DNA from: Octopus sinensis | Taxonomy: Eukaryota | DNA length: 64,000 bases | NCBI RefSeq assembly: GCF_006345805.1 | Contig: NC_042997.1 | Span: 37,820,001 to 37,884,000, forward strand | Direction of reading: 5' to 3' | Position numbers and translations under genes: made by a program | Shown: positions 1 through 64,000 of the stretch, in pieces | How the letters are laid out: every line of letters starts with the position of its first letter | Numbering within the stretch: position 1 is the stretch's first letter | The notes under the pieces: model-generated | What the model saw: the letters and a program-made list of their open reading frames with translations, nothing else | What the model was told of the DNA's origin: nothing | Database searches by the model: none

Positions 1-165
1 CTGCTTCCAGTGCGACAGCCATAATCGGAACCACTTCTACGTACCTGATTCTCCATAGTTCCATGATTCCCCAATTCAGCTGCTGATATTCCTCCGCTTT
101 CCTTCTCAGTTTGCCTGTGGCAATACCCATAATAATTGGGTTTTTTTCTTTTCTGACACCAGAGT
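1..165 (-). mobile_element. R4/Dong-type non-LTR retrotransposon fragment (C-terminal restriction-like endonuclease region)
   Basis: Minus frame reads ...GKLRRKAEEYQQLNWGIMELWRIRYVEVVPIMAVALEA, resembling the K..KY..L...I..LW....VEVVP.V.GALG motif; runs off the window edge. Confidence 0.6.
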
Positions 166-2119
166 AGAGAATATTGAAAACCAAACTGTCTTACACAGGA
201 TCTTGTTTTTCAGGAATTCCTAGTAAATTATGAATAGCCAAGTTCTGAAGTCAGTTATGTAATAACATGAAATATAAACAATACAGCCACGTTAGTAAGA
301 TTGTAACGTTTCTCCTATCCACATTAGGAGTCGATGCTTTTGGAGTAGCACCTTAACTCCTACACACTTTCATTCGCTCCAGAATTTGCTGAAGGAAAAT
401 GAATATATTATTTAGCATTTCTACTCCATGAATAATGCATAAGTATCTGCAAGAGACAATATCCGACTTGAGAATCTATTAAAACACCACACAGTTTCTG
501 CTATGGTACAGCAGAATTAATATGGCGTTAGAAAGTAATGAGAAAGCTCTATCAAGAGGCATTGCTAAAACGTGTAAACAAACAATAAAGAATAAACAAA
601 CAAGACTTTTTTTTAAATACGCTTCCAATGTATAACAATTAGGGAAAATGACCTAAAAATGTATCCATGCTACAAAGAGGTAAAATAAAATAGTACAAAG
701 AGTAAATATAGATAAAGTGATCTGACAGAAAAGGAAGGTAAGGTTTATTTTTCCTTCGTACGTTGAAATTTAGCTACACAAAAAGAACATGAACATCCAG
801 CCCAGAACCGATTATATGCAGGGTATATGGTATAGGAATAGAAACATAACTGGTGATAATAGATGGATTGCAAATGGTAAAGGGGTAGAATATTTTTAAA
901 ATTAAAATCATACCCGCGTCTGTAACATTATGCAGAGTCTAAAATTATTTTTACACAGAACACACACTTTTATGCATATAGTATTATACTAGTAACAAAA
1001 GTCATACATGAGGAATAAGAAAAATATTTTCCCAATGCTATAATGCAGCACAGAGAGAATGAATGCACTACAATTCCAATTCACAGAAGACAAATTGAAC
1101 CTAACAAATAAATGGGATACTAAATTACTACAAGGCGAAAGGAAGCATACAACACAGCAACGGTAAATTTTATATCACATTCCATCACTCTACCACACGA
1201 ATAAAAGACAATGCATTCTATACATCAAATACACAGTGACGGTATAAACATATCTTTCGATCATACGTGCGTGGTTGTATTTGTGGATGCGTTTGCCAGT
1301 TTTGTTCGTGGGTGTGGTGGAAACAGTTGCAATCATGTTGATATTGCATGCGGGGTGGGAGGAAGAAATTTCTGCCTTCACATGGAGACTCCAGGAATTA
1401 ATTTTAGGCCGTTATTTTTTTATTTTATTTTTTTGTATTTCTCTCTTCTTCATTGCACAAAGCCAGACATTTTTGTGGCACTGTAGTTATTCCTAGTGTC
1501 GTAGTTATCTCTACTATTGTTATTATTTCTAGATTTATTGCCCAACATTTTGCTGGCAACTGTTATGAATTTTATTAAATACTTTGGCATTTTCACCGCT
1601 TTGACTTTTTTGCTGATATAAATATTTTTGGTTGCATCTCCCCCTATCGCTCTTCATGTTTGTAGCTTAGACTTTCAATACGTTTTTCACATCCTTTCTG
1701 CATTGCATTATCACTCTTCGTCTTCTTCATGTTATGTTGTTTGTATTACGGATGTTGATTTAGTCTCTTCTCCTAGTATTGTTCCTAGTTTCACAGATTA
1801 TATTGCAGCACAAGTATCAATGTAAACGTTGATTTAATTCATTTATACTACTAACACGTTTTCTCTAATACCTGGGATTAAATATTTGTTATTCTCTGAA
1901 GTCAAATTCACTGAGGCGTTTGACAGTTTAAACGTCAAAGGTACGACCATGGCTGCTTTCTACAGCACGACTCTTGTTTATCTTCAACAGTGCTCCTGAC
2001 GTAACTGAATATTTATTATCTGCTTGACTGTTGACGATTGGAAAATTTATTTATGACACTCTCTCGTAGTAAATTCGTTCAAAAATTCAAAAATATATAT
2101 TCATAATTTTGTACGTATT

Positions 2120-2504
2120 GGGATGGAAGCACTCCGTCGGTTACGACGACGAGGGTTCCGGTTGATCCGATCAACGGAACAGCCTGCTCGTGAAATTAAC
2201 GTGTAAGTGGCTGAGCACTCCACAGACACGTGTACCCTTAACGTAGTTTTCGAGGATATTCAGCGTGACACAGAGAGTGACAAGGCCGGCCCTTTGAAGT
2301 ACAGGTACAACAGAAACAGGAAGTAAGAGTGAGAGAAAGTTGTGGTGAAAGAGTACAGCAGGGATCTCCACCATCCCCGCTGGAGCCTCGTGGAGCTTTA
2401 GGTGTTTTCGCTCAATAAACACTCACAACGCTCGGTCTGGGAATCGAAACCGCGATCCTACGACCGCGAGTCCGCTGCCCTAACCACTGGGCCATTGCGC
2501 CTCC
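2120..2504 (-). mobile_element. tRNA-derived SINE, family A (full length)
   Basis: tRNA-like head ggaggcgcaatggcccagtggttagggcagcgg...ggtttcgattccc with A/B boxes; 12-bp TSD tttgtacgtatt at 2108-2119 and 2505-2516; same family at 19648 and 47445. May be one of the described octopus OK/OR SINEs (not verified). Confidence 0.92.
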
Positions 2505-2593
2505 TTTGTACGTATTAATTTATGGAAACTGGGTTACAACCAGCGAAGCTTCACAGTATATGATCAGCATAGGTCGATAAAAAAATAAAAATG

Positions 2594-3741
2594 ATTTCTT
2601 TATTAATCACAAGGTGTTTACATTAGGACAAAACATTAAGTACAGCACAGGGTAGAACATTGAAGGTATGCGTATGTTTGTGCGTGCGCATTGGTGTGAG
2701 CGTTTTGTGCGTAAACAGGTTTAACAAATAAACCATTAATAAGATTTCAACAATGAATATTCCTCAATAAGGAGGAGACGCTGGAGGGTTGTTCATGGAA
2801 AAACCCTGTAAAACCGATCGGTACCCTTACATCTTGGGTGGTCGAATCTCCTAACTTCTTTAGACCTGATTTATTGCTGTAAACTCAGATCGGGCCTATT
2901 CACATACATCATGCTCGCCACTTGTGCCTACCTTCAAAATATAACTAGAAGGCACCCCCCCTTATTTTCCACGTTGATGAGGGGTAGGTCAAAGAGGGAA
3001 GTACTTCTCCTCAGCACTTTTAATCGCGTCCACCATACAACTTTTTTTGCCCATGACCACAAAGTACAGGAAAACTGCTTTATTTTCCCAGTTAAATGAG
3101 GGTGGTGGGGTGACTTTAACGATGGATTCAGTTGATAGCCGGATCTGTCCAAGACATGACAGCAAGTGTTCGATATAAACTCACTTGTCAGCAATGCTCG
3201 TTCACTGGACCAGGGCGGTGTCGTCGCATATATCTTGGACAAGCTCAGCTGACAGCACTTCTGTACCTGCAGGGTTTATCTCGAACCAGGAAAACAACCC
3301 GGTAGCACTGTCAGGCCATGAACTTCTGGAAGTTACCGATCGGCTCTGGACCAAAAGTTCTCCGGGAGAGGACGGCTAGTTGATCGTCTTCGGTGCCCAG
3401 GCTCTCCTCAAGAATCTTGTCACTCTTATATGCTACCAATTCTCTATAGAATGCTAGATTTCCACCTACTGCAATACCCTACTTGCTGAAATAAATGCGT
3501 TTGATCTTTACTTGACTCAGAACTACAGTTCTATCAAAGAGAAGATCTGGGAGAACGCGCGTCTAGTGAATGATGACAACACCTGCTCATCATCACCTGT
3601 TCCTCATCAAACAAGCGCTGCCGATGTCGTAGCCAGCGTCCAAGTCTGCGCATCATCAGCCATAGCATGGATAGTGAACCACACAGCAGATGTTGACAGT
3701 AGAGGGATCGCCTGACCACGAGAACCTCCCCTTTCTACATG
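2594..3741 (-). mobile_element. Tx1/L1-clade LINE, decayed 3' end of ORF2 and 3' UTR
   Basis: Minus frames give NFQKFMA*QCYRVVFLVRDKPCRYRSAVS*ACPR and WAKKVVWWTRLKVLR, typical of the post-RT zinc-knuckle region; AATAAA at 2599-2604 (minus); stops and frameshifts. Confidence 0.65.
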
Positions 3742-3769
3742 AAGAAAATTGTATACAGTCTAATTCTTC

Positions 3770-4090
3770 CAAACCAGAACAGAAACAAAACACAAAGACG
3801 TAGAAATAGAGGTAACTCGAATGTGATATCTAAAAACAGAAACAATTCCTATCATAGTAGGCGCATTAGGTGTGAAAAAATATTCAGATAAATACATAAC
3901 AAAAACACCAGGGCTTACAAGTATATACAACATAGAGAAAATTTCACTACTGTGCACTGCACACATCCTACACAAAACACTTTCAATACAGTAACCATCA
4001 GAGCATCACAGCATACCACAGCACAAACCCAAGGCACACAGAGCTGCTCGGTAATGAAGTGAAAGCTCCATTATAAAATTAAAACTACTG
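3770..4090 (+). mobile_element. R4/Dong-type LINE 3' end abutting (TAA)n
   Basis: Frame reads KHKDVEIEVTRM*YLKTETIPIIVGALGVKKYSDKYITKTPGLTSIYNIEKISLLCTAHILHKTLSIQ*, then a short 3' UTR and the (TAA)n array. Confidence 0.8.
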
Positions 4091-4112
4091 AATAATAATA
4101 ATAATAATAATA

Positions 4113-4148
<36 letters not shown>

Positions 4149-4162
4149 TAATAATAATAATA

Positions 4163-4210
<48 letters not shown>
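4091..4210. repeat. (TAA)n microsatellite
   Basis: About 120 bp of near-pure aat repeats read directly. Confidence 0.97.
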
Positions 4211-4620
4211 GTGAAAGTGCTACATTGGAAACTATTCGAAAAGTGGAGGCTAGAGCGAGGCAAGGCGTGGTATGAGCACAAATCGCAGAGAGTGGCGGAG
4301 TCTTGCAAAATTATCTGGAATTTCACAATCCAAACAGATCAGATGCTAGAGCATAAGAGATCGGACGTAGTATCGGTGAACAAGAGGCACCACACGTGAT
4401 ATATATTTCGAGAAGTATGTCAAAGAAATCGGAATTGACATGATAGCAGTGCAAGCCCCCAAAATCCGCTCTGCTGGTGACTGCTAGGATTTTCAGATTG
4501 GTACTTGGATGTTGAATGTCTCCCACGATAATTGACAACCAAGTATCGAAGCTTATAATGTGCGGAAGGGGACCTTGTGAGATCCTTGACAGCAGACTGG
4601 TGTCCGCTCTCACATAATCT
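4211..4620 (+). mobile_element. Second R4/Dong-type LINE fragment (endonuclease region, internally deleted)
   Basis: ORF 4211-4399 VLHWKLFEKWRLERGKAWYEHK...KIIWNFTIQTDQMLEHKRSDVV matches LHW..C.K...WYEH...WD..I.TD......PD; downstream APKSALLVTARIFRLVL matches the C-terminus. Confidence 0.75.
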
Positions 4621-4629
4621 ACCAGAACA

Positions 4630-4718
4630 CACAGTCAACGGAATTCGAATGTAAAGACGGACTAAATGCTGATAAGCATTTTGTCCAGTGTGCTAATGAT
4701 TCTGTCCACTCACTGTCC
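4630..4718 (-). mobile_element. SINE family C, 5' head fragment
   Basis: gaattcgaatgtaaagacggactaaatgctgataagcattttgtccagtgtgctaatgattctg is homologous to the heads at 6110-6186 and 38905-38985. Confidence 0.6.
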
Positions 4719-5424
4719 TTCTCCACTCTAAACAAAATTTTCACCTCAATTTTGAAAGATATAAGTACAAATTTATGGACGAAAGACCATCCTGGTCTTT
4801 CGGCTGTAAAGCCCAACTACTAATTAACCGTACGATTCCTGAAAACTGTCATAAAAGGGCATAGAAGTTTGAGTGCTATCTTAAAAGGGCATAGACATTT
4901 GGATTCTCAAAGGGAATTTGACTGTGTCCCCATTAAGGGACCCATTTTGGATATCCTGAGACTTTTACCAGCAATATTGAACTTACTTAAATGGAACATG
5001 TATGTATGGAATACAACTCTGATATTATCACACGCTGATGGACCTATAAATTCCATCAGCTTTAGCGTTGGCTGTGACGCTTTTCAATGTGTTTTTTGTT
5101 CGTCTCCTCTTATATATTGCATTTCACTCATACCACTGAATATAGGTCGTAATAAAATGGAACGTGTCTACAAAGATGGGAAAGCCATAAACCGTCCGTG
5201 ACTGAAAATGATTGCAGAACAGGAAAAGGCGAAAAGTTTACATTCAATCACAAAGGAAACTAAGGTATGCTCTGCGGAATTTGTACGCAGAACATAGCGA
5301 CGGGTAAATAATTATGGAACCAGCAGTTGACTGCGACGTTTGAGTGTCCAGTTTTTGCCGAAATTCCTGCACAAATTATTCTTTTTATAGTGATTAAATG
5401 TATGTGCTGTACGTTAGCTCACTT

Positions 5425-5603
5425 TCTCCATCAAATCGATTTTGCCTGAACAGGTACACGGTGTACCACATATCAGGCGTCAAAGTGATTGCAGAGCGAC
5501 GTGAGATGAAGTGTTTTTTGCTCAAGGACACAATGCGCTAATCGGTCTAGGTATTGAAACCACAATCTTGCGAGCTTGAGTACAACGCCCTAATCTCTAG
5601 CCC
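5425..5603 (-). mobile_element. Old tRNA-derived SINE, family D (CORE-like box)
   Basis: Minus strand ...ttagggcgttgtactc...ggtttcaatacc (B-box-like), then gtgtccttgagcaaaaaacacttcatctcacg, resembling the CORE-SINE box. Confidence 0.55.
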
Positions 5604-5993
5604 ATATATACTTGTATTTATGTATCCATTTGTGTGTGTAGTAAGATGTTTTGCTTTATTTGCAGTGACCTTTGTATGAGATTTCTGAAGTCTGTTTCTG
5701 GAGAAAAATTTAATTGTTCACTTGTTTTAGTTTAGTTTTGGGGTAACATATTTGTTCTTTCATCAGCATTCAACGTGTGCCTCTTCCATGTGGTTATATC
5801 CGTATATATATCTTCTTTATTTTGCTGGTCACTACTATAAATCAAATCTTGTTGCGGCTTAATCATTTGAGAGAAAGTATTTTTCTAGCATGTTTTTATT
5901 TATGCTCCCTGACATAACTTCATTAGTTTCTTGGCACCGCATTCAGCATATTCCTATTACCGAAGTATACAGTTGTTTTCGACGACTGTGACA

Positions 5994-6407
5994 TTGATTT
6001 CAAATTTTGGCACTAGGCCAGTACATTCAAGGAGAGGCCAAGTCGATTACATCAAACCTAGTGTTCAACTGGTACTTATTTTATCAACCTCGATAGTATG
6101 AAAGACAATTTAACTCTGAATGTGAAGACATACGAAATTCAGCTAGGCATTTTGTAGTGTTCCTAACGATCCTGCTAGCTCGCCGCATTATTGGAGACTG
6201 TAATAATGGTTTTATATTTTGGCATAAAACCAGCAGTTTCAGGAACGGGATAAGTTGATTGCATCGTTCACAGTGCTGACTTGACACTTAATTTTTCCGA
6301 CACCGAAATGATGAAAGGCAAAGTCAACCTCGGTGGAATTTAAACTCAAAACGAAATGTCGCTAAGTATTTTTCCCGGTATGCTAACAGTTCTGCCAGCA
6401 CGGCGCA
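5994..6407 (-). mobile_element. Two tandem copies of SINE family C (5994-6186 and 6203-6407)
   Basis: Both copies run (plus) ttt-aaattttggca...aagt-gatt-catc...act--tactta-ttt...gaaagg-aaagtc...aactc...gcta-g-attt...ctaac--t-ctgc-agc; central ttcat-ct-tcg-ggt-gataaaataagtaccag (minus) resembles Deu/Nin-type SINE domains (from recall). Confidence 0.75.
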
Positions 6408-9400
6408 CTACCGCAGGCTGTAATATTTGGACACGGTTCTTGATAAACCAGGCAGCGTTGAGTCAATCATGAAAGAGCACAGGCATAGATGATGTTGTTC
6501 TAGCCAATGCATTTCCATTCTCAAGCTATTTACCAAGGATCATAGTATCTTAGATATCTTTCCAAATATTAGGATGTGATATGAGGTATAGTTGACTCTT
6601 ATGTCGAGCAGTCGCAGTAAACCTATTATACTTATATAGTTTTGATAGAATGCCCCTTTATGCTATTGAGAAATGTGAATATTACACTTAAATTCAACTT
6701 TTATTTGCAAGTAAAAATAATAAAATTATATATCAATATTTGCATTAACAATTTAATTCTTTACCTTCATTTCAGAACTTTTCTTTTATTTTGCTTCCAT
6801 CGCCAGTAATTCTTTCACTCTCATATCATTATATATACGCATAAAATAGACATAAAAGTCCATTAATATTGTATAAAACAATTTTATAATAGCTGTTTCA
6901 GCACAATATAGCTTAAGTCGAAATGCGAGGTGCTAAAATAAATTTGAATTAGGATATAGCTACATGGAAAGAGCTGCATTCATTTTTGTAGGTCAATTTT
7001 ACATTCTACGTTGTCCAACTATATCTCGTTGTTAAATGTGTCCTTACTTCTATTTCCATATAAAAAAAGACATACCTTATCTTTGAGTTGATAAAGCATA
7101 GTTGTATATATAATTCATATATTTCGCAGACGAAATCAATAGGAACACTAGAATGTAAAAACATTTACTGTATTATAAAAGAGAATTAACGTGGCGATTG
7201 ATAAGGAATTGTTGTAAGCAAGCTTATCATATGTTGACCAAAGGATAGAAAAAATTAGGTCAGAGCAATAATATATTCAAATTGCTTTTTTTCTTTTTAC
7301 TTTGGTAGACAAATAAACGTGTGAAGTGAGCATCAACTGTGTATACGGGTCCTGTGTAGTATGTTTGTCCTTTATTCTTATTTTCTAATCTATTGCTTTC
7401 TGTCACTGCTAGAATACTAAAATATTTTAGTTGTCAAGAGAAATATATCCCTGTGAAACAAATAATATGCATTATAATATATAAAGTTTGAATGGTAAAA
7501 GACTGGTGAAATATCTAACTTATCTACGTTTCCTTTGAAATTTGAAAACTGGGATATCTTTTTTCTTATAATTTAAGCTACTTTTACAGCTGAGAACAAC
7601 TGTATTTTGATATCCACCTTATCATTCGTATATTATTTTTGCAAGCTGTATAGATCTCTGCATGCGCTTTAGAACTGTAATATCTAAACTACATTTTCCA
7701 TGTGATTTAAAAATTTTATAGCTGCCAGTAAACGTAATGTTTATCTTTACTAGTTCTCAAGTTCCTTGATAGTCTTGCTGACTTTAGGTATATGGAATCC
7801 ATAATAATCATCTGGTTTTATAGTTTTGTTTCACTCAATTTATTATCCTAATTATATTTGTTATATACTTTCTAAGGATTTTTCAATGTTGTGTAGTCAT
7901 CGGTCAGCTGTGAAAGCGCATTCATATAACAGTATGTATAACAATGATCCTTTTGATCCCATTATAACATTTGAGGACAAGTATATCCTTCCATCATGCA
8001 ATAAAGAGGTCCCTAATTGTTTAGTGTGTTCCGGTTAAGTATGTTTCTCTATAAGTTATTGCAGCTGAATATACCAGTATCTATAAGTTCTGCTGGTGAA
8101 TTTGTATTCTGTTCAGGACAAAAATGCTATCAATTTTAGTTGGGCTGTTTAATACTGACTGACAGTCCCAAGATTATGAATTTGGCATTAGTTTTCAATG
8201 TTCTTAATTTCGTGGTACATTGGAGTTTAAATAAAAAAAAAAAATTATAGTGTACATCATTTGAACAGTTAAAACTATATTTTAAGGTTAAAATATGGAC
8301 ATAAATTATGGGGAAGTATTTCCTACATTATTTTATCGGTTGTCAATCAAACTTGTGTATAACAATACTGAAGAATTAGAACCCCCTTATTACCATGTGT
8401 CTGAAGATACATGGTGTATCCAGTTACTACTTGCAATAAGTCAGTTTGCCACAGTTGCGACGTTTGTAAACCCCTTACCGCGACGCTCGATAGAAAAAGA
8501 TTATCATTTGCTTTTCCTTTCTCTCCTCAGTAGTTGCACTGAAGAAGTGATTGTGGAAATGTGCTTGGACATTGTGCAGAGCTACATTAATTGAAGTTAT
8601 TTTGATGTAAGATACCGTATGTCTGTTATTTGAATATTCGATGCTGCTAATTACTTTTTCATACCTAATTAAGTTTTTCAATGTTCTTGCATAAGATATT
8701 ATTAAGATGATATTTCCGATAATTTAATATCATTTTAAAGTTTATATATTTACAACGTTTATCTTTGGACCATTTTCAATACGTTTAGCCTCAGATCGCC
8801 ATCAGATTTATTATTCTAACCAGAATATGTTTCCAGCCAAGAACAATGTACATACTCTCATACATATCACCATAGGGTAATCGAAGATCGAATAGATCTT
8901 TTGTTAGTTTTATTTGTTGATGTCTTGTTTAGTCGCTTGGCGTTAAAGTATAATTTAATTAAATGATTTGTTTATAATTTCATTATATTAACGCTTTTAA
9001 TTGTGCAATTAAAAATTCATTTTACGGCGCCTGAAAAATTTGTTTATTTGTTCATTGTTATTTGTTGGTTGTAAGCGCTTGCGGTCTATAATTGTGTCTC
9101 TCTATGGCAACGTCTGCTTTATGTTATTATTATTTTTTATTTTTTTCGGGTTTAGTAATGTATTCTGTCTCGTCCATTTACAAATGTACGTTATGACTAT
9201 GATGAAGATAAATATAGTGATTTTTAGTGGCATTTATACTAAGCTTATATAATTTAATGAGAAAAAAAGCTATGAGCTCCAGACGAAACAATCTTTTGTT
9301 TAATATATTTGTATCTTATTAACATAAGTTACCAGTATCTGTGTTCTAAGCACGTAAAGAATCTCGCAACAATATTCTCAGTAGGATCACCTTCGCTGCT

Positions 9401-10701
9401 TATATTGTTTGTTAAGTTTAAGAACACCAGTGCAATAAAAAATTTATATTAAAAGGAAAAATATGATAAAATGAATTTCAGTTTAATTTTCTTTCAGTTC
9501 TGTTAGCATGGTTGATAACGAAAGTAGACTATGTTTGTGCGACATATATCTGAGATATGTGGAGGTCACTCATTCATAAATGCAGTTAACCTCATTCTCA
9601 TATTCTGAAACCGATTCGACTTTCAGAAAATGATTGGAAATCAAAGTATAACTACGCTCAATTAACAAAAATCGCAGTTGGAAAAATGTGCATTAGTATA
9701 AGAATTATAGTTATTTATAATTGTTTGCATATACATATATTACCTATAAAGTTATTAAGGCATCATAACAGCAAAAGTCCAAAATGTCGATAATGACACT
9801 AGAAAACTGAAAAATGAGCAAATTAAAATAATAGATCGTTTATCGTAAAAAAGGTAATCTGATATAAATAATCTAAATATTAACTATAAAACATTACTAA
9901 AAGTACTTTTATAATAATTGATAATTTAAAGTTTTATGTGAAAAACAAAACATTTATTAAAGGTTATTAAATTCGCTATACTTCATTTTATAAGCAATCG
10001 CTAATCTTGGTTCCAGCACCGCTTACTTTTTTTCATTATATCTGTGTGAAAACTCCATCCTCTATAATATACACAGTAGCATGTGCGATCAGATGGATAA
10101 GCTACAGACTCCATATCATATAGATCTAATCGCACTCGCATTCACATTCCTATCAACTGTATCGACTCTTCCCACCATATATCTAATGTATTCTTGTTTG
10201 CTATTTTACTCTTTCCTTAATCTTGACTAACGTTGATAGCAACTATACTCTTTTTATTTCCGACCACTGTCTTTCTTAAAGTCACACTTCTCTTTACGCT
10301 ATTTCATTCCCAGCATTTTCCTTAACCTTCTTATTAGCGTCGAATTATATCTCTATTTGTCACTTCCATACACTTTCCCTTAATCCCATCGCCACACTTT
10401 TCTCTTAATCTATCTGTTTTCTCTTTCATTTCTCTTCGATGTTTCGCCATTTCTATGGCGATCCCCAACAGGATCGGAAACGATTGATTTAGCCAGTTCA
10501 CAACTTAAATGAATACAGTGTACAAGCCATGTGCTATGTAGGCATGCCCCAATAATGAAATAGAAGCAGCGCTAGTGTAATAAACATTACCAACTACAAA
10601 TACTTAGGGCACATACAGAGTGTATTTGCCGGCAGGTCGCGAGTTCTGGTGGTGGAGACATCACTCTCAAAGACTTGCACACACACACACATATATAAAT
10701 G

Positions 10702-10765
<64 letters not shown>

Positions 10766-10798
10766 TTTGTGTATGTATACTATGTATATATGTATATA

Positions 10799-10964
10799 GA
10801 CGCAAGTGTGGCTGTGTGGTAAGGAGCTTGCTTCCCAACACACATGGTTTCGGGACCAATTCCACAGCGTGACAACTTGGATAGGAAGCGCCTTCTAGTA
10901 TAGCTTCGAGTCGGCCAAAGTCTTGTGGGCTGATTGGGTAGACAGAAACTGAAAGAAGCGCGTC

Positions 10965-10968
<4 letters not shown>
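10799..10968 (+). mobile_element. SINE family B, 5' half ending in (TA)n
   Basis: Diverged match to the head and CORE-like box of the full copy at 21766; ends at gaaagaagcgcgtcgtatatat. Confidence 0.75.
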
Positions 10969-11012
<44 letters not shown>

Positions 11013-11130
11013 CCGTATTTAGGAATGGTCATTTTGACAGTTTAGCCAATAAAAACACACGCACTATATATTTGGCGTTACTTTGCTTCAGCGTTATTTA
11101 TTTTTTAAATTAATCTTAATCTTATTTCGG

Positions 11131-11170
11131 CCAGAATTCTTTCGTCACACTCCTGTGACCTCATCAGTGG
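11131..11170 (-). ncRNA. Minimal type-I hammerhead ribozyme-like motif, canonical core
   Basis: Minus: cca CTGATGA g GTCAC aggagt GTGAC GAAA gaa TTC tgg; stem I cca/tgg, 5-bp stem II, UUC triplet; same strand as, and downstream of, the PLE ORF. Confidence 0.7.
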
Positions 11171-11849
11171 TCCTTTGCTTTTTTCTTTCTTATTTGTGTG
11201 TCTCTCCTTAGTAACGGTCAGCCATTTTGTATTTTTGTATTCCTATTGTATGTGTCTTCATTTGCGCATGCGTATGCCTCTATGTGTGTCTATGTTTAGC
11301 TAGTGTGTGTGGGGGGAAGTGTCTGTAATATTTGTATCTCCTTATACGTTCGTGTAATTTGTTTTTGTTTTTGTTTATTTTTATTTTGTTCATGTGTTTA
11401 CACCTACTTAATATTATTTTTTTATAATTATTATTTTTAATGTATATAGTTATTTACTTGAAATGAAGGTGCGCGTGCATGTCTACATGAGAGAATGTAT
11501 AAGTGTGTGCGTGTGAATGGGGGCTGGTGACTTTGACGTTTGGATGTGTGCGTGTGTAAGTGTGCGCGTCTGTAATATGTGGGTGAGTGGATGATGGTGC
11601 TGGTGCTGGGAAGTGGTCAGTGCTAGTGTATGTTGAGTGGTGTGGGGTGGTGTGATGTGGTGTGTTGGTATGGGGATGAGTGGTGTGGCGATGTTGGGGT
11701 GTGGGGTGTGAGGGTGGGATGTCGATATCTGGGTAGGAGCGGTGAGATGTGTGGGGTTTTGGGGTGGACGGAGGGGTATCAATAAGGGGAGAATGTGGGT
11801 AGGATTGAAGAGAGAACGTATGTATCAGAGTAAGAGAGAAGAGAGGTGG

Positions 11850-13600
11850 GTAGCAGTGAATAGAGGAAGTAGGTGTCAGATAGAGAGAGGAAGGAGTGGA
11901 GTTAGATGAAGGGGGCGGGGAATTAACCACATCGGGTGCTAGTGAGCGAAGAGAGAAGATTAATTCCTGTTTACGGCGAAGGCGGAAGGCCGGATGGCCA
12001 CTGTGGAAAAACAATCCGAACACAGATAGATGTTGTAATGAATGACTGGTAGAGCAAAAATGGCACGGGACAGTGGCGTCATTGCCAAGTCTAACGTCTC
12101 GGAGGTGCTCCACGAACCGGTCAGCCAAGCAGAAGACGGGTAACGGCGAGCGGGTGCGAGAAGCGAGTACTCTGGGAAGGTGAATAGTGGTGAGGGAATA
12201 TCCACGAAGGATGAAGTGGTGAGCCGTGAGTTGAGACTGAGTCTCAAACTCATGATTGTCACTGCAGATCCTACGCAGACAGAGGAATTGGGAGTAGGGA
12301 ATGGAGAGCTGGGTGTAGGTAGGGTAGGAGGAGGAGGAGAAGTTGAGGTATGACTCTGAGTCGGTGTGTTTGTAGTAGATGGATGTAGTGAGAGTGGAGT
12401 GTTGTATCTTGGCCAAAATGTCGAGAATGGCGATGGAAATGCTGGAAAAGGTAAGGAGAATTCGAGGATAGGATGGAAGGATTGGACAAAAGAGAGGAAA
12501 AAGTTTAGTTGTTCGTGAGAGAGCGAGGTTGTACCGATTCAGTCATCAATAGAACGACCTTATAGTTCGGGAGTAGGACCAGTGAATCTTGAAAATATTT
12601 GGGCTTCAACGTAGCTAACGAAGAAGTTCGCATAGATGGAGACCATTCTCGTTCTTATGGCCAATCGCGAGACCTGTTGGTAAAACACCCCTGCGAACGA
12701 CAAGCAGTTGAGGGAAAGAACAACTTTGGCCAGACGTAGGAGCGTGGATGCATCGGGTTGGGGTTTGGGTCGAAGTTCTATGAAGTGTCTGAGGGCAAGA
12801 AATCTTCCATTGTGTGGGAACACCGTATATAGACTCTTGATACTAAGAATGAAGAGAAGTTTCGAGGGGCCAGGAAGGAAGAAGAAAGAGTTGAAACGAC
12901 GGAGAGCATGGTTAGTGTCGTTGATGTTTGAGGGGAGAGAAGCCACTACGGGGTCAAGGATACGGTCGAGGTATTTCGAGATCAGTTCCGTGGGACAGTT
13001 ACAGGCGGAGACGACGGGATGACCAGAGTTGTCGGGCTTGTGGATTTTAGGAAGGAAGTAAATGGTGGGGTGCGAGGTGTGTCGACAATGAGGTTGGAGG
13101 CGGTGGGAGAGAGACGGGAGGAGGAGATGAGGTCATGGATAGTGAGGACACAGTCTGTTGGTAGCTAGGCGTTGGAGAGCAGAGGACAATAGAAGGAGGT
13201 GGCTTGAAGTTGGTGGAGAGCTTCAGCCTTGTAGAGGTCCGGGGACACCTGCAAAAGTTAAACCGGTCCACAACATGTAGGCGGATGCCCGCAAAATGAT
13301 CGACTGCTTTGGAACTGGCCAGGAGCTGGCGTCTAGTGTGGTCGGCAGCCCAGGTCGGTGAAGCAGGCCTCGTCGTTAGATGCAGGTGGAGTGTTGCGGA
13401 ATAGGGCATATAGCCTGACACGGCGCGCAAAGCTATGAATATTAGTACGGATCTGAAATTCGTTACTAGATGGAGTGAGGAGGATGAAGTGCAGACCCCT
13501 AATGAGAAGAGAGCACTCCGGCTCAGAGAGGGAACTGCAGGAAAATTTTCAGGTTTTAAGAGTATCGTGAAAGGCCTCATTGACAGGTCAATCATAGGGA
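11850..13600 (-). mobile_element. Penelope-like retroelement (Neptune-like), decayed RT + GIY-YIG
   Basis: Minus frames: LSEPECSLLIRGLHFILTP..FARRVRLYALF (N-terminal), FYQQVSRLAIRTRMVSIYANFF, GRSIDD (decayed YIDD), YKHTDSESYLNFSSS...IPYSQFLCLRRICS (thumb), DRFVEHLRDVR...CHF...HSLQHLSVFGL (GIY-YIG end); multiple stops and frameshifts. Confidence 0.88.
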
Positions 13601-13635
13601 TTTTTTCATACGGCTACGATAAAAGTAAACGCTGC

Positions 13636-13712
13636 TGAATAAAATCATAATTAATTGATTCACTTGCATTTTCTTTTATTGAACGCCAGGAACTTCTCAA
13701 CAGTCCGCTCTC
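13636..13712 (+). mobile_element. Right-end fragment of the mariner-derived MITE
   Basis: aataaaatcataattaattgattcacttgcattttctttt...gccaggaacttctcaac matches 40535-40600. Confidence 0.6.
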
Positions 13713-13824
13713 TCTCAAATATAATTGTGTGTGTGTATGTGCGTGTGTGTGTGTGTGCTTGTATGTGTGTGCATGTATGTAAGTACACACACACATACAC
13801 ACACACACGCACAGACACACACAA

Positions 13825-13855
<31 letters not shown>

Positions 13856-14043
13856 CACAAACATATATACATACACATTCACACGCACAATTTATGTCAA
13901 AATGATAGTTGATCGTATGAAAAAGGACAACTGCTTTACTGAAACGCTGAAACAAACATCAGTGAGAAAAAAGCGCAAATTCTTATATGTATTTATGTAT
14001 TTATATATATAAATAGGAATATATATATATATATATATATATA

Positions 14044-14089
<46 letters not shown>

Positions 14090-14958
14090 TGGGTAGATAT
14101 AAATATGGGTTTTATTTGTACGTATTAGTGCGCAGATATATATTTAAATATATATATATATATGTATGTGCGAAAGTTCCCTGACACAGTATAGGAAAGT
14201 GTATTAATATTTATGCGTATATGCGGATGTGCGTGTGAGTGTGTGTGTTAGTGTTAGACACTGCTGCCTGTACTGATATGTCTATAAGCCATACGATGAC
14301 AGACATGCACTCTCTAATTTGTTGTAGAAATGTGTCGGGATGTATTCATGTGTGTGTACATGTGTGTGTGAGTCTCTGTGTGGATGTATGGGTTTAGGGT
14401 TAGATGTGGATGTGTATGTTTTGCTTGTACGGTGTGGTGGAGGTCGGGAGGTTCTCAATTGACCAACCGTGAGGAAGATAATGATAATTTTAAATTCAAA
14501 TCCAATAGTGTGTTTATGCCATAAGGAAAATTATTAACTGGAACACGGACATACATATATTCCGCTCTGATCATAATGTAAGAGTTATTAATAATATTAT
14601 GAATGATAACAATGATAACATTAATGGTATTGACAACGATAATGATACTAACTTTAATGACACTTTAGAAACTATTATGAAGTAATATAATGTACTATTG
14701 ACTATGTATATTTGCATCTAGGTATTAATTTGTGTATGTTTATTATCACAATATTAAGTCGAAAAACTGACACATTGAGTGTGGAACACATATTTATGTT
14801 TACTAATTTATATTATTTATTTATATCATTATGTATATGTATATTTTTATATGTATAGGAGTGTGAGTATATACACTCATATGTATATATATATGTTGTA
14901 TTGTGGGTACGCACCCACACCCATGTGGGTATATATGTATACTGAGTTATATTACATA

Positions 14959-15085
14959 ATCTCCGAAGAGGCCTTGTGATATTTTTGTTAATGTCTCATT
15001 TATATCTATATATTGACCAACCATAAAGGACTAATATTGGTAAAATGAGACATAATTATCGACATGGCCGAAACAGCTGTAAGAT
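14959..15085 (+). ncRNA. Type-I hammerhead-like motif, U4C core, long stem II hairpin
   Basis: atct CCGAAGA GGCC [92 nt including perfect IR atgtctcattt 14991-15001 / aaatgagacat 15043-15053] GGCC GAAA CAGCTG TA agat; stem III ACAGCTGT is palindromic; GUA triplet. Confidence 0.72.
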
Positions 15086-15328
15086 CTAATTTATACTTAT
15101 ATATATATTTACTTGTATTTATATTCTCTTTTATATATATTCTACTTATCATACAACATTACTCTTTTATGTACACTTTTTTATATACATTCCTTTATAT
15201 ACACTGATTTGTTCTGCTTTTTATATTTAACCCTACAGTCTCTTATGTGGTGGTTTAATAAAGTATGTGATTGAGTATTATCTGGTAATTGATATTTGAT
15301 TTAGATGTATTTCTCCATTTTCTTATCT

Positions 15329-15330
<2 letters not shown>

Positions 15331-15417
<87 letters not shown>

Positions 15418-15466
15418 TTATGTAAATATATATATATACGAATGTATACGTATATTTATATATATG

Positions 15467-15528
<62 letters not shown>

Positions 15529-15600
15529 CACATATATGCATATAAACATATGTATGCATATATATATATATATAGATAGATACATATATACGTGCATACA
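15331..15600. repeat. (TA)n-dominated microsatellite block
   Basis: Long ta repeat with phase slips; one of many such blocks (e.g. 17580-17730, 27800-28260, 31420-31630, 53180-53600). Confidence 0.97.
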
Positions 15601-17590
15601 TATATCCCCAGATACAAACATACATACACACATATACACACTTATAGATGCATACATACACACAACTCTGATGTTTTACAGAAAAAAGACATAATGCTCC
15701 AGATACTGAGAATAGGAAGAGATTCTTCACAAAAGTGCTTGTAGTTAGAGATCTTAATCAAGATGAAACAGTATTATATATTAATGCCAACCAAGGATAT
15801 GTCATTCTATCGGTGTTCATATAAAAGAAAGATCAATGGTGAAACTACTAAAATATATTGAATAATACAGAACGCAATGTGGAATACATAAGAAATGTTC
15901 GAAATGTATATTATATATGTACATTTCAAATTTGTATACTTCAGCACAACACATGAATACTGTAATTCATTTTATGCAAAAATAAATTCATATTAATCAG
16001 GGGAAATGTATGCAGTGGAGGAATTTTTAATGAAATATTTATATATCTCGACGTATATATGTTTCATCGTAACACTCCATGTATAGGAGGATGTGTTGTT
16101 ATGATATTTTAAGAAACACCGGATACTATCATATGCTTACGAAATGCATATTTTTTGACAAAAATATACAACTTGTGGCGAATGAACGTTGATGCGAATC
16201 AAACTTGCCAATTGATGATAAATCGTAATAGGTATCTATCAAATATGTGGAATGGTTGAAGCATTCATCACATATCAGTTTCGGCTTTCATGTGTAATCA
16301 GTGGAATAAACTATAACAATATCTCGTAAAGTGTATATATTTCGTTTTAACTAGTATTAAGTATGTGGCAACATATTCAGTATATGCAATATTTTATCTG
16401 AGGCACGTTATATATTCGGATACAGTCTAATAGAAATAAAATCATGCACACCACACTCACACACTCACACACATATATACATGTACCTACATACACACTC
16501 TGGCACACATCTATACATGTACCTACATACACATAATGACACACATTTATACATGTACCTACATACACATAGTGACACACATATATACATGTACCTACAC
16601 ACCCTCATACCCATACACATACATATATATTTATGTATGTGTGACTGTGTGTAAATGCACAGAAGTGTTTGTTTATCTACATGCATATATATATATATAT
16701 GTTTGCGTGTGTGTGCTTAATGCGTGTGCTTATGCGTGTGTGTGAATAAAATAGAGAGTGGGGAATTGTTATATGTCCATATCTATGTAACTATTCAACA
16801 TACATAGATATATACATACACAACTTACGTATTTTATTATATCTATATGCCTATGAGAATATATTTTCGTATACATGAATGCGTGTGTGAGTGTTTGCGT
16901 GTATGTACATGTAGGTGTTTATGTCATATGTATTTATAAATGCTTTTCCGAAAGAATTTTCGACATCTTTTATATGTTAACATATATTTGCTTTAACGTA
17001 TAAACCCATTAATTTAAATTTTATATACCTCCTTTTAAAAGTGTTTTCAAAATTTGTTTATACGTTGATGAAACTGTTTGTTTTTGCACTAAAGTGCAAT
17101 ATATTGAAGCCATAAATTCTTCCTAGCTATCCGATTCTTTAATGCGTGTTGATGTATATACTCTGTATAAACATATTTAACATTTCTATTGTTAAAGTAG
17201 ATAGACTAACAGGAATAGCGATTCTACATCATAATATAACTTACATCAAGCCAAAAACTTCATCTTTAATTCTCACTCTTCTTCTAACTGCAGTTCTGCA
17301 CCACATGGCATTATACTTAGCTACTGTTATTAATGGAAGCACGCTAACTATGATGATTTATTAATTGGCTTACAGTGTTCTGCCAAGATTATTCCGTTGC
17401 AAACCCTTGAGGGAATATGCTGAAATTGTATCGCACTGCAGGTTTCGTCGATGCAATAAAATAAGAAATAATGTGTACTGACTCAAGCAACAAAGTTCAA
17501 CCTAAAGTAAACAATAGGAAATCCATCAAATATGTTTACTTTATAACATTGTTCAATAAATACATACACCCACTTATATGTATGTATATA

Positions 17591-17648
<58 letters not shown>

Positions 17649-17660
17649 CATAATATACAC

Positions 17661-17722
<62 letters not shown>

Positions 17723-17842
17723 ATATATTTTTGTGTGTAAGTATGTATGCATGCATATGTGTATGCATATAGTTTGATAGATTGAGATAGAGAAAGAGAG
17801 AGTGGAAGAGAGCCAGACAGACATATATATATATATATATAT

Positions 17843-17940
17843 AACGGGAAGCTTTATGAAGATAAACAAAAGACGAAGGCAGGTGGAAAACAAACAAACA
17901 ATTGTATTAGTATGGCGCTCAGGAAATATAAATAAAACAA
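17843..17940 (+). repeat. (TA)n-embedded short repeat family E (other copies 24717-24799 minus, 63712-63728 minus)
   Basis: aacgggaagctttatgaa-ataaacaaaagacgaaggcaggtggaaaacaa...attgtattagtatggcgctcagg is near-identical to the reverse complement of 24717-24799; flanked by microsatellites. Confidence 0.85.
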
Positions 17941-17949
17941 ATATATATA

Positions 17950-17952
17950 TAT

Positions 17953-18043
<91 letters not shown>
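17950..18043. repeat. (GATA)n microsatellite
   Basis: Read directly; others at 51174-51275 and 51580-51665. Confidence 0.97.
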
Positions 18044-18044
<1 letters not shown>

Positions 18045-18399
18045 GAAGGGAATTATTAGATAAGGGAACAAGAAATATGAAATCAATTTCATTAACACAC
18101 AACTGTTTCTGCTATTAGTCCATGAGCCACGTCAGCTAGCAGCACTATCTGAGGTGAATACACGTAAGAGGTATTAAAATGTTTATAGGGTCACTATGAG
18201 TGTAAAAAAATGTGATAGCTCTTTCAGCTAGGTAGTTTTGTTCGTTTTTTGTAGATATATGAAATTTCACCAATACTCATACTGAAGTACTTCTGCACGT
18301 GATGACTACAACACGTATGACATCTTTCAAACATCTAACAGAAATTAGAATGAACTGAACAAGCCCCTCGTATACACAGACAGTCTTTCCATGGATGAC

Positions 18400-19480
18400 C
18401 TTGTCAAAAACACCACAGACTGCTTCAGAAGTTGTGGGAATTAAATAAAATTCTGTCTGAGTATTCTCTAATCAAAGCAGCAGTGCAGCTAAGACAAAAG
18501 GCAATGAAACAATATATCAGTCAATCATGACCACGAATCACCGAGCAAAATATCATTTCCGACATTGTTACCAAATTTCCCTATTCCTTGCTGACTGGGG
18601 CAAGCAAGTGTTCAAGTTCCTCAGAAAGGGTCAAGCGTCTTGCTATTTCTTTTGGAAGTGACTTGGTGTTTGCTGTTACATGTGGCGAAATAAAGTTGAT
18701 GATACTGATGTTCTGAGTTTGTGCCTGGGGTTCTGTAGCAAAGTCCCGTGCTGTCTGTGCCAGAAGTGTGGTACAAAGGACAGAAAACACTTCCTTGGCA
18801 TTACGAAACTGAGTCCTGCACTGCGAGGTGGCATCTCCGATGCTTTGATTGGCATGCACGCCTTCACAGGTTGTGATACAGTCAGTGCCTCTCCTGGCCG
18901 TGGAAAGTTGACAACGTTCAAACAGATGAAATCTAACAAGTCCTTCCGAGAAGATTTCAGTGAATTGATGAAGTCTTGGGATGTATCTCCTGAACTGTTT
19001 CAGAAGCTACAGATGATAACCTGCCGAATGTACATGCCTTCTGCTTCAACAACAGAAGTAAATAAACTTTGATGCCAGCTCTTTTGCGCTAGACATAGAG
19101 TATTTTCAGTCGTGTCAACTGCTTCCACGTGAGTACTGTCTGTTATGCATGCTTTCCGTGCAAATACCAAGCAACCATCTGGACAAGATGTCTACAGGGC
19201 CAACCCTTTGTCCCAAGCCCCATCGGTAAAGGCTGGAGATTAGACTAGAAGAATTATCTCGTCATTGTTTGTCGCCCGCACTGGATGCTGATCTTTAGCT
19301 TTTGTCCTGAAAATGTGTGCATTCCTGCAAACTACCAGCATGCAGCTGCCTCAGTAATAGCTTGAAGTGAACAGACATGTATAACCTACGGACATACGAC
19401 GAGCAATATCCTGAATTCGGCAACAGAAATCCAAAATTAGGACTGACGGATTCTGAGGATGACCACGATGATTAACTTCA
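18400..19480 (+). pseudogene. Decayed FEN1/XPG-like (PIN, H3TH) nuclease + C-terminal CXC gene, probably of mobile-element origin
   Basis: ORF 18680-19072 has DDTDVLSL and ALIGMHAFTGCDTVSASPGRGK; after frameshifts HAFRAN-QATIWTRCLQGQPFVPSPIGKGW and KCVHSCKLPACSCLSNSLK; intronless with stops. Confidence 0.72.
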
Positions 19481-19647
19481 TGGTATGCTGGGTAGCCATG
19501 GCAGATCCAGAACCTGGCTAACCTACAGCTGCTATGCTAGTAGAAAATGTTTGTTGATTTGAAAACAACTGATACTATGACTTGTTGTGTGCACATGAGA
19601 TAACTGCGTCAAGTTTGATCTTATGTTCAAGACATATAATGTATATT

Positions 19648-20036
19648 GGAGGCGCAATGGCCTAGTGGTTAGGGCAGCGGACTCGCGGTCGTAGGATCGC
19701 GGTTTCGATTCCCAGACCGGGCGTTGTGAGTGTGTATTGAGCGAAAACACCTAAAGCTCCACGAGGCTCCGGCAGGGGGTGGTGGTGATCCCTGCTGTAC
19801 TCTTTCACCACAACTTTCTATCACTCTTACTTCCTGTTTCTGTTGTACCTGTATTTGAAAGGGCCGGCCTTGTCACTCTCTGTGTCACGCTGAATATCCC
19901 CGAGAACTGCGTTATGGGTACACGTGTCTGTGGAGTGCTCAGCCACTTACACGTTAATTTCACGAGCAGGCTGTTCCGTTGATCTGATCAACCGGAACCC
20001 TCGTCGTCGGAACCGATGGAGTGCTTCCATTCCATC
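19648..20036 (+). mobile_element. SINE family A (full length)
   Basis: Same head and body as 2120-2504; tail gtgcttccattccatc; TSD atgtatat at 19639-19646 and 20037-20044. Confidence 0.93.
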
Positions 20037-20548
20037 ATGTATATGAAATATGCAATTCAATTTTATTAAGTATCAATACATATTAACTAAATTATGATCT
20101 GCTTATCATTTCGTTGCCCTTGGAATAGTCAAAATAAAGATATTTAAGAAATTTCTGCTTCTTATGGTGGGTATGTCTATTTATAAGGTGATAATTACTA
20201 CTAAGCTACCATTCTGACATATATAAATAAAAAACTAGAGACATATAGCAAGTCAAAAATTACCATAAGAATTTTGGGGTCTGAGCTTAAGGCCTATATT
20301 AAAATGTGAATACTTGTGCATCATCTTCCGGTTTCTTTGAATCATTCAGACTGAAGTGTATGTATATTGTGTAACGCACTTAAATACATAGAGAATGTAT
20401 ATAATAATACCTATTCAGACAGGTACATATGAATAAAATAGTACATGTGTACTGAGTGTGTACAAGAGATTATTAGTAACGCTATGCCTAAGAGAAATCA
20501 TATATACATGCATACATATATACATATGTATATATATATATTATATTA

Positions 20549-20603
<55 letters not shown>

Positions 20604-20660
20604 ATATATATGTGTATGTATGTATGTATCTATGTATGTATGTATACATATAAGTATAAG

Positions 20661-21328
20661 TATGAGCATTTATAGGATATAATCGTATATAAACTCAATT
20701 AACAATTAAAGATGGAAGAGAGATGTTGAAAACTTTATAAAATTTTAATCTATGAGTGCGATCGTTTCAAATGATAACACCAGCATGTAAGATACATGAA
20801 AAACATAAAATTAACTATAATTAAATTAAATTGAATTAATAACGTATTACCATTCTCCTCAGTGCAAAAGATGGAGTACATATCAGGAACGGTAGTAACA
20901 GTTTATTACAGGAGAACACATTGAGTCTGTGTCGCAAAACTCAATCGGATATTCACTAATTGATTGTGAAAGATGAAATATAAGAACATGGTTAGGTAAT
21001 ATTTCATCTTTCACAATCAATTTGTGAATATCCGATTGAGTTTTGCGACACAGACTCAATGGGGTCTCCTGTAATATTCTTCTGTTACTACCGTTCCTGA
21101 TGTTTTCGTCATCTTTTACACTGAGGAGAATGATAATATGTAATTAAATTAATTTAATTTAATAATAATTTTAATTAAGTTAATTTTTTTCATGTTTCTT
21201 ATATGTTGGTGTTATCATTTGAAACGATCGTATGCATGGAGTAAATTTTTATAAAACTTTTAACATCTCTTCTTCATCTTTAATTGTTAGTTGAGTTTAT
21301 ATAGGAGTATATCCTATAAATTCTCATA
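20661..21328. repeat. Long inverted repeat: arms 20661-20981 and 20999-21328, 17-bp spacer
   Basis: Arms align as reverse complements along their length; the innermost ~65 bp (cattgagtctgtgtcgcaaaactcaatcggatattcac...gatgaaatat) differ at about one position, outer parts are more diverged. Confidence 0.93.
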
Positions 21329-21640
21329 ACACACCTTACACTTGTTAAATTTTCATATCTTTTAAATGAATATTTACGTTAGTAAGCTACAATTTTAATA
21401 TGAAATCTAACTTTGGACTCCCACCCCAAGGCAAAACTGTTCTAATTGAACTCCAGCCTTTCTCATATATACATATTATCTTTTGCTAGCATCAGTCACA
21501 TCATCACCGGTTGTCAAGTGGTTGTTGAGGACAAATACAGACACAAAGACACACACACATAAACACATATATACATACGTACAAGTATGTGTGTGTGTAT
21601 GTGTGCGCGTGTGTGTTTGTGTGTGTGTGTGTGTGTATGT

Positions 21641-21705
21641 CGGCGTAGGTGTAACTGTGTGGTAGAAAGCTTGCTTCTCAAACACTGGGTTCCGGGTTCA
21701 ATCCC
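21641..21705 (+). mobile_element. Old SINE family B, 5' part, interrupted by the Gypsy element
   Basis: Head ggcgtaggtgtaactgtgtggtagaaagcttgc...gggttcaatccc stops at the LTR; continues at 25794. Confidence 0.75.
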
Positions 21706-21765
21706 TGCTTTGATGAGAGTCACGACGCCCAGAAATTGACTGGTCCGAGCAATTATAAATAGTAG

Positions 21766-22165
21766 GCGCAGGAGTGGCTGTGTGGTAAGTAGCTTGCTAA
21801 CCAACCACATGGTTCCGGGTTCAGTCCCACTGTGTGGCATCTTGGGCAAGTGTCTTCTGCTATAGCCCCGGGCCGACCAATGCCTTGTGAGTGGATTTGG
21901 TAGACGGAAACTGAAAGAAGCCTGTCGTATATATGTATATATATATAAGTGTGTGTGTATACGTTTGTGTGTCTGTGTTTGTCCCCCTAGCATTGCTTGA
22001 CAACTGATGCTGGTGTGTTTACGTCCCCGTCACTTAGCGGTTCAGCAAAAGAGACCGATAGAATAAGTACTGGGCTTACAAAGAATAAGTCCCGGGGTCG
22101 ATTTGCTCGACTAAAGGCGGTGCTCCATCATGGCCGCAGTCAAATGACTGAAACAAGAAAAAGAG
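21766..22165 (+). mobile_element. Younger SINE family B (CORE-like, full length) inserted in the 5' LTR
   Basis: Head ggcgcaggagtggctgtgtgg...ggttcagtccc, box cttgggcaagtgtcttctgctatagcc, internal (TA)/(TG) tract, tail ggcggtgctcc...cagtcaaatgactgaaac; TSD taaatagtag at 21756-21765 and 22166-22175. Confidence 0.93.
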
Positions 22166-22559
22166 TAAATAGTAGCGGTGGGAGTGAAGATTGCGTGTTA
22201 GTTCCAGTTGAGATCGCAGTGAAGTCGGAAGGTGTCGGTTATTTAGTTCGTTTGGAATACTGATTGATGGTTCGTGAAGAGATTGTTGGATCGCTACATT
22301 GTTATTATCTTGTTTACTATTACTATAATGGCACAGTGTATCTAAACAATCTGTCACAATATCGTGGCCGTACCACGATATTCAGAGATGGAGGGTACAT
22401 CTCGTGACAAGACTTTCGAAGTTCGTGTAAGTATTTTAACAATTTGTTCGTGATATATCTTGTTAAATAATGTAAAACCTATTATCTTCTATAATAAAAT
22501 TGCAAAAGTAACAACAAGAAAAAAAACAGGAGTTGCAGAAGCAGTTAGTACAGCGACAA

Positions 22560-23350
22560 CTACAACAACAACAATTATTGGAGCTATACGCAAAGAAGTT
22601 CGAAAATGCGGTAAGTACGCTTACGCCAGATGGTGCATCTAACTCCATAACGGAATTCAGTTATAACCCAGAGGAGGATATGACTTTTGCAGCTTGGTAC
22701 AGAAGGGACAAGTAGAGTTTTAAGGAAGATTTCAAAATATGGTCGGTTGAAGAAAAAGCAAGATTATTATTACCTAAATTAGCTCCATCTGAGCATGAAC
22801 GATACTGAAATTTCAGATTTCCTAAAATTTCTAGTGAACTTTGTTTTCAGGAAGCAATCATGTTATTGACGAATATGTTCGGTGATAAATTTTCTCTCTC
22901 ACTCGAATGGAGTGTTGGAATTTAATAAAAAAGAGTATGATGACTTTATTACGTATGCAGGAACAGTCACCAGAATGTGTGAAATTTTTAAAGTTTAAGA
23001 ACATATTCCTGAGATGTTTAAGTGCCTCATTCTTGTACAAGGGCTTACAGCAAATTAAAATGCAGAAATACGAGCAAGAATACTTTTAAAACTTGTACAC
23101 GCGAGCCAAGATTTAATCTCTCAGACTGTTGGAGAAGAGTGTGAACGGATGGTGAACCTGAAAAACGACGCAAGAAAACTTCAAGAAAAAACAGATATGT
23201 CGACTGAGAAAGTGTAACCAAAGAAGGTTGCTATGCTCTAATCCATGTTAAAGATGTATAGGCCTCATCAGAAAATATTGTTCTTTTAAAAATCAAAAAT
23301 GTTTCAGTTATCAAAAATGTGGACACATGAGTTTATACTGCAGAAGAAAA
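22560..23350 (+). pseudogene. gag: Gypsy gag remnant
   Basis: SITEFSYNPEEDMTFAAWYRRDK*...KARLLLPKL...FKCLILVQGL...AEIRARIL and a degenerate zinc knuckle ending KKCGHMSLYCRRK; stops and frameshifts. Confidence 0.75.
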
Positions 23351-23414
23351 GTACGAAAGTCAAATGTAAAAACTTCTAAGGTGCTCTCAGCAGAAAATAA
23401 AATCGACTCCGAAA

Positions 23415-23700
23415 TAAGGAAATTTGTACACGTTAAAGTAAACGGAATAGATATTAAATTACTGCTAAATACTGATAGTAACATTTCAATCATTAACCCC
23501 GAGACGTGGAAGAATATAGGGAAACCTATGTTAAGAAACAGCGGAAACAACACTGGCGTTTTGGGTGACAAATTACACATTTGTAGGCGAAATGTAGAAT
23601 GCTATCACATTTCGAGGAAAGTCTTGCAAGGCGAAAGTTTTCATCGTAAAGGATGCAACCAATCTGTTTGATACAAACTGGTTGGAGGTATTTCATTTAT
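23415..23700 (+). pseudogene. Gypsy aspartic protease remnant
   Basis: VHVKVNGIDIKLLLNTDSNISIINPETWKNIGKP; LNTDS is a decayed LDTGS catalytic motif. Confidence 0.78.
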
Positions 23701-23809
23701 GCGATCTCCTAATAAGCTGGTACTGTAAAAAATTAAATGGTTGCCCCGCCAGTGAAAAGAACTCAGCAGCTGAACTGAAGAGAAGATTATTTCAAAATAT
23801 TATATCTAA

Positions 23810-24616
23810 TGTTATTCACGAACGGCCAGTGACGGTGCATCATATAAAATGAAATCCGTAGAGGATAATTAGATTGCAAGATGGAAAGAAGTGTTGAAAT
23901 ATAGGCAAAACAAAAAGGCAAATTCGAATAATTTTTCGCTATGCGACGATGTTTTAATGTACGCGCAAAGAATGGTAGTACCAACTGCACTACAGAAATG
24001 AGTATTGCAGGAATTATTGAGTGGGCACTCGGGAATGTCGAGAATGAAAGCCTTAATGAAGAGCTATGTACATTGGCCGACAATGGACCAGGACACTGAA
24101 AATTGTATAAAATCATGTTGCGGTTGTGCGACACAGGTGATACAGTAGGTGCGGCCGGAAAGGGATAGTCCGTGGTCCACCGTACATATCGACTACGCTG
24201 GACCAATGAACGGCGCATATTATTTAGTCGTTGATGATAGTGGTACAAAGGTACAAAGTGTCCAGAGGTATGCAGGTTGCACAAGCCAACCACTAAGACA
24301 ACGATAAAGTTCCTGGATGAATTATTTGCCCGATACGGTGTTCCAGCCACGTTAGTATCAGATAATGGAACATAATTTAGGGGTAGTGAATTAAACATTT
24401 TCGACAAAATACATGCGATAAAGCTTATTTTTTTACCCCGACCTAATCCCCGAGGTCAAACGAGCAGGAAGAAAGATTCGTTGATACATATATATATATA
24501 TATATACACCAGCCACACCAGCCACCTCCGGTCTCATGGCGTCAGTTCCATCAGATGATGTCAGTTGGTCATCTTCGAACCGAAGGACGAACATTATTAT
24601 ATATATAATATATATA

Positions 24617-24663
<47 letters not shown>

Positions 24664-24684
24664 GTGTGTGTGTGTGTGTGTATG

Positions 24685-24716
<32 letters not shown>

Positions 24717-24797
24717 TTCCCTGAGCGCCATACTAATACAATTGTTCCTTGTTTTCCACCTGCCTTCGTCTTTTGTTTATTTTCATAAAGCTTCCCG

Positions 24798-24889
<92 letters not shown>

Positions 24890-25260
24890 ATATATGTATA
24901 CATGTATACAAGCATTATAAGAAAGCAAGGAATGACGTAGGAAATTAGAAAGCGCTAACGAAATGTTTGAGGGTATATAGAATAACGCCCAATCAGAATC
25001 CCAGCAGTGTTAATGTTTGTGGGAAAAATGAAATCGATCTTCGATTAATTATTGCAAGGAGAATTATATTTAAAGGATATACAGAAAATATAGCAAAACA
25101 TTTCGAAGTAGGAAATAAAATGCATTTTAAGATTTACAATCATGGTAAAGAAGGCTGGGAGGACGGTCTTGTAGATAAAAGTATAGGAAACATATGATGT
25201 AGGTAGTTAAAGGACCACATTGGGAACATAAAAGACACCTAAGCCAATTAAAGTCGAGAC
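23810..25260 (+). pseudogene. Gypsy integrase remnant (H2C2 + core), split by a microsatellite/repeat insertion at ~24488-24915
   Basis: RMVVPTALQK*VLQELLSGHSGMSRMKALMKSYVHWPTMDQDTENCIKSCCGC; PWSTVHIDYAGP; LFARYGVPATLVSDNGT*F; resumes with LRVYRITPN after the insertion. Confidence 0.82.
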
Positions 25261-25793
25261 ATACTGAAAAACGAAGAGAAATAACAATGGAAGTCTGTTA
25301 TGACATGTTTGAGGTGCCAGCACAGAAAGAGACTGAGCCTTAGAGAAGCAACCGTAGAAAAAGGTAACAGTCTGTGCACATAGAAATAATGCTAAAACGA
25401 AAATGATATTCATTTTTTAAAAAAACGGGAGAGGGAGATGCGCCGGAAAAAGAAAAAAGTAAATCAATTTCTCTACTCACAGTGGTCGACATCTCAAAAG
25501 GGGAGTTGTTTTGATGAGACACGTCTTTGCGAGATATAGACTGGACTGAGTGATAATAAATTGTAGCGGTCCGAGTGAAGTTTGTGTTTGTTCCAGTTGA
25601 GTTCGCTGTGATGTCGGAGAGTGTCGGTTGGTTAGTTCGTTTGGATTATTGATTGTTTATTCGTGAAGGGATTGTTGGGGTGTTGCTTTGTTATTAGGGT
25701 TGCATCGTTATCTTGTTTAATGTTACTACACTGGTACAGTCTATCTAAACAATCCGTCACAATATCGTGACATTAAGAGATGTGGATATAACT

Positions 25794-25900
25794 GTCCCAC
25801 TGCGTGAAACCTTCAGCTAGTGCCTTCTACTATAGCCACGAGCCCGTCAAAATTTATAAGTCAATTTGACAGCTGCTAATTGGAAGAAGCCCGTCGCATA
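25794..25900 (+). mobile_element. Old SINE family B, continuation after the Gypsy 3' LTR
   Basis: gtcccactgcgtgaaaccttcagctagtgccttctactatagcc...gaagaagcccgtcgcatatat resumes where 21641-21705 stops. Confidence 0.75.
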
Positions 25901-27803
25901 TATTCTTTTATTATTTTACTCGTTTCAGTATTGATGTCGGTATATATTTATCTATTATGAAGAAAAAATATACGTATAACGATAAAGATATGTAAATATG
26001 GGTTGTAATATTAGATTTTGTCGTAATAGTGTAACTTTTTTAAAGAATGTATAAACAGATAGTGTGAATCTATCATTTGATGCGAATTTGGATTTTAAAA
26101 TCAACGGAATGTAGAAGAATGAATTAAATGAATCAAGAAGAAATTTCCTTCTCTCATAAAGTCAACAAAACTAGTACCATTTTTTGCTCAGCGTTAAAAG
26201 TATATTCTTTTTCCTACACAGTAATATTCAGTAAGACACATGTATAAATAAGATAGTTTTCAATGCAAAAGAACTAAGTGCAACATATAATTACACTCAG
26301 TACAAATATTTATAATAGAAAGCAACTTGCATCAATCTAACAAACACAATATTCGACTCATCTGAAAGAGTTTTAAAAAATCAATACTTATCCCAGCATC
26401 AGAACTGGTAACAAAATAATAACAATGTGTAACCTTATATAAAGACTATTATCAGAAACGTTCAGACATAATGTTATTAGATAAAATCTTTAAATAGAAA
26501 ATTCAAATAAATTGGAAGCGTTTCAGAATTGATGGAGATCTTTTTGGGTATTTGGGAGTTAAGTATATGCGGAAGAAACTTAGAAATGTACAGAACAAAA
26601 ATATACGCACGAATTCCCTTTGAATTTTTAGATTCTCGAGATAAATCCGCACATATGTCCAGTACGCGTGGTATTAATCTTTGATTGTCAAATGAAAGAC
26701 TTCTAGATATCCTTTTGAGGCGGAATAGTAACGTGAATATTAACACGTTTGCATTAGACAGTTTATTGCCTTACTAAATATTGATATGTTAAAATGTAAT
26801 ATTTTCTAGGAATACACTGAGTACAATTGCGCTAATGCCATTTCCATTATGCAATGCATTCTAGTGAAAGTAAAAGCAAGCGAATAAATCAATTCGTTTT
26901 ACACTATTGTTATTAGTTCTTAAGATCTAAGATATATGTTCAAATCGTATAATGCTCACCAATGAAATCTTTGGCTTCATGGACGATTAAATGCAATAAT
27001 TTGTATGCATACATGTGCTTCGGTGTGCTAGTTTGGGAGTGTTTGTTTTTGTGCGTATGTGAGTATATTTATATATACGTGGAAATGCGCATAGATTTGT
27101 TTAAATGGGAGTTTTTATATATTCATGTATATCAGTGTGCTTGTCTAAAATGGTCAACATTAATTCGAAATGACGAATAAAGATAGTTCTCATGGAGCCA
27201 CTAATATACTGTAGCAGAACGAAAGCAGAAGGAGCAAGATAAATTGTTGGAAGCTGAAATAAATTAAAGAGGAACGTAAATGTGAATAGAAGAGAAGAAC
27301 AAATGTAGAAAGTATTCAAGAAATATTTGTATTGAATAGGTAAATATATAACAAGCAAATAATGCATCGTCTGTAAGTCACATTATCCACTATTTTTAGA
27401 TAATTTTCACTGCGTTTCCAATAAGTTGTAACATTTTACGCAAAGATATATCTGCATACGTTAACAGCCTGCGCACACAGTCGCATGCACACATACTCAC
27501 AAATGCAAAGCAGAGATTATATCGCACCAAAAGTAAGCTGTCTGCGAAATAACAGGATCTGCCAAAAACTATATTCAAATCAGCTCCATAGAAAACCTAT
27601 CTTCAAATGGGAAATAAAGAGTAGATAATGTAATTTAAGATGCTAGGTCTGAAGCGAAAAGAGAAAACAAAAACGGGATGTTAACTCTTGTGATGCATTT
27701 TGATTATGGGTGTGCTGAGTGACCCATTCACAAACCATAAAGAGCAACAGAAACAGTCTTACACGTAATCTATCTATCCATCTATCTATCTATCCATCAA
27801 TTG

Positions 27804-27901
<98 letters not shown>

Positions 27902-28117
27902 GTACATACATATATACATACATATATATATAATATATATATGTGTGTGTGTGTGTGTATGTATATACATATATATATATATATATAATATATATATATA
28001 TACATACATATATATATTATATATATATATATAGTCTATATTCGTCATAGAATACGTGTCTCCTCCTGTTCTGTTTCGTCCATTCTGCAAACAGAACAGG
28101 AGCCACGAGAAATGGAG

Positions 28118-28193
<76 letters not shown>

Positions 28194-28198
28194 GATTG

Positions 28199-28236
<38 letters not shown>

Positions 28237-28260
28237 TGTATGTGTGTATATATATATATA

Positions 28261-31525
<3,265 letters not shown>

Positions 31526-31561
31526 ACATATATATATGTATATATATATATACACGTATAT

Positions 31562-31628
<67 letters not shown>

Positions 31629-32289
31629 CACGCATATAGAAAAAAGTGATCTTGGTCTCCGACTTAACGTAGAGGGTGTCTTACAACACAGAATATTCCG
31701 TTATTTACCTTGAGAGGATTTCTCATAAGACGTTGAGGTGTTAAAGCACATATAATTATATAGTTGATAGAGGAAAATCGTCTGCTACAACTATCGAAAC
31801 TGCCGAATTACGTGATTTCACCCTATTATGGGTCTCGGTGACAAATGTCCAGCAGCGGCCTAATAGCCGAATCTACCGCCAACGATATGCATAATATGAA
31901 TATCTGTTCAGCCGACGGTGTCGCAATTTGCCAGCTTATCAAAATCAAATATTGATCATGAAAGAAGCAGTATTAATACTAAAAATCGATCTTGACCTCC
32001 ATCATAACTTGGCTGGGTTACAACACGGAAGAATGCGTTATATATTTAACACGATACCTATTGGTGTATCTCGTTATGGTAATTTTTTTCATTTTACAAT
32101 TTTATTACTTATACACCCTGTTACCCTCATAGCAAAATTAACCCACCAATAAATATTTTAAGTTTAGCTATTTACTCAATGTCCTGAAGCGACACATATG
32201 CAACATGTTATGATTTAAATATATTAAGCCTTTCATCTTCTTCTCGAGGATCTTCTTTTCTTTCTTTTCTTTTATGTGTTTTTTCTTCA

Positions 32290-32405
32290 CTCTGACGAAG
32301 CTCAATTATTCCAGATCGGATGTGTTACCAAATATAATGAATATTATTCTCAGAATTTTCAATGGCAATACCGTAGAACATTGGAAGCAGAAACAGCTGT
32401 TAGAT
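32290..32405 (+). ncRNA. Eroded hammerhead-like motif related to 14959-15085, canonical core
   Basis: ct CTGACGA a GCTcaat...attggaAGC a GAAA CAGCTG TT agat; shares GAAA-CAGCTG-T-H-agat with 15070-15085; stem I only 2 bp and 10.1-11.1 mismatched. Confidence 0.5.
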
Positions 32406-35400
32406 GGGATACAGGCTATTTGTAGTAAAACGTAATAATTGTTGTTGATCAATCTTTCTTCATTTTCTGTTTATATATGTGTATGTGTTTGTGCGTTTTT
32501 GTGCGTGTATTATGTATGTATGTATAAGAATACATAAACACGCGCTCGCACATACTAACGTGCATGTGTGGGCGCGCTCGCATTTTTGTATGTGGTTCTG
32601 TATACGTGTGTCAGTAAAAAAATAACCATAGATAGAACAAGTGATAATCTATAGAGCGATATAAAAAATAGCGATAAGTTGCAATCTGAGAAAATGAGAA
32701 TCAGACATGGGTGCGTCGCTAAAACTGATAAATAGCTCTGCGGTAGGTTGCCTTTCGTATCTCTAGCCGTGCGCATATACAGCATTCTGGAACTTTAAAC
32801 TAATTTGCTGCTCGGTTTGGTCACGATAGATTTAAGAGAAAGCCTTGTGAAATGGAAAAAAATCTTTCAGAAGATTCTAATTTCCATTTGCGTAAGCGTT
32901 AAAGTATTTTAACATTTTTCCGGCAGGGTTATTGCAAGTTGATGTAATTCCTTGTTGCATACTTCCCCATATATTTCGATCTGTTTCAGCGAGTAGAGTA
33001 GGTTGTAAAACATTACAAAAGCAAACGCAATATCATAAATACATCAAATTCAATTGCCACACTTATGAGAATAAAAGAAACACAATTATGTGCATTACAA
33101 GTATGTAGCACACGTTAGTTATAGAAGAAATCCGTCAAACAAAACATTAAACATTTTGTATCTAATTTTTCCTCGCACAGAACTCACATTTTTGGAGATT
33201 TCTGCGCAATACGTGCCTCCAGCATCTGCAAGCAATGCTGGGCGGCAAGTTTTCTCTTTCCTATTCTCTATCTCTATTTCCCTGGCGTTAATATTGCGTA
33301 CACGTTTTTCGGAAACAACATAGTAAGTTCTCGACATCCTCAAGGCTTTATTATGCCTAGTTCTCTTTTCAGCCTTTCTTTAGTTAACCCTGAAAAATCA
33401 TCCCATTTACAAGTTCTCAATCGTTTTTTAACAAAATCATCCAGTTATGAACTCGTAAAAGTGACATTACTGCCTCGTATCAGAAATGATATTTTAATCA
33501 TATCTGACACACCTTTTCATTTTTGTTCCTTCCTCTTTGTGTCCTAATTACAAATGCCCTTACTGTTTAAATTTTAAATAGGATATCGATCAGCCTTTTC
33601 CCCACCTGTACAGTTTATTCAAGCTGTACATGTTTTTAACCGGGAAGAGTGTAAACTATTTAGGTTGGGGGACCACTTTTGAAAGTTATCCTACGCACTG
33701 AAATTCTTCTACTGGAAACCTTGGCAATTTATTGAATGAAATATGCTATCTGTCATATCAATGCACTACACGGGCCAAGAAAACAATGTAAGTAATATCG
33801 TTAATAATAAGGCAAATTTTTATGGTCCTCATAAAAAATATAACCAGGAAATGTATATTTTTAATATCAGAGATTATAAAGATAAAATTTTAAATAATTG
33901 TCGTTAAATGCAGAACAATTGTATCACTTACAGAGTCGATATGGCACCATAGTAAACTTATTTTGGAAAAGCCAAATTGAACGACTCATAAATTATTTAA
34001 CAAATATAGCTTATCAAGCGTATATTGATGTATATTTAACAGTTTATAAAGATAAAGATGAAAATAATATATTTCATAACTTTGATTGTCAGCATTCATT
34101 TATATGGACATTTATAAGCATCATTTTGATGAATTCGTTTTCACATCTCCTTAAATATATACATCAGTTCGATCTTTAAATATTTTATATAATTATCTCC
34201 ATTCAATCTATCAAATTTATTTATTTTAGAATTGCGATAATATGCTGTAAATATTATATTTCTCTATTTAATAAATTTATCCAGGTTTCAAATTCGTCAT
34301 TTCGGACATTCGAAAATTATGCGTATCAATAAGGAGTTACTTATTTTTCTATACGAAGACATCTGTCACAATCTTAGTTTTCCTATGTAAGTTATATGAG
34401 CAATAGAATGATTTTCGGATTCCCAGACATCTACCAACAAGGAAAATGTGCTATGGAAATCGATACAGGAGTGAAAACTGTTTCAAAGTTAAGCATTCTC
34501 TTCCCTAAGAAATTAAGAATTATATAATTTTAAGCCGCGAAAACCAAGGATTTAAGCCATGCTTTGACTTTATACACTGCACAGTTTACCATATCTTACA
34601 AATGTACATTAAAAAATTTATAAATATTGTGCAGCAAATTCTAGGCTGCATATACATGGAACTGATTTTGAATTTTCATTGTTGGGATATATACTGCAGT
34701 ATACACGTACATTAAGTTGTCAAAATATATAAGATTTATGAAATGGTTTCATAAAGATATATGAAATTACCATAAAATATATATTATATATTCCAAATTG
34801 TATAAACATTGTTATAATTGTATACAAATATAGGTAGGAGCATACAACTAATATTTCTTTGTGAACTATAATTTATCTGAAGCATTTTCGTTTTTATAGA
34901 AATAAGATATAATTAATTTCAGGTTGATATAATGACATTGTTGTGGCCCTAAGGCATTGAAGCAAATAAGAAAAGGTGAAGAAGTTTGTTGTGCGAATTC
35001 TTACTCCAAATAATTTTTAAGATTCTTTAATTTCCGTTTTACTTTTACATTTTGTATGTTTGTACGTACTTAAAATATTGCTTTACCTTATAATAATATT
35101 ATAGAGAGCAATATAGTGTTATATAGTAATGAAGGTAAAAATTCAATTGCATATGCCAAGCCGATATTATAAATTTTACCATTGTCACTATAATCAATAC
35201 GCTTGGTGTGTTCTTTTTAAATAGTCTGAAATGGAAGTAAATAGATCTTATAACAATATTAGTTGCAATCCTTATTGCATTTTAACTTCTGATTTGCAAG
35301 GTACTATTAGCTACAGCGATATTCCTATATTAATATTGATGGCATATTATGTAAAATTCTGTTGAAGACGGACAGATATCTTTTATGTTTAAAACATAAT

Positions 35401-35689
35401 ATTGTTGCTTTTTCTGATAATTTCAACTATTAAACATTTAGACCTACTAAAGATGATGCGCAATTATAATTGTACTTATATAATTTTGATTTATACCATA
35501 TAAATTCGTTGTGTAGAAGAGATATCTTGGGATGAAAATTGCAAATTACTTTGAGATATATTTTCAACCTATGGGTGTTTTGGTTTTAGAATTACAGATG
35601 GAGTGCTGAATATTCATTATATTATCAGTGTAACATTTTACAAAAATAGTCTTTTTTCGTTATACTTAACTCATATTTCAACTAACCAG

Positions 35690-36125
35690 CTGCGACACCA
35701 CGTGTTGGTCTTATATTGTTCACGTTTTCGTTCTTGATTATAGAGTTGAGAAAAAGGTTAATTTTCGATTTCTTAATAAAGTTACAGTTACTAACCTTCT
35801 TTCTATGTTCTACAAATGTTACTTGTTGACGTAGGTGTTTCGAAGAAAATGATTTAATTCTGGATGCAGATCGTCCCAATATGATTTCAATCGATTCATA
35901 TAGCCAGCAGCGGGGTTTTGTTTTGCTTTTTCGTAGTAGTTAAATAGTTCATTATTCAATTTATAACTCCAAGAGAAATGAGTTTTGTAGTTACGGTTTC
36001 TCCTATAACTACAGTTAGAAAGAAATTGTTTACCTGTTGAGCTGTTGTTTTCATTCTGTACCTTGATTATGTTGTTGTTGATGGTGTGTCCAGCCATGTT
36101 GTTTGTAGTAACTCTCTGCATGCTA
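35690..36125 (-). mobile_element. R4/Dong-type LINE, N-terminal ORF fragment
   Basis: WSYKLNNELFNYYEKAKQNPAAGYMNRLKSYWDDLHPEL resembles the W...N..L..CY.......GY..R....W...HP domain (from recall). Confidence 0.5.
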
Positions 36126-36834
36126 AATTCAAGTTTCAGTCGAAAATCACTACAATCGTGAATAAAAGGCCCCTTCAGTTAATTCATCTGAAAATTAACC
36201 AGTTATTTAACAAGACTGCTAGTTGCGGGTCAAAGTAGGAGATAGTATTCATCGTATTTTCGAGTCTCCCACGCCAAATATGCAACTTGTCGCTTCGAGT
36301 GTGTTATGTATGTATGTATGTATACACACACACACGGATGTATATATGTCTATATATATATATGTATATATACATACACACATACATACATACATGTGTC
36401 TTCTCGTTCGCATAATCTCCGAAACTGGAGCTTAAATATAGTCTGTCTATAGCACTTACTCAGCAAGAAAAGAGAGAAAAAAAAGAAAAATAGCGAGAAA
36501 AGAAAATAGAGAGAAAAAATATACGTTAAAAATTAAAAAATAAGAAATAAAGTGCAAGGGTATTGGATGTAAAAAACAATGGATCCTTCCTATCTTTACA
36601 AGAGAAGTGAATATAAAACTATTCCAATCGTTTTAACATTCATTCTATGTTGACTGGTGATACAGTACGGGCAGATTTTCTAAATCCAATGAATCTTTAT
36701 ACAGTTATACAGTTACGAAATTTTACAAATACACTTTCTCAGGGTGATAGGATATACCTATTATAATAGATAATACTACATGTACATTTCATATTTTTTA
36801 TAGAGTGATGTAACCCTTTGGAATAACATTGTTT

Positions 36835-36925
36835 GCGACTGAAGAGAGCATTAAACCATCTTTTATATCAATTATACACTGATGTAAGAAGTGTTTGTTT
36901 ATAAAATTTGAAACACGTGTACCGC
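36835..36925 (+). ncRNA. Hammerhead-like motif, canonical core, eroded stem II
   Basis: gcga CTGAAGA ... GAAA CACGTG TA ccgc; ACACGTGT palindrome; homologous to 40789-40870; followed at 36926-37033 by an inverted copy of the sequence at 40689-40792. Confidence 0.58.
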
Positions 36926-37689
36926 GATATCCTTTGTGTTCTGTTCTTGATTTTATTTGATATATGCTCTCTCACCTCTGCCACTATCTGGCATATACAG
37001 GTGCTTACACTTATCAAGTATTCACCCTAAATTACAGTACCTATATAATATAAACAATAGTTTGCAACGTTTCACCAAAGGGGAGTATTACAAACGTCAC
37101 TAAATGTGAATAGGGTTTTAGGAAACACCTGCATTGCTAGAAATAAGAGCTAAACACTCTGGTGGTGTAGCTAACGCACATGAATAAAAACATATGCTCT
37201 AAAGTGCCGATAGAGAATTCGTAATACTGACGTGTCAGTTTCGGCAATTTCCGTGGACTCATCTTTTAAACCCCCTCTACCCTTCGGCTCTTTCTGGACT
37301 CGCTTCGCCATTAGCATTTATGTTCCCGTCATCTACATAATTGGATGATTTAGTGATTCTCTATTGTGTATATGTAAATTAGATATAAACTGCAGGTCCC
37401 TTTTAGTGTATATGTTTTCATTCTTCTAGCAATGTAGGTGTTTCCCTAACACCCTAGTCACATTTAGTGACATTTGTATACATATATGTGTTTTTGTGCG
37501 TGTTTGTGAGTGTGTATATGTGTGTGTACACACAGATAAACGCAAAAACACACACACACATACAATCTATTCCCTCTAGTGCCGCTGTGAGCAATACGTC
37601 ATTGGAGAATGTGGAGAATATATCACCAGTATTGTCCAAACGAACTCAGAATTCATCCAAAGCTAGGACCAATTGTCATACGTACCCTG

Positions 37690-37990
37690 CCCAATTCAGG
37701 ATCACAACGCATAAATAAACTGCAACACAACTTTTTTTTCAACAGTCCTATTTAGCATGGTTCCAAAACAAATCAAAGAAGAAAAAGATCCCGTCATTTT
37801 TATACGGAACCTGGACAAATTAGTTCAAGGCATACCAGATAAGCTACCGATACCTTGATAGAACTCACTCAACAAGAATTCCCGACTCAAGTGGGCTATG
37901 ATACCACAAAACGTGACTTTAAAACGATTTAGCAAATCCTAACAGGTGGTACTATTAAGTTAGACATGGCCTAGGTCAATCTTTAGTCAA
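37690..37990 (+). mobile_element. CR1-type LINE 3' fragment
   Basis: LFSMVPKQIKEEKDPVIFIRNLDKLVQGIPDKLP parallels RFNILPKSLRNLYKVNVGVCKSKLDLFLSRVPDEP of the LINE at 43688-45616. Confidence 0.5.
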
Positions 37991-38779
37991 AACATGTCGA
38001 AGTTTAAAATAGATTTATAGAAATAAATCTTTCAGCATCGGCGAGCGAATTTAAAAGCGCGTAGTTGTGAACGAATGGGTGCTATAAAGCTTCTAACTAG
38101 ATGAAACGGTTCAAGAAAGGTCGGAGAGGCTATGAAAGAAATTGAAAATTGTAGATGAGTGTGGTTTACATGGGAAGACGGACACTACGTAGCTTTATCT
38201 TTCAATATCTCTCTCAGCTATCAATCTGTATGTCTATCTATCTGTTTCACTATTCTTTCTCTGTGTGCATTCATGTGTGCGTAGAAGTGCCAATGCGTGA
38301 ATATATATTTGCATATATAGACATTTATGTGTGTAAATGTAGATATATACAAAATTTGTAAGGATGAATGATTTTTATGACTTGACTGAATCATTACAAT
38401 CATTCAAATGATTTCATTTTTAAGCAAATGCGCAATGCAAACTAAAATACGACGCGAATTATATAAGTATGTTCCTTATATTATAAACACTGTGTATATT
38501 ATAAATTTTCAGGCACCAAATATAATTGCACAAGTCTGTGCCATGTCGTATTTCAGGTAATTATTGTTTTATTTTTGATGCTATAGATATTAGAGATATA
38601 TTGTTTGAAAGAAACATTTAGTAAACGTGATATACCAGTTTTGTAACCAAGTGTGACAGCTTTTAATAGAGCCTATTAGACGAGAAAGAGAGATAGATAA
38701 TGTAGTACATGAAGACCGTGGAAAAGAACACTTTGTATCACAAAGTATTTCTTTACTTAGCATATCGATAGTTTTTATA

Positions 38780-38990
38780 TAGATTTCGAATTTTGGCACA
38801 AGTCCAGCAATGTATTGGGCGGTGTGTAAGTTCATTTCCTCAACTCCAGGACTCAACTGGTATGTATTTCTTTGTCCCCAGAATGATGAAAGGTAAAGTC
38901 TACGGAATTTGAACTCGCAACGTGAAAATGGACGAAATGCCGCTAGGCATTTCGCTTGACGTGCTGGCGATACTGCCAGCTCGAACCTTA
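38780..38990 (-). mobile_element. SINE family C
   Basis: Colinear with the copies at 5994-6407 (ttttggcacaag...caactggta...gaaaggtaaagtc...gccgctaggcatt...ctgccagctcg). Confidence 0.75.
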
Positions 38991-39904
38991 AGCTATTTTG
39001 TTATATTAACAGTGTATTTCTAAATGAAATGTATTACAATAGTTGTAATTCCATGGGAAATATGTAGATATTAAATTTTAAAACGTCTCCAGTGATGAAA
39101 AATCAGATGTTTTACGTTTACAATTGAAGCGTTTAGTAACAGACCGTCGTAAGTGCCACAACTTAAAAACTGAGGAGACGTAGTCAAAGATTCATAACAT
39201 TCGGAATGAAGTTATGAAGCTGGTTTTGGTCTTAAAATAACCGTGAAAACCTCCTCTAATCATCCCATCTATGTAGAATTATATATTTACGTATGCATCT
39301 TCCTCATTTTGTAGAATATACCGGTATTTGAAACGGTGTATCGCATTGCATATTTTAGCCAAAATACCTAGGAAAACATACAGAGACCCCTTAGATGGTC
39401 TGTTACTAAGCGCCTTAATTATACGTGTATTAAAATTTGTGGAGACATTTTTAGCTGTAAAACCGCTACGTCAAACTGCATAATTATACAAGTATGCATC
39501 ACAGTTAAAAAAACACCTCTTCAGAATATATGCTATATATTCGCTTTTTATTATTCCTAACAAGATTTATTCTTCTAAAAATTGTGCGATGATGATTATA
39601 AATGTTTATCGAAGTACTGTAATTTCGCGTCGCGCTCTCTATAATGCTAATATTTATTCGTTACTGAATTCCAAGTGACATACACAAAGTTAACAATACT
39701 GAGACTGGAATCAGCTCTAACCCTAAGATCTAATTATATAATTATATGAATGAGTTCCATTCGAAATCTATATAATTAATGGCCGTTTGTATTACGAGAG
39801 AAAATTAACACATCATACTAGTACAAACCTGCATATATCACTGTGCAGTCCCAAAACGTGGCTTGTAGAATATATGAAATATAACGAATATAAACTCGTC
39901 CAAG

Positions 39905-40178
39905 TGGAGGCATTTGATCGAGGGATCGTGGGTTCGAATCTCAGACCGGGCGATGTGTGTGTTTATGAGCGAAAAACCCAAGCTCCACGTGGCTCCGGCA
40001 GAAGGTATTTGCTAACTTCTGCTGACTCTTTCGCCACAACTTTCTTTCACTCTTTCATTCTGCATCTTGCAGCTCACCTGCGACGGACCGGCATCCCGTC
40101 CAGGTGGGGGACCTATATGCCAAGGAAACTTGGAAACCGGCCCTAATGAGATAGGTGTGGCTTGAGAAGGAACAAACA
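39905..40178 (+). mobile_element. Chimeric SINE: family-A-like 5' half plus a different (V/Meta-like) 3' half
   Basis: B box ggttcgaatctc and agctccacg-ggctccggcag...ccacaactttct-tcactctt match family A up to ~40053; then cacctgcgacggaccggcatcccgtccagg...gaaaccgg and tail gagaaggaacaaaca, absent from family A. Confidence 0.7.
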
Positions 40179-40377
40179 TAAACTCGTTCAAGTTAAGCCT
40201 ATTATGAACCTTATATGAAAGTCAAGCACAATGACTTCATCGCATATTTTTTAATAGCAGCTAGAGCTTTTTCAGAATTTTAGGGAATTACTTGGCTGGA
40301 CAATAAACTTATATTAGATTTCTTAAATGAAACAAAATTTCACAGAAATCTAGAATGTTAGGGAGAATGGATTCAGT

Positions 40378-40610
40378 TACGATGGGCTGCTGAAAAGTTG
40401 CTGGCTTTAAAGGCATGGCGAAAGACATGGTTGAAAGGCCAAACTTCCGAGTTCATTTACATGGCTTACAAAAGATTAAGGACGGCTGCATTAAGTGTGT
40501 GAATCTGGTGAGTGGGGGGGGGTAATATGCTTAGTAAAATCATAATTAACTGATCTTCCTGTATTTTCTTTTATCCAGAACCAGTCATTTTCAGTCCCTC
40601 CCTCTTCGTA
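40378..40610 (+). mobile_element. Mariner-derived MITE
   Basis: TA at both ends; degenerate TIRs tacgatgggctgctgaaaagttgctgg / ccagtcattttcagtccctccctcttcgta; internal aagtgtgtgaatct (KCVN) resembles a mariner transposase end. Confidence 0.7.
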
Positions 40611-40657
40611 TGGTGATATGAAATTCTATTAACAGCTACCAGATGACACACCCACAC

Positions 40658-40689
<32 letters not shown>

Positions 40690-40788
40690 AATTCAGGGCG
40701 AATACTTGATAAATGTAAGCACCTGTATATGCCAGGTGAGAGGATATATGTATCAAATGAAATAGAATGAAAAACAGAGCAATTGCAT

Positions 40789-40865
40789 GCGGCTGAAGAT
40801 GGCTTTTAAACTATGTTATCTCGATTATGCATTGATGTAAGAATAAGTGGTTCTATAAAGCTCGA

Positions 40866-40870
<5 letters not shown>
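40789..40870 (+). ncRNA. Hammerhead-like motif, canonical core, truncated by (TA)n within stem III
   Basis: gcgg CTGAAGA t GGCTTT...AAAGC(t)C GAAA cat(atat...); stem II of 6 bp with one bulge. Confidence 0.55.
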
Positions 40871-40908
<38 letters not shown>

Positions 40909-40909
<1 letters not shown>

Positions 40910-41027
40910 GTGACCGAGTGTGTACCGTTGGCGATTTTTTTCCTCTGTCTCCCTTTCTCTGGATCTTTCCTTCTCCTATGTTTCCACGAAGAGCTCCGCT
41001 TGAAACGTTAAACCCTCCTTCTTTCCT
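40909..41027 (+). repeat. (TA)n-embedded repeat family F with degenerate hammerhead (40980-41013)
   Basis: gtttccacgaagagctccgcttgaaacgttaaac is the 49381-49415 motif with one G deleted and two substitutions. Confidence 0.78.
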
Positions 41028-41086
<59 letters not shown>

Positions 41087-41616
41087 TGTGTGTGTGTGTG
41101 TGTCTGTGTGTGTGTGTGTGTGTCTGTGTATGTGTGTATGTGTATAGAATTGAATAAATAGAGTGAAGAATGTATGTATGCATATATACTTCAATGTTCC
41201 GTTATATGTAAGATCAACAAAAACGTATTCCATCTAGTGTGAGTTAAATATATCATTTAATGTACACGGTATTAAAATAGGAGCTGCTAACAGTTTCATG
41301 ACACGGGGGCACCGTAATTCGGTAGATTTATATAATGTTGATTTTCTCCAAGCAATATTTCAGGCTCTCTCCACGTAGACAAACTTGTTTAAGAACCTGG
41401 ACGCTGCTGCATGAGAAAACACGAGAAAAAAACCCCGAAAAGATTGAAGCGAAAAGTGACAGGAGAAAAGAATGGGTGAATTCAAACGCTAAGAGAAAAT
41501 TCAATTAGTCTAGCAGGTGTTGAATAATTCAAAGCTAAGGGGGCAAAAGTCTGGGACACAGCTGCTGAATATGAATAGGTTGCTGTCTTCCAAACTTCTT
41601 TTTTTTGTCTAATATA

Positions 41617-41670
<54 letters not shown>

Positions 41671-41674
<4 letters not shown>

Positions 41675-42386
41675 TAAATCTTAGTGTAGCAGAAAAAACT
41701 TATAGAAAAATTCTTTGCTACCAGTGGTCTAGCGAGAAGGAAAGAATTAGTCAATAGACTATATGTTATTCATAGAAAAATACAGTGTACATTTAAACAC
41801 ATAAGAGACGACCATAAAAGGACATCTGACTCACTAGAAAGAGCAGTTAAATCTCCAAGCCACTAATAGTTGCAATTCTGAAAGGGAATGGAAAATAAAA
41901 ACATTTACCCTATCTTTCCTGGACTATGCATAGTTTCGGCAATCTTATGTAAATAAAATAAAATAATTTTAATTTACAACTGGCGTTCCCTCGTCACCAG
42001 GATGCCAAGGTTCAAATTTAGACACGAGGCGATAAAGAACATGCCTCGTGTTTATATGTTACAAAATCCTCCGCGCACGCGCGGATTTTCCGGCAGTAGG
42101 TGGATTGACGATTTTCTTTCAAAATTAGCCCAAAAAATTTTATCATTAATTAATAAATCTTAGCGCAGCAGAAACAATTTGTAGAAAAATTCTTTGCTAC
42201 CAGTGGTCTAGCGAGAAGGAAAAAATTAGTCAATAGACTATATGTTATTCATAGAAAAATACAGTGTGCATTTAAACACATAAGAGATGACCATAATAGG
42301 AGATCTGACTGACTAGAAAGAGCAGTTAAAACTCCAAGCCCACTAATAGTTGCAATTCTGAAGGGGAATGAAAAATAAAAATATTT
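41671..42386. repeat. Partial tandem: ~236-bp direct repeats (41671-41906, 42150-42386), 479-bp period, structured spacer
   Basis: Both copies begin ttaataaatcttag and end aataaaa(a)(c/t)attt, about 90% identical by eye; the spacer holds a hammerhead-like fold and two more hairpins. Confidence 0.92.
41917..42002 (-). ncRNA. Type-I hammerhead-like motif, G at position 3
   Basis: Minus: tcctg GTGACGA GG...(tgtaaat/atttaca)...CC GAAA CTATGCATAG TC cagga; 5-bp stem I, 12-bp palindrome ACTATGCATAGT, GUC triplet. Confidence 0.65.
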
Positions 42387-42760
42387 AATGTAGGAAACCG
42401 ACAATGTAGATAGCCCTGAGCTCGGGTTGTGTGCTGCATTGGAAATGCACTATCTACCCTATCTACACACAAACGCACACAGATACACTCACACGCATAT
42501 ATAATATATATAGATAGATAGATATATATGTATATATATATATATATATATATAGCCATGTAACCACATACATGCAGTTCGTAGAATTTTTCATTTTCTG
42601 CACTTTTTGTTTATCCTCTTCGTGATTAAGGGCAACACACAAAACGTTAAAGTTCCACTCATTTTCCAGCTTTACTGAGTGTCAGGGTAATACATTCCAT
42701 ATGCATGTAGTCTTGTTATTTCGTTCTTGTTATTTGTAATGTTCGATTTGAATATGTGTG

Positions 42761-42804
<44 letters not shown>

Positions 42805-43138
42805 CAGACAGAATGAGATAACAAAGCCAAGGATGTGATGAGTTCAGGACATTTATAATAAAGTGAAAACTACTCACAGCCTTAATTTTTCATCTCATTC
42901 TATCTAATATATATATATATATATGCATGCTAATACAAACCCACACTAGACTCCTCAATCGTCGAACCAAGTGTTTAACTACGATCTATCCATAGCACTT
43001 ACTTAGCGTTATCCGACACTCTTTGAGTCTTCAAGGTACCATACTTCTCTCATATATATATATATATGTGTGTGTGTGTATGTGTGTGTGTATGTGTGTG
43101 TGTGTATGTATGTATATATGTATTATATATATGTATGC

Positions 43139-43174
<36 letters not shown>

Positions 43175-43176
<2 letters not shown>

Positions 43177-43308
43177 CGGGAAACTCAGAGTAACAGGTTT
43201 TGTTGAATTTTCTGCTGCTTTAAGTAAAGCATATACTCTACCACTGGTACTTGAGTACTCTTTTTTCCACCTTGTTTCACATTTATGTGTTTACTCCGGT
43301 ATATATAT

Positions 43309-43348
<40 letters not shown>

Positions 43349-43642
43349 ACGGGAAACTCAGAGTAACAGGTTTTGTTGAATTTTCTGCTGCTTTAAGTAA
43401 AGCATATTACTCTACCACTGGTACTTGAGTACTCTTTTTTCCACCTTGTTTCACATTTATGTGTTTACTCCGGTATATATATATATATAATATATATATA
43501 TATATTATATATATATATATACGGGAAACTCAGAGTAACAGGTTTTGTTGAATTTTCTGCTGCTTTAAGTAAAGCATTTACTCTACCACTGGTACTTGAG
43601 TACTCTTTTTTCCACCTTGTTTCACATTTATGTGTTTACTCC

Positions 43643-43645
<3 letters not shown>
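43175..43645 (+). repeat. Three near-identical ~126-bp units separated by (TA)n (43175-43300, 43348-43474, 43521-43645)
   Basis: Unit acgggaaactcagagtaacagg...ttactccggt; copies differ only around gcata(t)tactc. Confidence 0.93.
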
Positions 43646-43687
<42 letters not shown>

Positions 43688-43689
<2 letters not shown>

Positions 43690-45616
43690 CTCTCTAGTTT
43701 CAGCTCAGAGCTGCGGCCATGCTGGTGCACCACCGTTTTGTGCTACACTGTTATCACTAAGAACTACCTCTAATATGTGGCACTTGGTGAAGAATGGAGA
43801 TTGATAGAGCTACCCTCATTTGCACCTCTTGCCGTGAGGTCGGTTCATCTGGGACTCTCGACAGGAAGAGGTCCAGCTTTGACTTACAAACCCCTACATT
43901 TACTTTGTACAAGTTCCTCAGACTCTTTGGGAGAATATTAAAACGCTGTGGGCCCTTGGAACCCATGTTATGGCAGTAAATGGTCCTGAAGCATGACGGC
44001 ATTGCTGGTATATTTGACACTATGCAGTGTGGTCCCGTTGTGGCATTGTTGTAACTTTCAATGCCAAACTTTGGCACAATTCCTTCCAGGATCTTCCAGA
44101 CATATATCACTGCATACCTCTCCCGTCTTCTCTCCCGAGAGTTGAGTCTTAGCTGTTTCAACCTTTCCCAGTAGCTGAGTTGTTGCAAAGAGACGATCTT
44201 CTTTCTGAATCCTTTCTAGATTGCTTCAAGTTCCGCTGTTAATTTCACACTGGTGGGTGACCATAGCTGTGAGCAGTAATCCAGGTTGCTGAGGACGAAT
44301 GTCCGCCAGAGGTCCATCATGGTTTTTCTTATCTCTGCTTCTGAATATTCTTAGGATCCATCCAGCCAGTCGGCTGTACTTTGTCGCCATCCTGACAATG
44401 TGCACAGAGATATTATCGCTCATGTCGATACCCGGGTCCCTCACTGATTTAGGCTCTGCAATTGAAATTCCCTGTGGACCGGTGGACCCTGTAAGTTTCA
44501 TGTTTAGTTTTGGATGCTATTAGCTCAGGGCTTGGAATTTTTCAGCTTTAAACTGCATATTATTATCCTCAGCAACCTGTAAATTGAATCCAACTCATCG
44601 CTGGCGTTGTGTATTTTCTGCGAGACTTTTGTATCTTCTGCATAGCTTGCCAGAGTGGCTATCCGGGCATTTCTGGGCATATCTGAGAGAGCCACTATAA
44701 AACGCAGTGGTCCCAAGACATTGCCCTGTGGAACACCGCTCACTATTTGTGTGTTCATAGAGGTGGTTCCATTAGCCACTACTGCCTGACTCCTATCTTT
44801 CAGTAAGTCATGTAACCACTCTCCAAGGTTTCCAGGTATGCCAAGGTCACGCAGTTTGTGGCATATCATACCATGATCCATCTTGTCAAAAGCTTTTGCA
44901 AAATCAAGGTATATTACGTCCACATTTGATTTGTTGATTAACTGCCTCAACACCCAGTCATATCCGTTCCATGACTTTGCTGATGTGTGAAGTCAGAGAG
45001 ATAGGCCTATAGTTTTTGGCATCTGCTCTACTTCCCCCTTTATGTATTGGGCATATTATTCCCTCCTTCAGCTTGCTTAGTAATTTGCCATTTGTAAGAA
45101 AGCTCTGGAGGAGAATCTGGAGGGGCTTTACCAGGTCATGCTTACACGATTTGAGGAGGATTGGTGGGAAACCATCAGGACCAGCAGTAGAGTTTGTGTC
45201 CACTTCATCTATGGCTAGTAGTATATCTTTTTCACTAATGTCAATGTATTTCATAGTAGCTGCTTCGCTGGTTATAGATAAGGTGGTAAAGAAGACCACT
45301 GTTTCGTTCACTTGTCTGTTTTCCAACGGGGTGGTAAAGACCCTTTTGAACTGGTCATTCAGCATCTCACTGATATTAGTTGGACTGTCTGTGAGGGAGC
45401 CATCGTTTTGGAGGAGGAGTCCTATCTTGAAGTGTACTGAGACTGTTTCTTTCGCGTAACGAAAGAAGGCCTTTGGGTTTGTCTTAATGTTTTTTATAAC
45501 CCAGGCTCGTTTGTCTGCTTTCTCCCTCACATAGCATTGTTGCAGACTTTTTTCGATCTCCATCAGTGTTGTTTTTAGGCGGGACGTTTCGCTACTTTTG
45601 GGATGGTAGTTGAGTC
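43688..45616 (-). mobile_element. CR1-clade LINE, 5'-truncated, RT and 3' tail
   Basis: ORFs 44958-45563 (AGPDGFPP...KNYRPISLTS), 44525-44953 (YLDFAKAFDK, SGVPQGNVLGP, YAEDTK), 43757-44188 (LSYWERLKQL...RRRERY); catalytic YADD is YAED; frameshifts and a short deletion at ~44955. Confidence 0.95.
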
Positions 45617-47444
45617 GATATACTTATATCCTACCATACATGAAGTTTAGATATCTTACTACTATTAAATAAATACATAAAACAGCATAGTTAGTAATAA
45701 ATAAAAGTGTTCGTAATTCTAAATTTCTAGACAGAACGGAATATATTTAGAATGTCGAAAACAAATATATTATACGTAGAAAACGTTACCTATTGTAACT
45801 AATTTTATGACGGAAAACAGAAATGTAACTATATGACTAAATAGGTGATATAACATTCTTCAACGTTCAACAGAACCATGGAAGGAAACGACAGGGGAAA
45901 TGGGTAGCATTGACCAGAAAAAAGACAGATTAAAACGAAAGATAATCGATACAACTGAAATAGTTGGAGGAATGCCAAAGACAAATTTATAGAGGACAAC
46001 GTTTTATATAGGAATGCACTCTGAAGACTACCGTGTAAAACAAAGGGAAGATTGAAAGAGTCCAAGAGAAGGAGCATAGTGTGGGGATAAATTTAAAAGC
46101 AGTAATACTTTCTTTTGTCTATATATTCAGCAAATACAGCACAGTTTAATAGCTAAAGATATATGAAGTTTCAATTGACCATCTGAATTCACAGGTGTGA
46201 GTAGGAAGTTAGTTATCCAGGAGAAAATGTCAGAAGTGACATAATAATATAACCATCTAAGGATTATATGATTGTGCATATATATATATATATATATATA
46301 TGAAATAACATATAACAAGGCTTTTAAAAGAGAATATATGGTAAGGATCTTTGTTTCAACGTCAAGTTAAAATAAATCGGAATATATTTCAGTGCATATC
46401 GAAAATTGTAAAACAGTATTTTTGAATTTTCTGCTGATGGAACAATTCACATATGTACAGTAGCTAAGTATCTAAAACATTCGAATATTCACTGAAATTT
46501 AAATAAATATTGCTCAAACAGAAATAATGAATATTCTTCCAGATATCACTAGGCACATGCACAAATCTTATAGTTAATGAGTTAACTTACATTCAAGAAG
46601 GAGCGGAAATGTAACTGCTAAATAAGGGTAGGAAGAGAAAAGAAATGAAAAGATAATTTCTTACTACATTTTAGATATAGATTCCTTCATATATAAGTGA
46701 TAATGTTTTCATACAATTATTCACCCAGCGCCCGTCTACAAATTATAGTAAATTATACGTAAAAATACGTAAAAATGTATAGTTCAAATTTGTAGGGAAA
46801 TTATATCCTTTAGCTTGGAAATAGTAATGGGCCTTTCCTGTTGAGTATATATATCTATGCGGGTATACGCACACGCGCGCCACACATTCTCATGCACACA
46901 TACACACACATACGTGTATGCACGTCATTGTTCAGTTTTATTTCAAGATTTCCTGCCAATAGAAAAAGAGCCGGTTTCTAACCTAGATTAAAGGCTCCAT
47001 TGACATTTCAACATCAACAACGGAGTATGTATGTGTGTATATATGTACGTATATATGTATGTATAATCTTCAACGCTATGTAGAAGTACAGTGCTTAATA
47101 TATTTGATATTTGAAGATTCACATTGTGAATAAATCATGAAAAATTTGCAGATCTCCATAGAATTCCTATAATGAGGTCAAATGTAAATTTTTTAAATTA
47201 GAATTTTAAATAAAATGTCATGTGTATAGGGCCGGTGTGATTTGTGTATACATTCAACTAATCAAATTGTATCACTCACTGAAATATAGTAAAGAAAATA
47301 ATCTATTCCAGTTGTACATATAAACTAACGATACATCTAAAACTAAATACTTAGCAACACATATACAAATAATTGATTATCTAAAGAGTGTATTAATGTT
47401 TCAGTTGATACCATCACCTTCAACATGTACATACATATGGGTGT

Positions 47445-47820
47445 GGAGGCGCAATGGCCCAGTGGTTAGGGCAGCGGACTCGCGGTCATAGGATCGCGGC
47501 TTCGATTCCCAGACCGGGCGTTGTGAGTGTTTATTGAGCGAAAACACCTAAAAGCTCCACGAGGCTCCGGCAGGGATGGTGGTGATCCCTGCTGTACTCT
47601 TTCACCACAACTTACTCTTACTTCCTGTTTCTGTTGTACCTGTATTTCAAAGGGCCGGCCTTGTCACTCTCTGTGTCACGCTGAATATCCCCGAGAACTA
47701 CGTTAAGGTAACACTGTCTGTGGAGTGCTCAGCCACTTACACGTTAATTTCACGAGCAGGCTGTTCCGTTGATTCGGATCAACCGGAACCCTCGTCGTCG
47801 TAACCGACGGAGTGCTTCCA
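47445..47820 (+). mobile_element. SINE family A (full length)
   Basis: Same as 2120-2504; TSD acatatgggt at 47433-47442 and 47825-47834. Confidence 0.93.
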
Positions 47821-47910
47821 AAAAACATATGGGTACATACAGATATACATTTAAGCATCAATATATGTATATATACACTTATGCAATACACACACCCGTA
47901 TATATATATA

Positions 47911-48318
47911 TTCTTTTATTCTTTTACTTGTTTCGGTCATTTGACTGCGGCCATGCTGGAGGGCTTTAGCAGAGCAAATCGACCCCCAGGGCTAATTTGT
48001 CAAGCCTAGTACTTATTTTATGGTCTCCTTTCGCGAACTGCTTCGTTACGGGGTTGTAAACACGCGAACACCGGTTATCAAGCCACGATGGAGGGGGTAA
48101 CCACAGACAAACAGACACACACACTCACACACATACACACATACACTTACACACACACACGACCGTCTTCTATCTGTTTCTGTTCACCAAATCCACCCAC
48201 AAGGCTTTGGTGGGCCTGAGGCTATAGCTGACGATATTTGCCAAGATGTCACGTAGTGGGACTGAACCCAGAACCATGTGATTGGGAAGCAAACTTTTGA
48301 GCACTCAGCCATGCCTAT
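47911..48318 (-). mobile_element. SINE family B, diverged full-length copy
   Basis: Tail (plus) cttgtttcggtcatttgactgcggccatgctgga, internal (CA)n, head gggactgaacccagaaccatgtg. Confidence 0.82.
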
Positions 48319-49137
48319 CACGTGTGTTGATACATAATATGTGGTATGGAAGTGTGTGAGAAAGGCATATATGCCGAAAATAGTTGTAGTATTAGTACTA
48401 ATAAAACAATGAAAAATATCGTAAATCAATCAAGGGTTCTGACAAAATTTCACTAATTTTGCTAGATTTTATTTAATTGTTTATATTATCCTTCTAGTAG
48501 TGGATGCTTTACTAAATTCAATGAGTATAGTCTATATGTTTATTTGTTCCATAGCGACATTAGGTGATTGTCAGTCCTACACAATCTGTCGATTGTGAAG
48601 CACGCGGCTGGCTCACTTCCCAAACTCCACCATAGTGTATCTTTTCATAAACCCAGATGGAATTTATTTTATACATAATCAACGTAGTTACATGTCCATG
48701 TAAAGCATAGATCTTTTCTTCATTTAGGTATTTTAAAGTTATCGTGTTTCTTTAGTTCGCAATAAATATCTGAAACACGTTATAACTATCAATATAATTA
48801 GCAATATACTACTTACACTCACCTTTCACAATGAAGGTACAACCTCTAAAGATATCCTTTAGATATGGAAGAAATAAACAACATAAATCTTGTAAATATG
48901 ACCCTAAAAACAAAACATTATTTACTCATGACACGTCTGTGACATTCGTCGCTTGCAATATTTCCTTTCGTTCTTGCTAGTATAGCATATCTAAAACAAT
49001 TACTAATTTGGGAAGTCCAAATCGTCGAAATTGGAACGTAAGGGTCATACTTCTTTCTTAAATAACAACAACATATACATATACTGATGGACCTACCTAC
49101 TTACCTACCTACATACATACATACATACATACATACA

Positions 49138-49173
<36 letters not shown>

Positions 49174-49278
49174 TTCATGTACGTATATAGTGTGTGAGAT
49201 ATATGTATATATATGCATATATATATATTATATAATATATATATATATATATAATATATATATATATTATATATATAT

Positions 49279-49485
49279 AAAGTTAATCCAAACAAGAAAA
49301 CAAAAACAAAAAACAACAACGCAAGGACGTGGAACAAATAAAGTATTATTGGACGCTCAGGAAAGAAGGGAAGAAGGGGGGTTTGACGTTTCGAGCGGAG
49401 CTCTTCGTCGGAAACAAAGGAGAAGGAAAGATCCCGAGAAGGGAAGACAGGGGAAAAAATCGTTAGTGATACAGACGAGGTCACA
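49279..49485 (-). repeat. (TA)n-embedded repeat family F, longer copy
   Basis: Reverse complement of 40909-41027 plus extra sequence; shares tatt...tgg(a)cgctcaggaa with family E. Confidence 0.82.
49381..49415 (-). ncRNA. 35-nt minimal type-I hammerhead-like motif, U4C core
   Basis: Minus: gttt CCGACGA a GAGC tcc GCTC GAAA cg TC aaac; 4-bp stems I and II, ACGT palindrome, GUC triplet. Confidence 0.75.
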
Positions 49486-49560
49486 TACTATATATATATA
49501 TATACACATACATATACATACATATATATATATATATTTACACACACACCCAGATATACA

Positions 49561-49957
49561 TTTTTCTTTCTATTTTCATTCACGTGTTTCAGTCATTTTG
49601 ACTGTGACAATGCTGGAGCACCGCCTTTAGTGGAGCAAGACCACACGACTTATTCTTTGTAAGCCTAGTACTTATTCTGTCAGTGTCTTTTGCCTAACAC
49701 TTTAAGTTACGGGGGTGTAATAGAATCAGTTGCCAAGCGATGTTGGGTAGACACAGACACACAAACATATTTTCACACAAACATATTCACACACACACAT
49801 ATATACATATATACGACGGGCTTCTTTCAGTTTCCGTCTACCAAATCCACTCACAAGGTCTTGGTCGGCCCGAGGCTATAGTAGAAGACACTTGCCCAAG
49901 GTGCTACGCAGTGGGACTGAACCCGGAACCATGTCGTCGGTAAACAAGCTACTTACC

Positions 49958-49958
<1 letters not shown>
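49561..49958 (-). mobile_element. SINE family B, near full length
   Basis: Tail gtttcagtcattttgactg...gctggagcaccgcc, CORE-like gtagaagacacttgcccaagg, head gggactgaacccggaacc; 5' end runs into (TA)n. Confidence 0.87.
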
Positions 49959-50029
<71 letters not shown>

Positions 50030-50927
50030 GTGTATCTGTGTGTGTTGAGATACAGATACATGTATATACATATAAATGTATGACAAGAACATGGGGATAT
50101 GTGTCCTTACGAGTGAAATTAATCAACATTATCATCAACGTTATTTTAGATTAAATTCAAATTATATTTACATCCGATTAATGATAATATAAGCGTACAA
50201 TAAATATGATAACTTATATTATCTTCAAGCATGTATCTATATGCGTGTGTGAGCGTGTGCGCCGCGTGTGTGTGTATGAATGAAGATTTACTTGTATATT
50301 TACTACATAAATACATATCAAATGACGGACAAAATACACATACGCGCACTCTCACGTATATTTATACATATGCGTGTGTATATGTGCGTCTGTTTGCTTC
50401 TATATGTACAAACCCGTATATATTTATCCGTATGTTTGAATTGAGATGTATAGCAAGTATACACATAAACAATAAAATGTATCTGACTATTAGGAACAGA
50501 ATAACCACAGATGTATTGAGCAGACACTTGTGAATTAGACATTAGAGTTGGATAACCACTGACCATATTATAAAGTTCAACAAACATGACCTTCTTACAA
50601 TACACTTAGCGGCATAAATAGGCTATTTAATTACATTTATAAAATAGATGTGTCTATTACTGATTGAGGTCAGAGTTCGAAATTTGCAATAAAAAGCTTA
50701 CGTTTCAATGTTTAATGTAATGAATGTTTTGTTTTGAAATGAACAATTTTCACCTGGGGTTACAATTATAGATATAGTGAACGTTATGCACAACCACGTG
50801 TATATACACATGCACGGCCAGAATCAATGGTGCGTTTAAGTGTATATGTGTTTATATATGTATGCATGTATATATATATATATATAATATATATATATAT
50901 AGATATATATATATAGATAGATAGATA

Positions 50928-51170
50928 AGTTTCTTTATTGGCCACACAGGGCTGCACACGATGGGACAAGTTACAAGGTAGAGCTTTTCTTTTGGGAGGG
51001 GGATGAAAACAAAAACAAGAAAAAAAAGGGGGGTGGCTTGGTTTTCGATCAAGAGGGATCGTAAAAGGGAAGAAAAGAACAAAAACAAATTACAAAAAAA
51101 ATTGAATAAAATAAAAAGAAAAAAAGAAAAAAAGAAAAAGGAAAAGGAACAAAAGGAAAGAGAAATGAAA

Positions 51171-51173
<3 letters not shown>
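50928..51173 (-). mobile_element. Tx1-like LINE 3' UTR remnant inside a (GATA)n array
   Basis: Begins (plus) gtttctttattggccacacaggg, similar to the terminus tttctttattaatcacaagg at 2594; T-rich UTR on minus; (AGAT)n on both sides. Confidence 0.5.
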
Positions 51174-51269
<96 letters not shown>

Positions 51270-51582
51270 TAGATTAGATATAGATATACACGCATACACA
51301 TACGCATATGTATAACTATAGTTTTGTTTATCTATGTATATATGTTTATGAATGTAAGCTCACTGTTTGATATACGTCACTGTTTGAAGTTCTAATTGGG
51401 TACGTATACATATATAAGCACAGTCACAAACAGACATGTGAGTGTGCATGTGTATGTGTGTGTGTGTGTGTGTCTGCATCTGTGCTTGTGTGAAACTATA
51501 TGTATGTGTATTTGCATATGTATGTATGTATACTTATGTTACGATATATAGATAGATAATATATATATATAGAGAGAGGGAG

Positions 51583-51656
<74 letters not shown>

Positions 51657-52641
51657 GTAGATAGATTATATATATATTTCTATATATATATATTCTATAT
51701 AACTAATATACGTACGTAAGCGTATAAGTTTGTTATGTATGATTTTGTACTCGAAAATTATGTTTAATAGTGTAGTTACAGTTGTTGTATCAAATATGTA
51801 AAGTCTGTAATGTTTGCACACATACAATTTTCGCCGATATTGTCCCCTCAAAATCCTTTCGTTTAACATGTATCTTTTTATCATGTACAGATGTAAATTC
51901 TAAAAGCGAAGAGCTAGTATTTGAAATTACCAAATATAAAGAGGAATAAGGGTGGGAAGTGTAAACTTGTTAGCTTTCTGATTTATCTTCTAGTGTATTC
52001 AGTGTTAAATTGAATGCTTTTAGTACAAGAAGTTAGTAACATCGTTACTAAAAGTTTGATGTTGTTTGTAAAATGTGGTATGTCTATAAAAAATAACTTA
52101 TGGAAGTATAGAGATAATGCAGAACAAATAAATTATTGCTGTAAATATTCTCATATTTTCGTGTGCACTTATACATTTACACCGATTTAAACATATCCAT
52201 AGACGTATGAAATCTTTTCAGACATACGTAACTCTCAGTTATTACAAGGGACTCAGGGGTTTTTGGGGTTTTTTTTTTTTTTTTTGGCTTGTTTGGTCAT
52301 TGGCATGAGAGTTTATGATATGTGACTGAAAGAATACAATAGTTTGAAAATAAAATATACAGCCGCAAAATTTTCAAGGACTCTATTTGTTTCAGGAGAA
52401 AATAAGATAAGAATTAGAGTACTGAAAGGGGTAAAAAATGCTGGCATTGTATTTTTAACGGAATGAAGGAACTGAGGAGAAAATGGCATGATAAATTTTA
52501 AATCATGTGAATTTCTATACCTGTCGTTGTGATGTTTAACACTTCAGAAGCCTAAAATTGTCCCTCAAAAAGGAACTGTTGAATGATTGTCTCATTTACT
52601 TTCGTTGGGCTAAAATGCCTCTTATTAAAAGGTAACAAGCC

Positions 52642-52983
52642 GTACCTTGGGAAAGTGTCTTCTACTATAGCCTCGGGTCGACCAAGACCTTGTGAGTGGA
52701 TTTGGTAGACGGAAACTGAAAGAAGCCCGTCGTATATATGTAAATATATGTATATATGTATGTGTGTGAATATGTTTGTGTGTCTGTGTTTGTCCACCCA
52801 ATATCGCTTGGCAACCGATTCTGGTGTGTTTACACCCCCGAAACTTAAAGGGTTCGGCAAAAGACACCGATAGAATAAGTACTAGGCTTACAAAGAATAA
52901 GTTGTGGGGTCTTGATCCACTAAAGGCGGTGCTCCAGCATGGTCACAGTCAAATAGTTGAATAACTGAACTGAAAATAAAAAG
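52642..52983 (+). mobile_element. SINE family B, 5'-truncated
   Basis: Starts at ccttgggaaagtgtcttctactatagcc; internal (TA)/(TG); tail ggcggtgctccagcatgg. Confidence 0.87.
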
Positions 52984-53188
52984 TGATCTAATGGAAACTA
53001 AGCATAAACAAGGATTCATTACGGTTTTCTAATACATTTCTTTCAGTCTTCAGCAACACTTTACTTTCAATTTCATTTCCATTTCATACAGATCGGGTAT
53101 AGTTCTGAACTCATTACATATTGCGTACAGTACCTTGGAATGAGTATAGCACCATATTTTAATTTGATAGATATGCAGTGGTATATAT

Positions 53189-53222
<34 letters not shown>

Positions 53223-53564
53223 AATTATATATATATATTATATATATATATATATATATAATAATAAAATAGGGAATAAATCCAAAATTTACAGCGAAAA
53301 ATCAGATTTAGGATTCTATCGGTATTTTTGTCTCTAATTTAATATAATATATATATATTATATATGTGTGGTGTTGTGTGTGTGATGTGTGTGTGTGTGC
53401 GTGCGTGTGTGTGGTGTGTATATATATTATATGTATGTTTGTGGATGCAAGTATAAATATATATGTCATGTCATGTAATATATATATATATATATATATA
53501 TGTACATATATATATGTACATATATAATGTACATATTATATATATAATATATATATACATTTCA

Positions 53565-53597
<33 letters not shown>

Positions 53598-53886
53598 AGA
53601 AAAGAAAGAGAAAGAGAGAAGAAAGATACGAGATAGATAGATAGTTAGATACGTAGATTCTTTCTAATTTTCACACAATGTCAGCAATTCAGGGTCGGCG
53701 AAAAGTCTATCACTTGGACACCACGACTTCACTAACACTTCAGACAAAGTTCACCTCGGCATCGTTTGAGCATAGACCGTTAAAGTGTCGGAGGAACTAA
53801 GAAGCATTCTGGCCGAAGCGCTAACGATTCTGAAGGATGTCCTTAATATACATCCGTTTGTGAGTGTGTCTATGTGTAAGTATGCG

Positions 53887-53925
<39 letters not shown>

Positions 53926-54027
53926 TATATATATATACACTCGCACATGCATTTACTCGCTTTTGTATTCAGTAATATATGGAAGCTACTGCGTTTAATT
54001 TATTCCTTGAAGAAAACATAATAGACA

Positions 54028-54084
<57 letters not shown>

Positions 54085-54519
54085 CATATATCAAAAATTG
54101 CATATATATGCTCCAAGATGTTGACCTGAACAAAATTTCAACAGCACTTCTATACTGTATTATTATAGAATTATTAGACGATACTCTATTTACTCAAATC
54201 GGTATTTAGTTTAGTTTCACTTAGATTAGATTCTATATCCCCTTAAATCAGTCTTTCATATTATTTATTATTCAATGGTAGATAGAAAACGATCAGTGAA
54301 TACATTTCTGTTGAATGAAACAGTTACAATCTTGAGACCAATACATACTATTGCTATGTTTTTTCTAAAATGAATATTAAATGTCTATTATTATATGTGC
54401 ATTGAAATACTAAATTCTGTAAAATTCAAATATCTTAGTAACGATTGCGGTATGAATGATACATGTTAAACATTCAGAATCACACTAAGAACGTTATTTT
54501 GTTTAAACATTTATTTAGT

Positions 54520-54723
54520 CTTTACTCTTTTACTTGTTTCAGTCATTTGACTGCGGCCATGCTGGAGCACCGCTTTTAGTCGAGCAAATCGACCCCGGAA
54601 CTTATTCTTTGTAAGCCCAGTACTTATTCTATCGGTCTATTTTGCCGAACCGCTAAGTGACGGAGACGTAAACACACCAGCATCGGTTGTCAAGCGATGT
54701 TGGGGAGGACAAACACAGACCCA

Positions 54724-54791
<68 letters not shown>

Positions 54792-54963
54792 CATATATAC
54801 GACAGGCTTCTTTCAGTTTCCGTCTACCAAATCCACTCACAAGGCATTGGTCGGCCCGGGGCTATAGCAGAAGACACTTGCCCAAGATGCCACGCAGTGG
54901 GACTGAACCCGGAATCATGTGGTTGGTAAGCAAGCTACTTACCACACAGCCACTCCTGCGCCT
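54520..54963 (-). mobile_element. SINE family B, full length, young
   Basis: Nearly identical to the reverse complement of 21766-22165, with a different internal (CA)n(TA)n length. Confidence 0.93.
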
Positions 54964-56094
54964 TATTGTTCAGGATCAAATCTTTAGTAGTTCGAAACTG
55001 CAACCTGGTCACTGATACTACATTACAAACAATAGATATTTTAACAGTTTTTGTGTTTCGAAATGTTTAACATGTCGTCCACCATGTTACGATCATTACA
55101 GTTTCAACACGTTCTCAAATAAAATTATTCGTTTGATAAGTACGCCACCGTGAGATCAAATGTTGCTATTTTTGTTCTAAATAAACACACAGATGTTACA
55201 GGTCATGCAAATCACTTATTCACTTGTTTATACCACAGGTCAGAAGATAAATTTCAAATGAAAAATCAAAAGTAGACAAATAGGTCATTCATATACGTTA
55301 CTCTACTCTCTTCTCGAAATCTTGCAAAACACAGAAATATCCTAAAGCAAATATATTTGTGTTGACTCAAATATCCGCTGCAGACGAAGTGCATCCTGGA
55401 AATTATTAATTTTAATTTATCTATGTAGTTTTTGTATATCTTCAAAGTAATTTGATCTTCAAATAACCAAGAAAATTTTACACTCGAGTAAGGTAAATAA
55501 AATTTAAGCAGTTCCGTCTTGTAATTCGCTAATATATGATATCCTTGTTTTAAATCAGACTTTAAAACATTTCCTTTTTGATTTAGTATTTGTATTTGTC
55601 ATTGATCTAGAACAGTTTCTTAGCTGGGAAATGCATCAAACATAACTTCTAGAAGTGACGTTTGTAAACAAGATTTATTATAGAAAAAGCATATAGAAAA
55701 TTATTTGCACAAAACATAGGATACATTTCCAGAGGTAAATTTGGGAATATGTAGCAAATTCAAATTTAAAAATTGAAATGTATTACTTTTAAATTTGGCA
55801 TATTATCAACAAAGCATATAGAGACGATATAACTGAATGTATAATATTTTTTATCTACCTATTGTGATCAATGAGATTAAATTAAATGTTGGATTTCCTT
55901 TAGATTTTTGTGTAGAAAATTTCAGTTTCTTGATAGGAATATGTTTATTTTATAATAGAAATAATATTAGGAACAGTAACGATGATAGTCCTACTTTACT
56001 ATTGTTTAACATTTGTAACTTCAGACGATTATCAATTATCATTAAATGCATGTGTTGTATTACTTCGAGGTTTATATTTTGCTTATAAAATATA

Positions 56095-56495
56095 TCTTTA
56101 TATATAAAAGTGAAGTTGTGTGTCTGTCTCCTACGATTTAGATTCCTAAGTACTCCCACATTTTGCGGTGCAGTGTAACCAAAAGCGGGTATCTTATAGT
56201 CGTGATTCATATCGAGCCCTTCTGGGTATTAGCGCGCGTCTACGATGAGTCTACGATTAAAAAAAAAAATTACCATCATTTTTTCCCATTTTGTAATGCA
56301 TTTTTTTGCTATTATATAAGGGAAGTAACTCTCTAAAAATGTATTATTAAATCTCAAAACGTAAAAAGCTACAGTAACAGCCCCCCCCCCTTTGTGAATA
56401 GCCATATTGAGATGGCTATTATACTTTACATCTCTAAAAATGTTTATATAGTTATTTCCCTTACAAACCCGAGCAACGCCAGGCGATACTGCTAG
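56095..56495 (+). mobile_element. Non-autonomous Helitron (401 bp)
   Basis: A|TC at 56094/56095, CTAG|T at 56495/56496, subterminal imperfect hairpin cccgagcaacgccagg (56468-56483). Confidence 0.85.
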
Positions 56496-56949
56496 TTCTC
56501 ACTAAAGAGGTTGCTTGAAATTTTCGAGAGTTATTAATAATTGAAATGCCTCTTTTAGTATTGATTCTATAAGAAGATAATTAGAAACTAATACTTCTAG
56601 TACAAATTGGAAATTATATTAAAAGAGTCGCGAAGTAATTAAATGAAACATTTTTGTTATTTTTGATTTAATTGATGACACAATTGTAACATTGTTTCCT
56701 GCAATATGTTTTTGCTCTAACAACATACTGGATCATTTTGTCTAGTACTTTGTTAATTTCAAATACAAAAACGTAACTTGCGACTTGAATAGGCAAGTGT
56801 CAATTTCTCTCATTAAACTTAGGACCAGGATAACGTACTCAGATTTTGGTTGGGCAAGTGCACCAGATATATAGGAACTAGGAAAACGTCGAGAGAAATG
56901 TAGGCAGCATCACTGAGAAAACAGCATGAATTTTGCAGAAAACTGTTGT

Positions 56950-57200
56950 GATGAAGACGTAGATACCAGCAATCTCAGTTATTGTGAGTTTAGAGCAGGT
57001 AGCGCAACAATGTGGTCGATGGTTTCACCACTATTAACACACAGTCAGAAATCTGTTCTGCCTGAATTGTTTTGTTTTACTGTCAAATCTTTCCAGCTTT
57101 GCCTTAATTGTTGCTACTTTTTGTTTCAATTCCTCCAATATTAACCTTTATCTCTTTTTCTGTATGTTCTTTCCAGTCTGATTCTTAAGCCTTTATTTTA
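56950..57200 (-). mobile_element. R4/Dong-type LINE fragment joining the N-terminal region directly to the CCHC finger
   Basis: Minus frame LEELKQKVATIKAKLERFDSKTKQFRQNRF followed by GETIDHIVA, with no RT between. Confidence 0.5.
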
Positions 57201-58479
57201 CAATTACCCTCATTTCGATCTATTAATTTGTCCTAAATGTCTTTTTAACTTTGTTTCTGTCTCATACATTTGTGAACGACAGTATGGTCCTTTCGTACTA
57301 TTTGTTCTCTTCTTTTCTGTCCAACTTTTTCTGCAGCAACCATAGCTGCAGCCGTGGTAATCTTATTGGTTACAGAGATATCTACTGTCTGGAATAGTTC
57401 AAAGACACAGTCCATAAAAAGTTTATATGACGTCTTCTTTGTCGGCATCTTAGGATATATATTTAATGTGCATTATTTATATTAGAGAGTGGGTTCTTGT
57501 AAAGACAGCCATAGTTAGTTTACCCCCGTTTAAGCAACACGCGGGTTCCTGATGATAACGCCGATTTCCTTTACCCTGCTTGATGTAATTGTCAGAATAA
57601 GACTTTTAGAAAAGCTAGATTTTACCGGTTTTTGATGAAATATGAGGCCTTTCCGTCTCACTATGTCCGATACTTATAATATCAACACTAAAAACACTGC
57701 TGTTAAACTCTAGTCTATATTACTTTCATTATTTCTACTATCACCAATAACACAGTTAATATTAAAACCATTATTTATTGTATTCAGATTCACTTCTTTA
57801 CTAAACATAGTGGAACACTTAACAAATGTTCGCAAGCAATGTTCCCTGTAACTGTGTTTGCATTCATCTTCCGTTTGGTTGAATATTTATTTTATTCTGG
57901 TATGCTATTCTTTAGTACGAACACGTGTAATTTAGATATTGCTGTTCAAAGTTCGATTGTAATGTTAAACGAAGTATGTCTATTGACTAAATATACATTC
58001 AGTGTCTAAGCAATAACAACTGTTGAATTTAGCAAGCGACTACAAATAATATTTGTATTTATATTCTTGTCTCAATATATGAATGTGTGCGCGCATGTGC
58101 CTGTACGCAGGCGCATTTAAACCATTTTCCTCTACGTAAAGATATATTATAAAGTACTTCAAAATTCTAACACAGCTTAGCAGGTTCCGCGCCAACAAAC
58201 ACCAAGGAGCAATTAATGTTTTATATATGTGGTTTTACAACAGTTGCATGAAATATATTGAGAATTACATTATTAGGCAGAAGGCACATGGAAATAAACC
58301 TCGGTATTCAGAATAACATACCATGATTCCATTGCATGGCTCTTTATATTAATTTGATCTATGACTTTTGAAGTTGGCGGTAGGGCGCCAAATAATATTA
58401 TTTAGTCTCTAGTTATGTTCCTTTATAAGTTGGGAGATCAGTTCCTCATATTTCTTGCATCATTGAAATACCAGTACAA

Positions 58480-59900
58480 GGATCTGATCAACAACACCTA
58501 AACCAGCATCTGCAACCGGCGTGAACTACCAGCGAGGGTCAAAAGGAACTTCACTACACGCAACAGCAAATTGCCTACAATTGACCACTCAGTCAAGACC
58601 TATAGTCTCCGGCACAGAGAGACCATTTTACAAAATTTCGTATCTCCTATTCGCAATCCGGAGACATTGTCAACCTAACCGCTGCATGTCAACAGTCTGG
58701 CTGAGATCATCCAGCGACTGCACCGACACATTCAGACGTAACAGTTATATTTTCAGACTAGACGTGGTATCACTCTACACTTCGGTTTCTGAACTCTCCA
58801 CGACTGGCCTGATGACGGAATATTGTCGCCTCTTCAAACGAACCATATTCATTATCCTCCAGTTACCTTCAGTGATAGTTGCCAACACACAGTTTGATTT
58901 CCTCTACAATGCATATATACAACGTTCAGGTCCGTCTGTGCTGTGCAGTCACTGCTTGCTTTTACTTACCTAGACTGGTTGGAGCGCAGAGCACATAGTA
59001 TCTGCGACTTCCTCACCAGGTAGCTGGACAATATCTTCAGCTTCACTTCATCTCATGAAAATGCCTCCACAACACTGGAAACTCTCAACGCTATGGTCCT
59101 GCACATCGCTCTCACCATCGAACATCCGAACGACGATGGTTCCCTCATCTCGATTGACTTTCCTTTAAACATCATGGACAGGCAGTTTACCGAGACCTTT
59201 TCATCCATTACAAATTGGACCTCTCGCTGGATGATAAGGTCAACTACATACAATATGAGAATGCCCATATACATCAGAAGCAGTGAGAGCGCCAGGTAGG
59301 ACACACGGTCTGCGCAGTTCCTCAAGATATTTGAAACACGCGGATATTCAGCACCCGTTGCAAACACCCAACACAGATAAAAAACCAAATAAATGGAATC
59401 TCTCTACGACCTGCTTTCTGACGATTTCCCTTTTCAACGAGAAGGCCATCCGTGAGATTATCCGCAGGGAAGGACTGGCTTTCCTGCTAGCCTATTTGGG
59501 ACCGCCTTTGCTTAGACACTTGTAGTGGAGGCGATCAAACGTAGAACAACAGTCCGGGACACTGTCCTATCCTGGAGACAAGCAAGTGTCTGCGAATATA
59601 CGTGGAGTACTAGATACAGTGTTCCAAATGCGGTGACTATTAAATCGGTAATACAGTCCGACCGTTACATATGTGACTAAAAGTACGCCTGACTACCAAT
59701 GCGTCTTCTACAAGTATGTAATTAAATGCGGCAACATCACCTAAGACGTAGATGCTTCATTATTGGCCATGGAGTGGAATAAATAGAATCTCCATCTGAT
59801 GGAGCCTTTACTGATCCAGCACCCTAATCCGAAGATCAATAGTTTATCGGAGTTTAGCCGGTGGCTCTTATAAGCAATCAAGCACTCCCCACATCACTAC
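58480..59900 (+). mobile_element. Second Penelope-like element, heavily decayed RT + GIY-YIG
   Basis: SRPIVSGTERPFYKIS, FRLDVVSLYTSV, LNAMVLHIALTIEHPNDDGSL, and IQCSKCGDY*IGNTVRPLHM (GIY-YIG with CxxC). Confidence 0.78.
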
Positions 59901-60616
59901 GAACACGACAATCATCATCAGCACTTCGACTGTGATTAGAACTATTGCCTACCAGCACTGAGATCGCAGCTGCCATAGCCATCATCGCTGCAGTTGCCTG
60001 TCACTATGTGTGATGAGCATTGTTGCTGTTGCCAGCCACTACCTAGTCAATGACTACAGGTATATACACCACCAACGCCCTCGCTGTCTACTACCACGAC
60101 ATTTACTACTATGGCCAACAATATTGATGTTCACAGCGACATCACAACGGAATTTACCATTGCTACGACCATCGATTACTACCACGGCATTTACCACCTT
60201 CATCACCGTTGCTGCCTGCCTACAGCTGGTTTTCGACAGCAATCTTCAGAATGACCTCTGAGTGACCAACATAGTGACCAACAATCTTCAGAGTGACCAT
60301 GGAACCAATAGCATCATCGGTTGGGAAGCTGCTGCTACAAATACAAGCACCAGACCGTACCCTTCTCATAATGTTTCTTTGCACGCGAAATATATAAGGA
60401 TTTTTCTATTTTCATCTCTACAGTGTTAGAACTTCTTTCATTCCCCATTTCGTTCATCTTTATACTACTGAAATCTTATACTTCCATAAATATTTTGATT
60501 CTTCCTACATGTTTATCTTTCTAGCACTATTTATGACAAATAATTTACCCCTGGAGTGTAGAAACTACGAAGATGAGTTATACATCAGCAAGTCATACCT
60601 ATATATATATATATAT

Positions 60617-60834
60617 AACAATTGCAGCGTGGAAGGTGTTTGTAAGCCATTTAAGAAACACACAAAAGCCGTTCGATTCACTTCAACATTTAAGTTTAAT
60701 TTGTCAAAATATTTTCGTCGCTAAAATCCGCGACCTGTTCACTGACAAAAATTAAACTTAAATGTTGAAGTGAATCGAACGGCTTTTGTGTGTTTCTTAA
60801 ATGGCTTACAAACACCTTCCGCGCTGCAATTGTT
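60617..60834. repeat. Near-perfect inverted repeat (arms 60617-60706 and 60743-60834) around a 36-nt hammerhead core
   Basis: Arms differ by one substitution and a 2-nt indel; (TA)n immediately to the left. Confidence 0.96.
60702..60747 (-). ncRNA. Type-I hammerhead-like motif with swapped G3-C8 pair
   Basis: Minus: TGTCA GTGAACA g GTCGC ggatttta GCGAC GAAA atat TT TGACA; 5-bp stems I and II, AATATT palindrome, UUU triplet. Confidence 0.75.
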
Positions 60835-60871
60835 TTCAGATCAAATCACTTACTATGCGAGTACATCTCCG

Positions 60872-60906
<35 letters not shown>

Positions 60907-60998
60907 TCCCGGGTTGAGTCGGGGTTAACCACAGTAAATAAGGTACTCAATACATAGCAGAGTAAATTAATTTATTCTACAGAAGGAGCTTCTACAGG

Positions 60999-61036
60999 AC
61001 TAGAACTGTTTCATTCAAAAGAAATCATCAGGAAGC
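60999..61036 (-). ncRNA. Eroded hammerhead-like motif, canonical core
   Basis: Minus: gcttc CTGATGA tTTC tttt GAAt GAAA cagttc TA g; stem II only 3 bp with a U.U at 10.1-11.1; stem I poor. Confidence 0.4.
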
Positions 61037-61259
61037 TAGTAGACAAGAGTTGTTTTGCATTTATACATTTAGGCAGGTTTAAATGGGTGGTGGTGGGGGA
61101 CTTTTTGGGGGTAGGCATGGCGCAAAAACTGTCATTATAAGGGGAGTGGTCAAAGGAATCGGTGGTAAAGTATATAAAAGAATAAATAAAAGAATAAAAA
61201 AATAAAAAAATATAAATAGAAAAATAGGGTTTTAGGCAAGCAGGGAGACTCCCACTTGT

Positions 61260-63004
61260 ACATCCACATATATATATATATACACATATATACACCCGCA
61301 TATTCACATATATATACATACATATACACACATATATACACACATATATACACACATATATACACACATATATACACACATATATACACACATATATACA
61401 TACATATATATACATACATACACATACATATACACACATATATATACATACATATACACACATATATACACACACCCATGCACGCACACACAGACACACA
61501 TATACATACACATACATACATATATGTATACCCACTCGACAAACATATACAAATGCACATACATGCACACACACACACACACACACCCTTACTCTCCCAT
61601 TTTAATTTTATTATTACTACCCCTGTCTATATCTCTATTTTTACTTCCATCTTGACCGGTCAATCGGTCTCAAGGGACGATCCAAAGACTCCGTCCATTC
61701 GTCTACTTACCTACACGAACGCAAGCACCCACCCACGCCCACACACCCACACGCACACACACGTACGTGCCACATCCATACACGCACACGTCCACATACA
61801 CTCACGTACACCCACATACACGCACATATGTATATATGTATATATGTGTACGCTCGTGTGTTTAAGTATATGTAAGTATGTAGAGTTATGTGTATGTACA
61901 TGTATGTATGTATATATGCATATGTGCAGATAGGTATATACGTGTATGCTTAGATGTATGTATGTATGTTTCCGTCTGTACAAAGGGTAACTGCATGTGT
62001 ATATATATCTATTGTTTATTATTCATTATTTATTACGTGAGTATACGTTTGTATGCATGTATGTATTTATGTATATAAGGAGGCGCGTGAGTGTGTGTAT
62101 GTGTATGCATTTGTATAAACATATGTATACATTTATGCATGTATGTGCTTGTGTGTATATGTATGTGTGTGTGTATATATATGTATATGTGTGTGTATAT
62201 ATACACATGTATCTACCCTTTAACCCTATACTGTAAGTATATTACTCTCTAACATTGGTACGACTCGACTACTCTGTCTCTTTTTCCCCCCTCTCCTACT
62301 TTTCTCTGCCTTCACCCTTTTCACTCCCCTTGTTCTGTCTCTTTCCCTCTTTTTGTTGTCCTCCCTTGTTCCCCTTCTTTCTTTCTCTCTTCCTCCGTCC
62401 CTCCTCTCCACATTTCTCTGCCTCTCAGACCTTATACCCCACTTGACCTGTCCCTTTCCCCTCCTGCTTCTCTCTTCATCTGTCCCTTCCTCCTTTTGTG
62501 CTCACGTGACCAGCTAGCTACTACTGCCTTTCGCATCAAGTAGTTGGCTTGACCACACGTATGTGTTTGTGCTCCGTTTGCCTTCAGGCATTTTTACCAC
62601 AGCCAGCCCTATACTCAACTCGTCCTGTCGAAAGACGCTTGTCCTGACGCCTGGTTTTGTTATGATTGTTTTTACGTTATTTTGTTATTTTATCCGTGCT
62701 TTCTTTATTGTTTTTACGTATTTTTGAATTTTTTTTTCGAGTAACATCGTCCGTTTTTCCGTCACCGTGTTGTATACTTTCGAGGTTTTCTTCCAAGGAA
62801 TCTAATGCGATTGGCTTAGATTTCCCTTGGTTGGCTGCCCAGATTGGAGCAATCTCAAGATTAATCAGCGAAATTGCGAAGATGATCTGGTTCTTGACTG
62901 ATGACTGAGAGCTTCGAAAGTCCCGTCTGTGTGTTTTTTTTGCCGTCTTCAAAATGTTTCACGTTCTTGTCCCAGTTTGTTTTGTTAACGTTTACTATAT
63001 ATAG

Positions 63005-63064
<60 letters not shown>

Positions 63065-63461
63065 GTATATATATATGTATGTATGTGTATATGTGTGTGT
63101 ATGTGTATGTGTATATATATATATAGTGTAGATGTGTGTGTAAATGTATATATATATCTATATATCTATATATATATATATATAATATATTATGTGTGTG
63201 TGTGTGTGTGTGATGTATATGTTGTGTATATATGTGTGTGTGTATGTGTGTATATATATATATATATCTATATATATATATGTATATAGAATATATATGT
63301 ACGCTTGGTGTTTTAGGATATGTAGGTTGTAGAGTTATGTGTGTATGTATGTTATATACATATGTGTAAATAGGTATATATGGGTATGTTTATATGTATG
63401 TGTCCTTTGTATAATGGATAACTGCACGTATATATATTTATAATTTTTATTATTATTATTA

Positions 63462-63499
<38 letters not shown>

Positions 63500-64000
63500 T
63501 GAGTATGCATGTATGTGTGTATGTATATGCCTGTATGCATGTATGGTTTTATGAACATGGGGAGGCGCGTGTGTGTGTGGATGTGTGTGCATGTGTGTAG
63601 ACATATGTATACATTTATGCATGTATGTACTTGTGTGTATATGTGGATGCGCGCGTGTGTGTATGTGTGCGCATGTATATGTGTATGTGTATGTGTGTAT
63701 ATGTGTATATATTTTCATAAAGCTTCCCTTTTTATTTATATATATATATATGTGTATATGTATATGCATGTGTGTGTGTATATATGTGTGAGTGTGTATG
63801 TGTATGTATATGTGTATGAGTATATATGTATATATATATGTGTATATGTGTATGTATATGTATGTATGTGTATGTGTGTGTGTATGTATGTGTGTATATA
63901 TATTGGTTGGTGTATGTGTATGGACTGGTCTTCTGTGAGTGTGTTGAGGCGTGTATGTGAATATACGTGAATGTGTGTAGATGTATGCGTGTATGAATAT
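61260..64000. repeat. Compound (CA)/(TA)/(TG)/(ATT) low-complexity region with an unclassified CT-rich repeat at ~62230-62990
   Basis: Includes a 12-bp cacacatatata tandem at ~61320-61400 and (ATT)n at ~63445-63500; the ORFs here are repeat translations. Confidence 0.9.

What the first reader, a model, noticed from the sequence alone, without database searches (positions are those of the whole stretch)
60617..60834. Hammerhead with a compensated G3-C8 core capping a ~90-bp perfect RNA rod
Seen: the core reads GUGAACA instead of CUGANGA, so C3 and G8 are both changed; G5, A6, A9 and GAAA are intact, stems I and II are perfect, and the flanks extend stem I into a ~90-bp duplex. Known: C3-G8 is a Watson-Crick pair in the active hammerhead, and swapping it partly rescues cleavage. 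Inference: a double compensatory change is unlikely to be decay, so this may be a natural functional variant that canonical-motif searches miss. The rod-plus-ribozyme shape is viroid/retrozyme-like and could reflect fold-back priming during PLE reverse transcription.
Basis: partly seen in the sequence, partly recalled or inferred. Interest (0 to 1): 0.92.

Follow-up and report, generated by a model that had tools for sequence, protein, structure and literature searches.

The report
Inverted Penelope-like insertion with variant hammerhead
The hairpin is most likely the scar of a Penelope-like retrotransposon that inserted twice, head to head, into a TA microsatellite, and it preserves that element's small hammerhead ribozyme in a form where the core's one Watson-Crick pair is swapped (G3-C8), which is a modest new variant, not a viroid-like RNA.

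Summary
Arms 60617-60702 and 60749-60834 form an 86-bp inverted repeat with one mismatch. The 46-nt spacer reads, on the minus strand, as a type I hammerhead with G3 and C8.

An unpaired G follows A9. A decayed Penelope-like element (PLE) at ~11.0-14.0 kb in the same window carries a canonical-core hammerhead of the same design.

The motif has all three published hallmarks of PLE minimal hammerheads: an extra base after A9, a G10.1-C11.1 pair and a palindromic loop 3. Such a motif appeared in 0 of 300 simulated windows.

The surroundings match known PLE insertion architecture: pure (TA)n on both sides, two inverted 5'-truncated copies, a 39-nt tail on one side only, and 90 nt from the predicted cut to the copy end.

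The rod is therefore a DNA-level by-product of integration, not a viroid- or retrozyme-like RNA.

The near-identical arms argue that G3 and C8 were already in the source RNA. A natural 3-8 swap (U3-A8) is already published, and I met it twice in PLE loci fetched here, so G3-C8 is a new variant of a known kind.

No second copy of this family could be fetched. Whether the swap is fixed in the family, and whether this ribozyme cleaves, remain untested.

The parts
60600..60617 (.). (TA)9 microsatellite abutting the left end; the last A overlaps the first base of the inverted repeat. Left half of the presumed target.
   Evidence: Sequence; list of TA runs; test for abutting runs.
60617..60702 (-). 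Left arm. Read on the minus strand, this is the part of the longer PLE copy downstream of the cut. It ends without a tail at the (TA)9.
   Evidence: Inverted repeat I1; strand assignment follows from the hammerhead orientation.
60703..60746 (-). PLE-type minimal type I hammerhead motif. Stem I is GUCA/UGAC. Core is G3(60742) U G A A C8(60737) A9. Unpaired G at 60735. Stem II spans 60717-60734. GAAA is 60716-60713. Loop 3 AUAU is 60712-60709. U16.1 is 60708 and U17 is 60707. Predicted cut lies between 60707 and 60706.
   Evidence: The three hallmarks are listed in PMC4209133.
60747..60748 (.). 2-nt bulge. The A-run after UGAC is A5 in the short copy and A3 in the long copy.
60749..60834 (+). 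Right arm. This is the short inverted PLE copy, sense on the plus strand. With TGAC (60743-60746) and AA (60747-60748) counted, it starts at hammerhead position 1.1; the start is ambiguous within 0-6 nt of the predicted cut.
   Evidence: The one arm difference (60821 G against A at the partner 60630) is synonymous in the possible ORF that starts at 60801.
60835..60873 (+). 39-nt unique 'tail', present on this side only.
   Evidence: No match elsewhere in the window. PLE tails of 30-40 nt are described in PMC8557442 and PMC11167929. Locus L022 has a 30-nt one-sided tail.
60874..60904 (.). (AT)15 microsatellite. Right half of the presumed target.
11131..11170 (-). Comparator in the same window: a PLE minimal hammerhead with a canonical core, cca CUGAUGA g GUCACA-GGAG-UGUGAC GAAA gaau UC|ugg. 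It lies 123 nt upstream of the element's 3' end at a (TA)22 run.
12452..13069 (-). Decayed PLE reverse transcriptase belonging to the same element as the 11.1-kb hammerhead. That element spans ~11011-14044 and has (TA)n on both sides.
   Evidence: tblastn: 129 HSPs from the 120 fetched PLE proteins fall in this region. 27% identity to Poseidon_Ac, including the LPKIHK motif. TA runs.
58596..58940 (+). Second, older PLE reverse-transcriptase fragment 1.7 kb upstream of the finding, with RPIVS and DVVSLYT motifs. No link to the hairpin was shown.

Best explanation
The 257-bp unit 60617-60873 is a dead, non-autonomous scar of Penelope-like element (PLE) integration into a (TA)n microsatellite.

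Proposed steps:
1. The PLE endonuclease cut both strands of the TA run, and each 3'-OH primed reverse transcription of PLE RNA.
2. The cDNA on one strand started at the proximal internal start site. It copied 90 nt and then ran through the element's minimal hammerhead. This is the long copy (sense on the minus strand, 60748 to 60617).
3. The cDNA on the other strand started about 39 nt further along the RNA, which produced the one-sided tail. It ended at or within 6 nt of the hammerhead cleavage site. This is the short copy (sense on the plus strand, about 60743 to 60873).
4. The two cDNAs have the same sense, so they can pair only where the RNA is self-complementary. They were probably joined through the 4-nt stem I complement (GTCA/TGAC). 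That placement puts the ribozyme exactly at the apex and turns the two copies into an 86-90-bp hairpin.

The hammerhead is a genuine PLE-type minimal ribozyme motif whose 3-8 pair is G-C instead of C-G. The swap was most likely already present in the source RNA.

Shown: the sequence anatomy, the excess over chance, the flanks, and the parallels with real PLEs.
Inferred: priming on both strands, microhomology joining, PLE origin of the tail, and any catalytic activity.
For: 1. Motif class. One unpaired base after A9, G10.1-C11.1 and a palindromic loop 3 are the three descriptor-independent hallmarks of PLE hammerheads (PMC4209133). All three are present. Chance gave 0 such motifs in 300 simulated windows.

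2. The same descriptor recovers real PLE hammerheads:
- Poseidon_Ac.
- L021, L022 and L024, all C3-G8.
- L020 and L026, both U3-A8.
- One attached to a PLE reverse-transcriptase remnant in this very window. It shares the extra G, a GUCNC/GNGAC stem II, a 4-nt loop 3 and a cut before UG.

3. Insertion architecture:
- Pure TA runs abut both ends. A random 257-bp segment does so at 5 of 63,743 positions.
- PLEs favour (TA)n or AT-rich targets, carry inverted 5'-truncated copies and have 30-40-nt one-sided tails (PMC8557442).
- Poseidon_Ac protein cuts and extends both strands, from two internal start sites whose spacing equals the tail (PMC11167929).
- L022 shows an inverted truncated copy, a 30-nt tail at one end only, and a main copy starting within 2 nt of the cut. 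L026 also shows an inverted truncated copy.

4. Cut-to-end distance is 90 nt here. It is 82-89 in Poseidon_Ac (cut at +29, RT start at +111-118), 56 and 86 in L022, about 54 in L026 and 123 in the window's own PLE.

5. The arms differ at 1 of 86 positions. Two in-situ substitutions at exactly positions 3 and 8 are therefore very unlikely, on the order of 1e-5 or less (my estimate).

6. The region downstream of the cut is weakly colinear with that of the 11-kb PLE (p about 0.01-0.03).
Against: - No second copy of this family was found in the window, in viral contigs, in metagenome contigs (chance hits only) or in genome contigs (chance hits only). PLE origin therefore rests on architecture, not on homology to a coding PLE.
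- A search with the possible N-terminal peptide found nothing.
- The similarity to the window's other PLE is only marginally significant.
- The PLE origin of the tail is assumed.
- Gene conversion between the arms could make the insertion look younger than it is.
- (TA)n runs are very common here: 65 runs of at least 8 units.
- Rfam gives no hammerhead hit. It also misses the canonical-core PLE hammerhead at 11.1 kb, so this negative carries little weight.
Confidence: 0.75

Rival explanations
1. Same PLE origin, but made by snap-back. A single target-primed cDNA ran through the hammerhead, folded back on its own stem I complement (GTCA/TGAC) and primed second-strand synthesis on itself.
For: It explains why the apex is bounded exactly by stem I and why the arms are nearly identical.
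Against: Copying the first cDNA back would put the same sequence at both outer ends. Instead, a 39-nt unique tail follows only the right arm, and the left arm abuts (TA)9 directly. One-sided tails and extension of both strands are what the PLE enzyme does in vitro. The A3/A5 difference between the copies needs an extra slippage event.
Confidence: 0.1
2. A foldback or MITE-type DNA transposon whose internal loop resembles a hammerhead by chance.
For: The whole unit is a hairpin. Rfam's only matches are long-hairpin plant microRNA families (MIR1435, MIR812), below their gathering scores. The window holds another long foldback at 20661-21328.
Against: - No target-site duplication is visible.
- No other copy exists in 64 kb.
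- The one-sided tail is asymmetric.
- A motif with all PLE-hammerhead hallmarks is expected less than once per 300 windows, and it sits exactly at the apex.
- A true PLE with the same hammerhead design is in the window.
Confidence: 0.07
3. A functional structured RNA: a viroid- or retrozyme-like rod with an active G3-C8 hammerhead, or a hairpin gene that yields small RNAs.
For: The rod is very stable on both strands. The compensated core suggests selection on the ribozyme somewhere in its history.
Against: - Single hammerhead, no tandem or circular-permuted unit, no second copy.
- A monomeric motif with a 1-bp stem III needs a partner to cleave (PMC4209133).
- The rod is fully accounted for by two DNA copies.
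- No conservation data exist.
Confidence: 0.04
4. An assembly or read artefact, such as a fold-back chimeric read.
For: Palindromes and PLE complexes are known to trouble assemblies (PMC8557442).
Against: The repeat is short (218 bp) and embedded in unique sequence. It has an asymmetric spacer, a mismatch, a 2-nt indel and a one-sided tail. This is not the exact, kilobase-scale mirror that an artefact gives.
Confidence: 0.03

Closest known systems
Minimal type I hammerheads of Penelope-like elements (Cervera and De la Pena 2014, PMC4209133)
   Same: Short stem I (4 bp native). One unpaired base between A9 and G10.1. G10.1-C11.1 pair. Stem III reduced to A15.1-U16.1 with a palindromic loop, which implies action as a dimer. 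Located tens of nt from the element's 3' end. Opposite-strand pairs of such motifs 100-700 bp apart are reported.
   Different: The core 3-8 pair is G-C rather than C-G or the published U-A. Loop 3 is AUAU (the Poseidon-type loci fetched here have CG). Only one of the two inverted copies retains the ribozyme.
Natural U3-A8 covariant of PLE hammerheads (Schistosoma Cercyon, PMC4209133; also seen here in loci L020 and L026)
   Same: The single Watson-Crick pair of the catalytic core is replaced by another Watson-Crick pair, with the rest of the core intact.
   Different: A different pair (G-C). It is known here from one truncated copy, not from a family attached to intact open reading frames.
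C3G/G8C laboratory double mutant of the Poseidon_Ac hammerhead (Frangieh et al. 2024, PMC11167929)
   Same: The same two base changes in a PLE hammerhead. Each single mutant is dead, and the double mutant partly restores protein-assisted cleavage.
   Different: That one was engineered; this one occurs in a genome. Its activity has not been measured.
PLE complex insertions: an inverted 5'-truncated copy plus a one-sided 30-40-nt tail in (TA)n (Craig et al. 2021, PMC8557442)
   Same: TA-microsatellite target, head-to-head copies, a 39-nt tail at one end only, severe 5' truncation.
   Different: Both copies are truncated to about 90-130 nt, so no coding sequence remains. The junction falls at the ribozyme's stem I.
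Twin priming of L1 elements (from my own knowledge)
   Same: Both target strands prime cDNA synthesis, giving an inverted pair joined internally, often at microhomology.
   Different: In L1 the two arms usually come from different parts of the RNA, so no long hairpin forms. Here both start near the same 3' site.

Membership tests
Hammerhead ribozyme (type I, PLE minimal class) | Conserved core bases U4 G5 A6 A9, G12 A13 A14, A15.1-U16.1, and H17 not G | tested here: met
   All are present on the minus strand at 60703-60746.
Hammerhead ribozyme (type I, PLE minimal class) | C3 and G8 identities | tested here: not met
   G3 (60742) and C8 (60737). Watson-Crick complementarity is kept. A U3-A8 natural variant is accepted in this class (L020 and L026).
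Hammerhead ribozyme (type I, PLE minimal class) | Stems I and II flank the core in type I order | tested here: met
   Stem I is GUCA/UGAC. Stem II is GUCGC/GCGAC with an 8-nt loop.
Hammerhead ribozyme (type I, PLE minimal class) | PLE hallmarks: an unpaired base between positions 9 and 10.1, G10.1-C11.1, and a palindromic 15.x-16.x/loop 3 | tested here: met
   Extra G at 60735. G-C closes stem II. AAUAUU is self-complementary. The hallmarks are listed.
Hammerhead ribozyme (type I, PLE minimal class) | Match to a curated covariance model | tested here: inconclusive
   No Rfam hammerhead hit at E <= 10. The canonical-core PLE hammerhead at 11131-11170 is missed too.
Hammerhead ribozyme (type I, PLE minimal class) | Conservation or covariation across copies of the family | tested here: inconclusive
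   No second copy could be found in any collection available here.
Hammerhead ribozyme (type I, PLE minimal class) | Site-specific self-cleavage | not testable with these tools
   Needs a cleavage assay. Indirect hint only: the short copy begins 0-6 nt from the predicted cut.
Penelope-like element insertion | Reverse transcriptase and GIY-YIG endonuclease coding sequence | tested here: not met
   None lies within 60617-60873. PLE reverse-transcriptase remnants lie elsewhere in the window, at 12452-13069(-) and 58596-58940(+). The unit would be a 5'-truncated, non-coding fragment.
Penelope-like element insertion | Insertion into (TA)n or AT-rich DNA | tested here: met
   (TA)9 and (AT)15 abut the unit. 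A random segment does so at 5 of 63,743 positions.
Penelope-like element insertion | An adjacent inverted 5'-truncated copy | tested here: met
   86-nt inverted arms. The same layout occurs in L022 and L026.
Penelope-like element insertion | A 30-40-nt tail at one end only, derived from the PLE | tested here: inconclusive
   A 39-nt one-sided unique segment is present. Its PLE origin could not be checked without other copies.
Penelope-like element insertion | Sequence homology to a PLE | tested here: inconclusive
   Weak colinear similarity to the 3' region of the window's own PLE, p about 0.01-0.03. The similarity to its 5' region is not significant.
Retrozyme / viroid-like circular RNA | Two hammerheads, or tandem units, that delimit a monomer able to circularise | tested here: not met
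   One motif only, no tandem repeat of the unit.
MITE / foldback DNA transposon | Target-site duplication and multiple dispersed copies | tested here: not met
   No duplication is visible at the ends. No other copy in the window. A genome-wide count was not possible.

The most novel reading that the evidence does not exclude
G3-C8 is the fixed catalytic core of a recently active PLE family in this (probably cephalopod) genome. The short copy's 5' end at position 1.1 records in-vivo self-cleavage by that variant ribozyme. If so, head-to-head PLE junctions would be a genomic read-out of hammerhead processing during PLE retrotransposition, a role still unproven for PLE hammerheads.
Probability: 0.3. 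Interest if true: 0.6.

Novelty: new variant of a known kind. Interest (0 to 1): 0.4.

Why it matters
If a whole PLE family carries G3-C8, all three alternative Watson-Crick pairs would be close to documented at the one base pair of the hammerhead core. That would confirm in nature what mutagenesis showed, and it would show that CUGANGA-based descriptors and Rfam models undercount PLE hammerheads. Rfam missed even the canonical-core one in this window.

The junction geometry matters more for mobile-element biology. One copy ends at the predicted cleavage site, and the two copies join at stem I. This suggests a purely genomic test of whether PLE hammerheads cleave in vivo and define the 5' end of the RNA template. 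The 2024 in vitro work left that question open.

For the locus itself the consequence is ordinary: a dead transposon scar that could at most yield hairpin-derived small RNAs.

Tried and rejected
- My first scan for canonical hammerheads reported none in the window. That was wrong.
- Rfam at gathering and at E <= 10 gave no hammerhead. I rejected this as evidence after the control.
- Searches for other copies all failed:
  - window BLAST and 3-mismatch pattern search: none;
  - Viral contigs, two scans: none;
  - Metagenome contigs: 14 chance matches, all but one in contigs of 50-68% GC;
  - Genome contigs: 4 chance matches in bacterial genome bins (MAGs).
- Exact-protein look-up of 10 window ORFs found none in the collection.
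- A phmmer search with the possible N-terminus MAYKHLPRCNCFQIKSLTMRVHLRN... gave no hits, so there is no evidence that the arms are coding.
- A search from Poseidon_Ac protein for cephalopod PLEs returned only vertebrate, insect, spider and unnamed metagenome or Logan hits in the top 120.
- Relatives of the window's own PLE gave hammerheads with C-G or U-A, never G-C.
- An alignment of the finding to the 5' region of the 11-kb PLE looked suggestive (score 43). It is not significant after correcting for four tests.
- A third descriptor hit at 48356(+), with G3/A8, lacks a Watson-Crick pair and any PLE context. I judged it chance.
- No hammerhead was found for the PLE fragment at 58.6 kb.

Full report
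**1. What is there**

The repeat finder gives arms 60617-60702 and 60749-60834. They are 86 nt long and 99% complementary, with 46 nt between them. Either strand folds into a single rod: -157 kcal/mol, z = -26 on the minus strand and z = -30 on the plus strand against dinucleotide shuffles.

The minus-strand spacer parses as follows:
- UU
- GUCA (stem I, 2.4-2.1)
- G3 U4 G5 A6 A7 C8 A9
- one unpaired G
- GUCGC-GGAUUUUA-GCGAC (stem II)
- G12 A13 A14 A15.1
- AUAU
- U16.1 U17
- UGAC (stem I, 1.1-1.4)

The rod is not perfect, though. It has one mismatch (60630 opposite 60821) and a 2-nt bulge (60747-60748). The unpaired G after A9 went unmentioned.

**2. More than chance**

I wrote a descriptor for a type I hammerhead without helix III and left positions 3 and 8 free. 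In first-order Markov simulations of the window it hits 0.12 times per 64 kb (both strands). With a Watson-Crick 3-8 pair it hits 0.04 times. With an extra base after A9, G10.1-C11.1 and a palindromic loop 3 added, it hit 0 times in 300 simulations.

**3. Which kind of hammerhead**

Cervera and De la Pena (PMC4209133) describe minimal hammerheads in the pseudo-LTRs of Penelope-like elements (PLEs). They name the features that emerged without being in their descriptor:
- a base between positions 9 and 10.1;
- a conserved G10.1-C11.1 pair;
- a palindromic 15.2-16.2/loop 3, which points to action as dimers.

The finding has all three. AAUAUU is self-complementary. They also report a natural U3-A8 covariant with about 1,300 hits in Schistosoma.

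My descriptor recovered the hammerheads of real PLEs:
- Poseidon_Ac, from the paper's supplement;
- three loci fetched through PLE proteins, L021 and L022 with C-G and L020 with U-A;
- relatives of the window's own PLE, L024 with C-G and L026 with U-A on both strands.

All of them carry one unpaired base after A9 and G10.1-C11.1.

**4. A PLE in the same window**

tblastn with the 120 fetched PLE proteins gave 129 HSPs in the 12.0-12.5 kb bin, the best spanning 12452-13084(-). Poseidon_Ac aligns to 12452-13069(-) at 27% identity and includes the LPKIHK motif.

That element runs from about 14044 to 11011 on the minus strand and has (TA)n on both sides. A hammerhead with a canonical core sits 123 nt before its 3' end: cca CUGAUGA g GUCACA-GGAG-UGUGAC GAAA gaau UC|ugg. 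It shares four design features with the finding: the extra G, a stem II of the form GUCNC/GNGAC, a 4-nt loop 3, and a cut before UG.

Rfam misses it as well, even at E <= 10. The Rfam negatives for the finding are therefore uninformative.

With the looser descriptor, the class 'Watson-Crick 3-8 + extra base + G10.1-C11.1' is expected 0.005 times per window and is seen twice.

The 90 nt downstream of the cut align weakly but colinearly with the corresponding region of this PLE (p about 0.03 by shuffling, 0.013 against random window segments).

A second, older PLE reverse-transcriptase fragment, with RPIVS and DVVSLYT motifs, lies at 58596-58940(+). I could not link it to the hairpin.

**5. Why there is a rod**

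The unit is bounded by pure TA repeats: (TA)9 ending at 60617 and (AT)15 from 60874. A 39-nt unique segment (60835-60873) lies between the right arm and the repeat. TA runs cover 3.4% of the window. A random 257-bp segment abuts runs on both sides at only 5 of 63,743 positions.

Published PLE insertion features match this layout:
- strong 5' truncation;
- an inverted 5'-truncated copy next to the main copy;
- a 30-40-bp tail at one end;
- a bias for (TA)n (PMC8557442).

Frangieh et al. (PMC11167929) showed that purified Poseidon_Ac protein cuts and extends both strands of an AT-rich target. It starts reverse transcription at two internal RNA sites, and the spacing between them is the tail.

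In Poseidon_Ac the hammerhead cut is at +29 and reverse transcription starts at +111-118, which is 82-89 nt downstream. Here the distance from the cut to the arm end is 4 + 86 = 90 nt, and the other copy extends 39 nt further.

Locus L022, a weevil PLE, shows the same grammar:
- an inverted truncated copy;
- a 30-nt tail on one end only;
- cut-to-end distances of 56 and 86 nt;
- an 11-bp target duplication;
- a main copy whose 5' end lies within 2 nt of the cut.

L026 also has an inverted truncated copy.

I therefore read the finding as two cDNAs primed from the two strands of one TA run. The long copy has its sense on the minus strand (60748 to 60617) and no tail. The short copy has its sense on the plus strand (about 60743 to 60873) and carries the tail. 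The rod is a consequence at the DNA level.

**6. Why the ribozyme sits at the apex (inference)**

Two cDNAs of the same sense can pair only where the RNA is self-complementary. The 3' end of a cDNA that stops at position 1.1 ends in ...GTCA. A cDNA that has copied through stem I ends in ...TGAC. These four bases pair, which would join the copies exactly where they are joined.

Equally, a template already cut by its hammerhead would make the short cDNA run off at 1.1. Stem I is self-complementary by definition, so the true junction cannot be placed more precisely than 0-6 nt from the cut. The two ideas cannot be separated on one copy.

It does not explain the one-sided tail.

**7. Is G3-C8 decay?**

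The arms differ at 1 of 86 positions. If that reflects time since insertion, the chance of two later substitutions at precisely positions 3 and 8 giving a complementary pair is on the order of 1e-5 or less (my estimate). Among all double substitutions in the 13 conserved core bases, only 3 of 702 keep a Watson-Crick 3-8 pair. The swap was therefore very probably in the source RNA, and the intact rest of the core suggests constraint in that lineage.

Caveats:
- Arm-to-arm gene conversion could hide the true age.
- The finding was selected for looking compensated.
- Hammerhead activity is not needed for Poseidon_Ac insertion in vitro.
- Minimal PLE hammerheads cleave poorly in vitro.
- In the minimum-free-energy fold G3 pairs with U17, a competing inactive pairing.

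The same double mutant (C3G/G8C) of a PLE hammerhead is partly active, while each single mutant is dead.

**8. What could not be done**

No other copy of this family could be reached. There is none in the window and none in viral contigs. Only chance matches turned up in metagenome and prokaryote collections. The possible N-terminal peptide gave no protein hit, and no exact protein matches were found.

The host is probably a cephalopod. A LINE reverse-transcriptase fragment at 44961-45623(-) has its best named matches in Octopus sinensis and O. bimaculoides, at 55-59% identity. This is inference. I found no route to cephalopod PLE loci.

**9. Verdict**

The object is a known kind of thing, a PLE insertion scar containing a PLE minimal hammerhead.

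The G3-C8 core is a plausible natural covariant, new in detail but not in principle. In the eight PLE hammerheads I looked at, the 3-8 pair was C-G five times, U-A twice and G-C once, and always Watson-Crick.

The viroid/retrozyme reading is not supported. Interest is moderate. It lies mainly in the testable idea that junctions of inverted PLE copies record hammerhead cleavage.

Noticed in passing
window 11011-14044 (-): A decayed Penelope-like element flanked by (TA)n on both sides. It has a reverse-transcriptase remnant at 12452-13069, an endonuclease-like remnant further downstream, and a canonical-core minimal hammerhead at 11131-11170. An ENA metagenome scaffold (L023) is 70% identical over 1,061 nt to 12199-13240.
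   Followed up: yes
window 58596-58940 (+): A second, older PLE reverse-transcriptase fragment (RPIVS...DVVSLYT...Y.Q.SG) 1.7 kb upstream of the hairpin. No hammerhead or boundaries were found for it.
   Followed up: partly
window 10900-11400 and 60400-61050: Rfam 15 hammerhead models detect neither the canonical-core nor the G3-C8 PLE minimal hammerhead, even at E <= 10. Standard annotation will therefore undercount this class.
   Followed up: yes
L020 2807 (+); L026 8125 (+) and 5761 (-): Natural U3-A8 hammerhead cores in two unrelated PLE loci, one from an ENA contig and one from the brittle star Amphiura filiformis. Each has the extra base after A9 and a CG loop 3.
   Followed up: partly
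L022 2189-5428: A weevil (Sitophilus oryzae) PLE with textbook architecture: an inverted 5'-truncated copy carrying a 30-nt tail, a main copy that starts 2 nt before the hammerhead cut, and an 11-bp target duplication (TATTTTGTGTT).
   Followed up: yes
window 20661-21328: A foldback palindrome of about 670 bp. The outer arms are 163 nt at 85% complementarity, and pairing continues towards the centre near 20990. It lies next to a (TA)n run. Its nature is unknown.
   Followed up: no
window 49753-49902, 52644-52793, 54739-54886: Three copies of a ~150-nt dispersed repeat, 86-87% similar, in mixed orientation.
   Followed up: no
window 43760-45623 (-): A decayed LINE-type reverse transcriptase (RVT_1, NYRPISL motif, several stops). 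Its best named relatives are in Octopus sinensis and O. bimaculoides, which suggests a cephalopod host.
   Followed up: partly
window 28925-29293 (-): A weak Pif1 2B-domain/helicase match (E = 0.002), possibly a Helitron remnant.
   Followed up: no
window 48356-48396 (+): A hammerhead-like string with G3/A8 (tgt GUGAGAA a GGCAUAUAUGCC GAAA auag UU|gua). It has no Watson-Crick 3-8 pair and no PLE context, so it is probably chance. A SINE-like sequence lies just upstream.
   Followed up: partly
whole window: Very high microsatellite load: 65 (TA)n runs of at least 8 units in 64 kb, plus long CA/TA compound arrays at 61.2-62.2 and 63.0-63.9 kb.
   Followed up: partly
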